Assembly (NCBI GenBank): GCA_964598125.1
Contig: CAZRAG010000003.1
Location: 1 to 52,885 of the forward strand
Source of the DNA: an uncultured Pseudomonadales bacterium
GTDB lineage: Bacteria > Patescibacteriota > Microgenomatia > UBA1400 > UBA1396
Direction of reading: 5' to 3'
Length of the DNA: 52,885 bases
The notes under the pieces are model-generated. The model was given only the letters and a program-made list of their open reading frames with translations, did no database searches and was not told the origin of the DNA. Positions 1-52,885 of the stretch are shown piece by piece (position 1 is the stretch's first letter; each line of letters begins with the position of its first letter). The translations under genes and the position numbers were made by a program.

Positions 1-748
1 GAGCCATCTTGCGGTACTTTTCGACTTTCCGTTGAACCGAGCGGGCAGAGAGGCGCATTTTCTCACCATCATCAGTGGGATCGACTCCTTTGGCGTGGCG
101 GATAAATACGGGCGTCCATTCATCCGTTCGCTGACGTAGGTATTGATCCAGCCAGTGAGCCGCCACATCAGAGATAAACACCACTCGTAAACGCCGCCCC
201 TTTCCCATAACCCCAAATTCCTGAGTTTGCAGATTCACCTGCTCTCGGTCCAGACTGACTAATTCTGAGACCCGCAAACCAGTCGAAAACAAGAGTTCGA
301 GCATGGCCCGGTCACGTGAACCTTGAATGGTAGAAACATCTGGCATCTGCATGAGAACATTGACCTGTTCCGGGGTAATAAAGGTCATTTGGCGGGCCGA
401 AACTTTAGGAAGATCGATTTTCTCAGCAGCCAGAACAGGAACATCATTCTTGGTAAGCCATTTTAAAAATGCCCGTAAAGCAATGATGTAGTAGCTCTGT
501 GTGCGAATAGAAAGGTTCTCTCCCTTATCTGTGACAAAACGAGCCAGGTACAAGCGATACTTCTTTAAGACTTCTTGATCAAGCTGCTGAATTTGGTGGA
601 TGCCATGGCCTTTACACCAGGTGGTAAAACGGTTCAGATAAAGGGTATAGTCACGAATGGTCAAGCCGGAAAGGTTTCTTTCCACCTCGAGATGCTCGAG
701 GTATTCCTGGGTTTGTCGTTGAAGGGGGAGAGAGGAAAGTGCGGACAT
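1..748 (-). CDS. Tyrosine recombinase XerC/XerD/XerA family (C-terminus runs off left edge; absent from ORF track)
   Basis: Manual translation from ATG at 748: MSALSSLPLQRQTQEYLEHLEVERNLSGLTIRDY...RDRAMLELLFSTGLRVSELVSL...VMGKGRRLRVVF...LSARSVQRKVEKYRKMA. Shows SAM-like N-domain, catalytic Arg (TGLRVSEL) and Lys (GKG) motifs. Confidence 0.93.
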   Translation of the reverse strand, partial: MSALSSLPLQRQTQEYLEHLEVERNLSGLTIRDYTLYLNRFTTWCKGHGIHQIQQLDQEVLKKYRLYLARFVTDKGENLSIRTQSYYIIALRAFLKWLTKNDVPVLAAEKIDLPKVSARQMTFITPEQVNVLMQMPDVSTIQGSRDRAMLELLFSTGLRVSELVSLDREQVNLQTQEFGVMGKGRRLRVVFISDVAAHWLDQYLRQRTDEWTPVFIRHAKGVDPTDDGEKMRLSARSVQRKVEKYRKMA

Positions 749-765
749 ATGTGGATAACTCTCTC

Positions 766-778
766 ATTGTGCGACATA
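766..778. repeat. Xer half-site-like 13-mer ATTGTGCGACATA, copy 1
   Basis: Identical to 802-814; exact reverse complement of 1716-1728 (left arm of dif-like site); lies in the xer promoter region. Confidence 0.75.
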
Positions 779-801
779 CCATCAACGACTGTCAACTCGC
801 G

Positions 802-814
802 ATTGTGCGACATA
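802..814. repeat. Xer half-site-like 13-mer ATTGTGCGACATA, copy 2
   Basis: 13/13 direct repeat of 766-778, offset 36 bp. Confidence 0.75.
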
Positions 815-886
815 GGTCTTATTGCCGACTAGAAAGGGTGAGAGTATACTTTTGCTTGATACACCAGAAGTTATCGGGAGGATAGT

Positions 887-1273
887 ATGCCAAGTCCGAT
901 GAAAGAGGGAACATCTCCCCTGCTGACAACACCAATCGCTGAAGGACAGCGATACCAGCCAATGGAAACACTCCGACAGGCAATCGCTTATTATCTCGGT
1001 CTGTGGTCCGACATCACCGAACCCAACATCAACCCGAGTATTCGACAACAATCTCAAGGACTTATTCGCTTGCATGCCACTCAAATCGGCCGGATTCTAG
1101 CCAAGATGGAGGCGAATCACATAGGAAGCATGGAAAGTGTACTGACCTTCAGAAAAATATATGCCTATGCCGTAGCATTGTCCCGAGAAGCTGGTCTGGA
1201 TCAAGCCACCCAACACCAGCCAACCAATATCTATACGTCGCAAGTATATGGCCGAAGAGTTCGCAATCGTTGA
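887..1273 (+). CDS. Hypothetical protein (128 aa)
   Basis: GGGAGG Shine-Dalgarno 5 nt before ATG; no recognisable motif. Confidence 0.65.
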   Translation: MPSPMKEGTSPLLTTPIAEGQRYQPMETLRQAIAYYLGLWSDITEPNINPSIRQQSQGLIRLHATQIGRILAKMEANHIGSMESVLTFRKIYAYAVALSREAGLDQATQHQPTNIYTSQVYGRRVRNR

Positions 1274-1716
1274 TCTTTTCTTCCCATTCTTTTCTGATTC
1301 TTTGATTTCACCAAACCACCATCATAACCAACATAAACTTGTGAGCGTTTGACGACAATCAAAACCGGAATTTTTTGGGAAGTTGAGTGAGTAACGAGTC
1401 AAAATACCAGCTTAGCCAGGAAAAAGGCTTTGCTACCAGATACAAGCCCTTCTAAGGCCTCATTTTCGGCTTTTTCTGGCAAAAACGAGCAGTAGGTCAT
1501 ATACAAAGTCGATCAAAATAGATGAAAATAGACTATTTGGGCCATTTTCGGAAATATTTTCGGGTTTATCTACAAATTTGAAAAATGAAGTTGCGACCAT
1601 CTGTGGGGGAGCAAGTACCTGTTAGAAATAATGGGAAATAAAAGAAGAGAACAATGTCCGTGATTTTTTTGAATAGCAAAATAGCGAGCAGAGGCCCTCT
1701 CTGCCACATCTTTACT

Positions 1717-1744
1717 ATGTCGCACAATATACATTTTGCGACTT
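1717..1744. other. Candidate dif (Xer recombination) site
   Basis: ATGTCGCACAA-TATACA-TTTTGCGACTT: 11-6-11 layout, arms 9/11 inverted; spacer equals the reverse complement of the E. coli dif spacer TGTATA; in a gene-poor region about 1 kb from the Xer gene. Confidence 0.7.
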
Positions 1745-1850
1745 AATGGCAAGTATTCAGGTGGACAAACCCGAATCTCAGTTTGTGGTATCAACCCGCT
1801 TAAGAGGGTAAAAAACGGCGGTAAATACCAAACAATGAGTACTTATTCCT

Positions 1851-2135
1851 CTAGTATTCCGATTTCTTCTCATTTCTGAGGCATATGAATGAACCACTCT
1901 TATGGTCTCCCAAAACCAACTTGAGGGACTTCTCGAGATTGACCTTCGGGTTTTCTTGGCAAATTCGACCCTTTAGCCTGGTAGATAGCCCAAATATTCT
2001 TGCATATCCCAGAATCTCGGCCCTTGTGTAAGAGGTATGTATGCTTTTCACCAGATGTAGCCCTGGAAAAATTATCATGAAAACTGTCATTGAAACTGAT
2101 CTAACTATATCATTCTCTATCAAAAAGTTTTCCAC
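1851..2135 (-). CDS. Possible small hypothetical protein (94 aa)
   Basis: Only ORF filling this intergenic gap; no motif or clear RBS. Confidence 0.25.
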   Translation of the reverse strand: MENFLIENDIVRSVSMTVFMIIFPGLHLVKSIHTSYTRAEILGYARIFGLSTRLKGRICQENPKVNLEKSLKLVLGDHKSGSFICLRNEKKSEY

Positions 2136-2298
2136 ATTGTTTTCTTCTCTGCCACCAAATGAAACATAATAATAAAATATTATGGGACGTTAACCCTCAG
2201 GTCTCTCCCCCCTTCTCTCTTGAGATGGAATGAAAAAATTTGTCGGTCTATTGTGTTATTGTTCCTTATTTTCCCCTGGAAAAGCGACTTAAAATCTG

Positions 2299-2829
2299 TC
2301 AAACCGACTGCGAAAAGGCAAACAGCATTTCTTCTCGAATCATCTTTTCGGTCAATAACTCGCTGGCTTCCTTCTTTGAGAACCAACCAATTCCATCTGT
2401 TTCCTCGACATTTTGTGTGTACGTATTATCACCCACTATTTGCATAAGATAGGACATGCCAAAATGCATTTCACAGCCTTTGCTCCAGTGTTTCTTGGCA
2501 TATTGTGTAAGTGTGGACCCATGTACCCGGTGTTCGTAATTATCCTGACAGACCCAGTGCAAATTCATGTGAAATGGAGCGGGTACGGTTTCTCTGCTTG
2601 AATCATTAATCTGTAACCCAGACGAAATTGCTTGAGCTTTGATTCCGGTTTCTTCGAGAAACTCGCGTTCAACGGCTTGATGTGGTAACTCATTCTCTTC
2701 GATATGTCCGCCTGGACAGAGCCAGATGCCAGCTTTCTTATGCTTAATAAGTAAAATCTTATTGTCATGAATCAAAAAACCAGTGATGGTATAACAAATT
2801 TTCGCATTGTAGGATTGGAGATCGGCCAT
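2299..2829 (-). CDS. NUDIX hydrolase
   Basis: Nudix box PGGHIEENELPHQAVEREFLEETG; extended -10 TGcTATACT 10 nt upstream. Confidence 0.9.
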   Translation of the reverse strand: MADLQSYNAKICYTITGFLIHDNKILLIKHKKAGIWLCPGGHIEENELPHQAVEREFLEETGIKAQAISSGLQINDSSRETVPAPFHMNLHWVCQDNYEHRVHGSTLTQYAKKHWSKGCEMHFGMSYLMQIVGDNTYTQNVEETDGIGWFSKKEASELLTEKMIREEMLFAFSQSV

Positions 2830-2868
2830 ACTTCGCTCAAGTATAGCAAACCGCCTGGGAGAACAAGG

Positions 2869-3672
2869 CTACTTCCAGGGCAAAACCACAAAAAATACGA
2901 TTACCACCCCAATAAATACGGCGGCATACTCACGAACGGTGTTGGTGAACATTTTCTCTTCCAGAACAGATTGGCTGAGTCCCAGAACAGTGTACATGGC
3001 TGTCATAAGCAGTAAAGAAATTGGCCAGAGGTGACCAGGGAAAAATGACACAATCGCCGCTAAGAGACCGATAGTCGTCCCCGTTCGAACCGTAAGGGCA
3101 ATGACTTCTCGACTGAGCCGTTTTTCCAGACGAATGGACCAATAAAAGGAAAAACTGAGAAGCATGGCGATGAGACCACAAGCTAATCCATTCCAAAAAA
3201 ACATGAGTCCCAAAGAAAAAACCGTGTTAAACGCTAACAAAGCGGCGATTAAACAAAAGAAAAAAAGCGCTGCCTGAGCTGCCTTGAGTAATTGGATGGA
3301 ACGGACCTTGGCAATGGTAAAGATATTCCCTGCCAGGAATAAGGCATACATCCCAAGTCCAAAAAGTCCCAAGATAAAGGCCCGCGCAAGCCAGCTTTCT
3401 GGCAAGAGAAAATAAAACGCGGCCACAGAAAGTCCATAAAAGGAAGGAAGCGGCACAATGGTTAACCACTCTACCCCATCAAGATTATCAAACATGGACC
3501 AGCCAGCTAAAAGGTACGCTAGAAAAGCGAAGAGAAATAAACTCATTGGTCGCCATTGCAAAGGTACGAGCTGCGTTCCAACAAGTCCAAGTGCCAGGAT
3601 GAATGAAACTAAGATGAATTTTTGTCGTCTACGCATAAGATCAGGAGAATTTCTTTTTTTGAGACACACCAC
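2869..3672 (-). CDS. Polytopic membrane protein, unknown function
   Basis: About 8 hydrophobic helices after a basic N-terminus. Confidence 0.8.
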   Translation of the reverse strand: MVCLKKRNSPDLMRRRQKFILVSFILALGLVGTQLVPLQWRPMSLFLFAFLAYLLAGWSMFDNLDGVEWLTIVPLPSFYGLSVAAFYFLLPESWLARAFILGLFGLGMYALFLAGNIFTIAKVRSIQLLKAAQAALFFFCLIAALLAFNTVFSLGLMFFWNGLACGLIAMLLSFSFYWSIRLEKRLSREVIALTVRTGTTIGLLAAIVSFFPGHLWPISLLLMTAMYTVLGLSQSVLEEKMFTNTVREYAAVFIGVVIVFFVVLPWK

Positions 3673-3771
3673 AAGGTCTCAAAAAATGAAATCTCCCTCC
3701 TCTCTTTGTTTATTGATGTATTCTATTCGTTTTTCGTGTGGCGGTGCAATCGATCTTGGCCGACTGTTTTA

Positions 3772-4323
3772 TTACTCTGCCAACTGGGCGTTGGTGTAGA
3801 CTTCTTCAACATCGTCATCTTCCAAAAAGGTGTCTTTGAGCTCTTCAATTTCATTCAATTGAGTTTCGGAAAGTGGAACAGGAATGGTGGGCACAAACTC
3901 GGTCCCCTCGCGACGAAACATGAACATAACTGATCCTGGTCCACCCAGTGATCCACCACCACGGGAAAAAATGAATTTCATGGTGGCAGAGGTGCGTTGG
4001 GAATTGTCGGTCGCAGCCACCACGAGAAAACCGACCCCATTTGGTCCATATCCTTCGTATACAACTTCTTGAATATTTTGACCGTATTCACCCTGTCCTA
4101 AAGCTCGATCAATAGCACGTTGGATATTCTCTTTAGGCATGTTTACGCTGCGCGCTTTTTCGAGAGCAAGACGAAGTGAGGGGTTCGTATCTGGATTTCC
4201 ATCATGCGTTTGCTTAACGGCAATGCGGATCAGGCGCACCACCTCAAAAAAGGATTTCGACTTCTTTTGGTCTTGTGCAGCTTTGCGGTTCTTGATATTG
4301 TTCCACTTGCTATGTCCCGACAT
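3772..4323 (-). CDS. yebC: YebC/PmpR family protein (short form)
   Basis: MSGHSKWNNIKNRK, NPSLRLALEKARSVNMPKENIQRAI, YEGYGPNGV, TDNSQRT; middle domain missing. Confidence 0.93.
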   Translation of the reverse strand: MSGHSKWNNIKNRKAAQDQKKSKSFFEVVRLIRIAVKQTHDGNPDTNPSLRLALEKARSVNMPKENIQRAIDRALGQGEYGQNIQEVVYEGYGPNGVGFLVVAATDNSQRTSATMKFIFSRGGGSLGGPGSVMFMFRREGTEFVPTIPVPLSETQLNEIEELKDTFLEDDDVEEVYTNAQLAE

Positions 4324-4363
4324 ACCGGTATGATATCACTCGAAACCAAAGGATTTACACGTT

Positions 4364-5149
4364 ATGAGTAAAATTTTTACACTCCAGACTAGAGCTATTA
4401 AAGCTGCTCAAGAAGAGCGCTGGGATGATGCCATACTCCTTAATGAAGAACTCTTAACCATTGATCCTCGTAACATTGGAGCTTTTAACCGTATTGGCTT
4501 TGCGTATCTGCAAAAGCAAAATCACGGTTCGGCAGAAAAGGCCTATCAAGAGGTACTGGATATTGATAATTCCAATTCGGTCGCCAGAAAATATCTGGAA
4601 GTTATCCGTAAAAAACAACCAGTTCGACTCCCCAAAGCTCTTCGTCATTCGGATTTCGTTGATGAGCCCGGAAAGACAAAATCAACAAGCCTTTGTCGAT
4701 TAGCTGACGCCGATGTTATCAACAACTTAAGCGTTGGCATGGATTGTGAACTAAAGTGCGCCAAAACGAGAATCAGCGTCCACTGTGATGGAAAGTATAT
4801 TGGTTCTCTTCCTGATGATCTGACTGCCCGATTACGCCAATTAATGGAGGCTGGCAATGTCTACACCGTCAAAATTCAATCGCTCAAAAATAACAACGTA
4901 GTTGTTTTTATCCGAGAGCGCAGTCGCGCTGAGACGGTTGCCCACGTTGCCTCTTTCCCCAGCGAATCAGGTGGAATCCTTACTCTAGATGCCTCTGATA
5001 TCTCTCGAGAGGATGAGGAACCAGTTTACATGGGTGAAACCGGCGATGATGAAGGTGAGAACGAACTTGACAGCGAAACCATAGAAGAAGCCTTGAAAAA
5101 TTCTTTCGACACTGATGATGAGGAAGAAGAAACCATCGACGACGACTAA
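4364..5149 (+). CDS. TPR-repeat protein with central beta domain (HIRAN-like) and acidic tail
   Basis: N-terminal TPR helices (WDDAILLNEELL, AFNRIGFAYL, AEKAYQEVL); IGSLP...RLRQLM segment; D/E-rich C-terminus. Confidence 0.75.
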   Translation: MSKIFTLQTRAIKAAQEERWDDAILLNEELLTIDPRNIGAFNRIGFAYLQKQNHGSAEKAYQEVLDIDNSNSVARKYLEVIRKKQPVRLPKALRHSDFVDEPGKTKSTSLCRLADADVINNLSVGMDCELKCAKTRISVHCDGKYIGSLPDDLTARLRQLMEAGNVYTVKIQSLKNNNVVVFIRERSRAETVAHVASFPSESGGILTLDASDISREDEEPVYMGETGDDEGENELDSETIEEALKNSFDTDDEEEETIDDD

Positions 5150-5179
5150 TATTTGCTTCCCTTCCTGTCTCTAAAATGA

Positions 5180-6127
5180 TTATTTTTTCTTGAAGTATTG
5201 GGCTTGATCAGACCCAACACGTAACACGGCGTTGGTGCGCTTTTCCTCAACCAGAGCTTGGTCACGTTTGGTAGTGAAGAAGGAAAAAACAGACTCTAAT
5301 CTTTGCCCTGACCAGGGCGTTGTACCTTTTTCTAACAAAACAGCTGATCTTTCTAAGCCATCGATGGTTTCCAACCCCCGAACATAAAAACCCATCAAGC
5401 CAAGCATTCGACCAATTCTATGGGCATAACCGTCAACTCCAGTCCCATTTTGTACTACTAAAGAATAATCGCTCCCTCGAATCGAAGCGTCCTGGAGGTA
5501 AAGTTCTGCCCAACGATCATAGCGAGGCTCGTCGAGACGATTTGCGTCAGTGAGGTATTGATGAATATCAACAAGTTCAAACTGATAAGAAGGAACACGC
5601 TGTAGCCAACCCCACCACTTAAAACGGTCCCAAAACACCATTGTGCTTGGTTGGTTATTTACTAAAGCAAAAAACGCTAATTTCCTTACCTTAGAAAGGC
5701 TACTGAGCTCTGCTTCTTGAGTCCAGACAATACCGTCAATCGCTACCCCATATTCCAAAGAAATCGCATACGTCAGAAATTCCCAACGTAAGTTTTCGAG
5801 CTGGGTTAACCCGACCAGGGCATCACTGGTGTAATTGCCATAGTCAAGCGGTGTCTGGATGACCTGCTGTGGAGGTAAAGGTAAGACCTGAACTTTATTT
5901 TCCGTTTTCACCACTACCAGGGATAATGGTTGACGTACTTCATCCTTCACCTGATGAACAACCAAAACGGCACGCTGATGATCCCCACGCCACTGACGTT
6001 CTCGAAAAAGCAAAAAACCCGTCAAGACAGTGGAAAGAAAAAAAATCAGGCCAAAAACCCTCCAGACTGACTGCTGGTTTTCTGCCGGAGTTGAACCCCG
6101 TGGCTGTCGGCGACGACGAATATTCAT
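5180..6127 (-). CDS. Membrane-anchored LytR C-terminal-domain protein
   Basis: Single N-terminal TM helix; LVVQNGTGVDGYAHRIGRMLGLMGF and LRVGSD match LytR_C. Confidence 0.7.
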   Translation of the reverse strand: MNIRRRRQPRGSTPAENQQSVWRVFGLIFFLSTVLTGFLLFRERQWRGDHQRAVLVVHQVKDEVRQPLSLVVVKTENKVQVLPLPPQQVIQTPLDYGNYTSDALVGLTQLENLRWEFLTYAISLEYGVAIDGIVWTQEAELSSLSKVRKLAFFALVNNQPSTMVFWDRFKWWGWLQRVPSYQFELVDIHQYLTDANRLDEPRYDRWAELYLQDASIRGSDYSLVVQNGTGVDGYAHRIGRMLGLMGFYVRGLETIDGLERSAVLLEKGTTPWSGQRLESVFSFFTTKRDQALVEEKRTNAVLRVGSDQAQYFKKK

Positions 6128-6152
6128 GAATTGGTATATCTATCTTAACCCG

Positions 6153-7397
<1,245 letters not shown>

Positions 7398-7453
7398 TCA
7401 GTTCAAAAAGCAATTGTCAGCGAGACTTGATTCTGCTTGGTATACTCTTGGAC

Positions 7454-8542
7454 ATGCAACTGAGTGATTTTGATTATACCCTGCCACCTGAGAAAATTGC
7501 TCAGGTTCCGGCCGAGCCACGCGACCACAGTCGACTTCTTCGCCTAGATCGAACAGCTGAAACGATTACCCACCATCATTTTTACGACCTTCCAAAATTT
7601 CTACGTAAGGGTGATGTGCTGGTACTAAATGACACAAAAGTTCTTCCTGTTCGACTGTTTGGCAAAAAAACCACTGGTGGTAAGGTCGAGATCCTTCTCA
7701 CCAAAAAACTCTCAGGCACGGGCCAAACCGAAACTTGGGAAGCACTCACAAGGCCAGGTCTAAAAATTGGCCAAACAGTCGAAGTTCGCAACAGCCAGGC
7801 AGGTCTTGTCATTACTTGTCAGGAATTGACCGAATTCACCAGACAAGTTGCGGTTCAAGCCCAATCTGGCGATGTGCTCAATGCTCTCTATCATCTGGGA
7901 GAAATGCCGACTCCTCCCTACATCAAAAACTTTGTGGGTGACCCCAATCGTTATCAGACGATCTTTGCGAAAAATCCTGGTTCGGCGGCGGCGCCAACGG
8001 CTGGTCTTCACTTCACCCCACAACTCTTGCAAGCTCTTCGAGAGCAAGGCGTGCAAATCGCCTCAGTGACTCTCAACGTGGGTCTGGGAACATTTCTTCA
8101 TGTCACCACTCCGGATATCACTAAACACCACATGCACTCGGAGAAATTCTCCGTTTCCCCCCAAGCAGCCGAACTGGTAAACACCGCTCTTCGCGAAAAG
8201 CGCCGAATCATTGCGGTTGGTACCACTTCTTTACGTACTTTAGAGGCCAGCGCCATTGAGGACTCATCATACCCAAATGGCTGGCGACTTCATCCACAGA
8301 GCACAGAAACTGAGCTCTTTTTGTACCCACCTTATGAGTACAAAATTGTTTCCGGTCTCATCACGAATTTTCACCTGCCAAAGTCAACGCTCCTCATGCT
8401 TGTGAGTGCTCTGACCAGTTCTCCTCAAACAAGACATGAGTTTGAAACTTTTTCAACAAATATTTTAGGTAAGGCATATCAACAGGCAATTGATAACGAC
8501 TATCGATTCTTTAGCTTTGGCGATGCCATGCTCATTGAATAA
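7454..8542 (+). CDS. queA: S-adenosylmethionine:tRNA ribosyltransferase-isomerase
   Basis: FDYTLP, NDTKV, PTPPYI, YQTIFA, GSAAAPTAGLHFT, TNFHLPKSTL, YRFFSFGDAM. Start moved to ATG 7454 (TGgTATACT 7 nt upstream). Confidence 0.96.
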   Translation: MQLSDFDYTLPPEKIAQVPAEPRDHSRLLRLDRTAETITHHHFYDLPKFLRKGDVLVLNDTKVLPVRLFGKKTTGGKVEILLTKKLSGTGQTETWEALTRPGLKIGQTVEVRNSQAGLVITCQELTEFTRQVAVQAQSGDVLNALYHLGEMPTPPYIKNFVGDPNRYQTIFAKNPGSAAAPTAGLHFTPQLLQALREQGVQIASVTLNVGLGTFLHVTTPDITKHHMHSEKFSVSPQAAELVNTALREKRRIIAVGTTSLRTLEASAIEDSSYPNGWRLHPQSTETELFLYPPYEYKIVSGLITNFHLPKSTLLMLVSALTSSPQTRHEFETFSTNILGKAYQQAIDNDYRFFSFGDAMLIE

Positions 8543-8586
8543 AGGAAAAACGTTGATATTGAAGATGCTGACTGCCGAAACTATCT

Positions 8587-9492
8587 TTAGTCGGTCAAAA
8601 ACGACAGGGATTTCTCAAGATCTTTTGCAACTGGAGCTTCAAATTCACGAACCGGCCCACCATTTGGGTATGCAAACGAAATTTTCCAGGCATGAAGCCA
8701 TTGACGCTCACACCATAGTTGGTCAATTCGGAACCGCTTCCGACCCACATAACGTTCATCACCAACAATGGGATGGTGCATGAACTGGAGATGCACGCGG
8801 ATCTGGTGGGTTCTGCCCGTCTTTGGCTGGAGTTCAACTAAGGAGAAATCCTGATAAATTCGTGATAATTGATGAATTCCTTTTGTTGATATTCCCTGCT
8901 CTTCTAAGTGCTTTTGCAACTTGGCAATATTCAGGCCAGAAAATTCCCGTTGCACCTGAAAAAAAGTTTTACTTGGCCGACCCTCACTCGAAACACTAAA
9001 TCTCTCCCTATCCTGAGGATGACGCCTAATACCAACCTCAATAATTCCCTTTTTATCTGTAAAATGCTCGTGTGTAAGAGCCAGGTACGTCTTTTGGATA
9101 GTTCTTGCCTGGAATTGCTCCATCATTCCATACATCATTGAAGGATTCTTGGCAAAAAGAATGAGGCCACTCGTATCTTTATCTAACCTATGAATCATTC
9201 CTGACCGTTGAGAAAAAATTTCATCCTCTGCCCTACCCTTTTTCCAGAGAGCATCATTTTCTAGATAGGTATCGATCCAATCCTGGAGCGTTACCTGTTT
9301 AACAGAATTGGCCCGATTAACGACAAGACCGGCAGGCTTATTTATGACCAAAAGATCCTGATCCTCAAAAATTATCCGAGGTTGCTCACCTGGTTCACAA
9401 CACACTCGTGATGGCCTTTTTTCTGACATACTCGTTATTATAAAGGGTTCATGCCTGGACATGTTCCTCATAAATGTACGAGCAAAGTCCAT
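8587..9492 (-). CDS. RluA/RluD family pseudouridine synthase
   Basis: INKPAGLVV, HRLDKDTSGL (catalytic Asp), TGRTHQIRVH, HPIVGD, LHA. Confidence 0.93.
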   Translation of the reverse strand: MDFARTFMRNMSRHEPFIITSMSEKRPSRVCCEPGEQPRIIFEDQDLLVINKPAGLVVNRANSVKQVTLQDWIDTYLENDALWKKGRAEDEIFSQRSGMIHRLDKDTSGLILFAKNPSMMYGMMEQFQARTIQKTYLALTHEHFTDKKGIIEVGIRRHPQDRERFSVSSEGRPSKTFFQVQREFSGLNIAKLQKHLEEQGISTKGIHQLSRIYQDFSLVELQPKTGRTHQIRVHLQFMHHPIVGDERYVGRKRFRIDQLWCERQWLHAWKISFAYPNGGPVREFEAPVAKDLEKSLSFLTD

Positions 9493-9553
9493 ACAATTTT
9501 CTTACCATATTTTTACGTTTGTATCGCGAAAAAAGAATGTACTACCATACATT

Positions 9554-10003
9554 ATGGCCCTTAAATCTGCTGAAGAAACATTTCGTTTTCAACCCAACCT
9601 GGTAAGCACCTCTCTCTATCTAGCAGAGTTTCAGCGGATGTTTCAAAATTTACACGAATATCTTGATCGTCAACGCCAAAATCAGTACTCATTGGCACAA
9701 TACTATCTTGATGCTGCCAGAAAAAAACTGTCACGTAATCCAAGTCAAGCCGAGATTGCCAAACTCCTCTATGAGTGCGTAATAACACACCCTGGTAACG
9801 AATTAGAACCAGCCGTAATCACAATGGAAGTCGCTGAGGCGATCGCGGCTCTTGCCCACGGTAAAAAAGTTTCCCGTTCTTTATCGAGAACTTCGGAGGA
9901 TTTTCTCATTGAAGCCGGAATATTACGGGCGCCACCAGAGGTTATTCAGCCGGCTCGTGTTTCACTTCCTGTTGGAAATGCGATCGGATATCAACTGCGA
10001 TAA
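9554..10003 (+). CDS. Hypothetical helical protein
   Basis: ORF fills gap; start chosen at ATG 9554 to avoid overlap with rluA; 3' end overlaps lspA by 62 nt. Confidence 0.6.
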   Translation: MALKSAEETFRFQPNLVSTSLYLAEFQRMFQNLHEYLDRQRQNQYSLAQYYLDAARKKLSRNPSQAEIAKLLYECVITHPGNELEPAVITMEVAEAIAALAHGKKVSRSLSRTSEDFLIEAGILRAPPEVIQPARVSLPVGNAIGYQLR

Positions 10004-10391
10004 TGGCAATGACGCTCCCAACTATAAGCCAGTCGGCAACATTGTTGTTCATTTGCAGCTTTGGAACGTACCAAATATCCCTGACACCAGAATACATCAC
10101 CCTATCTATCCAATTCGAAAGTGCTGCACCCAGCAAGATGCTGTAAAAAAATCGCATACTGAGTGCAGAATTACCACGCATATGCCAAGCCGCAAAAATG
10201 GATATTGCCACAATAAGCAGCGCAATGACAACAGTTTGTCCCATATTTTGTTCTGACAAGAATGGAAGGGAAAAAGCCACCCCCTGGTTGAATATCCTGG
10301 TTGGGAAGAAAAGTTTTGTGGCTTGATCAAGTGTCAGGGCGATGATGCCTGGTCCAAAGAGGACTGCAACAAATTTTGCTCGCTTATTCAT
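9942..10391 (-). CDS. lspA: Signal peptidase II
   Basis: LDQATK, NQGVAFS, GAALSNWIDRV, GVRD, NNVAD. Confidence 0.9.
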   Translation of the reverse strand: MNKRAKFVAVLFGPGIIALTLDQATKLFFPTRIFNQGVAFSLPFLSEQNMGQTVVIALLIVAISIFAAWHMRGNSALSMRFFYSILLGAALSNWIDRVMYSGVRDIWYVPKLQMNNNVADWLIVGSVIAIIAVDIRSHFQQEVKHEPAE

Positions 10392-10734
10392 CCTGCTTTA
10401 CATTGTGGCGGGCGGTAGGAAAAAGTCTGAGTCGTTCAAAAGGAATAGGCTCTCCAGTCTCTTCATCTAGTCCGTAGGTGCCTTCCTGTATACGCACTAA
10501 AGCAGCCTGAAGGTCAGCAATACTTTCATCTGCAGCACTTTCCAAAACCTGGTTCTCTAAGATTCCGTAATCTTCGAGTGCTTCATCTCCAGCCTCGGCA
10601 TTATCGTTAACACGGTTTTCATCACTTGTTGGGTCTGTTTCTTCCAAATTTTCGGCATAGCCAAGCATTTTGGAAAGATTTTTTTCAAGGAGTGTTTTAA
10701 GCTCCTGGAGCTGAGCTGATGAAAGGTGGTTCAT
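10384..10734 (-). CDS. DksA/TraR family protein lacking the C4 zinc finger cysteines
   Basis: Acidic coiled coil; ALVRIQEGTYGLDEETGEPIPFERLRLFPTA matches the DksA C-terminal fold with DEET/HNVK in place of CxxC pairs. Confidence 0.85.
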   Translation of the reverse strand: MNHLSSAQLQELKTLLEKNLSKMLGYAENLEETDPTSDENRVNDNAEAGDEALEDYGILENQVLESAADESIADLQAALVRIQEGTYGLDEETGEPIPFERLRLFPTARHNVKQDE

Positions 10735-11527
10735 TTTTTCCCTTCTCTTTTTTCACAAAGAACAGTTGTCCTGATCGTACATAGAGTAACACACACCCAG
10801 ACAAAAACAGAATGGCGTGGAACAACTGGTTGATATCAAAATCAAAAATCCTCAAAAATGGATAGTCAACAAAGCCTAAGAGAACACCCATGAAACCGGT
10901 AATAATCAAAAATACAGAGAGCAAAAAGCCGCTTTTGGCTGTTCTCTTTTTACTTCTGTACCAGAGAAAGAAACGATATTTTGGCTCAGCCCACCAGAGG
11001 TAACGGAAGAGCAACAAAAAGCCCAAGCCAGCATACAGTTGAATGGGATGAGCCGGCTCAACCCTCTGGGGAAACAATATGCCAATGGGGAGCTGAGTAG
11101 AAACTCCTGCAGCAGCACCAATGACCAAACGTGAGAACCAGTACCAACTTAAGAACCAACTTAACACCAGAGCATAAAAATCCCATATTTCAAACATATC
11201 TCTTTTCATTTTGCGGGCCGACCACCCCATGAAAACAAAGGCCACAATGAGTCCGGCCGGAGCCCAGAGGCCAGGATAGTTCCAAAATTGGATAAAATTC
11301 CTGGGGATCAACATCTCCCATTCTCCCCGAACAACTATATAGGCCAATCGAGAGGCAACAAATGCTGCTAGGCCAGACAAAATCAAGCCATCAAAAACAT
11401 CCCAGAGATCAAAATGCTCTTCTTTGGCTTTTTTCCAAAAAAAGTAACCTGATCCAATCAAACCAATAAAAACAAATATTCCCGAAAGAATTGCCGGAAT
11501 CCAAGGGAGCTGCCACCACAGTTGCAT
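10697..11527 (-). CDS. lgt: Prolipoprotein diacylglyceryl transferase (divergent)
   Basis: Multi-TM; SRLAY, G-rich segments, HPIQLY; operon with lspA. Start ATG 11527 has TATACT 10 nt upstream. Confidence 0.75.
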   Translation of the reverse strand: MQLWWQLPWIPAILSGIFVFIGLIGSGYFFWKKAKEEHFDLWDVFDGLILSGLAAFVASRLAYIVVRGEWEMLIPRNFIQFWNYPGLWAPAGLIVAFVFMGWSARKMKRDMFEIWDFYALVLSWFLSWYWFSRLVIGAAAGVSTQLPIGILFPQRVEPAHPIQLYAGLGFLLLFRYLWWAEPKYRFFLWYRSKKRTAKSGFLLSVFLIITGFMGVLLGFVDYPFLRIFDFDINQLFHAILFLSGCVLLYVRSGQLFFVKKEKGKNEPPFISSAPGA

Positions 11528-11551
11528 AGTTAGTGGTAGTATACCTGTATT

Positions 11552-11995
11552 GTGCTGTCGATTTCGCATTCATTAACCGGCGCTCTCGTTGCCACCACGT
11601 TGCATCCTCTTTTGGTCGTGCCGACCATTTTTGCCACCCATTATTTGGAAGACTGGATTCCACACTGGGATGTAGGCACCGGACTGAGTTCCGGCAAAAG
11701 AAAACGCCAAACAGCTATTCTCCTGGAACTTGGTGAACTTGTGATCACCGGAATACTCCTCTACTACTTTTTCCAAGTTGGCCACGAGGGTGTTGCTTGG
11801 GCTGCCTGGATTGGCGGTTTTATTGGCTTAGTTCCGGACTTTTTAGAAGCGCCCCGCAACTTTTTGCATTGGGAACCAAAAATTTTTAAACCCCTGAATA
11901 ATGTACATCAAGCTTTTCACCACTCTACCCCAAATATCTTGGTTGGTATGGCCCCCCAGCTCTTTCTCTGGTGGGCAATTTGGTGGTTGAGATAA
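11552..11995 (+). CDS. Membrane-bound metal-dependent hydrolase-like protein (YdjM-like)
   Basis: SHSLTG, HYLEDWIPH, PDFLE, HQAFHH metal-ligand pattern between TM helices; GTG start. Confidence 0.6.
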   Translation: MLSISHSLTGALVATTLHPLLVVPTIFATHYLEDWIPHWDVGTGLSSGKRKRQTAILLELGELVITGILLYYFFQVGHEGVAWAAWIGGFIGLVPDFLEAPRNFLHWEPKIFKPLNNVHQAFHHSTPNILVGMAPQLFLWWAIWWLR

Positions 11996-12017
11996 GTATC
12001 CTTACCTCGTAGGGACA

Positions 12018-12377
12018 TTAAGACTTATTTATTATTGTGAGCTTACCCCTTTTTTCATGAAGAACGCCGCCAAAAATAAAGTCATACAAGTTATTTTCAG
12101 AGATTGGAACATCCACAAGCTCTACTTTCGGTAAGCCTCCTGCCATAACCACATCTCCAAGAAGTCTTCGAATACAGCTCACTTTTTCTAAGTTTTGAGA
12201 GGACTGATCTCCAAAATGAGCTAAAGATGAAATTGCCTCAGAAATTTGCAGTAAGCTTTCAAGTGTGAGTTGCCGTGTTACTGGATCAATACGAAAGAGA
12301 GCTCGCGCTTCTTGCTCTATTTTTCTTGAAAGCGTTTTCCGGTCTATAGTACTCTCATCAACTTCTGCGGCCATCAT
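12018..12377 (-). CDS. Hypothetical protein (119 aa)
   Basis: AAAGGAG SD before ATGATG. Confidence 0.7.
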   Translation of the reverse strand: MMAAEVDESTIDRKTLSRKIEQEARALFRIDPVTRQLTLESLLQISEAISSLAHFGDQSSQNLEKVSCIRRLLGDVVMAGGLPKVELVDVPISENNLYDFIFGGVLHEKRGKLTIINKS

Positions 12378-12452
12378 GTCTCCTTTAATATCGATGATAT
12401 CAAAAAAAACCTGCTAGGAGCTGGTCATTGGGATAAAGGTGAAACAGGTTTT

Positions 12453-12486
12453 GAACGCTTTGAGCTTTAACCTAACGCCATAGAGA
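12453..12486 (-). ncRNA. Repeated structured RNA motif, degenerate copy
   Basis: TCTCTATGGCG-T-TAGGT-TAAA-GCTCA-AAGCGTTC on minus strand. Confidence 0.5.
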
Positions 12487-12493
12487 GGCAGCA

Positions 12494-12554
12494 TTATCTT
12501 TGTTTCGAACGCTTCTGGCTTGGGCCAGCCCGCCGTAGTGAGAAACAAAGATAA
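12494..12554 (-). ncRNA. Repeated structured RNA motif, copy 3' of tRNA-Leu
   Basis: Perfect 13-bp outer stem (12494-12506/12542-12554) enclosing TCACTACGGCG-GG-CTGGC-CCAA-GCCAG-AAGCGTTC. Confidence 0.7.
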
Positions 12555-12560
12555 GTAGAG

Positions 12561-12646
12561 TGCCACGGGAGGGAATCGAACCCTCACTCCCGGTGAAAGG
12601 AACGGGTTTTTGAGACCCGCGCGTCTACCAATTCCGCCACCGTGGC
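12561..12646 (-). tRNA. tRNA-Leu(CAA)
   Basis: Acceptor GCCACGG/CCGTGGC, D-loop GGAATTGGTAGAC, anticodon loop CTCAAAA, long variable arm, T-loop TTCGATT; CCA not encoded. Confidence 0.97.
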
Positions 12647-12812
12647 CGGATCTTTTGGGCAACAAAAAAACTTTCCAATTGTCGCTCCAAAAAGAAAAGA
12701 AGTGCGTTTGATTGTACCATTTCTTTCTGGCGATAATCCCCGGCAATCTCGTTGAGTGGCTCTTCTCTTTTGAACTTGTCAGAAACCAAGCATTTCACCT
12801 ATACTAGGGGAA

Positions 12813-13058
12813 ATGGATAATGCACAAATAGGAGAATTGCTGAAAGATTTCTTCTCGGCCAATAGCTTTGGTCTGATTTTACTGCGCGCTGCCTTATGGT
12901 TCGTGGTTGCCATTGTCATCATTGCCAGTACTGATTCTTCGGGTCGACATTCGCCAAACACGCAGGACCTTAAAGCAAATTTGGGACTTTTGATGCTTTT
13001 TATCGTCCTTGCTGGCGGACTGATGTACTTACTCTTTGGCTTTGTCCCCCTTATTTAA
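12813..13058 (+). CDS. Small two-TM membrane protein
   Basis: Two hydrophobic helices; TATACT 7 nt before ATG. Confidence 0.75.
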   Translation: MDNAQIGELLKDFFSANSFGLILLRAALWFVVAIVIIASTDSSGRHSPNTQDLKANLGLLMLFIVLAGGLMYLLFGFVPLI

Positions 13059-13077
13059 TGGAAAGATAGTAAATAGC

Positions 13078-14412
13078 TTATTCCCTAGATTGTTGAGAAA
13101 ACTCTCTCTCCATGCCGTAAAAACGGATACGGTCCCCTCGGAAGTACAAGTCAACCAAACCAATGCTCCCATTACGGTGCTTCGCAATCTTCATCTTTAC
13201 TTGGTCACGAAGGTCATCATCTGGACGGTACAGGAAAGTTACGACGTCTGCATCTTGTTCAATGGATCCTGACTCACGTAAATCAGAAAGCTGAGGCTCT
13301 TTTGTGCCTCGCGCTTCAACTGCCCGCGAAAGCTGTGCCAGAGCCAAAACGGGGACCTTGAGTTCACGCGCAAGATTTTTTAATCCTTGTGAAATCTCGC
13401 CCACTTCTTGAACACGATTTTCCTTGTTCATCCCATGAACCAGCTGGAGGTAATCAACCACAAAGACATCAATTTCGTGCTCCATCATTAACCTGCGAGC
13501 TTTGGTCCGAAGCTCAATCATGCTAATACCAGGGGTGTCATCAATAAAAATCTGGGCCTCCGCCAAAACACCCATGGCATGGGAAAGTCGCGAGAACTCT
13601 TCTTCACCGAGCCGGCCGGTTTTCAGTCGCCAAGCATCAATATCCGCTTGCGAAACAAGTAAACGGTCAACAAGCTCCTCCTTACTCATTTCAAGCGAGA
13701 AAAATCCCACTTTCTTTTTGAAGAGAACCGAGGCATTTTGAGCGATGTTCAAGGCTAAAGCTGTTTTTCCGGTTCCCGGACGAGCCGCCAAAATAATCAA
13801 GTTCGACTTCTGCAAGCCGCTCAACATGTTGTCAATATCTGCAAAACCGGTAGGCACACCGCGAATTCCAGATTGATTCTTATGCAGATCTTCAAGGCGG
13901 TCAAAACTTTCAACCAAAACATCTTTCATGGACACAAAATTTGGCGCCACATGGTGACGCGAAAGTTGGAAAATGCGTTGCTCTGCCACTTCAAGTAAAG
14001 ATTGGGCTTCATGCCCTGGGTCAAAAGCTCTCTCCGTAAGATCTGCACCCATGCGAATGATTTCTCGCTTGGTAGAAGAATTTTTGACAATATTGGCATA
14101 ATGACGAACATTCGCCGCCGTGGGAACCTTATTGGCTAGACTCGTAATGTAGGAAGCTCCACCAATTTTTGTCAGCGTCTTGTTCTTTTTAAGCTGATTG
14201 GTAAGGGTCAGCAAATCGATTGGCTCGCGTTGTTCATACAGCTGCAAAACCGCGGTAAAAATGTCGGCATGAGCTGGCACATAAAAGTGATCAGGCTTGA
14301 GAATATCGGCTATCTGAATAATGGCGTCTTTATCAAGCAGAATAGCACCAAGAACGCTCTCCTCTGCCTCAATGTCATGAGGAGGAATTCGGCCACTACT
14401 TGTTACACTCAT
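13078..14412 (-). CDS. dnaB: Replicative DNA helicase
   Basis: IPPHDIEAEESVLG, AARPGTGKT, FSLEMS, VDYLQL, AQLSRAVE, SDLRESGSIEQDAD, KHRNG; no intein. Confidence 0.97.
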   Translation of the reverse strand: MSVTSSGRIPPHDIEAEESVLGAILLDKDAIIQIADILKPDHFYVPAHADIFTAVLQLYEQREPIDLLTLTNQLKKNKTLTKIGGASYITSLANKVPTAANVRHYANIVKNSSTKREIIRMGADLTERAFDPGHEAQSLLEVAEQRIFQLSRHHVAPNFVSMKDVLVESFDRLEDLHKNQSGIRGVPTGFADIDNMLSGLQKSNLIILAARPGTGKTALALNIAQNASVLFKKKVGFFSLEMSKEELVDRLLVSQADIDAWRLKTGRLGEEEFSRLSHAMGVLAEAQIFIDDTPGISMIELRTKARRLMMEHEIDVFVVDYLQLVHGMNKENRVQEVGEISQGLKNLARELKVPVLALAQLSRAVEARGTKEPQLSDLRESGSIEQDADVVTFLYRPDDDLRDQVKMKIAKHRNGSIGLVDLYFRGDRIRFYGMEREFSQQSRE

Positions 14413-14432
14413 ATTTTCCTCTGCCGACTGAC

Positions 14433-15104
14433 TTAGGCAACTTTAGCTTCTAAGATGATCAGTTGAGTTTCGGCTTCATCAACCGACTTGGGGCCAGAAA
14501 GCGTTAACTTGTCAGTGATTTTTGGCTGTTTTCCATATTTTTGAACAAAGTCATCAACGGTTGCCAGCTCGCCAAAAGTTGAGCTGTCATGTTGGGGAGT
14601 TTTAAAGTGCATAGGAATAACGTACGCGGGTTCCAAACGAGTGATGGCTTCGACTGCGCCAGCAGGATCGAGAGTATATATACCGCCAACCGGAACAATC
14701 AACACATCTACTTCTGGAATACTTTCAATGATTTTATCCTCAAGTGGATGACCCAAATCCCCTAAATGGAGAACATGGACATCATCAAGAAAAATGGAGT
14801 ACATCACATTGGTACCGCGCTGAGTTCCTTGATCATTGTCATGATAACTGGGATAACCATAAACGCTAATGCCTTGAACTTCGTACTCACCAGGCTGATC
14901 AATAATGAATGGACGCTCACGAGAGCTGGTCGACTTCACTGACTGAATTTGATTATGATCTGAGTGATTATGAGAAACGGTCACCACATCAGCGCTCAAC
15001 TTTGGTAGAGAGAATCCAACACTTGCCGCATAGGGGTCGGTGATAACGAGTCCTTCTTTTCCTCGTAAGCGAAAACATGAGTGGCCAACATATTGAATAT
15101 CCAT
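14433..15104 (-). CDS. Metallo-beta-lactamase-fold hydrolase
   Basis: GHSCF, TDPY, SHNHSDHN, HLGD, IPMH. Confidence 0.88.
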   Translation of the reverse strand: MDIQYVGHSCFRLRGKEGLVITDPYAASVGFSLPKLSADVVTVSHNHSDHNQIQSVKSTSSRERPFIIDQPGEYEVQGISVYGYPSYHDNDQGTQRGTNVMYSIFLDDVHVLHLGDLGHPLEDKIIESIPEVDVLIVPVGGIYTLDPAGAVEAITRLEPAYVIPMHFKTPQHDSSTFGELATVDDFVQKYGKQPKITDKLTLSGPKSVDEAETQLIILEAKVA

Positions 15105-15186
15105 AATTTTCTCCTTATTTATCGTGTCGGATAGGTCCTTGGCCGTAGATTATCACAAACTGTAGTACAATGCAGACGCCTAATCT

Positions 15187-15672
15187 ATGAGAAAGGAAAT
15201 CTTCTTAGCCATCATCGTGGGTATAATTGTCGGTCTTGGCATCACCTTTGGCATCTACACGCTTCGCCAACGATTTCTCCCCAATAAAACGGTTCAAGAA
15301 ATTGCCAATAGTCGTGGCCAAAACCCCACCCCTACTCCAGGTGTGGAACAAAAAAATCTCACTGTTTCCCAACCGGAAAACAACTTCCTTACTGATCAGC
15401 CAGAAGTCAAAATCGTAGGCAGAACTCTTCCTAATAGTTATATTACCGTTTTCACCACCGAGGATGAATTTATTACCAACGCTGACCAAGATGGAGATTT
15501 TGCCCAAGATATAACTTTAGGGCTAGGAGGCAATCGAGTAACGATTGTTTCGGTTCTTCCAGATGGTCAACAGGAAGAAATCGTTCTTAGTCTGGTCTAC
15601 TCAACTGCTGATCTCAGCCTATCGCCAACCGCTACCGCAGAAGCAGAAACGGAAGAAGGAGAAAACGAATGA
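15187..15672 (+). CDS. Membrane-anchored protein with Ig-like domain
   Basis: N-terminal TM, Pro/Thr linker, beta-rich domain (DGDFAQDITLGLGGNRVTI). Confidence 0.7.
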   Translation: MRKEIFLAIIVGIIVGLGITFGIYTLRQRFLPNKTVQEIANSRGQNPTPTPGVEQKNLTVSQPENNFLTDQPEVKIVGRTLPNSYITVFTTEDEFITNADQDGDFAQDITLGLGGNRVTIVSVLPDGQQEEIVLSLVYSTADLSLSPTATAEAETEEGENE

Positions 15673-16340
15673 ACCTGCGCAAAATTTTGCCTCTTCTTTT
15701 TGTTGCCACCTTTCTTTTGGCACCAGGAAATGCCTATGCCCAAAGTCCAGCACCAGACGAGGAAACAACTTCTTCGGCAGATCTACGCCGAGCCATTCGC
15801 GAACGCATTGAGGAAACGCTTAAGAATTCCGATGCTCCAGCCCAAAACTTTCTTGGCTATATTGGCACGATTACCCAGGTAGGCAGTGCTACTTTCAGCT
15901 TAACTTGTCCAAGGGGAGATGAAAAAACTATCCAAATCCAGCAAGGAACAACCATCCTCTCAAATGGTAAAGAGATTCCTTTAAGTGAACTCGTAGTGGG
16001 TAACGGCATTACTGTCATGGGAACTCGTCTTGATGAACTGGTGATTGAAGCCAGACGTGTGATTATGACTACCGATAACTTCTCAGAAAATCGTCAAGTA
16101 ACTCTGGGAAATATTACAGCTCTCGATCGCCAAGAGATAACTCTCCAACCACGTGGCGAGCAACAGGAAGTGAGTTGGCCCACGACTCGCTCAACTGACT
16201 ATGAGGATCTGAATGGCCAAGAAATTACTGTTTCAGATCTTGAAGAAGATCAAGCCGCTCTGGTTATCACCGATATTGATAAAGATGACAAACGCTTTAT
16301 TAAGCGTATTCGCTTGTTAGTGCCCGTTGAGCAAGAGTAA
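15669..16340 (+). CDS. Secreted protein with two OB-like repeats
   Basis: Signal peptide (AYA cleavage); two G-x-I-T repeats (IGTITQVG / LGNITALD); ATGA overlap with upstream gene. Confidence 0.7.
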   Translation: MNLRKILPLLFVATFLLAPGNAYAQSPAPDEETTSSADLRRAIRERIEETLKNSDAPAQNFLGYIGTITQVGSATFSLTCPRGDEKTIQIQQGTTILSNGKEIPLSELVVGNGITVMGTRLDELVIEARRVIMTTDNFSENRQVTLGNITALDRQEITLQPRGEQQEVSWPTTRSTDYEDLNGQEITVSDLEEDQAALVITDIDKDDKRFIKRIRLLVPVEQE

Positions 16341-16415
16341 TCGTTACTTGAGGTAGTTTTGACAGACGGTCTTCTACAAAATGGCAATTCCTGATGTGAT
16401 ATAATCCAGTCTCCT

Positions 16416-16736
16416 ATGCAAAGTGATATTCATCCCAAGTGGTACCCACAAGCAAAAGTTACCTGTGCTTGCGGCAATACCTTTACCATCGGTTCAACAC
16501 AAGAAGAAATTCAAGTCGATCTTTGTGACGCTTGCCACCCTTTCTTTACTGGTGAAATGAAGCTTCTTGATCGTCAAGGTCGAGTTGATCGTTTCCGCCA
16601 GGCCCAAGCCGCTGCCCAAACTTCTCAGCGAGGAAGCAAAAAATCTCGCAAAGAGAAAAAAGCCCAGCAAGACGATTCTCAGCAATCTATTCAATCCTTC
16701 AAAGAAATTCTTCAAGAAGAGCGTCAAACCGCCTAG
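16416..16736 (+). CDS. rpmE: 50S ribosomal protein bL31 (zinc-binding form, C-terminal extension)
   Basis: IHPKWY, TCACGN, CDACHPFFTG, GRVDRF. Confidence 0.95.
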   Translation: MQSDIHPKWYPQAKVTCACGNTFTIGSTQEEIQVDLCDACHPFFTGEMKLLDRQGRVDRFRQAQAAAQTSQRGSKKSRKEKKAQQDDSQQSIQSFKEILQEERQTA

Positions 16737-16802
16737 CCGGTTGCATCATGCCTGCTCTCGCCCGTTTTGATACAAGCGAGATGGCAACGCTATAATGCCG
16801 CT

Positions 16803-17723
16803 ATGAGCTACGATTCCACTGAGTATTTGCACTCTCATTTAGAAACCCTATTAGTCAAAAAAGCCGAACTGGAAGCCGCTGCTCAAGCAGATCCTGAACT
16901 CGCTTCTTTGGCTGCAGATGAAATTGCCCTGCTCGATCAAGAAATTTCCAGTGTTGAGGCCACAATAAAAGACATTGAATCCCCAAGTGAAACCCAACGG
17001 GAGTTTCGAAACTGTATCTTGGAATTACGTCCTGGAGCCGGTGGTGATGAAGCAAAAATCTGGATGACCGATTTGCTCACCATGTATACCAAGTATGCAG
17101 TCGCTAAGAATTTTAAAGTTGAGCTTCTCGAAGACGGCGTACTCCAGATAAAAGGCAAAGAAGCGTACAACACTTTTCGCTTTGAGTCTGGTGTTCATCG
17201 GGTGCAACGGGTTCCTGAAACCGAGGCCAGTGGTCGCATCCACACCTCAACCGCCTCAGTGGCCTGTCTCCCGGAAATTCCCGAAACGGAAGTGGCAATA
17301 CGTGAAGATGACCTTGATTGGCAATTTTATCGATCTGGTGGCCATGGTGGTCAAAATGTTAACAAAGTGAGTACCGCTGTTCGCCTAACACACGTTCCCT
17401 CTGGAATCGTTGTCACGGCGAGTCGTGAGCGCCAACAGTCCCAAAATCGAGAAATTGCGCTCCAACTCCTACGGGGAAAGCTCTGGGAGATGCAAGAAGA
17501 AAAGCGGCTGGCCGAAATTGGTGATGCTCGTAGTGTCATTGGTCGCGCCCAACGAGCGGAAAAGATTCGCACCTATAACTACCCCCAGAACCGGATCACT
17601 GATCACCGCATCCCACAATCCTGGCACGATTTAGATCGACGCTTGCAGGGAGATCTGGATGATATCGTTGAATCGCTCCAACAATGGGAAGCTACACAGG
17701 CAAATTCCGTGACCGTTGATTAA
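16803..17723 (+). CDS. prfA: Peptide chain release factor 1 (short N-domain)
   Basis: GAGGDEA, ESGVHRVQRVPETE (PxT), GGHGGQNVNK, IRTYNYPQNRITDHR; TATAAT 6 nt before ATG 16803. Confidence 0.95.
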   Translation: MSYDSTEYLHSHLETLLVKKAELEAAAQADPELASLAADEIALLDQEISSVEATIKDIESPSETQREFRNCILELRPGAGGDEAKIWMTDLLTMYTKYAVAKNFKVELLEDGVLQIKGKEAYNTFRFESGVHRVQRVPETEASGRIHTSTASVACLPEIPETEVAIREDDLDWQFYRSGGHGGQNVNKVSTAVRLTHVPSGIVVTASRERQQSQNREIALQLLRGKLWEMQEEKRLAEIGDARSVIGRAQRAEKIRTYNYPQNRITDHRIPQSWHDLDRRLQGDLDDIVESLQQWEATQANSVTVD

Positions 17724-17747
17724 TACGTTCCTCAAAAAGATTTTCAC

Positions 17748-18140
17748 CTAATCGTGGTGGATGCCGAGTAAATGTAAGCACCCGTGTTCTAGTAAAAATT
17801 CAAGCTGCTCTTGCTCACTTTTTCCCTCTTCTCTGGCCTCATCGGCAATAATCGGGAAGCACAAGAATATGTCGCCAAATTGACTTTTTGTTTCTTCGGT
17901 CTCGAAAAAACTTGGTGTGGGTTGTTCAGGATCATGCATGACAAAACTAAGCACATCTGTGGGCCCTTGGTGATGCTTGTAGTTTTGGTTGAGTTCCGTC
18001 ATGAGATCTTCATCAATGATGTGTACGCCAACTTTTGCGATGGTGACATCATGAATAAGAAAAGTTTTGGCCACCACTCTTTCTAGGGCAGCTAAATCAG
18101 CAGGAAAGTCATGCTCATTAGAAAAAATAACCTCAATCAT
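17748..18140 (-). CDS. ybeY: rRNA maturation endoribonuclease YbeY
   Basis: LNQNY, PTDVLSF, GDIFLC, HGCLHLLGIHH; TACAAT 6 nt before ATG 18140. Confidence 0.93.
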   Translation of the reverse strand: MIEVIFSNEHDFPADLAALERVVAKTFLIHDVTIAKVGVHIIDEDLMTELNQNYKHHQGPTDVLSFVMHDPEQPTPSFFETEETKSQFGDIFLCFPIIADEAREEGKSEQEQLEFLLEHGCLHLLGIHHD

Positions 18141-18206
18141 GCAACCATTGTAGTCGGAAGTCGACAAAACTTCTTGTGAAAATATCGGGCGACCAAGGGA
18201 AGGAAG

Positions 18207-18419
18207 TTAGAGACCAGCGTTGCGGCGGCGGAGTTTGTTCTCGCGGCGCATGCGCTTTTTGAGCTCGGTCTTGACTTCTTTTTTGATAACAGAAGCTGGT
18301 TTGTGATAACGGCGATCTCGGACAATCGAAACCACATCATCGATCTGCAAAAACTTCTTGAATTTGCGGATCAATCCAGAGTTGTCATCACCTTTTTTGG
18401 CTTTAACGATAATCGGCAT
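18207..18419 (-). CDS. rpsU: 30S ribosomal protein bS21
   Basis: LIRKFKK...RDRRYHKPAS, basic C-terminal helix. Confidence 0.85.
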   Translation of the reverse strand: MPIIVKAKKGDDNSGLIRKFKKFLQIDDVVSIVRDRRYHKPASVIKKEVKTELKKRMRRENKLRRRNAGL

Positions 18420-18444
18420 AGGCAGCTATTGTAACATATTGTGG

Positions 18445-18459
18445 CAGGGATCATCCCTG
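18445..18459. promoter_or_regulatory. Palindrome CAGGGAT-C-ATCCCTG upstream of rpsU promoter
   Basis: Perfect 7-1-7 palindrome; 13-bp core starts 12 nt upstream of the TACAAT -10 (18428-18433). Confidence 0.6.
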
Positions 18460-18511
18460 TGTTATTTTCCAGGCAGGATAGTAAACGACAATCACCTCTA
18501 GATCTGGAAAA

Positions 18512-19405
18512 TCAGGGGTTATCCCTGAGATGGGACTTTACAATCTTCACAACCTGAACGAGTGACAATGGTGTTGGCACCTGACTCGACTTTCTGGATC
18601 CGTTGAGCAACATTCTCTTGGAGTTATGCAAAAACCAGGTTCCGACTTTATCTTTCTCCAAAATGGCTTCATACACCTCAGTAAGATCAATTCCTGATCG
18701 AGGAGTCGCCTTGATTCTTACCGAACCCTGGTCCTCATCTTTCCTAATTACAAGGTCAATTCCTAAAACTTGTGCTCGCTTCTCCACATCCTTGCTACTG
18801 GTCGGTATTGCCAAAGCCTTCCATTCTCCGTGGGTGAAGTGTTGGCCTTTTTTTTGAATAATCTCATCGGCCTTCACTTCCGAACGTAACTTTGCATACC
18901 CGGCATCCAGCATATCGAAACCAAACTGGAGCAAGCGCTCATCATCATACACATCGGTAAGCTGGGCACCTTCTATCAAGTTATGAATACTTAACTGGTA
19001 ACGAAAATCAGAAGCTTCTGGCCAATAACAGTTTTCAAAATGATCAATTTGCGTTACATACTCAATGAGGTATTTGAGTGCAGCGTTTTGTTTCTTATCG
19101 GCTTGACGTTGGCCAATCAGTTCAAATACCAGGCTTGCCGCACAAGCTCGCTTACCGCCCATTTCTTCTTGGTGATGATCGAAGGCACCTAAACCAGTAT
19201 CAACATGAATCACTTGGTCCTCCGCAACACTGAGCTCTTCCATCCTTTCTGGAGAAAGTTTTTGACCAGCAGCCACAAACTCTACTCTCGCCTCTCCCCA
19301 GTCGCTGGTGAGGAATCGTTTCAGCAACCAAACAGCAGAAATGGCATCCAGATCTGGACCCTGATGGGTGACGATAACAGGACGGGAGTTGGTATCTTGA
19401 GACAT
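18512..19405 (-). CDS. DHH-superfamily/MYG1-like phosphoesterase
   Basis: VTHQGPDLDAI, VDTG, FDHHQ, CAASLV; TATAAT 7 nt before ATG 19405. Confidence 0.72.
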   Translation of the reverse strand: MSQDTNSRPVIVTHQGPDLDAISAVWLLKRFLTSDWGEARVEFVAAGQKLSPERMEELSVAEDQVIHVDTGLGAFDHHQEEMGGKRACAASLVFELIGQRQADKKQNAALKYLIEYVTQIDHFENCYWPEASDFRYQLSIHNLIEGAQLTDVYDDERLLQFGFDMLDAGYAKLRSEVKADEIIQKKGQHFTHGEWKALAIPTSSKDVEKRAQVLGIDLVIRKDEDQGSVRIKATPRSGIDLTEVYEAILEKDKVGTWFLHNSKRMLLNGSRKSSQVPTPLSLVQVVKIVKSHLRDNP

Positions 19406-19419
19406 AGTGCCTATTATAT

Positions 19420-19497
19420 AGGGATCATCCCTCAAAAGCTTTCTGGGCTAGAAAAGGGTCAAGTCTTTTTCTTATCTGGTTTTGAAGGATCATCCCT
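19420..19497. promoter_or_regulatory. Divergent promoter region with two AGGGATCATCCCT-type palindromes (19420-19432, 19485-19497)
   Basis: Each palindrome abuts a -10 hexamer (minus TATAAT 19413-19418; plus TGaTATACT 19497-19505). Confidence 0.6.
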
Positions 19498-19514
19498 GAT
19501 ATACTGTGATTCAC

Positions 19515-19595
19515 ATGTTACTCAACCCGTTTTCTTACCGTTGGCTTACTTTCACCATGAAGAATCAACAACATGGTAGTGGGGGTATTAACTAA
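19515..19595 (+). CDS. Putative leader peptide (26 aa) MLLNPFSYRWLTFTMKNQQHGSGGIN
   Basis: ATG 9 nt after extended -10; stop overlaps the antiterminator region. Confidence 0.4.
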   Translation: MLLNPFSYRWLTFTMKNQQHGSGGIN

Positions 19596-19621
19596 GAAAC
19601 GCTCATAGAAATGTTTCACCC

Positions 19622-19646
19622 CCCTCCCCTGGCCGGAGGGTTTTTT
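19622..19646 (+). terminator. Intrinsic terminator (attenuator) upstream of 19681 ORF
   Basis: CCCTCC-7 nt-GGAGGG followed by T6. Confidence 0.75.
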
Positions 19647-19680
19647 GTTTTTAGAGGACATATATAAAAGAAAAGGAGAA

Positions 19681-19917
19681 ATGAAACAACGAAAGGAAGA
19701 GAAAGGAGAGACGATGAATAAAGAATCAGTCTCTGCGAAAGTAGAAAGTGTGGATCAGCGTGGTGAACCACAGCGAGAGGAATTGGAAATTCCCTTTCTC
19801 CAAAAAAACCACATCGTTGCTCGATCTGTTTGGGAGGCGGAAGCCCTCATGGCGAGCAATAAGGACGCCCGGCGCTTTGGCAGGATTATCCTTTGGCCAA
19901 AGTCAATAGCCGCCTAG
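19681..19917 (+). CDS. Small hypothetical protein (start 19681 or 19714)
   Basis: AAGGAG SD before both candidate ATGs. Confidence 0.6.
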   Translation: MKQRKEEKGETMNKESVSAKVESVDQRGEPQREELEIPFLQKNHIVARSVWEAEALMASNKDARRFGRIILWPKSIAA

Positions 19918-19991
19918 TTGAAAGCATTACATTTCCTTTTAACACAGATCTGTTCTGTAAAGTTTTTGCAAGCAAAAAAGAGTTAATAGTG

Positions 19992-20031
19992 AAAACAAGG
20001 AATCACCGTCTCTTTTGAGCGGTGATCCTTG
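19992..20031 (-). terminator. Hairpin, probable proS (possibly bidirectional) terminator
   Basis: CAAGGAATCACCG-TCTC-TTTT-GAG-CGGTGATCCTTG; short U-run on minus strand. Confidence 0.55.
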
Positions 20032-20197
20032 CTTCTTAACCGGAAGCTACTAATCGATATATTAGCAAGGTCTTCGGGTTTTAACAGGTAAAAAAAAGAC
20101 CGAATTCATCATGAATAATTTAATACACCTGGAGTGATTAAATTCCTATAGGACTAGCTGCCATTGATCATTAACCAGCCAGCAAAGTACAACGAAT

Positions 20198-21649
20198 CTA
20201 GTACGCCTGCGCAAAAATCCAACGGCGCTTGGCAGGTTGACCAGAATAGACATCCAGACCTTCCGACTCTTCTTCATCCAACGCCACACAACGAGTGGTT
20301 GCTTTAGTCAGCTCTTTGATCTTTGCTTCTGTTTCCGGTGTTTCGTCCCAATACGCCCGAATAAATCCGCGTTTCGTAGCCATGATTTCTTTAAACTCGT
20401 CAAAGGTTTCAACATCATAGGTCATGTCACGCACCCGTGATTTTGCTTTGTCCAACATGTCTGACTGAATCCAGTCAAGCAGTTTTTCTATGCCCTCTTC
20501 CAAATGTTCAACCGAAATCTTTCGTTTTTCATGAATGTGTCGTACGGCAATTTGAATTTCGGCAGCATCAATCTCTCGAGGGCCAATTTCTAATCGGAGT
20601 GGAATGCCACGTACTTCAGCATCGTTAATGCGATATCCAAAGGAAAGTTTCTCACGGGCATCAACTTCAACCCGAATACCCTTTTTCTCTAAACGCGCCT
20701 GTAAAACTTTGGTGAACTCGAGTAATCGGTAATCATCAGTACGCACCGGAATAATGACCACCTGAACCGGAGCTACACGAGGTGGGAAAACCAGACCTTG
20801 ATCGTCTCCATGAGTCATGAGTAATCCGCCAATAATTCGGGTGGAAAGACCAAAACTTGTTTGCCAAGCAAACTCGTTTTCTCCAGCCTGATTTTGGAAA
20901 GAGATATCAAATGACCGACTAAAATTCTGTCCCAAATCGTGACTTGTCCCACTTTGCAGGGCCTTCCCATCTGGCATGAGCGCCTCAATGGTCACGGTCT
21001 GAAAAGCTCCAGCAAATTTTTCGGACTCGCTCTTGACTCCTTTTACTACCGGGATAGCCAACAAGTCCTGAGCAATTTGCTGATAGGCATCAATTGCATC
21101 AAGCACCATCTTTTGGGCTTCTTCATGTGAGGCGTGGGCTGTATGCGCTTCTTGCCATAAAAACTCCATAGATCGCAAGAAAAATTGGGTTCTCTTCTCC
21201 CAACGAACCACATTGTTCCATTGATTCATTTTGAGTGGCAGATCACGATAAGACTGGATCCACTTGCTGTACATTTCGTACATGATGGTCTCCGAAGTTG
21301 GCCGAACCACCAGCGGTTCTTCAAGCTTTTCGCCACCACCATGGGTGACAACCGCAAGTTCTGGAGCAAATCCTTTAACATGAGCCTTTTCTTTTTCTAA
21401 CAAACTCATAGGAATAAACAACGGAAAATACGAGTTCTGACATCCTAATGCCTTAAGTTTGGCATCAAGCTCCTCTTTAATTTTTTCCCAAATCGCATAC
21501 CCATAAGGCTTTAAAACCATAGATCCACGAACCGGTGAATAGTCAGCAATATTGGCTTTCAAAATGGCATCGGTGTACCAAGTGGACATGTCATCACTTT
21601 TTTTGCGCAGTTGTTTTTTGTCCGTTTGCTGTTGATTGTCTTTGGCCAT
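20198..21649 (-). CDS. proS: Proline--tRNA ligase (archaeal/eukaryote-like type)
   Basis: YSPVRG, RPTSET, QWNNVVRWE, EFLWQEAHTAH, QSGTSHDLGQNF, FGLSTR, anticodon-binding domain, C-terminal IFAQAY. Confidence 0.97.
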   Translation of the reverse strand: MAKDNQQQTDKKQLRKKSDDMSTWYTDAILKANIADYSPVRGSMVLKPYGYAIWEKIKEELDAKLKALGCQNSYFPLFIPMSLLEKEKAHVKGFAPELAVVTHGGGEKLEEPLVVRPTSETIMYEMYSKWIQSYRDLPLKMNQWNNVVRWEKRTQFFLRSMEFLWQEAHTAHASHEEAQKMVLDAIDAYQQIAQDLLAIPVVKGVKSESEKFAGAFQTVTIEALMPDGKALQSGTSHDLGQNFSRSFDISFQNQAGENEFAWQTSFGLSTRIIGGLLMTHGDDQGLVFPPRVAPVQVVIIPVRTDDYRLLEFTKVLQARLEKKGIRVEVDAREKLSFGYRINDAEVRGIPLRLEIGPREIDAAEIQIAVRHIHEKRKISVEHLEEGIEKLLDWIQSDMLDKAKSRVRDMTYDVETFDEFKEIMATKRGFIRAYWDETPETEAKIKELTKATTRCVALDEEESEGLDVYSGQPAKRRWIFAQAY

Positions 21650-21681
21650 ATTCTTCCTTTATTTTTGTGTTATTTCCTTCC

Positions 21682-21985
21682 AAAAAACCGCCCTTGTCTG
21701 AGTTTTATTCAGGCGCTTGATAGTTTGAGCTACCAAACAAAAAACCCAGGCAAGGACGGTCAATTACCGTGGTACCACCTCGCTTTCTGATAGCTTTTGC
21801 TATCAGCTTATCACCAATAGAAAGATTGAACTTTTCATTGGTTAAGCGGAAGATCACGGCCGCCTGCCGGATGTGTTAACGAAACGGAGATATTACTTTT
21901 TCCGCCTGGATCCACATCTGCTTTCAAAATTGAAACGATAGGTAGGAACTATCGCGCTCACCCCTTTTGAGGATCAGCAGCAGTA
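21682..21985 (-). ncRNA. T-box riboswitch (transcriptional) upstream of proS
   Basis: Antiterminator AGG-TGGTACC-ACGGT...ACCGT-CCT (21753-21780), stem III CTGATAGC/GCTATCAG, F-box-like GCCGTGATC, alternative 14-bp terminator plus T6, extended -10 TGcTACAAT at about 21991. Confidence 0.88.
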
Positions 21986-22302
21986 AAAAGATTGTAGCAT
22001 GATTATTTCAGCACATCTTGCAAGCGTGTTGGTACAGAGGTATTTGGTCTTTGCAATGAGGAGAATCATGAGAAACTTCTACCGATACCCAGGCAACTCC
22101 AGAAATATCGACTCGAATAATATCGGCTGATTCCGTTGACACCGATTTCGATTGAAAAAAGAGCTCTTACCCACTTGGTAGAGTTATTGGCATACCTTGC
22201 GACAGCCTCTCAACAAGCTCACTTCTCTGACTTTCCCATGTTTCTGGATTTTGGCCCTCTTCAACATACGGCAAAAACTGCTGACGGTAGTCAATAGATT
22301 CC

Positions 22303-23253
22303 TTAAACATGTGAGGCACTGAAGAATTCACGGAGTGAAAGTATTTCTACAAGCTCGTCATCTGGGTTTACCTCACCCAAATAAGAATCAGTCATAATGA
22401 TTCTTTTCATGTGTGCGGTACGAAGTTTTTCTAAAGCATTATTGGCAAACAAGCCGTGGGTGATCGCCACATACACCTGTACTTGGGGATCTCTTTCATG
22501 GAGTGCCTGCGAAGCGGCGATCAACGTCCCTCCAGTGTTGAGCAAATCATCAACAAGCACAACGTGCTTTGCTTCAAGGCCATCAAGATTGCTCGTATCA
22601 ATTTTGACCTGACCAGGACCAAGGCGTACTTTTGTGAGATACGTAACCGGAACATTTAAAATCTCCCCTATTTGATGCGCGCGGTGAGCGGCACCCTTAT
22701 CTGGGGCCAAAAGCACGGTCTGACTGGTATCAACCATCTGACGGATACCAGCGATTAGCAAGTCTTCCGCCGACAGTTGAGTAACGGGAATGCTCCAATA
22801 CTCTTGATCTCGAGGGCTGTGAAGATCAAGCAAAACGACTTCATCAACCTGCAAGGCTTCAACACTTTTCACAAAAACCTTGGCTGCTATGGCATCACCA
22901 CCGCGAGCATCGCGATCCTGTAAAGAGTACGGCATGTAGGGCAAAACAAGCTTGAGATGAACACACTGCCGCCGTGCAGCCTCGAGTAATAACAACACGT
23001 TCTGAACTTGCTCTGCCAGTGTTGGCATATTCGGAATGGCTGTTGAACCAAACCGCGCAAACACCTCAATAGTTTCAAATTGGGAAGTTGTTTGAATTTG
23101 CGCCCATTGCTCTCCATTGGGATAGTTGCCTGCTTGCCAAGCCACTTCAGTAATTTTTGGCGTAATCAACGCCTGATGCCAAGCATCAACTTGAAAAAGT
23201 AACCTGCCAATGGGAAGAATGTTAGCCTCACTCAACCCACTTTGCATCGTCAT
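22303..23253 (-). CDS. prs: Ribose-phosphate pyrophosphokinase (divergent)
   Basis: YPNGEQWAQI, LPYMPYSLQDR, LDLHS, LLAPDKGA, VLVDDLLNTGGTL, ITHGLF. Confidence 0.88.
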   Translation of the reverse strand: MTMQSGLSEANILPIGRLLFQVDAWHQALITPKITEVAWQAGNYPNGEQWAQIQTTSQFETIEVFARFGSTAIPNMPTLAEQVQNVLLLLEAARRQCVHLKLVLPYMPYSLQDRDARGGDAIAAKVFVKSVEALQVDEVVLLDLHSPRDQEYWSIPVTQLSAEDLLIAGIRQMVDTSQTVLLAPDKGAAHRAHQIGEILNVPVTYLTKVRLGPGQVKIDTSNLDGLEAKHVVLVDDLLNTGGTLIAASQALHERDPQVQVYVAITHGLFANNALEKLRTAHMKRIIMTDSYLGEVNPDDELVEILSLREFFSASHV

Positions 23254-24407
23254 AGAATTATCCCTAATACATCTTTAATTGTTATCAACACAATCAAACC
23301 CAAAAGGAAAACAAATCCAACGGTGTTGGCTTTTTGCTCCCAACGGGCTCGTCTGTTCTTTCCAAGAAGAGGCTCTGCCAACACAAACATTGCCCTCCCA
23401 CCATCTAAAGCTGGAATGGGCAAAAGATTCATAATCGCTAAGTTGATGGAAAGCAAAGCGGCCGTGTTGAGATTGCTCAAGAAACCTTGTTTGACGGCTT
23501 CCACTTGCACGGCTTGGTCCACTATTCCCACGAATCCAGAGACATCTTTGGGAACCGTTCCTCGCATGAACAGATTCACAATCATTTGTTTGAGGGCATC
23601 CACAATCAACAACGCAAGCCCAAAAGCCTCTTGGAAACCGATCCACATCCCGCGAAATGGCATCTCCCACCAAGGATAAAACTTTAACTCATTGTCACTC
23701 AGAAGAATGCCGATCGCACCTTGGTTGGGACCGATCTCATCCTGACGGCGAATATACACCTCCGTCACTTGTTCCTGTGCTTCCCGCTGTAAAACGACCT
23801 TGACATTTTCTCCCTGATGTTGAGAAATAAAGTAAATAAATTGATTCGAGGTTGTAAATTTTGAACTCTGCTCTCCTTGGGCTTGGATAATTTGATCGCC
23901 CACTTGAAAACCGGCCTTTTGAGCTGGAGAATCGGCGAGAACTTCGGTGACTTCTACTTTGCCTGTGGGTGTGGGAATCCCAATCCGAGAATAGATATAA
24001 GCAAAAGCCAAGGCGCCAAAAAGAAAGTTCACCGTAATTCCCGCTAAAAGAACCAGTAAACGCTGACCAATGGATTTTGAGGCAAACTTGGCAGAATCTG
24101 AGATGCGATGTTGAGAAACCAGTTCATTAACCGAATCTGTTTCTTCAGTCTGAGATCCTTCCAAATTCTCACTTTCGTCACCATACAAACGCACAAAACC
24201 ACCAAATGGCAAGGCATTGAGCGTAAATACCGTACCGCGCCACTGAAAAAGACGGCGAAGCCGTGGCGGGTACCCCAGACCAAATTCTTCAACAAAGACA
24301 CCGACTAACTTGGCGGCCAAGAAATGTCCGAGTTCATGAATAAAAACAAGAAAGGAAAGAATAATAAGAAACCAAAAGACTGTCAGCAGAATAAGGGTGA
24401 TTGACAT
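23250..24407 (-). CDS. rseP: RseP/M50B zinc metalloprotease with PDZ domain
   Basis: HELGHF, LPFGGFV, AGITVNF, PDZ (SPAQKAG), NLLPIPALDGG. Confidence 0.93.
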   Translation of the reverse strand: MSITLILLTVFWFLIILSFLVFIHELGHFLAAKLVGVFVEEFGLGYPPRLRRLFQWRGTVFTLNALPFGGFVRLYGDESENLEGSQTEETDSVNELVSQHRISDSAKFASKSIGQRLLVLLAGITVNFLFGALAFAYIYSRIGIPTPTGKVEVTEVLADSPAQKAGFQVGDQIIQAQGEQSSKFTTSNQFIYFISQHQGENVKVVLQREAQEQVTEVYIRRQDEIGPNQGAIGILLSDNELKFYPWWEMPFRGMWIGFQEAFGLALLIVDALKQMIVNLFMRGTVPKDVSGFVGIVDQAVQVEAVKQGFLSNLNTAALLSINLAIMNLLPIPALDGGRAMFVLAEPLLGKNRRARWEQKANTVGFVFLLGLIVLITIKDVLGIIL

Positions 24408-24498
24408 AAGGCGTATCTTAAACCGTTAGCTCCTCTTTGGTCCAGGTGCAGCCAACCTTGGGCTGCCAGCATAAAAGTTAGCTCAAAAAATAATTTTC

Positions 24499-25053
24499 TT
24501 ACACCGTGAGCAAATCTTTTTCTTTCTCTAGTTTGAGATCTTCGATTTTTTCGTTTACCTTTTCCACTTCTTTTTGCAATTGCTCCACCTGACGCTTAAT
24601 GTCGTCTTCGCTCACCCCACCAGCTTCTTTTTGCGCCTCAATATCTTCTTTTATTTGCGAACGCAAATTGCGGATCGCAATTTTTGCCTCTTCTGCTTTT
24701 TGGGCGACCAGCTTAGTGAGTTGTTGCCGGCGTTCAGCCGTCAACGGAGGAATCGCCAGGCGAATAAAACTCTGATCAGTGACTGGGGATAAACCAAGAT
24801 TCGCAGCGTGAAGAGCCTTTTCAATATCATGAAGAATGCCGGGATCGTACGGTTGGACAACCAGCAAGGCGGCATCCGGCGCATTAACGGTGGCCACTTC
24901 ATTGAGCTTCATTCTTGCCCCTCCGTAGGCGGCAACTTCCACAAAGACACCGTCGAGTAAGGAAGGCTGGGCACGGCCCGTTCGGATCTGGCGCATTTCA
25001 TCCTGAAAATGGCTTACTACGGCTTGGGCCTTCTGTTGAAAGTCTTGAATCAT
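24499..25053 (-). CDS. frr: Ribosome recycling factor
   Basis: IRTGRA, VQPYD, LGLSP, PPLTAERR, AKIAIRNLR. Confidence 0.96.
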   Translation of the reverse strand: MIQDFQQKAQAVVSHFQDEMRQIRTGRAQPSLLDGVFVEVAAYGGARMKLNEVATVNAPDAALLVVQPYDPGILHDIEKALHAANLGLSPVTDQSFIRLAIPPLTAERRQQLTKLVAQKAEEAKIAIRNLRSQIKEDIEAQKEAGGVSEDDIKRQVEQLQKEVEKVNEKIEDLKLEKEKDLLTV

Positions 25054-25124
25054 ATCCTTGCTCCTTTTTTGAAGGCAGAAACCTGCCTTTGTGGTAGGCG
25101 TATCTTATCAAGTACAATGCTGCC

Positions 25125-25988
25125 ATGCTAGATCTCTGGAAATTCTCACACCTTGATACCCGATTCTATCGGCACGTGGGTCAGTTTGCCTCCCGCCAAA
25201 TTACTGTATACATTGTGAGTTTTTATCTCCTTTTGAGCGTTGGCTTAACAACACTCTTTGCTTTTCGAACCTGGCCTGTATTGATACAAAAAGTTCAATT
25301 GACCTGGGAATCACTGTATCAACAATGGCCAGACAACACGATTGTCCGTTTGGAAAATAACCAGCTCCATTTGGAAAAACAATCGGAGAATGCCCTCATT
25401 GTTTCCGAAGAAAAAATAGAGATTTTTTGGCCCAAAGAGGTAATCGACAATACCCGACTACCCCAACTCTTCTTTGTTATTGATCCCCTTGCTCAACACG
25501 AGCAAGCAGCGCAATATCCTAGTTGGTTGATTGCTACACCAGATTTGTTTTTTGTAAAGACCAGTACGGGAGAACTAAACTCCATACCCTGGAACGAACT
25601 TTTTCCTGACCAGGAAATAGCAATTTCTAAAGAATCCATTCGCGAGCAACAACTTCAATTTATGAATAATCAGCGCACTGCCCTTTTCTCATTTTTACCT
25701 TTGAGCTTCATCTGGTTTTCCTTTGCTCGACTACTCACAAGATTGCTGGTTTTGCTTCTTATGACCTGGTTTGCTCAACCAGTTTTGAGCATGTTTGGTT
25801 GGATTATTGATTATCGCAAGACCTATCGCGTTGGGCTGTTTCTGCTTCCGCTCAGCGAAGAAGTGAGCTTTTTATTAAAGCTTTTGTATCCACAAAATCA
25901 GAACTTCTCCTTTTGGCTGATCTGGACTTTTGCCCTGCTCACCATTGGCTGGACAAATCGACGGTTGATGATGATGGCAAAAAAATAA
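25125..25988 (+). CDS. Membrane protein (DUF1189-like topology)
   Basis: N-terminal TM, about 150-aa soluble loop, 3 C-terminal TMs; TACAAT 6 nt before ATG. Confidence 0.65.
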   Translation: MLDLWKFSHLDTRFYRHVGQFASRQITVYIVSFYLLLSVGLTTLFAFRTWPVLIQKVQLTWESLYQQWPDNTIVRLENNQLHLEKQSENALIVSEEKIEIFWPKEVIDNTRLPQLFFVIDPLAQHEQAAQYPSWLIATPDLFFVKTSTGELNSIPWNELFPDQEIAISKESIREQQLQFMNNQRTALFSFLPLSFIWFSFARLLTRLLVLLLMTWFAQPVLSMFGWIIDYRKTYRVGLFLLPLSEEVSFLLKLLYPQNQNFSFWLIWTFALLTIGWTNRRLMMMAKK

Positions 25989-25990
25989 GC

Positions 25991-26020
25991 AAAAAGCCGC
26001 CTCGAATGAAGCGGCTTTTT
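25991..26020. terminator. Bidirectional intrinsic terminator
   Basis: AAAAAGCCGC-10 nt-GCGGCTTTTT between convergent genes. Confidence 0.85.
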
Positions 26021-26040
26021 GTAAATTATCTGTCAAAAAA

Positions 26041-26493
26041 TTAAATAATCATCAGTTGGATTTCACCCACCTGAACGTTCTCACCAATTTTCCCAGAAAG
26101 TTCTTTAACTAAATCACCAACCTTGTACTTAGGATCACGAATGTAATCCTGTTCTAAAAGTTCTTGAATGTTTTCCGGGCGCATACTGGCCACTTGCATT
26201 GCAAGCTCACGACCAAGTTTTTGGAACTCATCGTTACGAGCCACAAAATCAGTCTCACACAAAAGCGAGACCATCGCGCCAACTTTGCCGGTCGTGTGAA
26301 TGTACGAACCAATAAAACCTTCCTTGGTTTCACGGTCAGCTTTTTTGGCTGCCTTGGCCAAGCCGCGCTCACGAATGAGATCACGAGCTTTATCAAAGTT
26401 GCCATTGGCTTCTTCCAAAGCCTTTTTAACATCCATCACACCAGCACTGGTTTCTTCACGAAGTTTTTTAATATCTGCTGCAGAAATTGCCAT
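26041..26493 (-). CDS. tsf: Elongation factor Ts (short form)
   Basis: IKKLREETSAG, CETDFVARN, ELAMQVAS; 150 aa. Confidence 0.96.
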   Translation of the reverse strand: MAISAADIKKLREETSAGVMDVKKALEEANGNFDKARDLIRERGLAKAAKKADRETKEGFIGSYIHTTGKVGAMVSLLCETDFVARNDEFQKLGRELAMQVASMRPENIQELLEQDYIRDPKYKVGDLVKELSGKIGENVQVGEIQLMII

Positions 26494-26538
26494 AGTTTCT
26501 CCTTCTCTTCTTTCATCACCTTAATATAGAAGGTGAAG

Positions 26539-27255
26539 TTATTTACTTCGAGATTTCTTGCCTTCAGCGTACGCTTGAGCAACCATTTGCGTCAAAATGG
26601 TGATGGATGAAACCGCATCATCATTTCCAGGAATAACAAAATTAGCCATGGTTGGATTGGCGTTGCTATCAGCAATAGCGATCACGGGGATATCCATAAG
26701 CTTGGCTTCTTTGGCCGCAACTTTGTCTTCGGTGAGGTCAGCAATAAAGATGGCATCCGGAAGCTGAGTGAGTTCTTTGACACCTTCTAAAAAGCGTGCA
26801 GCCCGATCAGCCTCTTTGCGCATTTGCAGCTGTTCAAACTTGGTGTATTGCTCAAATGAACCCTTCTCTAACCCAGAGTAGGTGTTGTTCATTTTGCGAA
26901 TGGATTTGGAAACCTGTTCAAAGTTGGTTAAGAAACCACCGAGCCAACGGGTAACAATGAACATAGCGCCAGCTTGGGTGGCTTGTTCTTTGATTATGTC
27001 CTGGGCTTGGCGCTTGGTCCCCACAAAAACGAGAGTTTTGCCTTGTTTACCGAGTTGGCGGGCATAATCCATGGCTTTTTGGAGCTGTTGGGCTGTTTTG
27101 ACCAAGTCAAAAATATGGACACCATCACGCTCGGCAAAAATGTACTCGCGCATGCGAGGATTCCAACGATGAGTCTGGTGACCAAAGTGAACGCCTGCCT
27201 CAAGCAGAGCTTTTAAATCAATATCACCCACTTGGGTGGAAGCGGTTTCCGCCAT
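26539..27255 (-). CDS. rpsB: 30S ribosomal protein uS2
   Basis: LLEAGVHFGHQT, WNPRM, VGTKRQA, RWLGGFLTN, IPGNDDA; AAGGAG SD before ATG 27255. Confidence 0.97.
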   Translation of the reverse strand: MAETASTQVGDIDLKALLEAGVHFGHQTHRWNPRMREYIFAERDGVHIFDLVKTAQQLQKAMDYARQLGKQGKTLVFVGTKRQAQDIIKEQATQAGAMFIVTRWLGGFLTNFEQVSKSIRKMNNTYSGLEKGSFEQYTKFEQLQMRKEADRAARFLEGVKELTQLPDAIFIADLTEDKVAAKEAKLMDIPVIAIADSNANPTMANFVIPGNDDAVSSITILTQMVAQAYAEGKKSRSK

Positions 27256-27305
27256 ATGTTTGTCTCCTTCTCTCCTGGGTGCTTTTTTAATACACTTCTG
27301 GAGTT

Positions 27306-27363
27306 CCTCCCCTGGACAACTGAATTGCCACCTGACAATCAGCAGGACACCGTCCAAGGTGTT
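27306..27363 (-). promoter_or_regulatory. Putative S2 (rpsB) autoregulatory leader
   Basis: ACAC-CTTGGAC...GGTG...GTCCAGG-GGAGG: 8-bp stem flanked by ACAC and GGAGG, as I recall for rpsB leaders. Confidence 0.55.
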
Positions 27364-27420
27364 AGTTTTAGGCTTGGATTATAGCATATAAAAAGAGAGA
27401 GGGATCATCCACTACCAGTC

Positions 27421-28317
27421 TCAAAGCTTAAAAATGTTTTCTAATAAACAGGCGCGGGTCACCGGTCCTACACCATAAGGAACCGGGGTATAAAAACTGG
27501 CCTTTTCATAACAAGCAGCTTGAAATTCAGGCACCGGAGCACCAACATCAATAAGAATACTTCCAGGTTTTACCCAATCAGCAGCAATCAAGCCTGCCTG
27601 ACCGGTAGCCGAAACAATCACGTCATATTCAGGGAGCAACTTGGCGAGGTTATCCTTAGAGGAAAATAAATTGGTCGGGGCACCCAGTACCGAGAATCCG
27701 GCTGCCGTTGGACGGCCCACAATCACTGAGCGGCCAATCACTGCCACTCTTCTCGTTCGCAGCTCTTCAAGTGAGTTGTGTAAAGCAAAGAGAGCAATAT
27801 CGATTACAGCTTGAGCGGTCGCGGGAAGTAAAAATGAATCCAAAGAAGTTAAGTATTCTTTCTTCTCCACTGCTCTTTTAGCAGCCGACTCCAGAGAAAA
27901 AAGCGTCATGGGTGCTAACCCGTCAATGTCCTTTTCCGGAGCGATAGCCTCAGCAATATTTTGCCACCAGGTTGAGAAATCAAGTGAAGCATCGCCAAAC
28001 GAATCATAAGACTCTCGAGAAGGCTTCTGTACCAAAATTGCTTGGACCGAATCATCGTGATTGGCCTGCATCACCGCTCGCAACCAAGTGTGTCGACTTT
28101 GTTTCATTGAAAGTGGCACGGTTTGATACTGAATTCCAACTTGAGCAGCGTCGTTTTTTTTGAGCTTGGTGTAGAGCACGCTTGCCTGATCTTCAAAGGG
28201 ATAAATGGAAACAATCTTCAAGTTTTTTTTTGTCCGTTGAAACTGTTCGCGAACAGCTAACGACACCATCTGCAATTTTGCCTGAGCAAAGGCTCGGCCG
28301 TCAAAAGATTCATTCAT
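27421..28317 (-). CDS. folD: Methylene-THF dehydrogenase/cyclohydrolase (divergent)
   Basis: YTKLKK, ILVQKP, KDIDGL, PATAQAV, GRSVIVGRP, IDVG, TPVPYGVGPVT. Confidence 0.88.
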   Translation of the reverse strand: MNESFDGRAFAQAKLQMVSLAVREQFQRTKKNLKIVSIYPFEDQASVLYTKLKKNDAAQVGIQYQTVPLSMKQSRHTWLRAVMQANHDDSVQAILVQKPSRESYDSFGDASLDFSTWWQNIAEAIAPEKDIDGLAPMTLFSLESAAKRAVEKKEYLTSLDSFLLPATAQAVIDIALFALHNSLEELRTRRVAVIGRSVIVGRPTAAGFSVLGAPTNLFSSKDNLAKLLPEYDVIVSATGQAGLIAADWVKPGSILIDVGAPVPEFQAACYEKASFYTPVPYGVGPVTRACLLENIFKL

Positions 28318-28323
28318 GAAAGA

Positions 28324-28815
28324 CTATTGTAGCGTGTGGCGAGCCGGAGTATTCCAGTCGCGCATAATTTCGTCCATTTTCTCGTTGACCTGGTCCCTAG
28401 AAAGCCTTGTGGGCTCAGTCATTGAAAACAAATTGGGAAAGTCAAATTTTGCGCTAGGATTAATAAAAAAGTACCATTGTTGGTCATCACCCACTTCGTA
28501 TTGGATAAAGTCTTTTCCAAAAACGCGATTCAATTCTTCAATCAAATACATGAAACCTTCTCTTGTATTTTTAGGAAGAAGGCCACGCAATTCGGCTTCT
28601 GAGACTCGTTCATTGTTGAGTAACGCTTTGAAAAATTCTGGTTCACCTGATTGAAGAACCCAACGATCAACCTGTGATCCGTCAACAAGCTTCGTCACTT
28701 TTGAGGACCAACGCATAAGGCCAATAGTAAAAATGACCTGCCACTCAACATCGTGACCATCCTCTTCACGAAACACTGATATTTTGTCGTATGAACGATT
28801 CATATTTCTGCGCAT
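28324..28815 (-). CDS. Hypothetical protein
   Basis: Co-oriented ORF filling the gap between nfo and folD; start 28815 or 28803. Confidence 0.7.
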   Translation of the reverse strand: MRRNMNRSYDKISVFREEDGHDVEWQVIFTIGLMRWSSKVTKLVDGSQVDRWVLQSGEPEFFKALLNNERVSEAELRGLLPKNTREGFMYLIEELNRVFGKDFIQYEVGDDQQWYFFINPSAKFDFPNLFSMTEPTRLSRDQVNEKMDEIMRDWNTPARHTLQ

Positions 28816-28848
28816 ATTACCACAATAATTGTAATAATTTCGTAAATT

Positions 28849-29685
28849 TTATTCTTGGATAAGACGACGAATTCGGTCTACATTCTCTTTATCTGGTCCG
28901 AGCCGATCAAATCCAGGAGCTTCAGTAATAACCGGAATGTGCTGAAGTTGAGAATGACGAAGAATTTCCTCAAGATCAGCCTGCGGAATAGTGCCCTCCC
29001 CGATGTTTTCGTGTCGATCTCGACCACTGCCTAAAGGATCACGCGAATCATTTACATGCAAACATTTCAGGTCTTCCCAAAGCTGGTACTTCTCAATTTC
29101 CTCAAAAAGATCGCGTCCCTGGGTCGGACTCAGACCAGCTGCCCACCCATGGCAGGTGTCATAACACCAGCCTAGCGAAGGCCGATGGACTTCGTCTAAT
29201 AACCAACGAATTTCGGCAAAATCTGAGCAGAGCTTTCCCTTTTGACCAGCGGAATTCTCAATCAAAAATGGGACTGCAACGTCGGCTTCATCAATAATTT
29301 CCCGAATAAGCAGAACAACGTTCTGTCTGACAGCCTCCCAACCTGACCCCAGATGTGAGCCTAAATGCACAATTACGCCACTACAGTTAAAAAAATGACC
29401 TACTTTTAAATTATTTATCAATGCATTTTTTGACTTTTGAACAAGTTCTTTATTTTCGCTGGCAAGATTCACTAAATACAAAGCATGGATGAAAATTTCC
29501 CGAATGTTATTGCTAGCGGCATATTTTTTGAATTCTTGCAGTTCCGTTTCGTTAATAATCCGTGGTTGCCAGCTTCGCGGGGAACTCGCGAAAATTTGCA
29601 GACCATTCGCGCCAATAGCTACGGCCCGATCCACGCCTTTATTGAGGCCACCGGCAACAGATAGATGGGCTCCAACCACCTTCAA
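28849..29685 (-). CDS. nfo: Endonuclease IV
   Basis: GAHLS, QIF, HALYLVNL, HLGS, IENSAG, DTCH, HVNDS, DRHENIGEG, TEAP; TTG start chosen at 29685 (GGGAG SD 5 nt upstream) to avoid glyA overlap. Confidence 0.93.
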   Translation of the reverse strand: MKVVGAHLSVAGGLNKGVDRAVAIGANGLQIFASSPRSWQPRIINETELQEFKKYAASNNIREIFIHALYLVNLASENKELVQKSKNALINNLKVGHFFNCSGVIVHLGSHLGSGWEAVRQNVVLLIREIIDEADVAVPFLIENSAGQKGKLCSDFAEIRWLLDEVHRPSLGWCYDTCHGWAAGLSPTQGRDLFEEIEKYQLWEDLKCLHVNDSRDPLGSGRDRHENIGEGTIPQADLEEILRHSQLQHIPVITEAPGFDRLGPDKENVDRIRRLIQE

Positions 29686-29736
29686 GGAGTCTCCCTGCTC
29701 AAGCGCTGCGCCTTTCACTTGATCAACCTCTCTCCC
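29680..29736. repeat. Long-range inverted repeat arm A (glyA 3' end to nfo start)
   Basis: Complementary to 31037-31091 in one ungapped register. Confidence 0.85.
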
Positions 29737-31024
29737 TCTCACAAAACTGAATAACTTCCCGGCGAATGGCCTGAAGTCTTGGCTCCTGTTTGGCCCAGTT
29801 CTTGGCAGCTTTAATAACCTCTCGGCGCCCATCTTTATCGGTCGTATCGGATGGCAATGCAAACTGGCGGGTCATGGCTTCAATTTCGGCAATCCACTGT
29901 GCGATGGTATCCATGTCTTTTTCATCCATTCCTCGACTGGTGACGGCTGGAGTGCCCATGCGAACTCCAGAAGGATAAAATGGCGAATGTGGCTCGTTTG
30001 GCACCGTATTTTTATTGGCATAGAGTCCGGCTTGGGCCATGGCAAAGGCAAGTTGTGTTCCTCCACCCCATTCGCTCAAGTCAAGAATCATAAGGTGGGT
30101 GTCAGTTCCACCACCAACTAACTTGAGATTTCTCTTTTGCAAACCAGCAGCGAGGGCCTTGGCGTTCAAACGTATCTGCTTGGCATACTGCTTGAACTGA
30201 GGTGTGGCTGCTTGCTCCAAGGCTACAGCAATTCCTGCGGTCGTGTTGTTGTGCGGACCACCCTGCATTCCTGGAAAAACGGCCTTATCAATTTTGTTGC
30301 CTAAATCGGGATCTCGATCAAGACCTTTTTGCGTAACCAAAATCATCGCGCCACGCGGACCTCGTAGGGTTTTGTGGGTCGTGGTCATGACAACATGGGC
30401 ATGCGGCACCGGATCAGGATGCTCACCGGCTACAACTAAGCCAGCGACATGCGAAATGTCAGCCACAAGCCAAGCTCCTACTTCATCGGCAATCTTGGCA
30501 AATTCTTCAAAATGGAGCTCAAAGGGATACGCGGTGTTACCGATAATGATCAGCTTTGGCTTGTGTTCTTGCGCCAGTCGTCGAACTTCGTCTAGATCGA
30601 TCCGGGCATCAGCATTCAAACCAAATTGGACCGTGTGGTAAAAGGTACCACCAAAAGTTACTTTGGGATGCCCATGGGTAAGGTGTCCACCACTTGATAA
30701 GCGCAGACCCAGCATGGTATCACCAGGCTGTAAGAGAGCCATTTCGATGGCCGCGTTTGCCGGACTGCCACTATAAGGCTGCACATTCACATGAGGAACG
30801 CCAAAAAGCTTTTTGGCATTCTCTATGGCGAGCGTCTCAATCTCATCAATGATCTCATTCCCCTCATAGTATCGACGGCGAGCATAGCCTTCAGAGTATT
30901 TGTTCATCAGGCAAGAACCCACCGCTTCCATGACTTCGGGGGAAGTAAAGTTCTCAGAAGGAATAAGCTGAATAGTTGTGTGTTGGCGCTCACATTCGCG
31001 AGCAATCAATTCTTGTATGGTCAT
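29723..31024 (-). CDS. glyA: Serine hydroxymethyltransferase
   Basis: LIPSENF, NKYSEGY, NVQPYSG, GGHLTHG, TTTHKTLRGPRG (PLP Lys), QGGP, GVRMGTPA. Confidence 0.97.
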   Translation of the reverse strand: MTIQELIARECERQHTTIQLIPSENFTSPEVMEAVGSCLMNKYSEGYARRRYYEGNEIIDEIETLAIENAKKLFGVPHVNVQPYSGSPANAAIEMALLQPGDTMLGLRLSSGGHLTHGHPKVTFGGTFYHTVQFGLNADARIDLDEVRRLAQEHKPKLIIIGNTAYPFELHFEEFAKIADEVGAWLVADISHVAGLVVAGEHPDPVPHAHVVMTTTHKTLRGPRGAMILVTQKGLDRDPDLGNKIDKAVFPGMQGGPHNNTTAGIAVALEQAATPQFKQYAKQIRLNAKALAAGLQKRNLKLVGGGTDTHLMILDLSEWGGGTQLAFAMAQAGLYANKNTVPNEPHSPFYPSGVRMGTPAVTSRGMDEKDMDTIAQWIAEIEAMTRQFALPSDTTDKDGRREVIKAAKNWAKQEPRLQAIRREVIQFCERERG

Positions 31025-31036
31025 GTTCCCCTTTCT

Positions 31037-31092
31037 GGGTGAGAGGTTGATCAGGTGAGGTGAAAAGCGCTCGAGCAGGGAGTCACCTTAAG
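31037..31092. repeat. Long-range inverted repeat arm B (tmk stop to glyA 5' UTR)
   Basis: Complementary to 29682-29736. Confidence 0.85.
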
Positions 31093-31762
31093 CGCACATT
31101 CCTCGGGCCTGAATCTCTACCCAAATATCTTCTTCTATATCGTCAATTGGCTGGCTGGCATCAATGGTGACCCAACGGTCACGCGTATCTTGTTTCACAA
31201 GTGATAAATAGGCATCGCGAACTTTGGCATGGAAATCAAGTGTTTCCATGTCAAGGCGATTCATTCCCTCTTCTGCTCCTTCTCGACGACTCAAACCTAT
31301 TTTAGGATCAAGATCGAGCAAAAAGGTCATATTGGGATAAATACTTTTTGTAGAGATATCGTTCAGCTGCTCGATAAGATCAGCACCGAAACCACGCACA
31401 ATTCCCTGATAAACCACCGAACTATCACGCGTGCGATCCATAAGCACAACTTTACCAGCTTCCAAGCTGGGGATCACAACTTCGCGATATAACTGAGCAC
31501 GGGAGGCTTGGAATAATAAAACTTCAGCGGTGTAGGCAATGCCAATGTTTTTGGCACTTAAAACCACTTCACGAATTTGTTCGGCAATGGGCGTACCACC
31601 TGGTTCGCGCAATACCACCACTTGCTTTCCACAGGCTTCAAGACGAGTGCGCAAACGATGGATTTGTGTTGACTTACCACCACCTTCTCCACCCTCAAAC
31701 GAAATAAGGAAACCGGAATAGGTTTGCTCGGGGTAATGAGTCTGCATGGCGTCGGTTGACAT
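31088..31762 (-). CDS. tmk: Thymidylate kinase
   Basis: ISFEGGEGGGKST, REPGG, DRTRDSSVVYQG, LDLDP. Confidence 0.95.
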   Translation of the reverse strand: MSTDAMQTHYPEQTYSGFLISFEGGEGGGKSTQIHRLRTRLEACGKQVVVLREPGGTPIAEQIREVVLSAKNIGIAYTAEVLLFQASRAQLYREVVIPSLEAGKVVLMDRTRDSSVVYQGIVRGFGADLIEQLNDISTKSIYPNMTFLLDLDPKIGLSRREGAEEGMNRLDMETLDFHAKVRDAYLSLVKQDTRDRWVTIDASQPIDDIEEDIWVEIQARGMCA

Positions 31763-31842
31763 ACGATTTCCAGTGTAATCGAGAAGCATTGGGAAAACAA
31801 CCAAGAGCCGGTTTTAAAAATAAACTCTCAACTCAGAAAACC

Positions 31843-32892
31843 CTAGCGAATCTCGGCAGGCTTTGTTGATTCAACCAGAGCCTTATTTTGTGAAATAATT
31901 TGCTCGCGAGCAACAATTTGGGCAATTTCTTCCGGTCTCTTCCCTGGGTAGCGTTGCGCTAAAAACTGGCGGGGAGTTTGCTGCCCGCCAATCACAAATC
32001 CTGGAGGAATAATACTGAGTGGGAACTGATCACGTATCGCGCGAACTTGCTTTTTTGTGGGAGCGGCGACGCGAACCACTTCTCCGTTTGGTTGAATTAC
32101 CTGATGAGAAGCAACTAAATAATTGCGCGCATTCTTACCCATTACCTCACCACTCTCAAAATAAAAAGAAGCAGCGAGATTCTCAAGTCCACTGTAGCCA
32201 AACATGGAGCGAGATGTTTCTTCAAGGACCTGATACATTTCCGGTATAACCGTGGCAGCATTGTGCATGTCGAGGTGCCCGTTAAGTGGTTGATCAAAAC
32301 ACTGGGCAAACTGTGCCAATATTTGGCGTTCAGCCTCCTTGGTCAGTTCTTTACTTTTGTCTGGGCCATAGGTGTAACTTTCACTTTTCCCTAGAATGGT
32401 GATCATTTGAGAAAGCGCCGTGGTGAGCCGTTTCCTATCAACCCGAATACCAGCTAAGGCTCCATTTGCTTCTGTAAAAAATGCTGCAAGATCCATGACC
32501 GTGTCTACGGATGTGCGATCTTGTACCGATACGTGCGTTTGGGGTGCGGCCAAGAGTGCTTGCGTCATGAATGTCTCAACCCGCGGGAGGGTGGTCGAGA
32601 CTTCACGTTGCACTTCTCGACCTCTTTTGGCCATGAAGAGACCTGGATATTTAAAGGTATAGGCCAGAACATCAGCTAATTCGATAAGTGAGTATTCTGG
32701 TGACTTGCCACTCGATACCGCAGTGAGAAGTTCCATGAGTTCACCCATGAGTTTGAAGTAGACATCACGAACACTATGCTCCGCAAGATGACGGCGACGC
32801 TCCCAGTTCTCGGTGATCGCGAGCAGCTCTGCTTGTCCATTATGAAAAACCTTATCCGAAAAAAAACTCTCACCGCGAAAAGGGGCAGCCAT
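31843..32892 (-). CDS. MazG-like NTP pyrophosphohydrolase with large insertion and extension
   Basis: KLMGELMELLTAV...IELADVLAY, plus distal MGKNARNY; located between dut and tmk. Confidence 0.6.
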   Translation of the reverse strand: MAAPFRGESFFSDKVFHNGQAELLAITENWERRRHLAEHSVRDVYFKLMGELMELLTAVSSGKSPEYSLIELADVLAYTFKYPGLFMAKRGREVQREVSTTLPRVETFMTQALLAAPQTHVSVQDRTSVDTVMDLAAFFTEANGALAGIRVDRKRLTTALSQMITILGKSESYTYGPDKSKELTKEAERQILAQFAQCFDQPLNGHLDMHNAATVIPEMYQVLEETSRSMFGYSGLENLAASFYFESGEVMGKNARNYLVASHQVIQPNGEVVRVAAPTKKQVRAIRDQFPLSIIPPGFVIGGQQTPRQFLAQRYPGKRPEEIAQIVAREQIISQNKALVESTKPAEIR

Positions 32893-32948
32893 ATGTTTAC
32901 TACGTTACCCCGCTATAACTTTGGAAACAACTCTTGAATGGCTTTCAA

Positions 32949-32996
32949 ACACCGTCTATAGTGTTTATTTCAAAGTAGAGACACTACTCGTAGAAT
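32949..32996. promoter_or_regulatory. Tandem NrdR-box-like sites (32949-32964, 32981-32996)
   Basis: ACACCGTCTATAGTGT (13/16 to ACACTATATATAGTGT) and ACACTACTCGTAGAAT (10/16), 32 bp apart. Confidence 0.6.
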
Positions 32997-33425
32997 TCAA
33001 GATCTTTCACCCGTACTGCCAAAGCCGCCTCGATCCGCATTCCCAAGATGCTCTACTCGCTCAAGATTCATTCGGGTATAAGGCAAAATAATCATTTGCA
33101 CGATACGTTCGCCGCGCTCGATGGTTTGTGGTTCGTTGGAAAAATTCAAAAGTGCGGCTTGATATTCGTCATTGTCACCGCAAAAATCAGCATCACCAAC
33201 GCCAATTCCATTGGCCAAGTTTACCCCTTTTTTGTGCAACGAACTGCGCGGAGCCAACAATGCCCAGTGGCCTGGCGGCAACTCAACCGCCACATTGAGG
33301 GGAACTTTTGCCACGCTGTGTGGTTGAATTTCCACAGTTTCGCGTGCATACAAATCAAACGCTACCGACCCTTCGGTTTGATACTGCGGCATTGGCAAGG
33401 TAGGATCAAAAAGTTTAATTTTCAT
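32997..33425 (-). CDS. dut: Trimeric dUTPase
   Basis: AFDLYA, PRSSL, GVGDADFCG, ERIVQ, RGGFGSTG. Confidence 0.95.
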   Translation of the reverse strand: MKIKLFDPTLPMPQYQTEGSVAFDLYARETVEIQPHSVAKVPLNVAVELPPGHWALLAPRSSLHKKGVNLANGIGVGDADFCGDNDEYQAALLNFSNEPQTIERGERIVQMIILPYTRMNLERVEHLGNADRGGFGSTGERS

Positions 33426-33431
33426 AGTGTT

Positions 33432-33992
33432 TTACGCCTCTTTTTTTATGTAGTGGTGAACTTTCGTGACCGGTGATAAATCAATGGTTTCGACAAGCTT
33501 CATATCTTTTTCTAATTGATAATCTGGAGCAAAAAGTGGAATGCCTTGCCCAAAATGGACATTTTCTTCTACCGTTATCCACATTTGGGTAACCACACCG
33601 CTCGCCACGTAGTGTTGATACACACTTGCTCCACCGCTTACGGCAAGTTGGTTCAATCCCAACTGGATAAGCTTCTCAATCAATTTTTGGGGCGACAAAC
33701 TGGTGTAGTAGACCTGACCTTTTTCCAGACTTAGCGCGTTGGCAACTTGGTCAACCCCGTCTGGCAATGTGCGAGTAAGCACGAGGTTAACGCGATTGGG
33801 CAAAGGTTTATTGAAAGTTTCGTAGGTACTCCGCCCCATAACAATTACGCCCGCCTCGGTTGATTTTTGGCGATAAAAATTGGCGTCCTCTTTGCTGGTC
33901 CAGCGGGTAGAAAGTTCGTTGGCGTGACGGGCAATAAAGCCATCGGCGGTTTGAGCAGCAATCAAAATGCAAGAGAAAACACCTTTGGTCAT
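33432..33992 (-). CDS. folA: Dihydrofolate reductase family protein
   Basis: AAQTADGFIA, SKED, VMGRSTYE, PLPNRVNLVLT, GGASVY; TATAAT 6 nt before ATG 33992. Confidence 0.88.
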   Translation of the reverse strand: MTKGVFSCILIAAQTADGFIARHANELSTRWTSKEDANFYRQKSTEAGVIVMGRSTYETFNKPLPNRVNLVLTRTLPDGVDQVANALSLEKGQVYYTSLSPQKLIEKLIQLGLNQLAVSGGASVYQHYVASGVVTQMWITVEENVHFGQGIPLFAPDYQLEKDMKLVETIDLSPVTKVHHYIKKEA

Positions 33993-34004
33993 ACAGCCAT
34001 TATA

Positions 34005-34084
34005 AGGGCCTGGCCCTTGATTCCCAGATGGAAAAATAGTGTCGTCATAAATTCTACCTGGTGATTGATCCAGGGCCAGGCCCT
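34005..34084. promoter_or_regulatory. Pair of perfect palindromes AGGGCC-W-GGCCCT (34005-34017, 34072-34084)
   Basis: In the folA/cytidylyltransferase divergent promoter; first copy abuts the folA -10. Confidence 0.6.
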
Positions 34085-34143
34085 TGCCTTCGCCGCCTAA
34101 CCCCGATACAGTGTGAACTATTATCACCAATACTTTCATTTCT

Positions 34144-34662
34144 ATGCAAAATAAAATCATCGCTGATCAGCAGCAGCTCACTTCTCTCATCAAAAAATAT
34201 CGCCAGCAAGGCGGGAAAATTATTCTCACCCAAGGCTCTTTTGACATGGTGCATATTGGCCATGGCCGGTACCTTCAGGCGGCCAAAGATCTTGGTGATG
34301 TTCTGATTGTTGGTGTTGATAGCGATGCCAAGATTCGTCACCGCAAAGGTCCAGATCGGCCGGTTGTTCCCCAAGATGAACGGTTAGAAATGCTCGGTTA
34401 CCTCAGTAGTGTTGATCACGTAATTCTCAAAGAACTGGATGCACCAAAGTGGCATCTTATTAAGGCGATTCGTCCGGATATTTTGGTGGCAACGAAGGAG
34501 ACGTATAAACCAGAGCAAATCAGTGACCTTAAGGAATTCTGCGGCGACGTGGTTGTGCTCGATCCAAAAGCGACAACTTCCACCAGTGCCAAAATCCGTC
34601 GTATCCAGCTAAACGTGGTTTCCAAAATCGAAGCTCTGCTTGAGGAACTCAAAAATGCCTAA
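34144..34662 (+). CDS. Cytidylyltransferase-family nucleotidyltransferase (RfaE2/TagD-like)
   Basis: GSFDMVHIGHGRYL (HxGH), LIVGVDSD, KGPDRPVV, STSAKI. Confidence 0.88.
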   Translation: MQNKIIADQQQLTSLIKKYRQQGGKIILTQGSFDMVHIGHGRYLQAAKDLGDVLIVGVDSDAKIRHRKGPDRPVVPQDERLEMLGYLSSVDHVILKELDAPKWHLIKAIRPDILVATKETYKPEQISDLKEFCGDVVVLDPKATTSTSAKIRRIQLNVVSKIEALLEELKNA

Positions 34663-35515
34663 CCCCAAAACACAAAAAATCATTCTGGCCTATGTTCCCG
34701 TTTTGCATGAAGGGTATCAACAGTTTTTTCACCGCCACCAGGATGCGAACTATCTCTATATTTTGAATCGAGAAATTATCGCCCAGTTTGATCACCTCAT
34801 TCGCAAAGATATTCGAGCCCTTGATCCAGAACTGATTCTAGCCTCGCTCAAAGCCTGGTCACTCTCCTTTCCGGTAGCGGCAATCGGTACCAGCGAGCTC
34901 GCTTCTTTAAATCAACCACAATTTAAAATTATCGTTCCAGAAGAAGATGAACTTAAAACAGTGGTACAAGAATCTCTGCCTTCTGCTCAGATTGTCTATG
35001 ATTCCTATTTTTTGCGGTGGGATGCATCGCGATCAAAAAAAGAACTTCCAGTAAGTGCCGATACTACACTTTCGCAAGCAGAGTTTGATCAGCACATGAT
35101 TGCCCTCACCAAGCAAGATGCGCAAAAAAGCTCGGATTGGTGGCGACAAATTGGAGCGGCCATTGTTAAGAATGGGCAGATTATTTTTCAGGGCTACAAT
35201 CACCATGTTCCACAATCTCAGATGCCTTACGTGAACGGAGACCCTCGTGGGAATTTTCATAAAGGAGAGCATATTGATCTTTCTACAGCTCTCCACGCCG
35301 AGGCTGGTCTGATTGCCCAAGCAGCCAAGAAAGGTGTTTCTTTGGAAAACGCGGAAATGTACGTCACGACATTTCCTTGTCCCAACTGTGCCAAACTCAT
35401 TGCCTACAGCGGAATCAAGAAAGTCTTTTTTCAGGAAGGCTATGCCATGCTGGATGGTGAAAGCATCCTCAAAAGTCAGGATGTCGAGATTATAAAAGTC
35501 ACTCCTGAAAATTAA
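34655..35515 (+). CDS. dCMP deaminase-family protein with N-terminal degenerate nucleotidyltransferase-like domain
   Basis: C-domain GYN, HAEAGL, FPCPNCAK; N-domain YVPVLHEGY resembles an eroded HxGH; overlaps upstream stop. Confidence 0.85.
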   Translation: MPNPKTQKIILAYVPVLHEGYQQFFHRHQDANYLYILNREIIAQFDHLIRKDIRALDPELILASLKAWSLSFPVAAIGTSELASLNQPQFKIIVPEEDELKTVVQESLPSAQIVYDSYFLRWDASRSKKELPVSADTTLSQAEFDQHMIALTKQDAQKSSDWWRQIGAAIVKNGQIIFQGYNHHVPQSQMPYVNGDPRGNFHKGEHIDLSTALHAEAGLIAQAAKKGVSLENAEMYVTTFPCPNCAKLIAYSGIKKVFFQEGYAMLDGESILKSQDVEIIKVTPEN

Positions 35516-35521
35516 ATTTTG

Positions 35522-35980
35522 CTACAACTTTTCTGGTGACTTGCCAATTTTTACCCTCACTGGTTGATAATTGGGATCGTCAATATCCGGCACCAGCAAC
35601 TGAACATGCAAATGGGCCACGCTCCCGGCAGAATAGCGAGTATCGCCAAAGCGCATTGCCACGCCACCCCCTGGTAAGTCATACTCCTTCTCTACCCAAG
35701 CAATCAGTTCAAAAAGTTCTTCACCGGCCTGAGGGTCTAACTGTTGCAAATGCTCGACATGATCACGATAGATAATTAAAAAATGGTGATCTGTGTAATC
35801 ATATGGCCACTGATTTTCTGTGAGAATCCAATGAGACGTTTCGCGCAAGATTGGTTTTTTGTGATATTTGCGCAAATTTTCTTCACAAAATGGACAGTGA
35901 TCGGCAGCGAGAATTTCTTCCATCACGCGGGTTTGGTCCTCTTGCCGAGCATTATCTAAGTCAACGAATTGTTTGGCCAT
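35522..35980 (-). CDS. HIT-superfamily protein (HxHxQ type)
   Basis: CPFC, NQWPY, HFLII, SVAHLHVQL. Confidence 0.85.
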   Translation of the reverse strand: MAKQFVDLDNARQEDQTRVMEEILAADHCPFCEENLRKYHKKPILRETSHWILTENQWPYDYTDHHFLIIYRDHVEHLQQLDPQAGEELFELIAWVEKEYDLPGGGVAMRFGDTRYSAGSVAHLHVQLLVPDIDDPNYQPVRVKIGKSPEKL

Positions 35981-36057
35981 GGTTTTCCCTTCCAGCAACT
36001 TCTAAGTATTGACGAACGAATTCATTGCATAACAAATCATTTTTCTCATTTATGTGA

Positions 36058-36123
36058 GAGTATGTTTTGAAATTTGCACTGGGGTCTCGGGGGTCCCCAC
36101 CCAGCAAATAGAAAAACATACTC
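36058..36123. other. Long imperfect hairpin between thyA and HIT gene
   Basis: GAGTATGTTTT/AAAACATACTC (11 bp), TTTGC/GCAAA, G4/C4 inner helix. Confidence 0.6.
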
Positions 36124-36130
36124 GAGCATT

Positions 36131-37006
36131 TTAAACTGCAACTGGTATATCCCAAATTCCCGGGTTGGGATCATAATCAACGAGTTCAAAGTCCTCAACC
36201 CGGTAATCAAAGATATTCTTTTTTTTGTTTTTGAGAATCATTTTAGGCAGCGGTTTTGGCTCACGTGACAGCATTTCCTTCACTTTATCCACTTGATCCA
36301 CAAAAATATGAGCATCGGAAAAGCTGTGCACATACTCACGTACTGGATAGCCGGTAACTTCACTAAACATAAGCGTCAGTGCCGCATACTGGGCCAAGTT
36401 TGCAGGTAAGCCAATGGGTGTGTCGCAACTCCGCTGGAACATGTGTAACGTGAGCTGATCATTGAGAATGCGAATGTGAATCCATCCATGACACGGACAA
36501 ACCACCACTTTTTGCTGCTTCCCCTCACCGCGAATGGTGTACTGGGGAATCCAAGGCGAAATAAAATGGGTCCGCAATTGTGGCATCTCTTGAATTTGCT
36601 CTACAATATTTTGAATTTGATTAAAAGGTTTCCCTTCGGCAGTGGGAAAATCATGGAAAGCGGCACCGTAACTCCCCGGTCCAAGGTCGCCGGTTTCCAG
36701 ACCACGCTTGTGGCATTTTTTCTCAGTCACCCATGACTTCCACCAAGAACACCCATACTGCTCAAGTTCTGTTTGGGTGCGAGCTCCATTAATAAAACCA
36801 ATGATTTCACCAATGGCACCCTTCCACATTTTTTCTGAAATTTTTCGTTCGGTAATAATGGGAAAACCCTTACTGAGATCAAAACGTAACGGTTTAGGAG
36901 CGATAAGCGTGAGTGCATCAACTTCTTGTTGTGACTCGCCACGCACACCATGATCCAAAATAGATTGGAGAAGTTCGCGATATTGAGTATCAGGGGAAGT
37001 TTGCAT
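36131..37006 (-). CDS. thyA: Thymidylate synthase (ThyA)
   Basis: FPIITERK, GPGSYG, PCH (catalytic Cys), FQRSCD, GLPAN, DAHIF; TATAGT 6 nt before ATG 37006. Confidence 0.95.
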   Translation of the reverse strand: MQTSPDTQYRELLQSILDHGVRGESQQEVDALTLIAPKPLRFDLSKGFPIITERKISEKMWKGAIGEIIGFINGARTQTELEQYGCSWWKSWVTEKKCHKRGLETGDLGPGSYGAAFHDFPTAEGKPFNQIQNIVEQIQEMPQLRTHFISPWIPQYTIRGEGKQQKVVVCPCHGWIHIRILNDQLTLHMFQRSCDTPIGLPANLAQYAALTLMFSEVTGYPVREYVHSFSDAHIFVDQVDKVKEMLSREPKPLPKMILKNKKKNIFDYRVEDFELVDYDPNPGIWDIPVAV

Positions 37007-37062
37007 GTTTCGACTATAGAGGGTCAAAGGGAGAAACTCAAGATTATTAAGTAATAGGTAGA

Positions 37063-39168
37063 TTACTCTTCACTTTCATTATGCTGTGCCTCACTCCCAT
37101 CTTCGCCATCCTTTTTCTCCAACGGGTTATTCCAACTCGCCCATTTGCACTTGGGATAGTTGGTACACCCATAAAATGTCTTGCCGCGGCGAGTGGTTTT
37201 TTCGATCACTTCTCCATCCTGACAATCCGGACAAGGCATACCAATTTTCTTTTGGAAGTTCGCTGTGTATTTGCATTCAGGATAGCGACTGCAGGAAATA
37301 AATTTCCCAAAACGACCCGAGCGCAGCACCAGTTCTCCATGCTCGCCTTTTACAACAACGCCGTTTTCATCTTTGGGCGCTTCGTAATCATCGGGACGGG
37401 TGGAAATGGTTTTCCCTTCCTGCATAAGGATTGAAAACTGCTCTTCACTCACACCACAAGTTGGACATGGTTGATTGAGAGGCTCAACCGGAACCTTCAT
37501 TTTGTCGGCTTTATCTGCCACTTCAGTGAGCTTCTCGGCAAACGGCTTGTAAAAATCTGCCAGTACCTTAACCCATTGTTTTTCACCCCGGGCAATTTCA
37601 TCTAATTGATCCTCCATGCTGGCCGTGAAATCGTAATCAACAATAGATTCAAAATATTTGACCAAAAAGTCAATGACGGTCGTGCCGATTTCGGAAGGAA
37701 CAAAGTTGCGCTTTTCGCGACTGACATACCGGCGCGTTACCAAAACTTCAATGATGCTCGCGTAGGTACTCGGACGGCCAATACCCCGTTTTTCCAGTTC
37801 CTTCACTAACGACGCATCGTTGTAGCGAGCTGGTGGTTGGGTAAACTTTTGTTCGGCCAGAAATTCCTGGAAATCGAGGTTCGTTTTGGGTTGAACGTCA
37901 GGCAAGAGAACATCATCGCCACCCGGGAACAGCTTCATCCAGCCTGGCATGCGAATCACGGAACCACTCACACGGGCGGTAAGGTTCTTTTCACCCTGGT
38001 TTCCCTGAATGATAACAGTGGTGATGTCGTAAACAGCAGCTACCATCTGACTCGCTATAAACCGGCGGAAGATAAGATCGTACAGTTTGGCATGACGCTC
38101 CGTTAAAGCAGAATCGGCTGATAAATGAGGAGAAGGACTGGTAGGACGGATCGCCTCGTGCGCTTCTTGGGCATTTTTACTCTTGGCCTTATACGTGTTG
38201 GGCTTACTGGGCAAATAATCTTTTCCAAACTCGCTAACAATATAGTCTCGAGCCATGTCGATAGCTTGCTTGGAAAGATTGACGGAGTCTGTACGGTGAT
38301 AGGTAATCAGACCTTCCTCATAGAGCTGCTGGGCAAACATCATGGTTTGCTTGGAACTCATACCCAGGCGTGTAGCTGCTTGCTGCTGCAAAGTTGAGGT
38401 GGTGAAAGGTGCAAAAGCTTGACGCTTTCGCTCTTTTTTGTCGACATCCGCAACAGTGTAGTTGGCTTGAGCTGCCCAAGATTTTACTTTTTCAACATCA
38501 TCGGCGGACTTAGGTTCGTACTTTTTCCCCTGAAGTTCAATGACTCGGGCGACAAGTTCGTCTTTATGAGGTGTTAACAGTTTGAGATCAACTTCCCAAT
38601 ACTCTTCAGGTTTAAAGGCCTGAATTTCCCGCTCGCGCTCCACAATCAAACGCAGGGCAACTGACTGTACCCGACCCGCTGATAAACCAGCCCGGATCTT
38701 TCGCCAAAGAACAGGAGAGATTTGGTAACCAACTAAACGGTCAAGAACCCGCCGCGCCTGCTGGGCATCCACAAGAGCGGCATTAATTTCGCCAGGGTGA
38801 GCAATGGCATCGGCCACCGCATCTTTGGTAATTTCATGAAAAACTGCCCGAGTTGACTTGCTCTGCAGTTCTTTATCCTTAAATGCCTCAAGCAAATGCC
38901 ACGCTATCGCTTCTCCCTCACGGTCAGGGTCAGTAGCGAGAATGATGTTATCTGCATTTTTGGCGAGTTTTTTGAGTTCGGTAACGGTTTTTTTAGATTT
39001 GGTGGGCGTGACATACGTTGGACTAAAGTTATCTTCAACATCCACGCCGAGTTTGCTTTTTGGAAGATCGCGAATATGCCCCATGGAAGCTCGGACTGTG
39101 TACTGGTCTCCCAGATATTGTCCGATCTTTTTTGCTTTTGTTGGTGACTCGACGATGACTAATTGCAT
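37063..39168 (-). CDS. topA: DNA topoisomerase I
   Basis: VIVESPTKAK, ATDPDREGEAI, SAGRVQS, ITYHRTDS, GIGRPSTY; C-terminal zinc ribbons. Confidence 0.97.
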   Translation of the reverse strand: MQLVIVESPTKAKKIGQYLGDQYTVRASMGHIRDLPKSKLGVDVEDNFSPTYVTPTKSKKTVTELKKLAKNADNIILATDPDREGEAIAWHLLEAFKDKELQSKSTRAVFHEITKDAVADAIAHPGEINAALVDAQQARRVLDRLVGYQISPVLWRKIRAGLSAGRVQSVALRLIVEREREIQAFKPEEYWEVDLKLLTPHKDELVARVIELQGKKYEPKSADDVEKVKSWAAQANYTVADVDKKERKRQAFAPFTTSTLQQQAATRLGMSSKQTMMFAQQLYEEGLITYHRTDSVNLSKQAIDMARDYIVSEFGKDYLPSKPNTYKAKSKNAQEAHEAIRPTSPSPHLSADSALTERHAKLYDLIFRRFIASQMVAAVYDITTVIIQGNQGEKNLTARVSGSVIRMPGWMKLFPGGDDVLLPDVQPKTNLDFQEFLAEQKFTQPPARYNDASLVKELEKRGIGRPSTYASIIEVLVTRRYVSREKRNFVPSEIGTTVIDFLVKYFESIVDYDFTASMEDQLDEIARGEKQWVKVLADFYKPFAEKLTEVADKADKMKVPVEPLNQPCPTCGVSEEQFSILMQEGKTISTRPDDYEAPKDENGVVVKGEHGELVLRSGRFGKFISCSRYPECKYTANFQKKIGMPCPDCQDGEVIEKTTRRGKTFYGCTNYPKCKWASWNNPLEKKDGEDGSEAQHNESEE

Positions 39169-39174
39169 AGAACT

Positions 39175-40365
39175 CTAGGACTTTATCATACTTTGACAGT
39201 GCACTGTTCCCAAATCAAAACGAATATGTTGTTTCCTTTCAAGGGTGCGAACTGCCGACTCCCACTGTGGTTGCTCTATCGTATCAGGACAACAATAGAG
39301 AAGATCAGCTAAAACCATTTCACCATTATTTTCTCGCAATTTTTGCATGATTTCATTTTCTAGCGGAGTATCCAGACTTGAATCATCTTGATGCTGCTTT
39401 TTTTCTCCCCAGAGTAAAGATGCTATTTCTGCGGCTGATTGCACCAGCGTTGCCCCTTGATTGGCCAATTGAATAATTCCACTTGAGTTTTTATTCCACA
39501 GGTTCTGGGGAATAACACAGACTTCTTTTCCCTGATTAAGGGCATGGCTGACCGTAATCATGGTGCCACTTTTTTCTTGTGCTTCGACCACAAGGAGGCC
39601 TTCCCCAAAGCCGGCGATAAGACGATTCCGCTGAACAAACGTCCAACTTTGAGCTGAAAAAGTGGGTGGAAATTCACTGACCCACAGTGCGTTTGCATGA
39701 GAACGTAATTCTTTTTGCTGCCAGGCTGTCATTTTGTTTAGACCACATCCCAATACTCCAATGGTTTTTCCTTCACAACTCATGGCTTGTTGTTGGGCAC
39801 AGATATCAACCCCACGTGCCCCACCGGAAACAACACACGCGTCATACAAATGAACAAGATCCCGAACAATTTCTTGGGTTGCCTGACGACCGTAGGCTGA
39901 CATATTCCGCGATCCAATAATGGCAATTCTGCGTACTGGCCACCGCCACTTGTCCCACGGGTGATTCGCGTATAAGACAGGAGGTGGATCATCAAGATGA
40001 AGAAGACACTGAGGAAAATACGGTGACAACCAAGTAATGGGAAAGATGTTTTTTTGAACGTTTTTTCGAGTTTCCAAACAAGTCGCCGTATATGATTGAA
40101 AAGAGAGATACCACGTAATAAATTCCTGAAGGCGTTTTTGCCAACTTGCTTGGCGCAACGAGCGATATTCCTCCAATCGCACAAACTGATGCTCCATAAT
40201 TGGCAACCAAAAACTTGATGACTTATGGAGTACTCGCAAAAGTTCCTGTTCTCCAAGGGTTAAAATGCAAGCGATAAATGGTTGCAATACATCCCAAGAA
40301 GCCTGGGTGTGTTCATAAAAACACACGATCTTGCTTGAAATGTCTTGTTGAGTCCGCTCTCCCAC
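39175..40365 (-). CDS. dprA: DNA-processing protein DprA (start uncertain, possibly 40197)
   Basis: AIIGSR, VVSGGARGVD, FVQRNRLIAG, VVEA, SGTMIT; adjacent to topA. Confidence 0.9.
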   Translation of the reverse strand: MGERTQQDISSKIVCFYEHTQASWDVLQPFIACILTLGEQELLRVLHKSSSFWLPIMEHQFVRLEEYRSLRQASWQKRLQEFITWYLSFQSYTATCLETRKNVQKNIFPITWLSPYFPQCLLHLDDPPPVLYANHPWDKWRWPVRRIAIIGSRNMSAYGRQATQEIVRDLVHLYDACVVSGGARGVDICAQQQAMSCEGKTIGVLGCGLNKMTAWQQKELRSHANALWVSEFPPTFSAQSWTFVQRNRLIAGFGEGLLVVEAQEKSGTMITVSHALNQGKEVCVIPQNLWNKNSSGIIQLANQGATLVQSAAEIASLLWGEKKQHQDDSSLDTPLENEIMQKLRENNGEMVLADLLYCCPDTIEQPQWESAVRTLERKQHIRFDLGTVHCQSMIKS

Positions 40366-40435
40366 TTCATCAAGGTAACAACAAAAAATAACAATCTACC
40401 AACAATGAATCGTGTATGGCGAGTTCTACAAAAAG

Positions 40436-42205
40436 CTACTCATTCCCCTGCTCCCACCACCAATTGGCAATGGCCCGAGCGACGGGTGCTGCGTCGGCTG
40501 ACCCTTCTTTAAAGGTATTTGTTTCGTCTGATTCCACAAAAACAGTAATCACGATTTCTGGCTGAAGCTCCTCAATGGGTAGATCACCCTCTCTTGATTG
40601 CCTCGTGACAGCGACCGTAAACCACCCATGCGTGGGTCGGTGGCCTTGAGCATCTTCCGCACCAAATTCGGCCGTACCAGTTTTACAAAAAACTTCGAAG
40701 GGCGCATCAAAAAATGGATAGGCAGTTCCTCCAGATTGACAAGCCTGTCGAAGACCAGACATGACCGTGGCGAGTGATTCCTTTTGCAGCGACAATTCCT
40801 GACAGGCAACCGATTCGCTTAACAAGATCTGTGGCCGGCATAATCTTCCCCGAGCCGCAACCATGCTCATCACGGTTTGCAACTGCAAAGGCGTTACCTG
40901 CACATCTCCCTGTCCAATACCCATATGGTAGGTATTTCCAAGATACCAACTTTCACCAAAATGTTGCTGTTTCCAAATGGGGTCAGGAATGAGTCCACTC
41001 TGTTCGCCCGGTAGTTCGATTCCAGTTGGCGATCCGAGGCCTAACAAACGGGAAAAGTCAGCCAGTTTTTGTGGTCCAATCCACTCCGCTGCTTTATAAA
41101 AGAAAATGTCATTACTCCGGGCTATTGCTCGAATAATGGAAATTTCTCCTTCAGCTCGACCATACTGTCTCCAATACCAATTTTCGTAAGAAAAATCGCC
41201 AACTCGCAAAACCCCTTCATCTAAAACTTCGGTTTCGCTATCAAAAGCTTCATACTCCAATCCAGCTAAAGCAGTAACAATCTTAAAAATTGAACCTGGC
41301 GGGTATAACGCAGAAATGGGGCGAAACAAAAATGGATTGTTGGGAAAATCCAAGGCGGCCACCAACGACTGGGCAACAACTTCAGCCTCGATTTCATTTT
41401 TCCAAGGGGAAATTTGGTCATCCGTTGGTTTTACTTGTGGAAGGAAACTTGGTTTCGAAACCATTGCTAAAACCCGGCCAGTTTTTGGCTCGCTCACAAT
41501 CACACCCCCCCGCTGCTTTCCCAATGCTTCGAACGCTACTTTGGAAAGCTGGGCATCCACACTCAACTGTAAATCCTCTCCTTTTTGCACCGGTTGCTGC
41601 ATAAGCAAACGAGTGGGCTCTCCCAGTGCATTACGTTCATATACATGGAGACCATCACGACCCGCCAACAGATTATTCGCCATCCGCTCAATTCCCGTTC
41701 GTCCAAAAACAACATCATCACCGCTTTGTGGAGTTTGCACATATCCCAAAAGATGCGAAAAGATTGGACCCCAAGGATACGAACGAACATAATTTTGACG
41801 GATTCGCGCTGGCTCTGTGGCCAGGCGCTCAATAGCTTCAGCATGAGAAAGAATCATTTCTTTGCGCTGATCATTTTCTTCGTAGAGCAGGCTCAGCTGG
41901 AGATCATTGTCAGCAATGACTTCACCATTCTTATCAATGATCCTCCCTCGAGGGGCACGCGAAACAACTTTCCAGACTCGATTCCTCTCAGCGCGTAACT
42001 GAAATTCCGCGGATTTTTGCAACTGCAGCTGTCCAAGACGAAACAACATTACAAATAAAAAAAGAAAAACCGCTCCAAACCACAGACACACAATTTTTTG
42101 CTGACGACTAAGATCCACCATCAACCTATCTTGGGTTGCAAATGATGTTTTTCTTTTGTCCTCCTTAGTTAAATGATGAAAGAATTCTTTAACCACATGC
42201 TTCAT
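40436..42205 (-). CDS. mrdA: Penicillin-binding protein 2 (class B)
   Basis: N-terminal TM, RGRIID, PGSIFK (SxxK), SND (SxN), KTGTAE; start reassigned to ATG 42205 after mreD stop. Confidence 0.93.
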   Translation of the reverse strand: MKHVVKEFFHHLTKEDKRKTSFATQDRLMVDLSRQQKIVCLWFGAVFLFLFVMLFRLGQLQLQKSAEFQLRAERNRVWKVVSRAPRGRIIDKNGEVIADNDLQLSLLYEENDQRKEMILSHAEAIERLATEPARIRQNYVRSYPWGPIFSHLLGYVQTPQSGDDVVFGRTGIERMANNLLAGRDGLHVYERNALGEPTRLLMQQPVQKGEDLQLSVDAQLSKVAFEALGKQRGGVIVSEPKTGRVLAMVSKPSFLPQVKPTDDQISPWKNEIEAEVVAQSLVAALDFPNNPFLFRPISALYPPGSIFKIVTALAGLEYEAFDSETEVLDEGVLRVGDFSYENWYWRQYGRAEGEISIIRAIARSNDIFFYKAAEWIGPQKLADFSRLLGLGSPTGIELPGEQSGLIPDPIWKQQHFGESWYLGNTYHMGIGQGDVQVTPLQLQTVMSMVAARGRLCRPQILLSESVACQELSLQKESLATVMSGLRQACQSGGTAYPFFDAPFEVFCKTGTAEFGAEDAQGHRPTHGWFTVAVTRQSREGDLPIEELQPEIVITVFVESDETNTFKEGSADAAPVARAIANWWWEQGNE

Positions 42206-42207
42206 TA

Positions 42208-42660
42208 TTATGTTCTCTTCCCGGTGTAGAGACGGACAAGCAGTGTCCCCATATACACACTCATTTGAATCAGCAATGCTACACCGCGAACTGCCGGAAT
42301 GAGAGCATTCATAATCATGAGAAATGTGAAGAAGATAGCCATGTGCCAAAGAAAAAATAATTCATTCTGTTTCAATGACTGACCAACCATTAACAACGCC
42401 CATATGAGCGTGACGAACGCTAAACCCAAGCCAAGTGGCCATTGCAACCACCAATCTATTTGAAGGCCCAAAAAAGCAAGCGTGCAAATTTGTAACCATT
42501 TGGGGAAGTAACGCAACATAGCTTCCAGTGCCAACCATAAGACAAGTGGAAAAGCCAATTCTAAGGCGATTAAACCGGAAAAGTACGTGCCAACGATGAG
42601 AAAGAGGTTTCGGAAATATTTCCATAAACGGGACTGATATCGTGAAATGGTTTGCCTCAT
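42208..42660 (-). CDS. mreD: MreD-like membrane protein
   Basis: All-TM 150-aa protein between mreC and mrdA; call rests mainly on synteny. Confidence 0.6.
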   Translation of the reverse strand: MRQTISRYQSRLWKYFRNLFLIVGTYFSGLIALELAFPLVLWLALEAMLRYFPKWLQICTLAFLGLQIDWWLQWPLGLGLAFVTLIWALLMVGQSLKQNELFFLWHMAIFFTFLMIMNALIPAVRGVALLIQMSVYMGTLLVRLYTGKRT

Positions 42661-43454
42661 TTAGACTCCGAAGTCACATATACCCAAGTATTCTGTTGAT
42701 AATTAAAATATGGTTCAACTTCTGCCTGCCACGTTACGCCTTGGCTTTCTTTTTCCACTCGTTTAACCCGACCGATAGGAATTCCAGGTTCCAGATCTTC
42801 ATTTCCTGCTGTTTGAACAATATCATTGATTTGAAGAGCGGCGTCTCTTGGTAACAACACAACTTGAGGATACCCGTGTGTCTGCTGAAAGAGCCCCTTC
42901 GCCGACTGCGTTCCAACTTGAACAGGAATCTGCCATTCACGATCAAGTAAAGTTTGGATGCGGCTATAGCGTTGATTTGCTTCTGTTACTCTGCCCACTA
43001 AACTTCCTTGCCATGATACGACTTGGCCTGCAGAAATACCCTCATCACTTCCGGCATCAATAAACCAGTGAACATCACTGCCAAATAAGCGGACTGCTTT
43101 TTGCTGAGTGGTTTGTTTGCGTCCGAGAGCTTGTCGCAAGAGTTCATTTTCCTGCATGAGTAGTTGAGATTGATCATCCTGTAATTGGCAAGCAGCAAGT
43201 AAAGCTTCAGATTCCGCTAAACGATGACTTCCGTTGTTCATAAGCAGCCAGGCGAACTGTCCACGCCTTTGTATTTGGCGAAACTCCTGGACCCCATTCA
43301 TTCCAGGTTTCATGATGTGGTACATGCTATCCCTGATACCAGAATCGAGCTCTCCAACTTGCAAACCCACAAGCAGGAGAACCAATAAAAAGAGAATGGA
43401 GAGTGTATTACTCAGGGACCTTTCTCGCCAATTTTCTGTTACTCCTACCCTCAT
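42657..43454 (-). CDS. mreC: Rod shape protein MreC
   Basis: TM, coiled coil (ENELLRQAL), IDAGSDEGI, LVGRV, GIPIGRV. Confidence 0.88.
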   Translation of the reverse strand: MRVGVTENWRERSLSNTLSILFLLVLLLVGLQVGELDSGIRDSMYHIMKPGMNGVQEFRQIQRRGQFAWLLMNNGSHRLAESEALLAACQLQDDQSQLLMQENELLRQALGRKQTTQQKAVRLFGSDVHWFIDAGSDEGISAGQVVSWQGSLVGRVTEANQRYSRIQTLLDREWQIPVQVGTQSAKGLFQQTHGYPQVVLLPRDAALQINDIVQTAGNEDLEPGIPIGRVKRVEKESQGVTWQAEVEPYFNYQQNTWVYVTSESK

Positions 43455-43461
43455 AGATTTC

Positions 43462-44409
43462 CTATTGTTGTTTGCTCATCATGCGCAAGGCTGCATACTC
43501 AGCGTCGCTACTCGGCTTAAAGCGAACTGGCCAAAAGTTATCAGAAACACCCTGCAATAAATCAGCAGCTCCGCCAATCAACCAAATCGTACTTCGACTC
43601 ATTTCTGCTTGTTGCGCATCCGAAAGACGCGCCAAGGAATACTGCAAGAAGTGTTGAACATTTCGATGAAATTCTGTTTGGATTGTCTGCCAATCGCTCC
43701 CCAAAGGGGTGTATTCCTCTGGCCCGCTTTTGGCTAAGTTGTACACGAATCGAGTCTTGAGCCAGTGTTTGTCGTAAAAAGACTGAGGAGAGATTTCTCG
43801 CTGTCGATGTTGTTTCAGTGATTGTGAAAATTCGGCAGCGACGTTTTGTAACGAAAGTTGAGGTTCTGAAACGCTCAATAAGACTTCTTTTCCCATATAC
43901 AAAACCAGCCGAGCTGAGGAAAAACCCAAATCAAAAACGCCCTGAATGGCAGACGAATTTCCCGGTTTATTGGACACAAAAGGCAGACCCATTCTTCCTG
44001 TGCGCAAGTACCACCAGCCTGCTTCTCGGGCCGTGAGTAATAACCATTTTTCGTGAAGTGAAGAGATCGTTTCGGGAATAATGATTGTGGTGCTGACTGC
44101 CCTCTGCCAACGCTCCTTTTCTGACGACACCTCAAACCCCAACACATATGACAGAATGCTCCGCAAGAGTTGACGATCAATCAGTGTATCTGCTGACCAC
44201 ACTCGCCAAAATTCTAAGTGAGGAGGAACCTTTCCCTCTAGATCGGCCGCATCCTGACCATACAGCTTTAGCTCACCTGATTGTCGGTCAACAACAACAC
44301 AAGGTGGAATCTCAATGAGGAGTCCACGCTCTTTATGCCACAAACGAATGTACGCTCCACCAATACTGAGGACATACTGAGACGGAAATAACGATGGCAG
44401 AAATGGCAT
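43462..44409 (-). CDS. Divergent MreB/actin-like protein
   Basis: First gene of the mre operon; actin-fold segments VLSIGG, VFDLGFSS, LIGGA; TACAAT 6 nt before ATG 44409. Confidence 0.75.
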   Translation of the reverse strand: MPFLPSLFPSQYVLSIGGAYIRLWHKERGLLIEIPPCVVVDRQSGELKLYGQDAADLEGKVPPHLEFWRVWSADTLIDRQLLRSILSYVLGFEVSSEKERWQRAVSTTIIIPETISSLHEKWLLLTAREAGWWYLRTGRMGLPFVSNKPGNSSAIQGVFDLGFSSARLVLYMGKEVLLSVSEPQLSLQNVAAEFSQSLKQHRQREISPQSFYDKHWLKTRFVYNLAKSGPEEYTPLGSDWQTIQTEFHRNVQHFLQYSLARLSDAQQAEMSRSTIWLIGGAADLLQGVSDNFWPVRFKPSSDAEYAALRMMSKQQ

Positions 44410-44451
44410 ACTCTCATTGTACCCGTCTTTCCATTCTGATACTCTGGCGAC

Positions 44452-46629
44452 ATGCCGCGAATTCTCCGTCGCCTTTTCCAGGTTGCTCTTTTTCTTATCC
44501 CTTTTGCCTGGACCGCTGCCACCGATGAGCTTTTCGAATTCAACAAAATGATTCTCACCTACTTTTTTACAATCATTATTGTCATGGTTTGGCTCTGGAG
44601 AATGATTCAAGAAAAACGATTTATTTTTCGCAAAACTCCGTTTTTCTGGTTCTTTCTCGCCTTCCTTGTGAGTCAGATACTTTCAACTATCTTTTCGATT
44701 GACCCCCATACAAGTATTTATGGATACTACTCCCGGTTTCATGGCGGCTTGCTCTCAACCATTACTTATTTGGCCCTTTTTTTTACTGCTGTTAGTAACT
44801 TTTCTAAAGAAGATTTGAAACCCCTACTGCAAAGTTTGCTCTTGGGAAGTCTTGGAGCCACACTGTATGCGATTCCTGAACATTTTGGATTATCGCCAAG
44901 CTGCGTGATTATTCGTAATGAATGGAGCACGAACTGCTGGGCGGAAAATACCAATCCTCTTCACCGAATCTTTGGCACCTTTGGTCAACCTAACTGGCTA
45001 GCTGCCTATCTCCTCATGACCTGGCCGTTGGCAATTTGGTGGATAAGTAAACAATGGAAGAGCATTCAGCATGAAAAAAGCAATTTTGCACCACTAATCT
45101 GGCCATTTTTAACATTTTTCTTTTCACTCCTGGCCATTTTATACACCGGCTCTCGATCTGGTTTTTTGGGAATCCTTACGATTATCGTCATTTATAACGC
45201 TGGTAACGTGCTCATTTGGCGCCACAATATCAAAACCACAAAAAAGATTTCTTTTACCGATTGGTACGCTATTCCTCATTGGCTTTTTTTGGTAACTGCC
45301 ATTACATTTTTACTGGTTGGCACACCTCTCTCACCATCTTTAGGTGAAATGATACAAAGATCAACTTCTGGGCCAGCACCCACACCGGTTACGGTCCAAC
45401 AAACACCCCCGCCTACGGGAACAGTCCTCGAAAATGGCGGCACCGACTCTGGTAAAATCCGTGAAATTGTTTGGAAAGGGGCAATCCAAATTTGGCGCCG
45501 CTATCCTGTCTTTGGCAGCGGTGTTGAAACATTTGCCTATAGCTACTATCTCGATCGTCCGGCAGAACACAACTTTGTTTCCGAGTGGGATTTCCTCTAT
45601 AACAAAGCCCACAACGAATTTTTGAATATTTTGGCCACCACCGGGATCGTTGGTTTGGCAGCCTATTTTTCCCTTTTGGGATCATTTGTGGTGTATTGCT
45701 TCCGGAGTTTTCAAAAACAGAAACTTTCCGACTCACAACAACTTTTTCAGGTGAGTTTACTGGCTGGATACGCCGGATTAGCACTCTCTAACTTTTTTGG
45801 CTTTTCCACTGTCATGGTAGGAATTCTCTTTTTCCTGTGGCCAGCTTTGGCCTTCTTGGTGAATGAACCTGTCCCCACCTTGGAAAAGAAAGCACACTCC
45901 TCTGCTTTCTTTACCAATGAGACTCAGTGGTTCCAAGCAGCCACGGTTGGCATGATTGGATTTCTGCTCTTGCTAAACGTTATTGGCATGTGGACGAATG
46001 ATCGTCTTTTTTCACAGGCAAAACAAAGTCTAGCTTTAGGCTATGGCCTCGATGCCTATCAACAATTTTCGACTTTGACAAAACGCGCTCCTCAGCAAGC
46101 CGAATATTGGGAACAACAAGCGCTCACGTTAAGCCAACTTGCCTATAGCGCCCAAGCTACACAAAATGCGACCGCAGCCGCAACACTTACCCAAGAAGCA
46201 GTGGAAAGCATTAATCAAGCAACGCAAAAAAACCCCGTTCATCTAAATATTTGGAAATCAAGAGCTCGCGTCTTTTTGTGGTTAGCTGGGATTGATCCTC
46301 ATTATTATGACTCTGCCAAGAGTGCTCTTGAAACAGCTCACCGGCTTGCCCCCACTGATCCTAAGATTCTTTATAATCTCGCCTTGGTCTATGAAAGCTT
46401 GGATCAACCTGATAAAGCACGAGAACTTTACACTCAGTCCATCAACTTAAAACCAAATTATGAGCAAGCTCGAAAGTCATATGCAGAATTATTAACCAAG
46501 CAGCAGGCATATTCAGAAGCAATTGAACAGTATCGCTATATTAATGACGTTCTGAAACCTGGCGAGAATCTGTTTGCCGCAGAAATTGCGACTATTGAAG
46601 CATCCATGAGTGCGCAAATACAGAAATGA
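44452..46629 (+). CDS. O-antigen ligase (Wzy_C) family protein with C-terminal TPRs
   Basis: Multi-TM; GTFGQPNWLA, TGSRSG, FGSGVETF, AHNEFL; TPR tail. Confidence 0.9.
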   Translation: MPRILRRLFQVALFLIPFAWTAATDELFEFNKMILTYFFTIIIVMVWLWRMIQEKRFIFRKTPFFWFFLAFLVSQILSTIFSIDPHTSIYGYYSRFHGGLLSTITYLALFFTAVSNFSKEDLKPLLQSLLLGSLGATLYAIPEHFGLSPSCVIIRNEWSTNCWAENTNPLHRIFGTFGQPNWLAAYLLMTWPLAIWWISKQWKSIQHEKSNFAPLIWPFLTFFFSLLAILYTGSRSGFLGILTIIVIYNAGNVLIWRHNIKTTKKISFTDWYAIPHWLFLVTAITFLLVGTPLSPSLGEMIQRSTSGPAPTPVTVQQTPPPTGTVLENGGTDSGKIREIVWKGAIQIWRRYPVFGSGVETFAYSYYLDRPAEHNFVSEWDFLYNKAHNEFLNILATTGIVGLAAYFSLLGSFVVYCFRSFQKQKLSDSQQLFQVSLLAGYAGLALSNFFGFSTVMVGILFFLWPALAFLVNEPVPTLEKKAHSSAFFTNETQWFQAATVGMIGFLLLLNVIGMWTNDRLFSQAKQSLALGYGLDAYQQFSTLTKRAPQQAEYWEQQALTLSQLAYSAQATQNATAAATLTQEAVESINQATQKNPVHLNIWKSRARVFLWLAGIDPHYYDSAKSALETAHRLAPTDPKILYNLALVYESLDQPDKARELYTQSINLKPNYEQARKSYAELLTKQQAYSEAIEQYRYINDVLKPGENLFAAEIATIEASMSAQIQK

Positions 46630-46654
46630 ATGTTTCAAGGTACAATAGAGATTC

Positions 46655-47230
46655 ATGTCAGTAAAAAAAATACTATTAGCACCTCATGAACAGCTGCGAA
46701 AAACGGCTGAGCCGATTGTGGAATTAAACGAGAAAACTCGCGAATATATACAAGCTCTCTCAGATACAATCACTGCCCAAAAAGAACCCGCGGCAGCAGG
46801 CTTAGCTCTCCCTCAAATTGATTCACTGTACCGGGCATTTGCTACGAATCTGGAAACTCGTCAATCTGATGCCTTTCAAATCCGGGTTTTTATTAATCCA
46901 ATTTTAATCGATAAATCGGATAATCTTAGTGTGGGTCCAGATCGCCGTCGACCGGACCTTGAAGGCTGTCTGTCTATTCCCTATTTATATGGCCCAATAC
47001 TGCGACCGGAATGGGTCACCTTTGAATATCAAGAGCTTATCAACGGCCAACTCAGTGATCCGCAACGCGAAACTTTCTACGATTTTCCAGGTCGCGTGAT
47101 GCAACATGAACTTGATCACCTCGATGGCATTCTCTTTACTGATTACACACTTGAGCAGGGACAACCGCTTTTTCGTAGTGAAAAACATGAACTCATCCCC
47201 GTTGACCCCATTATTGCCGCCGCTTTTTAA
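46655..47230 (+). CDS. def: Peptide deformylase
   Basis: GLALPQI, EGCLS, QHELDHL. Confidence 0.95.
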   Translation: MSVKKILLAPHEQLRKTAEPIVELNEKTREYIQALSDTITAQKEPAAAGLALPQIDSLYRAFATNLETRQSDAFQIRVFINPILIDKSDNLSVGPDRRRPDLEGCLSIPYLYGPILRPEWVTFEYQELINGQLSDPQRETFYDFPGRVMQHELDHLDGILFTDYTLEQGQPLFRSEKHELIPVDPIIAAAF

Positions 47231-47239
47231 TGAGTAGAA

Positions 47240-48193
47240 ATGATTGAAGAATCAAAACAAATAACCATTGGCTTTTGCGGAACAGGCGAATATTCAGTAG
47301 TGTGTGCTCAAGCGCTTCACGCCCACCCGCATTTCAAAGTTGCTTGGATAATTACCCCGCCACCAAAGCCAGTAGGGAGAAAAAAGATAATTACTCCTAC
47401 ACCGCTTGATAGTTGGGCGAGCTACCATCATATTCCTGTGATGCATGTTGAGACAAATCTCACTGATTTGAAGGAAAAAATTGCCGAACTGCCAGTTATC
47501 GACTATTTATTGGTAGTCTCATTTGGTTATCTCATTCCCCCTTGGCTCCTTCAACTGCCAAAAATTGGAGCTGTCAATGTCCATCCCTCACAACTCCCCA
47601 AGTATCGCGGGAGTTCCCCAGGACAATTTGCTCTTTTATACGGTGAAGATGAGTCTGCTGTCAGCATCATGCTCATGAACACAAAATTTGATCAAGGTGC
47701 GATTATCAAGCAACTGCCTTTTTCTCTTTCACCTCTGGAGAATCAAGAAAGTTACTATCAAAAAGCCTTTGCTCTCGCTCAGGAAAATTTGCCGCAAATA
47801 CTGCAAGAGTATGCGGTAAGCCGCCACAGTACTCCACAAAGTATGGCTGATCTTGCTCCACTCGCTCGCCGCTTACAACGTGAGGATGGTTTTATTCCCC
47901 AAGCTCTTATCCAGGCTGGACAAAAAGGTGAACTTGTACTTAAAGAAGAATGGATTCCCCAACTTGGTCCCGCTCTTCAAGAATTGGTCAGTGCCCAACG
48001 ATATTTGTCGCCTGCTCAGCTTATTGATCGAGCACTTCGCGCTTTCACACCCTGGCCAGGAATTTGGTCTCTGAGTCCAGAATACAAGGGGAAAAAGGAT
48101 GTTCGCGTCAAAATCTTGGCTGGTTCGCTCAATGGTCAGCACTTCCGATTATTACAAGTTCAGTACGAAGGGGAAGCTCCGCAACAAGCGTAA
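47240..48193 (+). CDS. fmt: Methionyl-tRNA formyltransferase
   Basis: ITPPPKPVGR, VSFG, NVHPSQLPKYRGSSP, PWPG. Confidence 0.93.
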   Translation: MIEESKQITIGFCGTGEYSVVCAQALHAHPHFKVAWIITPPPKPVGRKKIITPTPLDSWASYHHIPVMHVETNLTDLKEKIAELPVIDYLLVVSFGYLIPPWLLQLPKIGAVNVHPSQLPKYRGSSPGQFALLYGEDESAVSIMLMNTKFDQGAIIKQLPFSLSPLENQESYYQKAFALAQENLPQILQEYAVSRHSTPQSMADLAPLARRLQREDGFIPQALIQAGQKGELVLKEEWIPQLGPALQELVSAQRYLSPAQLIDRALRAFTPWPGIWSLSPEYKGKKDVRVKILAGSLNGQHFRLLQVQYEGEAPQQA

Positions 48194-48262
48194 CGCAAGC
48201 GGATGTTTCCGAAAAAAGTCAATTCATTTAACAAAAGATCTGTGAAGTCGATAAAAGCAAAG

Positions 48263-48559
48263 TTACTCGGTAACGGAGGTAACCTTGTGATAGGTTCGCA
48301 TATCGCGGGCTGATAAGCGAATACTGATGGAACGACCACCAATATCAACCTTCAGGTTCTGCATGTTGGGCATACGCAGACGGCGAACTCTGTTCTTAGC
48401 GTGAGAAACATCATGACCAAAATCAATGCTTTTAATAGCTGGTACCAAAACATGAGAATCCCCAGCTGGCACAACAGCGGCTTTTTTGATTTTGACAGAT
48501 TCAAGAGCACTCTGGTGAGCAGTGCTATTCTTCTTGACAATAGTGTAAACGCGATACAT
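48263..48559 (-). CDS. rpmB: 50S ribosomal protein bL28 (Cys-less, with insertion)
   Basis: GHDVSHAKNRVRRLRMPNMQ...IRLSARDMRT matches the L28 core; TGgTATACT 9 nt before ATG 48559. Confidence 0.82.
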   Translation of the reverse strand: MYRVYTIVKKNSTAHQSALESVKIKKAAVVPAGDSHVLVPAIKSIDFGHDVSHAKNRVRRLRMPNMQNLKVDIGGRSISIRLSARDMRTYHKVTSVTE

Positions 48560-48699
48560 AGAGGCGTTAGTATACCACGGGTCTTGAGAAATACAATGAA
48601 AAACAGACATCAAGTGTTTCGTCGAATTCAGCTCCCTTCTAAGAGCTGTTTTCCCCGTAAGTTACCATTTGGAATGCTACTGAATGCTAGAATGATGGC

Positions 48700-49344
48700 A
48701 TGTTGAATGTACTTTTCAGTAGTCCCCTGGCTTTTCTCTTGTTAGCTTTTGCCCTTGTGATTTCTTTGACGATTCATGAATTTGCCCACGCTTGGGTCGC
48801 TGACCGACTCGGCGACCCCACGCCTCGTTCCCAAGGACGAGTGACGCTCAACCCTTTAGCACACCTTGATCCTTTGGGAACACTCATGCTCTTTTTCGCG
48901 GGGTTTGGCTGGGGAAAACCCGTTCAGTTTGATCCATACAACCTGAGAAACCAACAGCGCGATACCATGCTGATTGCTTTGGCCGGTCCTGCCTCCAATA
49001 TTATTTTGGCTTTTCTGGTTGCGCTGGCTCTCCCAGTTTTGCCTTTTGCCTCGGTTATTTGGATGGTCATTATTACCATTAATATTGCCTTAGCAACTTT
49101 TAATTTGCTTCCCATTCACCCTTTGGATGGCAGCAAAATATTGTCTGGTCTCTTACCCATTCAATATGCCAGAGAATATAACGACGTCATGCAACGCTAT
49201 GGATTCATTATTTTGTTAGCACTGATTTTTCTTCCGGTTGATGGTGGTTCACCCATCGACTACCTCATTCGCCCACTCATGGATGGCTTTTTGGCAGGGA
49301 TATTTGCTGTCACCCAATTCATTCAGGCATCACTGGGTATTTGA
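48700..49344 (+). CDS. Site-2 protease (M50, YwhC-like)
   Basis: [43 protein letters not shown]. Confidence 0.92.
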
Positions 49345-49361
49345 GTACAGAAAGAGTTCGA

Positions 49362-49673
49362 CTACTTCTTGTCCGCTTCCAGTTGCTTTGCTTCTATTGC
49401 TTGAAAGGTCTGATTGCGGAAAAATTCATAACGATCTTGAAGGAAGTCAACCTTGAAATGAAGTTCATCAATTTGACGCTTTTGCTTAGCCATAAGCAGG
49501 AACATGGCAGCTATTAGAGATACCATAATCACCAAAACAATCGCGTGGAGTTCCTTCATGCTCTCAATTTGCGTACGTAACTTGAGATAACGGCTTTCTT
49601 GACTCACCTTTGATTTGGGGCTAACAGCCTTACTAGCAGTTTTTTTTGTCTTGGGGGCAGTTTTTGCAGGCAT
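49362..49673 (-). CDS. Small single-TM coiled-coil protein
   Basis: Basic N-terminus, one TM, coiled coil; AAGGAG SD. Confidence 0.75.
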   Translation of the reverse strand: MPAKTAPKTKKTASKAVSPKSKVSQESRYLKLRTQIESMKELHAIVLVIMVSLIAAMFLLMAKQKRQIDELHFKVDFLQDRYEFFRNQTFQAIEAKQLEADKK

Positions 49674-49814
49674 GGCTCTCCTTCATTAGATGTGCTTTTA
49701 CGTTAGCAGGAGTTACCGGGAAAATAAAGAATTAAGTTCATAGTTTCGTATAAATGGCGAATGAAAGACGTAACAAAAGTGACGAGTTCATAAAAAGGGA
49801 TGAAATATGTTTTT

Positions 49815-49848
49815 GAGCGCTTTGAGCTTTAGCTCACCGCTGTAGTGA
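49815..49848 (-). ncRNA. Repeated structured RNA motif, copy 3' of tRNA-Thr
   Basis: TCACTACAGCG-G-TGAGC-TAAA-GCTCA-AAGCGCTC. Confidence 0.7.
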
Positions 49849-49866
49849 AAAAAAGAAATTTTTTAG

Positions 49867-49938
49867 AGCCCTCGCTGGGATTTGAACCCAGGACCTCATT
49901 CTTACCAAGAATGCGCTCTACCCCTGAGCTACGAAGGC
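49867..49938 (-). tRNA. tRNA-Thr(GGT)
   Basis: Acceptor GCCTTCG/CGAGGGC, anticodon arm CATTC-TTGGTAA-GAATG, T-loop TTCAAAT; CCA not encoded. Confidence 0.97.
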
Positions 49939-50020
49939 ACTTGTTTTAATTCAGAGCTTCCAAAAACCCTGACAACGGATGGATTGTACCAAATTTCGCA
50001 AGTCGTTGCTCGGGGATTTA

Positions 50021-50503
50021 TCAGCGAATAATTTCCTCGAGTGGAACTCTGATACTAGCCTGCTGCACTCGCGCCGCCTTTTGTTCGTAGAGTAATCGCT
50101 GTTCGCGATCAATTTCTTTCCCAGGAATCTTAAACTGGGGTCTCGTTAATGGGGCGTCTCGCTCGAATAGAACTCGGCGAAAAGTATCCGCTCCAAGATT
50201 ATTTGCCATGCCAACTTCATACCCTTTTTCAGTCAGCCAGGACATGGTTAAGGCGTTCATAAAAATTATGGCCATCTCGCGAGACGAAAACTCGGCACTT
50301 TTTATAGTTGAAGCTTGAATTCTGTTATGGGGATCTGTCTCCTCACCCAGCCATGCTAACCAATACTTCTGAGGAGAAAAGATGAAAGCTACTGAAAAAA
50401 CGTTTTCAAAGCGAGACAGTTCGACCTGGGTGTCGCGGTCAACTCTATAGATAGCGAGATTAATAATTGGTGCTTCTGGAGTGCGCCCTTTTTTTTTGGC
50501 CAT
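50021..50503 (-). CDS. Hypothetical protein (160 aa)
   Basis: GAGGAG SD before ATG 50503. Confidence 0.7.
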   Translation of the reverse strand: MAKKKGRTPEAPIINLAIYRVDRDTQVELSRFENVFSVAFIFSPQKYWLAWLGEETDPHNRIQASTIKSAEFSSREMAIIFMNALTMSWLTEKGYEVGMANNLGADTFRRVLFERDAPLTRPQFKIPGKEIDREQRLLYEQKAARVQQASIRVPLEEIIR

Positions 50504-50515
50504 TTCGCTCTCCTC

Positions 50516-50665
50516 AAAAAAATTACCCGTCGGCATGTCGAGATCACTGTCTCCTGGAAACTCCAGGTGGGTGGACGGCCAACAACCCTCGAGCTGCTCG
50601 CACGGCTCCTCCCTTTACAGCTGCTATCGAGGCAGTTTTTCGTCTCGACAGGCATGGACGGGTAA
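50516..50665 (-). ncRNA. Orphan structured RNA or leader (about 145 nt)
   Basis: Ends pair (TTACCCGTC/GACGGGTAA, TGTCGAGA/TCTCGACA); internal hairpins; extended -10 upstream; T7 downstream. Confidence 0.6.
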
Positions 50666-50883
50666 CACATTCATCTTAGCATGTTTTACGGGTCGTCAAC
50701 TCCCTTCGCCTACCCTGGATACCAGAGGTGATGGCGTGAAATTTTCCGACATATTTCTTACGAATCTCCAGCACAAGTCACCAGGAGACACGTCGCCAGA
50801 TAATGCGACTCGTTGGGCTTTCCATAGACATGGCAAAATGTCAGCCCAAAGGTCTCATGTTGACTTCTGCTTTCGAAAACTGG

Positions 50884-51765
50884 TTACAGCTGTTGCTCGC
50901 GCATCCAGGACTTCAGCTCTGGACCAATCTTGCTTTCCATACCGAGTTCAATCACTGTCTTGAGGTACTCCAACACGTTTCCGCAGTCGTAGTAGCGACC
51001 ACCCTTAATGGGTACGGCATGAACTTGTTGACCTTGCTCACGCAAAATATTTATGGCATCAATATAAACAAGTTCTTTTCCTTCAGCTCTTCGGCGGTTC
51101 GCTTCTTCAATAGCATCAAAAATGTCAGGGTTGTACACCTGCCCAGACACAATCGCCAAATCTGAAGGAGATTCCTCTTTCCCAGGCTTTTCAATAAGGT
51201 CCTCGACCCGAATGGCGCCATCTTCCAGTACCTCACCACTGGCAAAACCATAGCGATCATAATCTTCATCTCGTCGAGCGGTTACGCCACCCAAAATAAC
51301 GGTTCCGTATTTTTCGTACGCTGCAATGAGTTGTTTTGCGCGGGACGGAGTCGCTTTAATAAAATCATCTCCCCAAAAAACTAAGAACGGCTCATTCCCA
51401 ATAATTTCACGGGCATTCCAAATGGGAGTGGCATTGCCTTTGGGACCTTTCTGACGCAAGTAGTAAAAGTTAGCCAAGTTACTAATGCGCTCGACTTCTT
51501 CTAACCGGTCCATTTTCCCACCCTTTTCTAGCTCAGTCTCCAGCTCAAAATTGTGGTCAAAATGGTCTTCAATGCTGCGTTTATGGTATCCGGTAACAAT
51601 AATGATTTCGGTGATGCCTGCTTCAACCAATTCTTCCACCACAATCTGAATGACTGGCTTATCAACAATCGGAAGCATTTCCTTGGGCATGGCCTTGGTC
51701 TGAGGAAGAAAACGAGTTCCAAATCCCGCAGCGGGGATTACGGCTTTTCGCACTTTTTGTAGCAT
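50884..51765 (-). CDS. galU: UTP--glucose-1-phosphate uridylyltransferase
   Basis: KAVIPAAGFGTRFLPQTKAMPKEMLPIVDKP, EDHFD, EKP, YDCG. Confidence 0.95.
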   Translation of the reverse strand: MLQKVRKAVIPAAGFGTRFLPQTKAMPKEMLPIVDKPVIQIVVEELVEAGITEIIIVTGYHKRSIEDHFDHNFELETELEKGGKMDRLEEVERISNLANFYYLRQKGPKGNATPIWNAREIIGNEPFLVFWGDDFIKATPSRAKQLIAAYEKYGTVILGGVTARRDEDYDRYGFASGEVLEDGAIRVEDLIEKPGKEESPSDLAIVSGQVYNPDIFDAIEEANRRRAEGKELVYIDAINILREQGQQVHAVPIKGGRYYDCGNVLEYLKTVIELGMESKIGPELKSWMREQQL

Positions 51766-51882
51766 TCGCCTCCTTTATTTACTTGGTTTGCGACTTTTCT
51801 CTTGTCTGACAGTAACCTTGATCTTGCCGACTTGGCAAATAGGCCTGAGAACTCTAATATAGCATGCTAAAATAAAGCCCTC

Positions 51883-52086
51883 ATGAACTGGAAAAATATT
51901 CTGAGCGAAATTCGAGCGTACCCTGCTGGAGTACTTGAGGAGCTGCATAAAGTGGATTGGCCAACCCGCCAAGAAGCGACGCGCCTCAGTCTCATTGCCG
52001 GGTCAGTTATCCTCGTTGCCACGTTGTACGTGGCCGGCTTGGACCTTGTTTTTAGTCAGATAATCCAGCTTTTGATAACTCAGTAA
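51883..52086 (+). CDS. secE: Preprotein translocase subunit SecE
   Basis: ELHKVDWPTRQE plus TM; upstream of nusG. Confidence 0.93.
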   Translation: MNWKNILSEIRAYPAGVLEELHKVDWPTRQEATRLSLIAGSVILVATLYVAGLDLVFSQIIQLLITQ

Positions 52087-52105
52087 ATTGAAAAAAAGGA
52101 ACATC

Positions 52106-52738
52106 ATGGCAGATCAAAACCAAAATATTCAGGCTCCCCAAGAGCAAGAAGTTGTTACTTCTAATCCAAATCACATTATTGTTACTGACATTTCTGAAGA
52201 AGAAAAGCGCAAAAAAGGTGCTAAGTGGTACGTCCTCCACACCTATGCTGGTCACGAAAACAAGGTCGCCGAGACCTTACAGCAGCGTATCGACACTATG
52301 AGTCTGGAAGGTGAAATTTTTGAATTCCTTATTCCTACCCAGGAAAAGATCCGCGTCCGTCGTGGTCAACGGGAAACCATTAAAGAAAAGATTTTCCCTG
52401 GCTACATGCTGATTCGCATGAAGGTCACGGATGCTTCTTGGCTGGCTGTTCGCACCACCCAAGGAGTAACTGGTTTTGTTGGTGTAGGTAATAAGCCCAC
52501 TCCATTACCAAAGCATGAAGTTGAAGCCATTCAGAAGTTCATGAGTCAAGGTGCTCCCAGTTACAAAGCTGATTTCACCGTTGGCGAGGCTGTCAAGATT
52601 GTGGATGGACCTTTCAACGAATTCATCGGTTCGGTGGAATCCATCGACGTCGAAAAAGGTCAAGTTACTGTTTTAGTCTCCATTTTTGGTCGTGAAACTC
52701 CGGTCGAACTCGACTTCTTGCAGGTCAGCAAATTATAA
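52106..52738 (+). CDS. nusG: Transcription antitermination factor NusG
   Basis: WYVLHTYAGHE, IFPGYM, VTGFVG, KOW GEAVKIVDGPF, SIFGRETPVEL. Confidence 0.97.
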   Translation: MADQNQNIQAPQEQEVVTSNPNHIIVTDISEEEKRKKGAKWYVLHTYAGHENKVAETLQQRIDTMSLEGEIFEFLIPTQEKIRVRRGQRETIKEKIFPGYMLIRMKVTDASWLAVRTTQGVTGFVGVGNKPTPLPKHEVEAIQKFMSQGAPSYKADFTVGEAVKIVDGPFNEFIGSVESIDVEKGQVTVLVSIFGRETPVELDFLQVSKL

Positions 52739-52749
52739 AATAACAACTT

Positions 52750-52797
52750 TTTTCCTTCACTACGGCGGTGAGCTAAAGCTCAAAGCGTTCAGGAAAA
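52750..52797 (+). ncRNA. Repeated structured RNA motif, copy 3' of nusG
   Basis: TTTTCCT-TCACTACGGCG-G-TGAGC-TAAA-GCTCA-AAGCGTTC-AGGAAAA. Confidence 0.7.
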
Positions 52798-52885
52798 GAT
52801 TGTTATTTTATAGATGTGGTACAATAATCGGACCTCAAACCTGAGGAAGCGATAACGCGACATACGCTCTGGCCAGCATTCAGCC

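Follow-up and report, generated by a model that had tools for sequence, protein, structure and literature searches.

Recombination by Xer proteins at dif sites is a near-universal answer to chromosome dimers, and the CPR makes up a large share of bacterial diversity. In general, dif sites span about 28 bp, with inverted arms of 11 bp on either side of a centre of 6–8 bp. At the TnpI sites of the transposons Tn4430 and Tn5401, an inverted pair of motifs forms the crossover core and extra single copies lie beside the recombinase promoter; in Tn5401, the extra single TnpI copies repress tnpI–tnpA. Among chromosomal systems, the XerS/difSL site is linked to the recombinase gene as a terminus module that depends on FtsK (PMC1914069), and Le Bourgeois et al. 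(2007) speculated that xerS is autoregulated through binding at the site (PMC1914069). The XerH/difH system of Helicobacter and Campylobacter, in which difH lies near xerH, and the archaeal XerA/dif system each combine one active recombinase with a near-palindromic site (PMC5357621). No description of a CPR dif site, Xer mode or promoter arms was found in the literature searched.

The window analysed here, 52,885 nucleotides long, is the whole of contig C3 in a 53-contig, 999-kb (999,318-base) assembly of CPR/Patescibacteria type. This genome is coded G000 and its relatives G001 onwards; orthologues of the recombinase gene at the window's left end, xer-1, were sought in 41 relatives, and the motif pattern of the adjoining site in 151 genomes of the order. 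The scaffold used for G000 consists of contigs C1, C10, C22 and C3, in an order set by synteny. A relative of the same genus indicated, by synteny, that contig C22 adjoins C3; their ends overlap by 12 bp, and the xer-1 frame runs on across the join. The features discussed below are collected in Table 1.

Table 1 Features around the predicted dif site, in coordinates of the window
Feature	Position	Strand	Remarks
xer-1, first 249 codons of a XerD-like tyrosine recombinase	2–748	-	Pfam Phage_integrase and SAM-like domain
TTATCCACA, 9-mer equal to the DnaA-box consensus	750–758	-	Between the proximal half-site and the xer ATG
Proximal lone half-site ATTGTGCGACATA	766–778	+	Its CACAAT (771–766, minus strand) is the predicted xer -10
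Predicted -35 hexamer TTGACA of the xer promoter	790–795	-	From promoter scan
Distal lone half-site ATTGTGCGACATA	802–814	+	6 nt upstream of the predicted -35
128-aa ORF without relatives	887–1273	+	Lies in the variable slot that separates the xer promoter from dif
Conserved non-coding blocks, xer side of dif	1468–1566	-	AAAAGCC 1474–1468; AACCCGAA 1566–1559
Nearest left RGGGGAG	1605–1611	+	Points at dif
Terminator-like hairpin with T-run	1687–1705	-	Directly after dif on the minus strand
Predicted dif-type site	1717–1744	none	Arm ATGTCGCACAA 1717–1727; centre TATACA 1728–1733; arm TTTTGCGACTT 1734–1744
Conserved non-coding blocks, far side of dif	1945–2188	-	AAAACCCGAA 1954–1945; TGATATAGTTA 2112–2102; GTCCCATAAT 2188–2179
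Nearest right RGGGGAG	2205–2211	-	Points at dif

The 28-bp element upstream of xer-1 has the 11-6-11 geometry described in an earlier, sequence-only reading of this DNA, and its left arm matches the reverse complement of its right arm at 9 of 11 positions. That reading had also noted that the left 13 bp of the element recur, inverted, as two exact copies in front of the recombinase gene, and the observation holds for the whole assembly: ATTGTGCGACATA has three exact copies in all, which lie within 1 kb of one another (the two promoter copies on the plus strand and 1716–1728 on the minus strand), and no further copies with 0 or 1 mismatch were found in the 999,318 bases. The chance expectation for the exact 13-mer is about 0.03 copies per genome. 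A two-mismatch copy at 1733–1745 is the other arm of the element.

Relatives were searched for the 28-mer and for the promoter half-sites, as the sequence-only reading had proposed, and both were recovered. The pattern GTCGCAAAA-N6-TTGTGCGAC (with up to two mismatches) is present in 138 of 151 genomes of the order at about one copy each, and the reversed pattern, which served as the control, matches in only about 6 of the order's genomes. Like sites of Xer/dif systems in general, the element therefore occurs once per chromosome, by the count in the G000 assembly and the roughly one match per genome across the order. Nine genomes of the window's family, whose Xer proteins are 60–74% identical, share an invariant 26-bp core, GTCGCAAAATGTATATTGTGCGACAT, amid diverged flanks. 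The 11-6-11 geometry is common to the sites across the order; the arms are kept, and the 6-bp centre differs among families (TGTATA, GTATTA, GTTATA, GATACA), which is how a crossover site for recombination would be expected to vary. The two arms differ from each other at only 1–2 of 11 positions, with a small A/C asymmetry between them that is maintained order-wide. Site and gene were both located in approximately 25 genomes; in all of these, the site is upstream of xer-1, nearly always at a distance of 0.4–2.6 kb and at 6.7 kb in G023. The E. coli dif sequence is identical to the 28-mer at 19 of 28 positions, the TGTATA centre included. The sequence-only reading had held that a second Xer with a different canonical dif elsewhere would speak against it. 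The canonical consensus gave just two matches in G000, each with three mismatches and both within ORFs, and this candidate was rejected.

If the element is dif, it should mark the replication terminus, and an inflection of GC skew near position 1730 had been proposed as the test. The skew is negative throughout the window. G010 and G040, both closed relatives, have one strand that is G-rich round the whole circle; their skew alternates between a high and a low level, and no change of sign occurs anywhere in G010. The same one-strand G-richness has been published for the Microgenomates order UBA1400, for which unidirectional replication was suggested (PMC7143001). Because the skew in this clade changes level and never sign, an inflection is the wrong thing to look for, and the proposed test is inapplicable here. 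Changes of level were located instead. In the two closest relatives, the G-C change-point and the site are 311 bp apart (G006, on a 240-kb contig) and 5.7 kb apart (G002). In G000, the total skew changes weakly at the site (-0.046 versus -0.069, p 0.03), and the third-position component of the skew, from the split into replication and coding contributions, shows no change there (-0.105 versus -0.116).

Gene orientation gives a second view of the terminus. On the G000 scaffold, genes converge on the site, with 28 plus and 13 minus genes to its left and 16 plus and 38 minus genes to its right (ORFs of at least 120 aa on the right); the right-hand recount is near the sequence-only estimate that genes there point toward the site by about 41:19. 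Gene orientation in G010 has its maximum in a plateau at 325–372 kb, and the site, at 348.7 kb, falls inside it. Three closed genomes place the site 37%, 46% and 42% of the way round the circle from dnaA. These observations suggest that the site occupies the terminus, where the polarities of the two chromosome arms converge, with the caveat that the shift in skew level lies 40–100 kb from the site in G010 and 30–45 kb from it in G040.

A further marker of arm polarity emerged from an unbiased scan for 7-mers that flip strand. In G010, the top word was AGGGGAG (58+/6- to the left versus 13+/59- to the right, p 1e-18), with a best split 329 bp from the site and related words splitting within 2 kb; AGGGGAG was also the top word in G006, where it splits 445 bp from the site. 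In its degenerate form, RGGGGAG, the counts in G010 are 152+/10- versus 35+/98-. The flip holds in genes of either strand, and the 35+/98- of the second arm opposes the 127+/37- predicted from base composition. In G040, seven plus-strand words end at 90,086 and six minus-strand words start at 90,526, a bracket of 440 bp around the site at 90,417–90,440. G023 separates the site from the gene: the flip brackets the dif-like site within 900 bp (on L132, plus at 11,310, minus at 12,205 and site at 11,859–11,882) and not xer, which is 6.7 kb off. On the G000 scaffold, the counts are 34+/5- versus 1+/4- (p 0.004); the window itself contains only 8 RGGGGAG words, without enrichment. The word switches strand at the site in five genomes (G010, G006, G002, G040 and G023). 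No RGGGGAG-like flip was seen here for the KOPS words of E. coli and L. lactis or the SRS word of B. subtilis, and GGGNAGGG does not flip at the site. The FtsK gamma domain (PF09397) scores above its cut-off in G000 (contig C6, in a 722-aa frame) and in 20 of 21 genomes. We infer that RGGGGAG is a KOPS-like guide for FtsK. With about one copy per genome, conservation across the order, a position upstream of xer and a location at which genes and polar words converge, the dif-type reading of the element is well sustained, and the 28-mer is very probably the dif site of this chromosome.

The gene beside the site encodes a recombinase with an intact catalytic set. The xer-1 gene is cut by the end of C3 and its remainder lies on C22; the full protein has 312 aa, with an N-terminal SAM-like domain and a phage-integrase catalytic domain. 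Among solved structures, E. coli XerD is its best match (1a0p, E 3.8e-35), with an end-to-end alignment: residues 13–306 align with XerD, and R, K, HxxR, H and Y are all in place. The R-K-H-R-H-Y catalytic set is invariant in 25 of 25 Xer-1 orthologues, and an orthologue is present in all 41 relatives. Xer-1 scores below every NCBIfam equivalog cut-off (XerD 246 against 330, XerC 244 against 335, XerA (NF040815) 204.6 against 220 and XerS (NF003462) 132 against 267), which suggests a Xer of a separate lineage.

Xer-1 is accompanied by a paralogue, Xer-2 (285 aa; G000:C8:9419–10273), whose gene is unlinked to dif and which is only about 25% identical to Xer-1. The sequence-only reading had proposed a single-Xer system, which is only partly right: one Xer carries the full catalytic set, but a second, conserved Xer lacks the catalytic lysine and one histidine. 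The system, as judged from these residues, comprises a dif-linked Xer with the complete catalytic set and, in addition, a paralogue that is atypical but conserved. It might alternatively be a pair of the XerC/XerD kind, with Xer-2 occupying one dif arm, probably the GCAAAA arm, as the partner of Xer-1, exchanging strands poorly or not at all, or having a purely architectural or control role. Such a pair would bear on the single-Xer proposal and would be compatible with both the dif reading and the operator reading developed below. It would account for the conservation of Xer-2, which has orthologues in about 37 of 41 relatives at 41–85% identity, scores similarly against the XerC, XerD and XerA models and retains both arginines, the second histidine and the tyrosine; the order-wide A/C asymmetry between the dif arms would also fit. 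However, a difference of 1–2 positions in 11 offers little by which two proteins with some 25% identity could tell the arms apart. Moreover, all lone half-sites are of the arm type that adjoins xer-1, and no such arm was found near xer-2. In 22 of 22 orthologues examined, the catalytic lysine of Xer-2 is replaced (by Q, H, Y, E or S) and its first histidine is N; and no Xer-2 orthologue was found in four of the 41 relatives (G020, G037, G025 and G028). We therefore consider a two-recombinase pair unlikely. A second palindromic site built from the motif was also sought, and the candidate in the xer-2 promoter was rejected, as matches did not exceed the control level. That a paralogue devoid of the catalytic lysine is conserved prompts one to ask what a 'dead' Xer does.

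We turn now to the two promoter copies of the arm. The predicted TTGACA and CACAAT hexamers are separated by 18 nt and match at 10 of 12 positions, the best promoter match in the interval 600–2400, and the xer ATG lies 17 nt from the proximal half-site. Both copies had been described as lacking a partner arm, and they do: the sequences at the places where a partner would lie, 750–760 and 786–796, match the consensus at 4 of 11 and 2 of 11 positions. The copies share the 13 bp alone and have unlike flanks, which argues for a protein-binding word rather than duplicated DNA. The 9-mer TTATCCACA next to the proximal copy is one of only 13 perfect copies in the genome; it follows the proximal half-site in G001 and G008 as well, and with one mismatch in G006. 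A reading as a DnaA-box cluster or origin was rejected, because the 13 perfect boxes form no cluster.

The half-sites recur well beyond this genome. In 19 of 25 genomes, a lone half-site (up to one mismatch) precedes xer by no more than 520 nt; without exception it is on the xer-sense strand, and it overlaps or adjoins the predicted promoter. The chance expectation is 0.001 per genome, and only four other lone half-sites occur in 242 kb of flanking sequence. Four of the 25 genomes (G005, G007, G021 and G038) have none, even with two mismatches, in the approximately 700 nt upstream of xer. The copy number ranges from 1 to 3. In five genomes of the window's family (G000, G001, G008, G006 and G003), the proximal arm provides the -10 of a TTGACA-N17/18-CA(C/G)AAT promoter, with a perfect TTGACA 17–18 nt upstream of the half-site hexamer, and a second arm lies 6–13 nt upstream of the -35. 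G010, G019, G011, G014, G031 and G015, which belong to other families, have the arm directly next to a TTGAC(A/T)-like -35. Outside the window's family, the half-site lies at about -37 to -48, a position that allows activation as well as repression, so regulation there could be of either sign. The half-site of G023 stays with the xer promoter despite the 6.7 kb between xer and dif. This arrangement, together with the register of the arms on the promoter, fits occupancy of the promoter by Xer-1. Repression is likely where the half-site covers the -10, and we lean, by a small margin, towards autorepression of the promoter by Xer-1.

A different function for the half-sites would be architectural: they might be landing sites that hold Xer monomers near dif without acting as operators, for loading of the synapse, for stopping FtsK or for topological selectivity like that of the accessory TnpI repeats of Tn4430. 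Reuse of the arm sequence, its fixed orientation relative to xer and the presence of one to three copies would all be consistent with such a role. On the other hand, the register with the promoter hexamers is kept while the distance to dif varies from 0.3 to 6.7 kb, the half-sites of G023 stay with xer and not with dif, and half-sites are found on one side of dif only. A purely architectural role is thus improbable.

Exact 13–14-bp inverted repeats 899–937 bp apart beside a tyrosine recombinase gene might suggest that the segment between 778/814 and 1716 is an invertible switch flipped by the recombinase; an ordinary transcription factor with a palindromic operator might likewise leave extra single copies of its palindrome in a divergent promoter region. 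We give either possibility hardly any credence. The element is unique in each genome, has the 11-6-11 form with a variable centre and coincides with the switch in polarity. A fim-like switch would have two complete inverted sites, and the promoter copies are single arms; since single arms cannot exchange strands for want of a second arm, and since the segment runs the same way round in each of the nine genomes from the window's family, inversion is unlikely. In other families, moreover, the lone arm and the matching dif arm are in direct, not inverted, orientation.

Between the xer promoter and dif lies a slot whose content turns over. The slot ORF of the window has no match in Pfam, NCBIfam or PHROG and no homologue in an index of 5.8 billion proteins. 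The corresponding slots of relatives are either empty or occupied by unrelated ORFs, and within the window's family slot lengths run from 359 to 1560 bp. Such turnover would be expected if IMEX-like elements had integrated at dif by means of the host Xer, leaving the ORFan slot as residual cargo and the lone arm as a degenerate hybrid site. However, the half-site keeps its strand and its place on the promoter hexamers across the order, whatever the slot contains; the lone arms in the window's family are inverted relative to the matching dif arm, and integration leaves direct repeats; and the slot ORF has no phage-family match. Integration scars are accordingly very improbable as an explanation of the half-sites and an unlikely origin of the arms, whereas the turnover of the slot is real. 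At least 8 of the family's 9 genomes carry the blocks AAAAGCC and AACCCGAA unchanged amid diverged sequence; hairpins of other sequence stand at the place of the terminator-like hairpin in most relatives, as seen in the alignment; and GTCCCATAAT, on the far side of dif, resembles a -10. Rfam searches, of the window at gathering thresholds and of 1200–2400 at E up to 1, returned nothing near the site; at gathering thresholds, two tRNAs distant from it were found. Separately, AAACCCGAA occurs 14 times in the genome, mostly in coding sequence and in no common context.

Taken together, these observations suggest the following scheme. After replication, the two dif copies on a chromosome dimer would be synapsed and recombined by the neighbouring XerD-like Xer-1, with one monomer bound per 11-bp arm. 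FtsK with its gamma domain would probably reach dif along RGGGGAG words that point inward from both chromosome arms, and would probably then turn on recombination there. The isolated arms in front of xer-1, each without a partner arm, could not recombine and probably serve as operators: monomers of Xer-1 on the two half-sites would cover the -10 and flank the -35, and would so limit the synthesis of the recombinase. Binding, recombination, guidance of FtsK by RGGGGAG and the sign of regulation are the steps that we infer from sequence comparison. For the explanation as a whole, which joins the dif site, Xer-1, FtsK guidance and the promoter operators, we estimate a probability of roughly 60%.

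The arrangement of a recombination half-site on the recombinase promoter, conserved across the order, is apparently undescribed in print. New, too, are the RGGGGAG switch at the site in five genomes, the case of G023, the registers of the half-sites on the promoter and the catalytic census of both Xer proteins. The 28-bp site and the candidate polar word offer a sequence-based marker of the terminus where GC skew fails, which makes the published suggestion of unidirectional replication in Microgenomates-type lineages directly testable. If true, one-armed operators derived from an arm of the recombination site would be a compact and tractable case of self-regulation by a housekeeping recombinase. 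A more far-reaching picture can be put forward tentatively, and we consider it doubtful in its entirety: the chromosome would be bipolar despite its monotonic skew, RGGGGAG would orient FtsK to a CPR-specific dif, Xer-1 would throttle itself through one-armed operators, and a crippled Xer-2 would act as a non-cleaving partner or regulator. The whole would then form a fourth type of Xer system, common to a very large uncultured radiation.

How does this locus compare with the described systems? With the TnpI sites it has in common the use of one motif both as an inverted pair and as lone copies at the recombinase promoter. Those sites, however, serve transposon resolution with all copies within about 120 bp, whereas the site described here is chromosomal and lies up to kilobases away. 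The near-palindromic site and the one active recombinase are shared with XerH/difH and XerA/dif. Yet XerH is a larger, XerS-related protein, and XerA acts without FtsK, whereas an FtsK gamma domain and a polar word are present here; the score of Xer-1 against the archaeal XerA model is also below the cut-off.

As in XerS/difSL, the site is physically linked to the recombinase gene at the terminus. Whereas difSL, at 31 bp and with a centre of 11 bp, directly precedes xerS, the site here has the 11-6-11 form with a 6-bp centre and is about 1 kb from the gene, across a variable slot of 0.4–2.6 kb; lone arms sit on the promoter, a second, atypical Xer is encoded, and the XerS model score is less than half of its cut-off. 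The XerCD/dif systems of E. coli and B. subtilis share with this locus a 28-bp, 11-6-11 site, a XerD-like enzyme and FtsK gamma (PMC5357621, PMC2680272, PMC3384302), and, through KOPS or SRS, a purine-rich polar word that converges on the site. Unlike in those systems, the arms here are near-identical, xer-1 is linked to dif, the candidate word is RGGGGAG and the second paralogue is without the catalytic lysine and one histidine; these differences, with model scores below the cut-offs, set the two proteins apart from a canonical XerC/XerD pair. What the locus has in common with Xer/dif systems at large is the complete catalytic set, a site of about 28 bp, its single occurrence per chromosome, its apparent location at the terminus and an FtsK with a gamma domain.

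The window contig shares a 12-bp overlap with contig C22 of the same genome (window 1-12; C22 1-12). This overlap lies within the xer-1 gene, and the assembly break is therefore placed inside that gene. Synteny with a related genome, G002, gives the contig order C1, C10, C22, C3, the last being the window. A perfect DnaA-box 9-mer, TTATCCACA, is found at xer-1, one of just 13 in the genome; in two relatives, G001 and G008, the same 9-mer likewise follows the proximal half-site.

Family comparison identified the conserved non-coding blocks flanking the probable 28-bp dif site as AAAAGCC, AACCCGAA, AAAACCCGAA, TGATATAGTTA and GTCCTATAAT, with a hairpin directly after AAAACCCGAA whose sequence differs among relatives. 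A search of Rfam returned no match for these blocks, which could be part of an undescribed RNA or could serve as accessory or promoter elements. The dif-distal block, AACGTCC(T/C)ATAATAT, is like the Xer-1 arm at 8/12 positions, and its reverse complement is the conserved motif ATATTATCGGACGTT in the promoter spacer of the second recombinase gene, xer-2. A search for a paired site made from this motif found none. In all 22 of the 22 xer-2 orthologues compared, Q, H, Y, E or S replaces the catalytic Lys and N replaces the first His.

The slot between the half-sites and dif varies even inside the genus. Here it holds a 128-aa ORF for which no homologue was detectable in Pfam, NCBIfam, PHROG or an index of 5.8 billion proteins. 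Only here does the NUDIX hydrolase gene separate the DUF5656 gene from the dif module; eight relatives have a DUF5656 gene that ends right at the module.

Features in and around the probable dif module
Feature	Position	Remark
Conserved non-coding blocks flanking dif	1468-1566 and 1945-2188	Shared within this bacterium's family
dif-distal block	2176-2192	Counterpart upstream of xer-2, C8 ~9365-9380
DnaA-box 9-mer	750-758	Between xer-1 ATG and proximal half-site
128-aa ORF	887-1273	In slot
NUDIX hydrolase gene	2299-2829	Between DUF5656 membrane-protein gene and dif module
xer-2, Xer-like	C8:9419-10273, outside window	Orthologues in ~37/41 relatives

Skew is negative over the full length of the window (1-52885). 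Two relatives have closed chromosomes, G010, followed over its whole length, and G040, which was sampled; in both, the G-rich strand is the same all round the circle, and skew alternates between two levels of constant sign, from ~+0.05 to +0.26. The same pattern has been published for Microgenomates UBA1400, for which unidirectional replication was proposed (PMC7143001). Here, despite the one-signed skew, gene orientation, skew level and the polarity of RGGGGAG, a candidate FtsK guide, are bipolar.

Follow-up and report, generated by a model that had tools for sequence, protein, structure and literature searches.

Composite palindromic repeats behind tRNA and other genes in two species of a CPR-type genus: candidate 3'-end hairpins of transcripts

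Results and Discussion

Hairpins in the window

The DNA analysed here, referred to below as the window, is a contig of 52,885 nucleotides (C3) from a genome, G000, of 999 kb in 53 contigs with 45% G+C. It contains three intact copies and one decayed half-copy of a structured repeat that we call R1. All four stretches had been picked out in a first-pass annotation and are indeed present where it placed them, on the strand of the gene upstream, which is tRNA-Leu(CAA), tRNA-Thr(GGT) or an open reading frame that we take to be nusG, a name carried over from that annotation, in which it was given from a reading of the sequence alone. The features of the window are as follows.

12453–12486, reverse strand: decayed half-copy of R1, with the UGAGC-type 3' half AAGCUCAAAGCGUUC kept and the 5' half of the hairpin lost
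12494–12554, reverse strand: intact R1 with CUGGC-type apex, 3' of tRNA-Leu(CAA), covariance model score 69.6 bits; outer stem formed by 12494–12506 with 12542–12554 (13 bp, perfect), core 12507–12541
12560–12646, reverse strand: tRNA-Leu(CAA), CCA not encoded, identified by ARAGORN and Rfam; R1 starts a few nucleotides past its 3' end
49806–49857, reverse strand: intact R1 with UGAGC-type apex, 9 nt 3' of tRNA-Thr(GGT), covariance model score 69.6 bits; core 49815–49848
49866–49938, reverse strand: tRNA-Thr(GGT), CCA not encoded, identified by ARAGORN and Rfam
52088–52738, forward strand: putative nusG, an ORF of 216 amino acids from the ORF map, ending 10 nt before the covariance model match
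52734–52812, forward strand: intact R1 of the UGAGC type, covariance model score 73.3 bits; core 52757–52790

Read on the sense strand, the order of the parts is an outer arm, UCACUAC, RGCG, G or GG, a 5-bp hairpin with a 4-nt loop, AAG, CGYU, C and the second outer arm. The word TCACTACRGCG has 3 exact matches in the window and 4 when one mismatch is allowed, for which 0.62 would be expected. Where four copies had been counted there are three intact ones; the stretch at 12453–12486 (18.7 bits, E = 0.13), which sits 3' of the intact copy at 12494–12554, is a decayed copy, since only its 3' half remains and the hairpin is gone. The outer stems differ between copies, as had been described, and that of the tRNA-Leu(CAA) copy is perfect in 13 of 13 pairs; this copy folds at −28.5 kcal/mol with a z score of −3.2. 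The copy behind tRNA-Thr(GGT) has a weak, U/A-rich outer stem and a z score of only −0.95. Behind nusG an outer stem of ~22 bp starts within the last codons and the stop codon (TAA, 52736–52738), the 3' arm is U-rich and the fold has an energy of −29.5 kcal/mol with a z score of −5.2. An exact-protein look-up of the nusG ORF for strain variants gave no match. Past the nusG hairpin, at 52815–52825, there is a promoter-like extended −10 element, TGTGGTACAAT; the contig continues for a further 60 nt, to 52885. The gene rplK was not found by tblastn, using an approximate E. coli L11 sequence as query, in this assembly or in 937 kb of the sister species; it probably lies in an assembly gap.

Copy number and structure of R1

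A covariance model built from eight copies found by pattern search identifies 11 intact copies of R1 in the genome, with scores of 37–73 bits. The check by covariance model that had been proposed has therefore found further copies, and the earlier family size of four was too low. Two decayed half-copies, at 12453–12486 and at C2:3993–4006, each lie just 3' of an intact CUGGC-type copy.

Each copy is a single hairpin of 75–95 nt in which a conserved apex is carried on a locus-specific outer stem. The apex, 33–35 nt long, is asymmetric: a 7-nt bulge on the 5' side, NCNCUAC, is followed by a 4-bp helix RGYR/YGYU rich in G-U pairs, then by 0–2 nt and a 5-bp hairpin closed by C-UAAA-G, and the return side consists of AAG or AGG, the second strand of the helix and one unpaired C. 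The apical stem is CUGGC/GCCAG in seven copies and UGAGC/GCUCA in four, as well as in the copy of the sister species; one G-U variant is present.

The pairing of R1 is well supported. In the model-fitted alignment 95.6% of the cells assigned to pairs are paired, compared with 74.6% in column shuffles and 24–47% when the partners are slid, and two-sided changes are seen at 10 of its 15 pairs. The covariation that had been reported for the inner hairpin (CUGGC/GCCAG versus UGAGC/GCUCA) is borne out in this same model-fitted alignment. That reported for the middle helix is mostly one-sided, from G-U to A-U or G-C, these being the main changes found in the helix, and a two-sided change occurs in only one copy. 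The full hairpins have energies of −23 to −41 kcal/mol and z scores of −2.2 to −9.2 in 10 of 11 ranges (locus L008 left out); the lone exception among the folded ranges is the weak-stemmed tRNA-Thr(GGT) copy (−0.95). We also looked to the G-U pairs for the strand on which the element acts and rejected this approach, the apex energies of −9.3 (sense) and −8.9 kcal/mol (antisense) differing negligibly and some copies folding better antisense.

Known families and distribution

As the first-pass annotation had supposed, R1 has no counterpart in Rfam: the comparison with Rfam 15 at gathering thresholds gave tRNAs only. At E ≤ 10 the only additions were generic long-hairpin models (miRNA precursors, lactis-plasmid) at 8–28 bits, against thresholds of 52–245, and the ribozyme, intron and leader models of Rfam 15 (hammerhead, twister, pistol, hatchet, HDV and group II intron included) had no match. 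Several motifs were also considered, namely group II intron domain 5, the k-turn, boxA/boxB, the 11-nt receptor and complementarity to the tRNA D-arm, and none fits both subtypes. A promoter on the antisense strand (TTGAGC-N16/17-TAGYGW, by eye) was rejected as it fits the UGAGC subtype only.

Among 60 relatives the R1 model finds a single copy, in the sister species G002 of the same genus, and none in G001 and 58 more distant relatives; relaxing the threshold to E ≤ 10 for the eight nearest genomes brought no credible addition. When 286 genomes of the order were searched, R1 was found in 1 of 138 genera and in none of 283 others. A pattern scan of 185,579 species-representative genomes and of viral contigs gave no R1 match, and the scan of metagenomes gave one chance match, without a hairpin and in apparent coding sequence. 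As the searches of the relatives, of the order and of the wider collections add none, R1 is confined, as far as visible, to two species. The family is too narrow for a general regulatory RNA, and the earlier description as a new cis-acting RNA family is not supported if a conserved regulatory RNA is meant, R1 being limited to two species of one genus. A widely conserved cis-regulatory RNA of the riboswitch or leader kind was likewise rejected, on the finding in 1 of 138 genera, the mixed contexts and the antisense orientation of 3 of the 11 copies.

The sister species and the R2 branch

In the 937 kb of G002 that were compared, the coding flanks that align with G000 are ~65–79% identical, only tRNAs being above 90%, and much of the flanking intergenic DNA does not align. 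The two species share an orthologous R1 copy at tRNA-Asp; its apex is identical bar one missing G and its arms differ yet stay paired, for example CCU/AGG versus CAU/AUG. No hairpin is found behind tRNA-Asp in G001 and four more distant relatives. There is also none in G002 behind tRNA-Leu(CAA) and tRNA-Arg(TCT), where the whole hairpin, arms included, is an indel. R1 is therefore dispensable at these Leu and Arg loci, and from all of these hairpin-less orthologous loci (Leu and Arg in G002, Asp in G001 and the four relatives) it follows that a terminator is not essential there.

A search for long palindromes with a C-UAAA-G apex brought to light four further hairpins in G000 and, in G002, an entire family. 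This family, R2, has the form CUCCU, CGACG, NNNNC-UAAA-GNNNN, AAGUCU, CGUCG, and its covariance model finds 9 copies in G002, where there are a tandem pair and a tandem triple, and 2 in G000. In the apical hairpin of R2 100% of cells are paired, with three covarying positions, and the copy behind tRNA-Ile(GAT) is orthologous in both species. Two weak matches outside the genus (G033, G035) lack the R2 architecture and were discarded. R1 and R2 correspond part by part (bulge, GGCG/GACG, hairpin, AAG(UCU), CGUU/CGUC), with a 3-nt indel between them after AAG; MAFFT could not place this indel and the two were modelled separately. R1 and R2 thus belong to a small superfamily of identically built hairpins. 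The two branches therefore predate the split of G000 and G002, each species having amplified a different one.

Sister hairpins with the same architecture and other apices lie in G000 at the following positions.

C2:57690–57736, reverse strand
C8:214–261, forward strand
C34:~7160–7230, forward strand
C5:~7750–7820, reverse strand

Three of these are directly behind tRNA-Ile(GAT), tRNA-Thr(TGT) and tRNA-Arg(CCT), and their apices include GAAGGC-UAAA-GCCUU and ACGACACC-UAAA-GGUGU. The unpaired 5' bulge of R2, CUCCUC or ACCUCAC (for example G002 C1:122258–122304 and C7:24029–24075), is similar to the end of 16S rRNA that carries the anti-Shine-Dalgarno; GAGGAG, the complement of the bulge, matches the Shine-Dalgarno (SD) sequence perfectly.

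Positions relative to genes

The association of R1 with tRNA 3' ends that had been proposed is strong: four of the 11 copies begin no more than 14 nt past a tRNA, at distances of 8–14 nt from tRNA-Leu(CAA), tRNA-Thr(GGT), tRNA-Arg(TCT) and tRNA-Asp(GTC). Two copies are at +214 of tRNA-Thr(CGT) and +156 of tRNA-Leu(TAG), in both cases directly following a displaced direct copy of the 3' end of that tRNA, with which a module of ~130 nt, here called an echo module, ends. One copy starts in the stop codon of nusG and one 12 nt after the gene of an Ig-domain protein. The other three are antisense, between co-directional genes, 13–26 nt before the starts of rnj (RNase J), rplJ (L10) and the gene of a GT4 glycosyltransferase. 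When 11 elements were placed at random in the 78 kb of non-ORF DNA, three or more behind tRNAs were never obtained in 20,000 trials. A stable hairpin stands at gene ends in 8 of the 11 copies. We considered orientation by replication as an alternative and rejected it, since location on the G-rich strand (9 of 11) and sense orientation to transcription (8 of 11) do not discriminate between the two.

Upstream of rnj in G000 and in G002, a hairpin of ~57 nt lies between the AUG of RNase J and an SD-like AAAGGAG (G000 C38:3455–3534; G002 C1:114520–114576). At exactly the same place this hairpin is R1 in G000 and an unrelated singleton in G002. It is possible that the folded hairpin would set an SD-AUG spacing of ~10 nt, making this a split ribosome-binding site.

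Outer stems, terminators and echo modules

The outer stem of R1 spans 12–29 bp and is locus-specific, its 5' arm starting at or inside the end of the upstream gene: at CGCACCA of tRNA-Arg, at CCA of tRNA-Asp and of the Thr echo, at CAC of the Leu echo, and in the last codons and stop of nusG. Gene ends under functional constraint are included in the arms of at least five copies. The outer arms mostly cannot be aligned between copies, and only the tRNA-Asp pair from the two species reached 13/18 identity; when the alignment is read by eye, the arms of the Asp and Leu(TAG)-echo copies are ~65% identical.

About 21 of the 45 tRNAs of G000 are followed by a canonical terminator, in which an A-tract, a G+C-rich stem and a U-tract make up a long perfect palindrome starting at the tRNA end. 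The 3' arm of these terminators also pairs back to the last bases of the tRNA, a feature thus common to them and R1. None of the four R1-capped tRNAs has a canonical terminator. R1 therefore occupies the terminator slot and shares its style, the canonical terminators being likewise palindromic and pairing into the tRNA end. The likeness to intrinsic terminators extends to the same position at the tRNA end, the long palindrome and the U-rich 3' arms of about 5 of the 11 copies. Intrinsic terminators, however, have a short G+C-rich stem where R1 has a conserved, internally looped apex of 33–35 nt; more than half of the R1 copies lack a U-tract, and some are upstream of start codons. As a U-rich tract in or after the 3' arm is found in only about 5 of 11, most copies are not canonical intrinsic terminators. 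The first-pass annotation had seen no U-tract on either strand, which is true of about half of the copies; others, among them those behind tRNA-Asp, the tRNA-Leu(TAG) echo, the tRNA-Thr(CGT) echo and nusG, have U-rich 3' arms. Insertion of the apex into the loop of an earlier canonical terminator was considered and finds no support, as the stem next to the apex is A/U-rich, unlike the G+C-rich apex of a terminator, and the outgroups have no hairpin behind tRNA-Asp.

Behind ~13 of the 45 tRNAs in G000 the canonical terminator is followed by a conserved module of ~100–130 nt (GTTCCGAC..CAAGTG..GAGCG..). This echo module ends in a direct copy of the last 11–19 nt of the tRNA, for example at tRNA-Trp (C2:21593–21665) and tRNA-Ser (C16:18273–18360). 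R1 or R2-like hairpins follow three echo modules, and a GAAA-looped variant follows the tRNA-Ala(TGC) echo. Echo modules and R1 both lie behind tRNAs and both have an outer strand complementary to the 3' end of the upstream gene, whereas R1 and R2 are far shorter, consist of one hairpin each and do not themselves contain a direct echo.

Interpretation

The analysis establishes how R1 is built and paired, how many copies there are, in which species and beside which genes they lie, and how they turn over. We consider R1 to be a lineage-restricted family of composite palindromic intergenic repeats that probably serve as 3'-end hairpins of transcripts, and we give this reading as a whole an even chance of being right. 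R1 would be transcribed as the trailer of tRNAs and a few mRNAs, and the RNA would fold into a very stable 3'-terminal hairpin, acting as a terminator, as a stop to 3' exonucleases, or as both. At the R1-capped tRNAs it would do the job that ordinary A-tract/hairpin/U-tract terminators do at the same place behind most of the remaining tRNA genes. New copies would probably arise by copying at the DNA level, and intrastrand template switching, an established mutational mechanism in palindromes, would keep the palindrome perfect; the compensatory changes in the stems may come partly from this switching and not from selection on the RNA.

To judge from the sequences, termination or 3'-end stability is the most plausible function of R1. 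Such a role is favoured by the fact that R1 takes the place of a terminator at tRNAs otherwise lacking one, by the several U-rich 3' arms and by the retention of two elements at orthologous tRNA loci (R1 at Asp, R2 at Ile(GAT)) despite deep divergence. Against it are the absence of a U-tract from most copies, the empty orthologous sites, the antisense copies and the folding energies, which hardly tell the two strands apart; the structure may matter on either strand, as RNA or as single-stranded DNA. The strict conservation of the apex sequence is left unexplained by a plain terminator role. Several of these points would be expected of the main rival, in which R1, as a DNA repeat of the REP/MITE kind with no RNA function, is wholly selfish or neutral and builds up in the few tolerant intergenic spots of a compact genome, for example behind tRNAs and between genes, its stems staying perfect by intrastrand template switching (quasi-palindrome correction) and not by selection on RNA. 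The expansion of different branches in the two species, the decayed copies and tandem clusters, the occurrence in both orientations, the empty orthologous sites and the near-equal stability on both strands all fit this alternative, and the genome has other palindromic repeat families and two Y1-transposase/RAYT-like genes. We nevertheless think it unlikely, while taking it seriously: two elements are retained at orthologous tRNA loci where aligned coding identity is ~65–79%, the tRNA-Asp apex is the same in both species bar one deleted base, and the copies lie exactly at gene ends far more often than chance would allow, also when only non-coding DNA is considered. Moreover, neither RAYT-like gene of G000 nor any of the four of G002 is flanked by R1 or R2, the palindromes flanking these six genes being AGGGCCTGGCCCT, AAAGTGTSACTTT and AAGGATCATCCTT.

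The apex invites a different reading, which was the leading idea of the first-pass annotation. Its unpaired nucleotides are the most conserved, it is asymmetric, and it is kept between species while the stems change, all of which would suit a sequence-specific protein-binding RNA for processing, antitermination or regulation, with CUAC, AAG and the UAAA loop as the recognition surface; the neighbours, too, are rich in information-processing genes (tRNAs, nusG, rplJ, rnj). We regard this as improbable, however, as R2 differs in the sequence of bulge and loop within the same architecture, so that no single recognition sequence is conserved across R1 and R2, and as the element is limited to two species, has antisense copies and has no candidate partner gene linked to any copy. 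We give little credence to the bolder proposal that R1 and R2 are target-templated fold-back elements, in which only the ~35-nt apex moves and the sequence just upstream is the template from which the 3' arm is made in inverted form, each insertion building a custom hairpin that would seal the gene end (the tRNA 3' end, its displaced copy or the stop codon). This would account for the locus-specific arms, with constrained gene ends in at least five copies, and for two loci where an inserted newer copy separates the gene from an older, decayed one, but between some copies the stems appear homologous and no pair of empty and filled sites is close enough in sequence for the junctions to be read. 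Were it true, R1 would be a new small mobile element providing terminators on demand in streamlined CPR genomes, and would be tied to the tRNA-end echo modules. Scarcely credible, finally, is the small self-cleaving ribozyme releasing tRNA trailers that the first-pass annotation had offered as an example, for which only the position behind tRNAs and the conserved unpaired bases speak: R1 is a linear, unbranched hairpin for which no pseudoknot partner was found, ribozyme models have no match even at E ≤ 10, and copies also occur behind protein genes and antisense. The accompanying idea of CCA-less tRNA trailers fails because CCA is encoded in two of the four directly capped tRNAs, being absent from the other two.

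Relation to known repeats

The species-specific amplification, decay, tandem clusters, occurrence in both orientations, strictly intergenic location and asymmetric imperfect palindrome make R1 similar to the REP-like structured repeats. The REP and BIME elements of enterobacteria and pseudomonads are also short imperfect palindromes with a conserved asymmetric feature, found in either orientation and often clustered, strictly intergenic and mostly at gene 3' ends, in species-specific families that expand and decay. REPs stabilise upstream mRNA and sometimes terminate transcription. R1 differs from them in having only about a dozen copies, in carrying a conserved apex on a locus-specific stem in place of a uniformly conserved palindrome, in its strong tie to tRNA 3' ends and in flanking no RAYT-like gene of either species. 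As the RAYT-like genes are flanked by other repeats, we describe R1 as working like a REP and do not call it one. The invariant CUAC that precedes the R1 helix on the sense strand is GTAG at the 3' foot on the other strand, and R2 has CUCCU; in REP/RAYT repeats a conserved GTAG tetranucleotide lies at the 5' foot.

A MITE was rejected, as no terminal inverted repeats are common to all copies and no flanking direct repeats or target-site duplication are seen. The Neisseria Correia/NEMIS repeats and DUS-bearing terminators, pneumococcal BOX/RUP and ERIC/IRU are, like R1, lineage-specific folded repeats; they are transcribed together with adjacent genes and can affect termination or the stability of the RNA. 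They are conserved over their full length and bounded by defined terminal inverted repeats, in many cases also by target-site duplications, whereas the arms of R1 are locus-specific and no target duplication is visible. R1 is of a known kind, that of structured palindromic intergenic repeats and terminator-like caps, and is very narrowly distributed. What sets it apart is its composite design, in which a conserved apex is joined to a locus-specific stem extending into the end of the gene; few described bacterial repeats are built in this way.

To our knowledge, very little is known of how transcripts end and tRNAs mature in CPR/Patescibacteria. Three kinds of cap are found here behind the tRNA genes of one genome, namely canonical bidirectional terminators, echo modules of ~130 nt and the R1/R2 composite hairpins, and between the sister species the hairpin caps have been exchanged and amplified. 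Should R1 and R2 terminate or stabilise RNA, a minimal genome would be improvising its 3'-end signals from a repeat that proliferates; should they be wholly selfish, they would add a class of repeat beside the palindromes linked to RAYT genes. CPR-type genomes are usually regarded as stripped of selfish repeats.

Other palindromic repeats in the genome

The repeat AGGGCCTGGCCCT is abundant, with at least 44 matches in the genome, mostly as inverted pairs 70–150 bp apart (REPIN-like). Its sites include the following.

Window 34006–34083
C13:4392/4527
C1:82305/82441
C15:13423–14053

There are two RAYT-like (Y1-transposase) genes in G000 and four in G002. One of the two in G000, of 144 amino acids at C15:13514–13948, is flanked by three copies of AGGGCCTGGCCCT, and, to judge from sequence, the two together look like a REP/RAYT system in a CPR-type genome. 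The second is at C30:5784–6215, on the opposite strand between tuf and rpsJ, and is flanked by AAAGTGTSACTTT palindromes, of which there are about 10 in G000; one RAYT-like gene of G002 is flanked by AAGGATCATCCTT palindromes.

Follow-up and report, generated by a model that had tools for sequence, protein, structure and literature searches.

A probable proline-specific T-box riboswitch with an ultrashort stem I upstream of proS in a CPR bacterium

Here we describe a leader RNA that, judged from its sequence, is very probably a proline-specific T-box riboswitch with an ultrashort stem I, controlling proS by transcription attenuation; from the same sequence we infer tRNA binding, docking by stem II and termination itself. 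The leader was found in a 52,885-nt stretch of DNA (the window), which belongs to a 1.0-Mb assembly of 53 contigs that is 97% complete. This is a typical size for the phylum, in a sample of which (201 genomes) every listed genome measures 0.6 to 1.3 Mb. The regulated gene encodes an archaeal/eukaryote-type prolyl-tRNA synthetase (ProRS) with the Pfam domains tRNA-synt_2b, HGTP_anticodon and ProRS-C_1, and the leader (minus strand, 21984-21682) sits in the 650-nt gap that separates it from a PRPP-synthetase-like gene:

20198..21649, minus strand: proS, 483 aa (TIGR00408 proS_fam_I, 575 bits)
21658-21655, minus strand: ribosome-binding site AGGA, outside the terminator hairpin
22303-23253, minus strand: PRPP-synthetase-like gene, the upstream neighbor of proS

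Each of the other eight species in the family has an orthologue of this ProRS (71-84% identity). Its nearest named relatives are found in Candidatus Paceibacterota/Parcubacteria MAGs at ∼54% identity, and a wider contig search with the ProRS alignment returned only distant ProRS (≤54% identity; Paceibacterota, Bacteroidota and others) and no family members. The leader sequence itself was matched in sequencing runs from groundwater and subsurface DNA metagenomes only, with no RNA runs among them.

At the Rfam gathering threshold, the window yields two tRNAs and no T-box. With E-value reporting, the T-box model RF00230 matches 21749-21911 on the minus strand (33.5 bits against a cut-off of 93; local E of 1.4e-5), the low score being due to the missing long stem I. 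The 3' half of the model aligns well, with stem III followed by AGCGAGGUGGUACCACGG...CCGUCCUU; the model's stem II is deleted altogether and its stem I for the most part. This match to the 3' domain, with the ProRS gene downstream, bears out the initial annotation of the locus as a proS T-box, and its statement that a canonical stem I is lacking holds as well, as the covariance-model check leaves stem I largely deleted. We found no AG bulge, distal-loop platform or internal specifier loop in the leader, where the comparative structure has a 6- to 7-bp hairpin only.

The way in which cmscan aligns model positions 1-102 suggests a different placement, in which GGCGGAAAAAGUA (∼21906-21894) and UUCCGCUU (21851-21844) would form the base and specifier loop of a degenerate canonical stem I, AAAGUA would lie at the place of the specifier-loop S-turn, and the specifier would be found farther 3', for example at CCG (21859-21857). 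We regard this placement as extremely unlikely, given that the alignment has a low average posterior probability (0.68) with most of stem I deleted, that neither an AG bulge nor a distal loop accompanies it, that the five related leaders have no counterpart of the 5' partner GGCGGAAAAAGUA, their stem II tips being short and different, and that UUCCGC covaries as the 3' strand of the IIB helix. The pairing proposed by Rfam (GGCGGAA.../UUCCGC) was thus rejected as a mis-assignment that joins the nonconserved tip of stem II to the covarying 3' strand of the pseudoknot. The triplets offered earlier as alternative specifiers fare no better: CCG is the start of the F-box (CCGUNA), which is independent of the amino acid and present alike in Trp, Ser, Ile and Arg leaders, and CCA (21909-21907) lies in the stem II tip that the relatives lack.

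The hairpin that we take to be the whole of stem I had been picked out from the sequence at 21954-21936, with the loop UUCCUAC, and lies exactly there:

21935..21955, minus strand: ultrashort stem I, a 6- to 7-bp helix, based on loop conservation and covariation; the match of covariance model R1 (see below) starts here

Its strands, CGAUAG (21954-21949) and CUAUCG (21941-21936), enclose the loop (21948-21942), in which the proline codon CCU occupies 21946-21944 and is followed by a conserved purine, A21943. T-boxes are present upstream of proS in five of the eight other species of the family (G003, G005, G006, G007 and G008), with an open reading frame for a CsaA-like tRNA-binding protein separating leader and proS in G005 and G006. 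The two species of the same genus have no proS leader, which indicates that the proS switch is dispensable. In all six family leaders a 7-nt loop with the consensus N-Y-CCY-A-N, that is, a CCY specifier followed by the purine A, is found at an equivalent 5' position on stems of unrelated sequence (5' strand / loop / 3' strand):

Own genome: CGAUAG / UUCCUAC / CUAUCG
G007: CUGAGU / UUCCUAC / ACUCAG
G006: CACGAA / UUCCUAG / UUCGUG
G008: CCAAAAG / CUCCCAA / CUUUUGG
G005: GGCAG / CUCCCAU / CUGCC
G003: UUGGA / GCCCCAC / UCCAA

T-boxes prefer specifier codons that end in C; the specifier of our leader ends in U (CCU), and we count this against our preferred reading. Inspection of the six family proS leaders by eye revealed no UGA...GA pair flanking stem I; UGA...GAGC flanks are present in many other short-stem-I leaders of the same order.

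In place of a whole-leader MAFFT alignment, in which variable inserts caused stems I and II to be misaligned, we used a hand-cut alignment of the six cores (109-112 nt), from which variable linkers and helix tips were removed. Since this alignment was assembled by hand with the structure in mind, its pair counts lean towards the model: 93.9% of 180 cells hold standard pairs, compared to 75.7 ± 2.2% with shuffled partners and 36-44% with partners slid by 1-3 columns, and 17 of the 30 pairs show changes on both sides, which was matched in 0 of 500 shuffles. Compensatory changes affect six of the seven pairs of stem I. RNAalifold, run on the same core alignment, predicted the same helices unprompted, including the base of stem II.

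Downstream of stem I, the leader carries the elements expected between a codon arm and an antiterminator, and the stem III and stem IIA/B elements read from the sequence by the initial annotation are present on the minus strand where it placed them:

21870..21918, minus strand: stem II, with the base helix GAUGUG/CACAUC and conserved flanks, GGA on the 5' side and YUAAC on the 3' side
21846..21869, minus strand: stem IIA/B pseudoknot, based on the F-box and on covariation of its second helix
21860-21852, minus strand: GCCGUGAUC, which contains the F-box CCGUGA (21859-21854)
21813..21842, minus strand: inserted hairpin ACCAAU...AUUGGU in the linker before stem III, from the minimum free energy (MFE) fold; lineage specific
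21787..21806, minus strand: stem III (CUGAUAGC-AAAA-GCUAUCAG), aligned to stem III of RF00230

The base helix of stem II is paired in 100% of cases in the six genomes and four of its six pairs show compensatory changes, the family variants being GAUGUG/CACAUC, GGUGAG/CUCAUC, GAGAGG/CCUCUC and others; its apical part is variable (AGGCGGA...UCCGUUU), and we recognized no AGUA/GAA S-turn in stem II. In the pseudoknot, CGG (21869-21867) pairs with CCG of the F-box in a first helix that is invariant or wobble paired in the family, and GCGG (21863-21860) pairs with CCGC (21849-21846) in a second helix with compensatory changes at a rate of 4/6. The string shared by the six proS leaders reads CGG-N3-NNNN-[C/U]CG[U/A]NA...NNNN and is followed by a purine-rich linker. 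This pairing reproduces the topology of the Mycobacterium tuberculosis ileS T-box, with its IIA hairpin and loop-linker pseudoknot, and CCGUGA matches the published F-box, which reads CCGUCA in Nocardia farcinica (PMC7583486). The inserted hairpin is absent in G008, G006, G005 and G003, and G007 has a different, larger insert; a hairpin at the place of stem III is found in five of the six family leaders and is absent in G003.

The identity of the loop triplet as a specifier can be examined beyond proline. RF00230 matches with E-values up to 0.01 number 75 and come from 33 of the 41 genomes of the order, their downstream genes being named with NCBIfam. Most are short in stem I and reach 20-60 bits; matches above the cut-off occur in only 4 of the 41 genomes, so that standard Rfam annotation misses most T-boxes of the order. 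The genome studied here has three matches (glyS, proS and trpS, the last with 23.9 bits). Grouped by regulated gene, the terminal loops display the following codons:

trpS, 5 leaders: ...UGG-R at the 3' end of an 8- to 9-nt loop; codon UGG
serS: CUUCCAA and CUAGCAC; codons UCC and AGC
ileS, 6 of 7 leaders: UCAUCA, UUAUCA, CCAUCA, CUAUCCA, CUAUCAC and UUAUCC; codon AUC
thrS, 3 leaders: NCUCACCAA; codon ACC
argH, a GNAT gene and argS, 10 leaders (two of the argS leaders from the covariance-model search): GUCGCG(A) or a close variant; codon CGC
aspS, one leader: UUGACAG; codon GAC
glyS, 3 leaders: CUUUGGCAA; codon GGC

A covariance model built from the six family cores (CM R1) gives the own leader 47.8 bits over 21955-21749. 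Its hits extend to 89 of 201 genomes in the order and to 15 of 201 in the phylum. Among the new leaders that it found linked to aminoacyl-tRNA synthetase (aaRS) genes or to csaA, which had no part in forming the hypothesis, 18 of 20 display the cognate codon:

Pro, five leaders from other families: GUCCCCA (two), CUCCUAA (two) and CUCCUGA; three stand before a bacterial-type ProRS and two before csaA
Ser, eight leaders, bringing the total with UCC or AGC to 10
Arg, two leaders: GUCGCGA
Ile: CUAUCA and CUAUCU, bringing the total with AUC to 8
Val, one valS leader: UUAGUCA; codon GUC

The register of the codon is variable, UCC occupying loop positions 2-4, 3-5 or 4-6 among serS leaders and GUC positions 4-6, which indicates that what stays constant is a small terminal loop with a cognate codon, after which A or G usually follows, and not a strict anticodon-loop register. 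There are exceptions: two aspS leaders show AAC (Asn), and no clear codon is seen in an alaS leader (L182) and an ileS leader (L152). CM R1 at times takes a linker hairpin for stem I, as in L165, L169 and L175, where the specifier hairpins lie upstream and were found by eye; loops assigned by the model were therefore kept out of the statistics, which rely on a rule-based permutation test. Under a strict rule (stem of ≥5 bp, loop of 6-7 nt, codon at loop positions 3-5), which undercounts since neither the Trp and Thr loops nor any stem of 4 bp can satisfy it, 28 of 57 aaRS leaders show the cognate codon, compared to 9.6 ± 2.6 with shuffled labels and a maximum of 20 in 20,000 shuffles; the significance is overstated, as the leaders are related to each other, and nine amino-acid classes agree nonetheless. 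On this comparative evidence, the loop codon is seen to track the regulated gene in at least nine amino-acid classes within the same order. This, along with the conservation of the loop on covarying stems in six genomes, upholds the earlier suggestion that the 7-nt loop displays the proline specifier.

The same data bear on whether the leader reads a codon at all. If it were a T-box remnant or a specifier-less switch, the 3' discriminator alone would sense any uncharged tRNA with A73, the hairpin would be an unrelated element, structural or protein binding, and CCU would be coincidental. Such a leader would be in keeping with its absence from the same-genus relatives and with a stem II that is reduced and has no clear S-turn. 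Yet CCY holds the same loop position in all six family leaders while every stem base changes, the five proline leaders from other families also present CCC or CCU, and the codon in the loop changes along with the regulated gene for the amino acids listed above; we therefore consider a switch without a specifier very unlikely.

The proline-specific T-box that we favor would read the aminoacyl end of the tRNA in its 3' domain, which contains two mutually exclusive folds:

21750..21783, minus strand: T-box sequence and antiterminator (helix A1, 7-nt bulge, helix A2), from the RF00230 alignment with high posterior probability
21682..21760, minus strand: predicted intrinsic terminator, a long composite hairpin followed by U6, fold of −34.9 kcal/mol

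The antiterminator consists of GAGG (21781-21778), the bulge UGGUACC (21777-21771), ACGGU/ACCGU (21770-21756) and CCUU (21755-21752). The RF00230 alignment, in which AGCGAGGUGGUACCACGG, with its UGGNACC-type bulge, falls on model positions 180-219 with high posterior probability, confirms the antiterminator and the UGGUACC bulge noted at the outset, and the T-box sequence GGUGGUACC is common to all six family proS leaders. All three tRNA-Pro genes of the genome (GGG, UGG and CGG; ARAGORN) carry A73, so the proposed match of UGGU to this discriminator applies to each of them; in the same genome, the bulge of trpS is UGGC, which fits G73 in tRNA-Trp, and that of glyS is UGGA, which fits U73 in tRNA-Gly. 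The antiterminator fold (−12.1 kcal/mol) and the terminator share ACCGUCCUUG, the 3' strand of the former being reused as the 5' arm of the latter, and the terminator is ∼23 kcal/mol more stable. Its 5' arm starts at 21760, and its 3' arm CAAGGGCGGU (21696-21687) leads into U6 (21687-21682). The initial annotation described a 14-bp terminator plus U6; the terminator and the U run stand, and the 14 bp prove to be the base of a 79-nt hairpin of ∼30 bp, in which 10 bp are followed by a mismatch and further helices.

One may ask whether a T-box of this build controls translation or RNA stability instead of terminating transcription. In favor of this, every ultrashort-stem-I T-box published so far is translational (PMC7583486; bioRxiv 10.1101/2023.02.28.530422), and the hairpin of the terminator has an unusual length and a composite build. 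Against it, a GC-rich stem of 10 bp runs directly into U6, the terminator helix lies 24-38 nt upstream of AGGA and thus leaves the ribosome-binding site free, and a stem with a U5-7 run is found in all five related proS leaders. We judge a translational or stability output to be distinctly unlikely.

In the preferred reading, control by transcription attenuation, the nascent leader would first form the 6- to 7-bp hairpin, whose 7-nt loop, shaped like an anticodon loop, would present CCU and the following purine. The anticodon of tRNA-Pro(GGG) would pair with this loop, with G34 wobbling on U in our leader and pairing exactly with CCC in G003, G005 and G008, and stem II and the IIA/B pseudoknot would dock beside the codon-anticodon helix as they do in actinobacterial ileS T-boxes; lacking a distal double-T-loop platform, the leader would make no contact with the tRNA elbow. 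Uncharged tRNA would pair through its 3' ACCA with UGGU and stabilize the weak antiterminator (−12 kcal/mol), allowing readthrough into proS, whereas with charged tRNA or none the stronger terminator (−35 kcal/mol, then U6) would form and transcription would stop.

Comparison with known T-boxes puts this leader into perspective. The canonical class I (RF00230, with Bacillus subtilis tyrS as an example) shares with it the antiterminator/terminator switch, the 14-nt T-box sequence, stem III, a UGGN matched to the tRNA discriminator, the F-box pseudoknot and a specifier codon followed by a purine, but has a long stem I, with internal specifier loop, AG bulge and distal loop, that the proS leader lacks. 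The glyS leader of the same genome (contig C43) is of this canonical kind, with a long stem I, 97.2 bits, the specifier GGC and the bulge UGGA. Proline T-boxes also exist in Firmicutes, where the leaders of Thermosediminibacter litoriperuensis (L100) and Firmicutes bacterium UBA5509 (L097) carry GGUGGUACC ∼90 nt before the ProRS gene; we take their stem I to be of the usual long form.

The closest counterparts are the ultrashort-stem-I ileS T-boxes of Actinobacteria (Mycobacterium smegmatis and M. tuberculosis), described by Sherwood et al. (2015, PNAS) as reported in PMC7583486 and since solved as structures (PMC7583486 and PMC10651847). What defines their class is that the terminal loop carries the specifier, and every member regulates ileS (bioRxiv 10.1101/2023.02.28.530422). 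With them the proS leader shares the short helix, the terminal-loop specifier, the lack of a distal double-T-loop elbow platform, stem II, the IIA/B pseudoknot with F-box, stem III and the bulge that pairs with NCCA. The stem I architecture, which the initial annotation had called new, is thus not new in its layout, as this is the published ultrashort ileS design (bioRxiv 10.1101/2023.02.28.530422; PMC7583486). The two differ in that (i) the specifier is CCU (Pro) before proS in our leader and Ile in theirs; (ii) the predicted output here is an intrinsic terminator with a free ribosome-binding site, compared to Shine-Dalgarno sequestration there; (iii) the host belongs to the CPR/Patescibacteria and not to the Actinobacteria; (iv) the M. 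tuberculosis ileS T-box has a K-turn in its stem I (PMC10651847), and none is recognizable here by inspection; and (v) our leader has a stem II without a clear S-turn and an extra hairpin linking stems I and II. What appears to be new is therefore the amino acid, the lineage and the apparent terminator output, a combination that, on the sequence features described here, is apparently absent from the T-box literature consulted.

In that literature, intermediate and ultrashort stems I are found in translational T-boxes, mostly of Actinobacteria, and use of the TBDB class II model was confined to Actinobacteria and to those class I hits whose stem I is truncated. A full-text literature search for T-boxes in CPR, Patescibacteria, Parcubacteria or Saccharibacteria returned no match. 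Transcriptional T-boxes generally need a long stem I platform for fast cotranscriptional capture of the tRNA (PMC7583486), a requirement that we counted, on kinetic grounds, against reading an ultrashort T-box as terminator type.

The proS leader is apparently one instance of a broader CPR family, itself apparently unpublished. We lean slightly towards seeing in it a member of a lineage-wide set of CPR/Patescibacteria T-boxes that serves many amino acids, uses a hairpin with a 6- to 9-nt loop as its whole codon arm and has a terminating output. If so, elbow docking would be dispensable for a kinetically competent transcriptional T-box, and the minimal module of codon loop and anticodon loop could be close to an ancestral, or to the simplest, form of riboswitch. 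Such leaders would combine an ultrashort arm with a terminator, for at least eight amino acids besides proline, in bacteria whose genomes measure 1 Mb. CPR bacteria import most amino acids, and to our knowledge almost nothing is known of their regulation. The core of ∼110 nt may thus offer a simple natural system in which to ask how much of a T-box cotranscriptional tRNA sensing needs, and it also bears on how a 7-nt codon loop discriminates between tRNAs and on how CPR bacteria gauge tRNA charging.

Upstream of the T-box core, the leader adds the following elements:

21991..21999, minus strand: extended −10 element TGcTACAAT, read from the sequence; putative promoter
21960..21974, minus strand: 5' hairpin AUCCU-CAAAA-GGGGU upstream of stem I, from the MFE fold; not obviously conserved in relatives
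21923..21934, minus strand: linker hairpin UUCA-AUUU-UGAA between stems I and II, from the MFE fold

Transcription is predicted to start near 21984. A strict consensus promoter scan found no −35/−10 pair, and TGnTAnAnT-type hexamers lie at a comparable distance upstream of the leaders of G003, G005, G006 and G008. The promoter/terminator scan also flagged the stem I hairpin as terminator-like, a label that we rejected, since the run of T residues is weak and it is for its loop that the hairpin is conserved. The multibranch of short hairpins that had been noticed at the 5' end can be recognized in the 21974-21960 hairpin, stem I and the 21934-21923 linker hairpin, all ahead of stem II, and linker hairpins analogous to the last are found in other proline leaders (G008, G006 and L165). 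The whole leader folds at −112 kcal/mol, with z = −6.8 relative to shuffled sequence.

Matches to the Rfam T-box model RF00230 (E up to 0.01) were found in 33 of 41 genomes of the order but exceeded the gathering score in only 4, and standard annotation therefore misses most T-boxes of this lineage. The genome that carries the proS leader has a second T-box with a short stem I, ahead of trpS:

L003:1725-1440, minus strand, contig C10 of the window's own genome (G000): trpS T-box leader, Rfam score 23.9 bits

Its stem I is formed by GAGGGG-AGUAUGGG-CCCCUC, with UGG-G, its F-box reads CCGUUA and its bulge UGGC, and the terminator (CCGAGCGU...ACGCUCGG) runs into the U-rich tail GCUUUUUGGUUUU. Translation of trpS probably begins not at the annotated GTG but at an ATG lying about 90 nt further downstream.

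Across the order, short-stem-I leaders precede further genes, here listed by locus:

L018, L025, L026, L133, L139, L147: Arg (CGC) T-boxes upstream of argH (argininosuccinate lyase)
L030, L137: Arg (CGC) T-boxes upstream of a GNAT (N-acetyltransferase) gene
L038/L029 (G006), L039 (G005), L168, L177: Pro T-boxes with csaA as the first gene
L131 (G012), L143 (G016), L150 (G033): thrS leaders

The genomes with the Arg-specific leaders are reduced, and the position of these leaders ahead of argH and GNAT genes means that the T-box system also governs the few remaining genes of amino-acid metabolism. At the csaA-first loci, found in several relatives, the gene following the Pro T-box encodes a CsaA/Trbp111-like tRNA-binding protein of about 110 amino acids that matches NF007495 with 163 bits; proS comes after csaA in G005 and G006, and the L168 and L177 loci were examined as far as csaA. 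Since the Pro T-box lies directly ahead of csaA, tRNA-Pro charging would co-regulate a gene for a tRNA-binding protein.

In the three Thr leaders the terminal loop is 9 nt long and reads NCUCACCAA. The IIA/B pattern (CGG...F-box) was looked for in them and not found, for which reason they may be without a stem II domain, as are glyQS leaders; if the domain is truly missing, the Thr design would be smaller than the Pro design. Two aspS leaders, L132 (G008) and L176 (G176), show the Asn codon AAC instead of GAC in their terminal loops (ACCAACAC; GUAACG), and an aminotransferase leader (L023) from the same genome as L132 shows CCAACA. The AAC codons may reflect a non-discriminating AspRS under tRNA-Asn control.

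Closer to the window, both same-genus species have proS orthologues of 81-84% identity (L035 in G001, L034 in G002), neither with a T-box leader at proS; in G001, proS lies almost directly downstream of a PRPP-synthetase-like gene. Within one genus, the leader is either lost in these two species or kept solely in the window genome.

The proS leader itself contains a further U6 run:

21745-21739, minus strand: U6 run (GGGUUUUUUG) within the terminator's 5' arm, immediately past the antiterminator

As pure speculation, this run is a candidate pause site that would buy time for tRNA binding.
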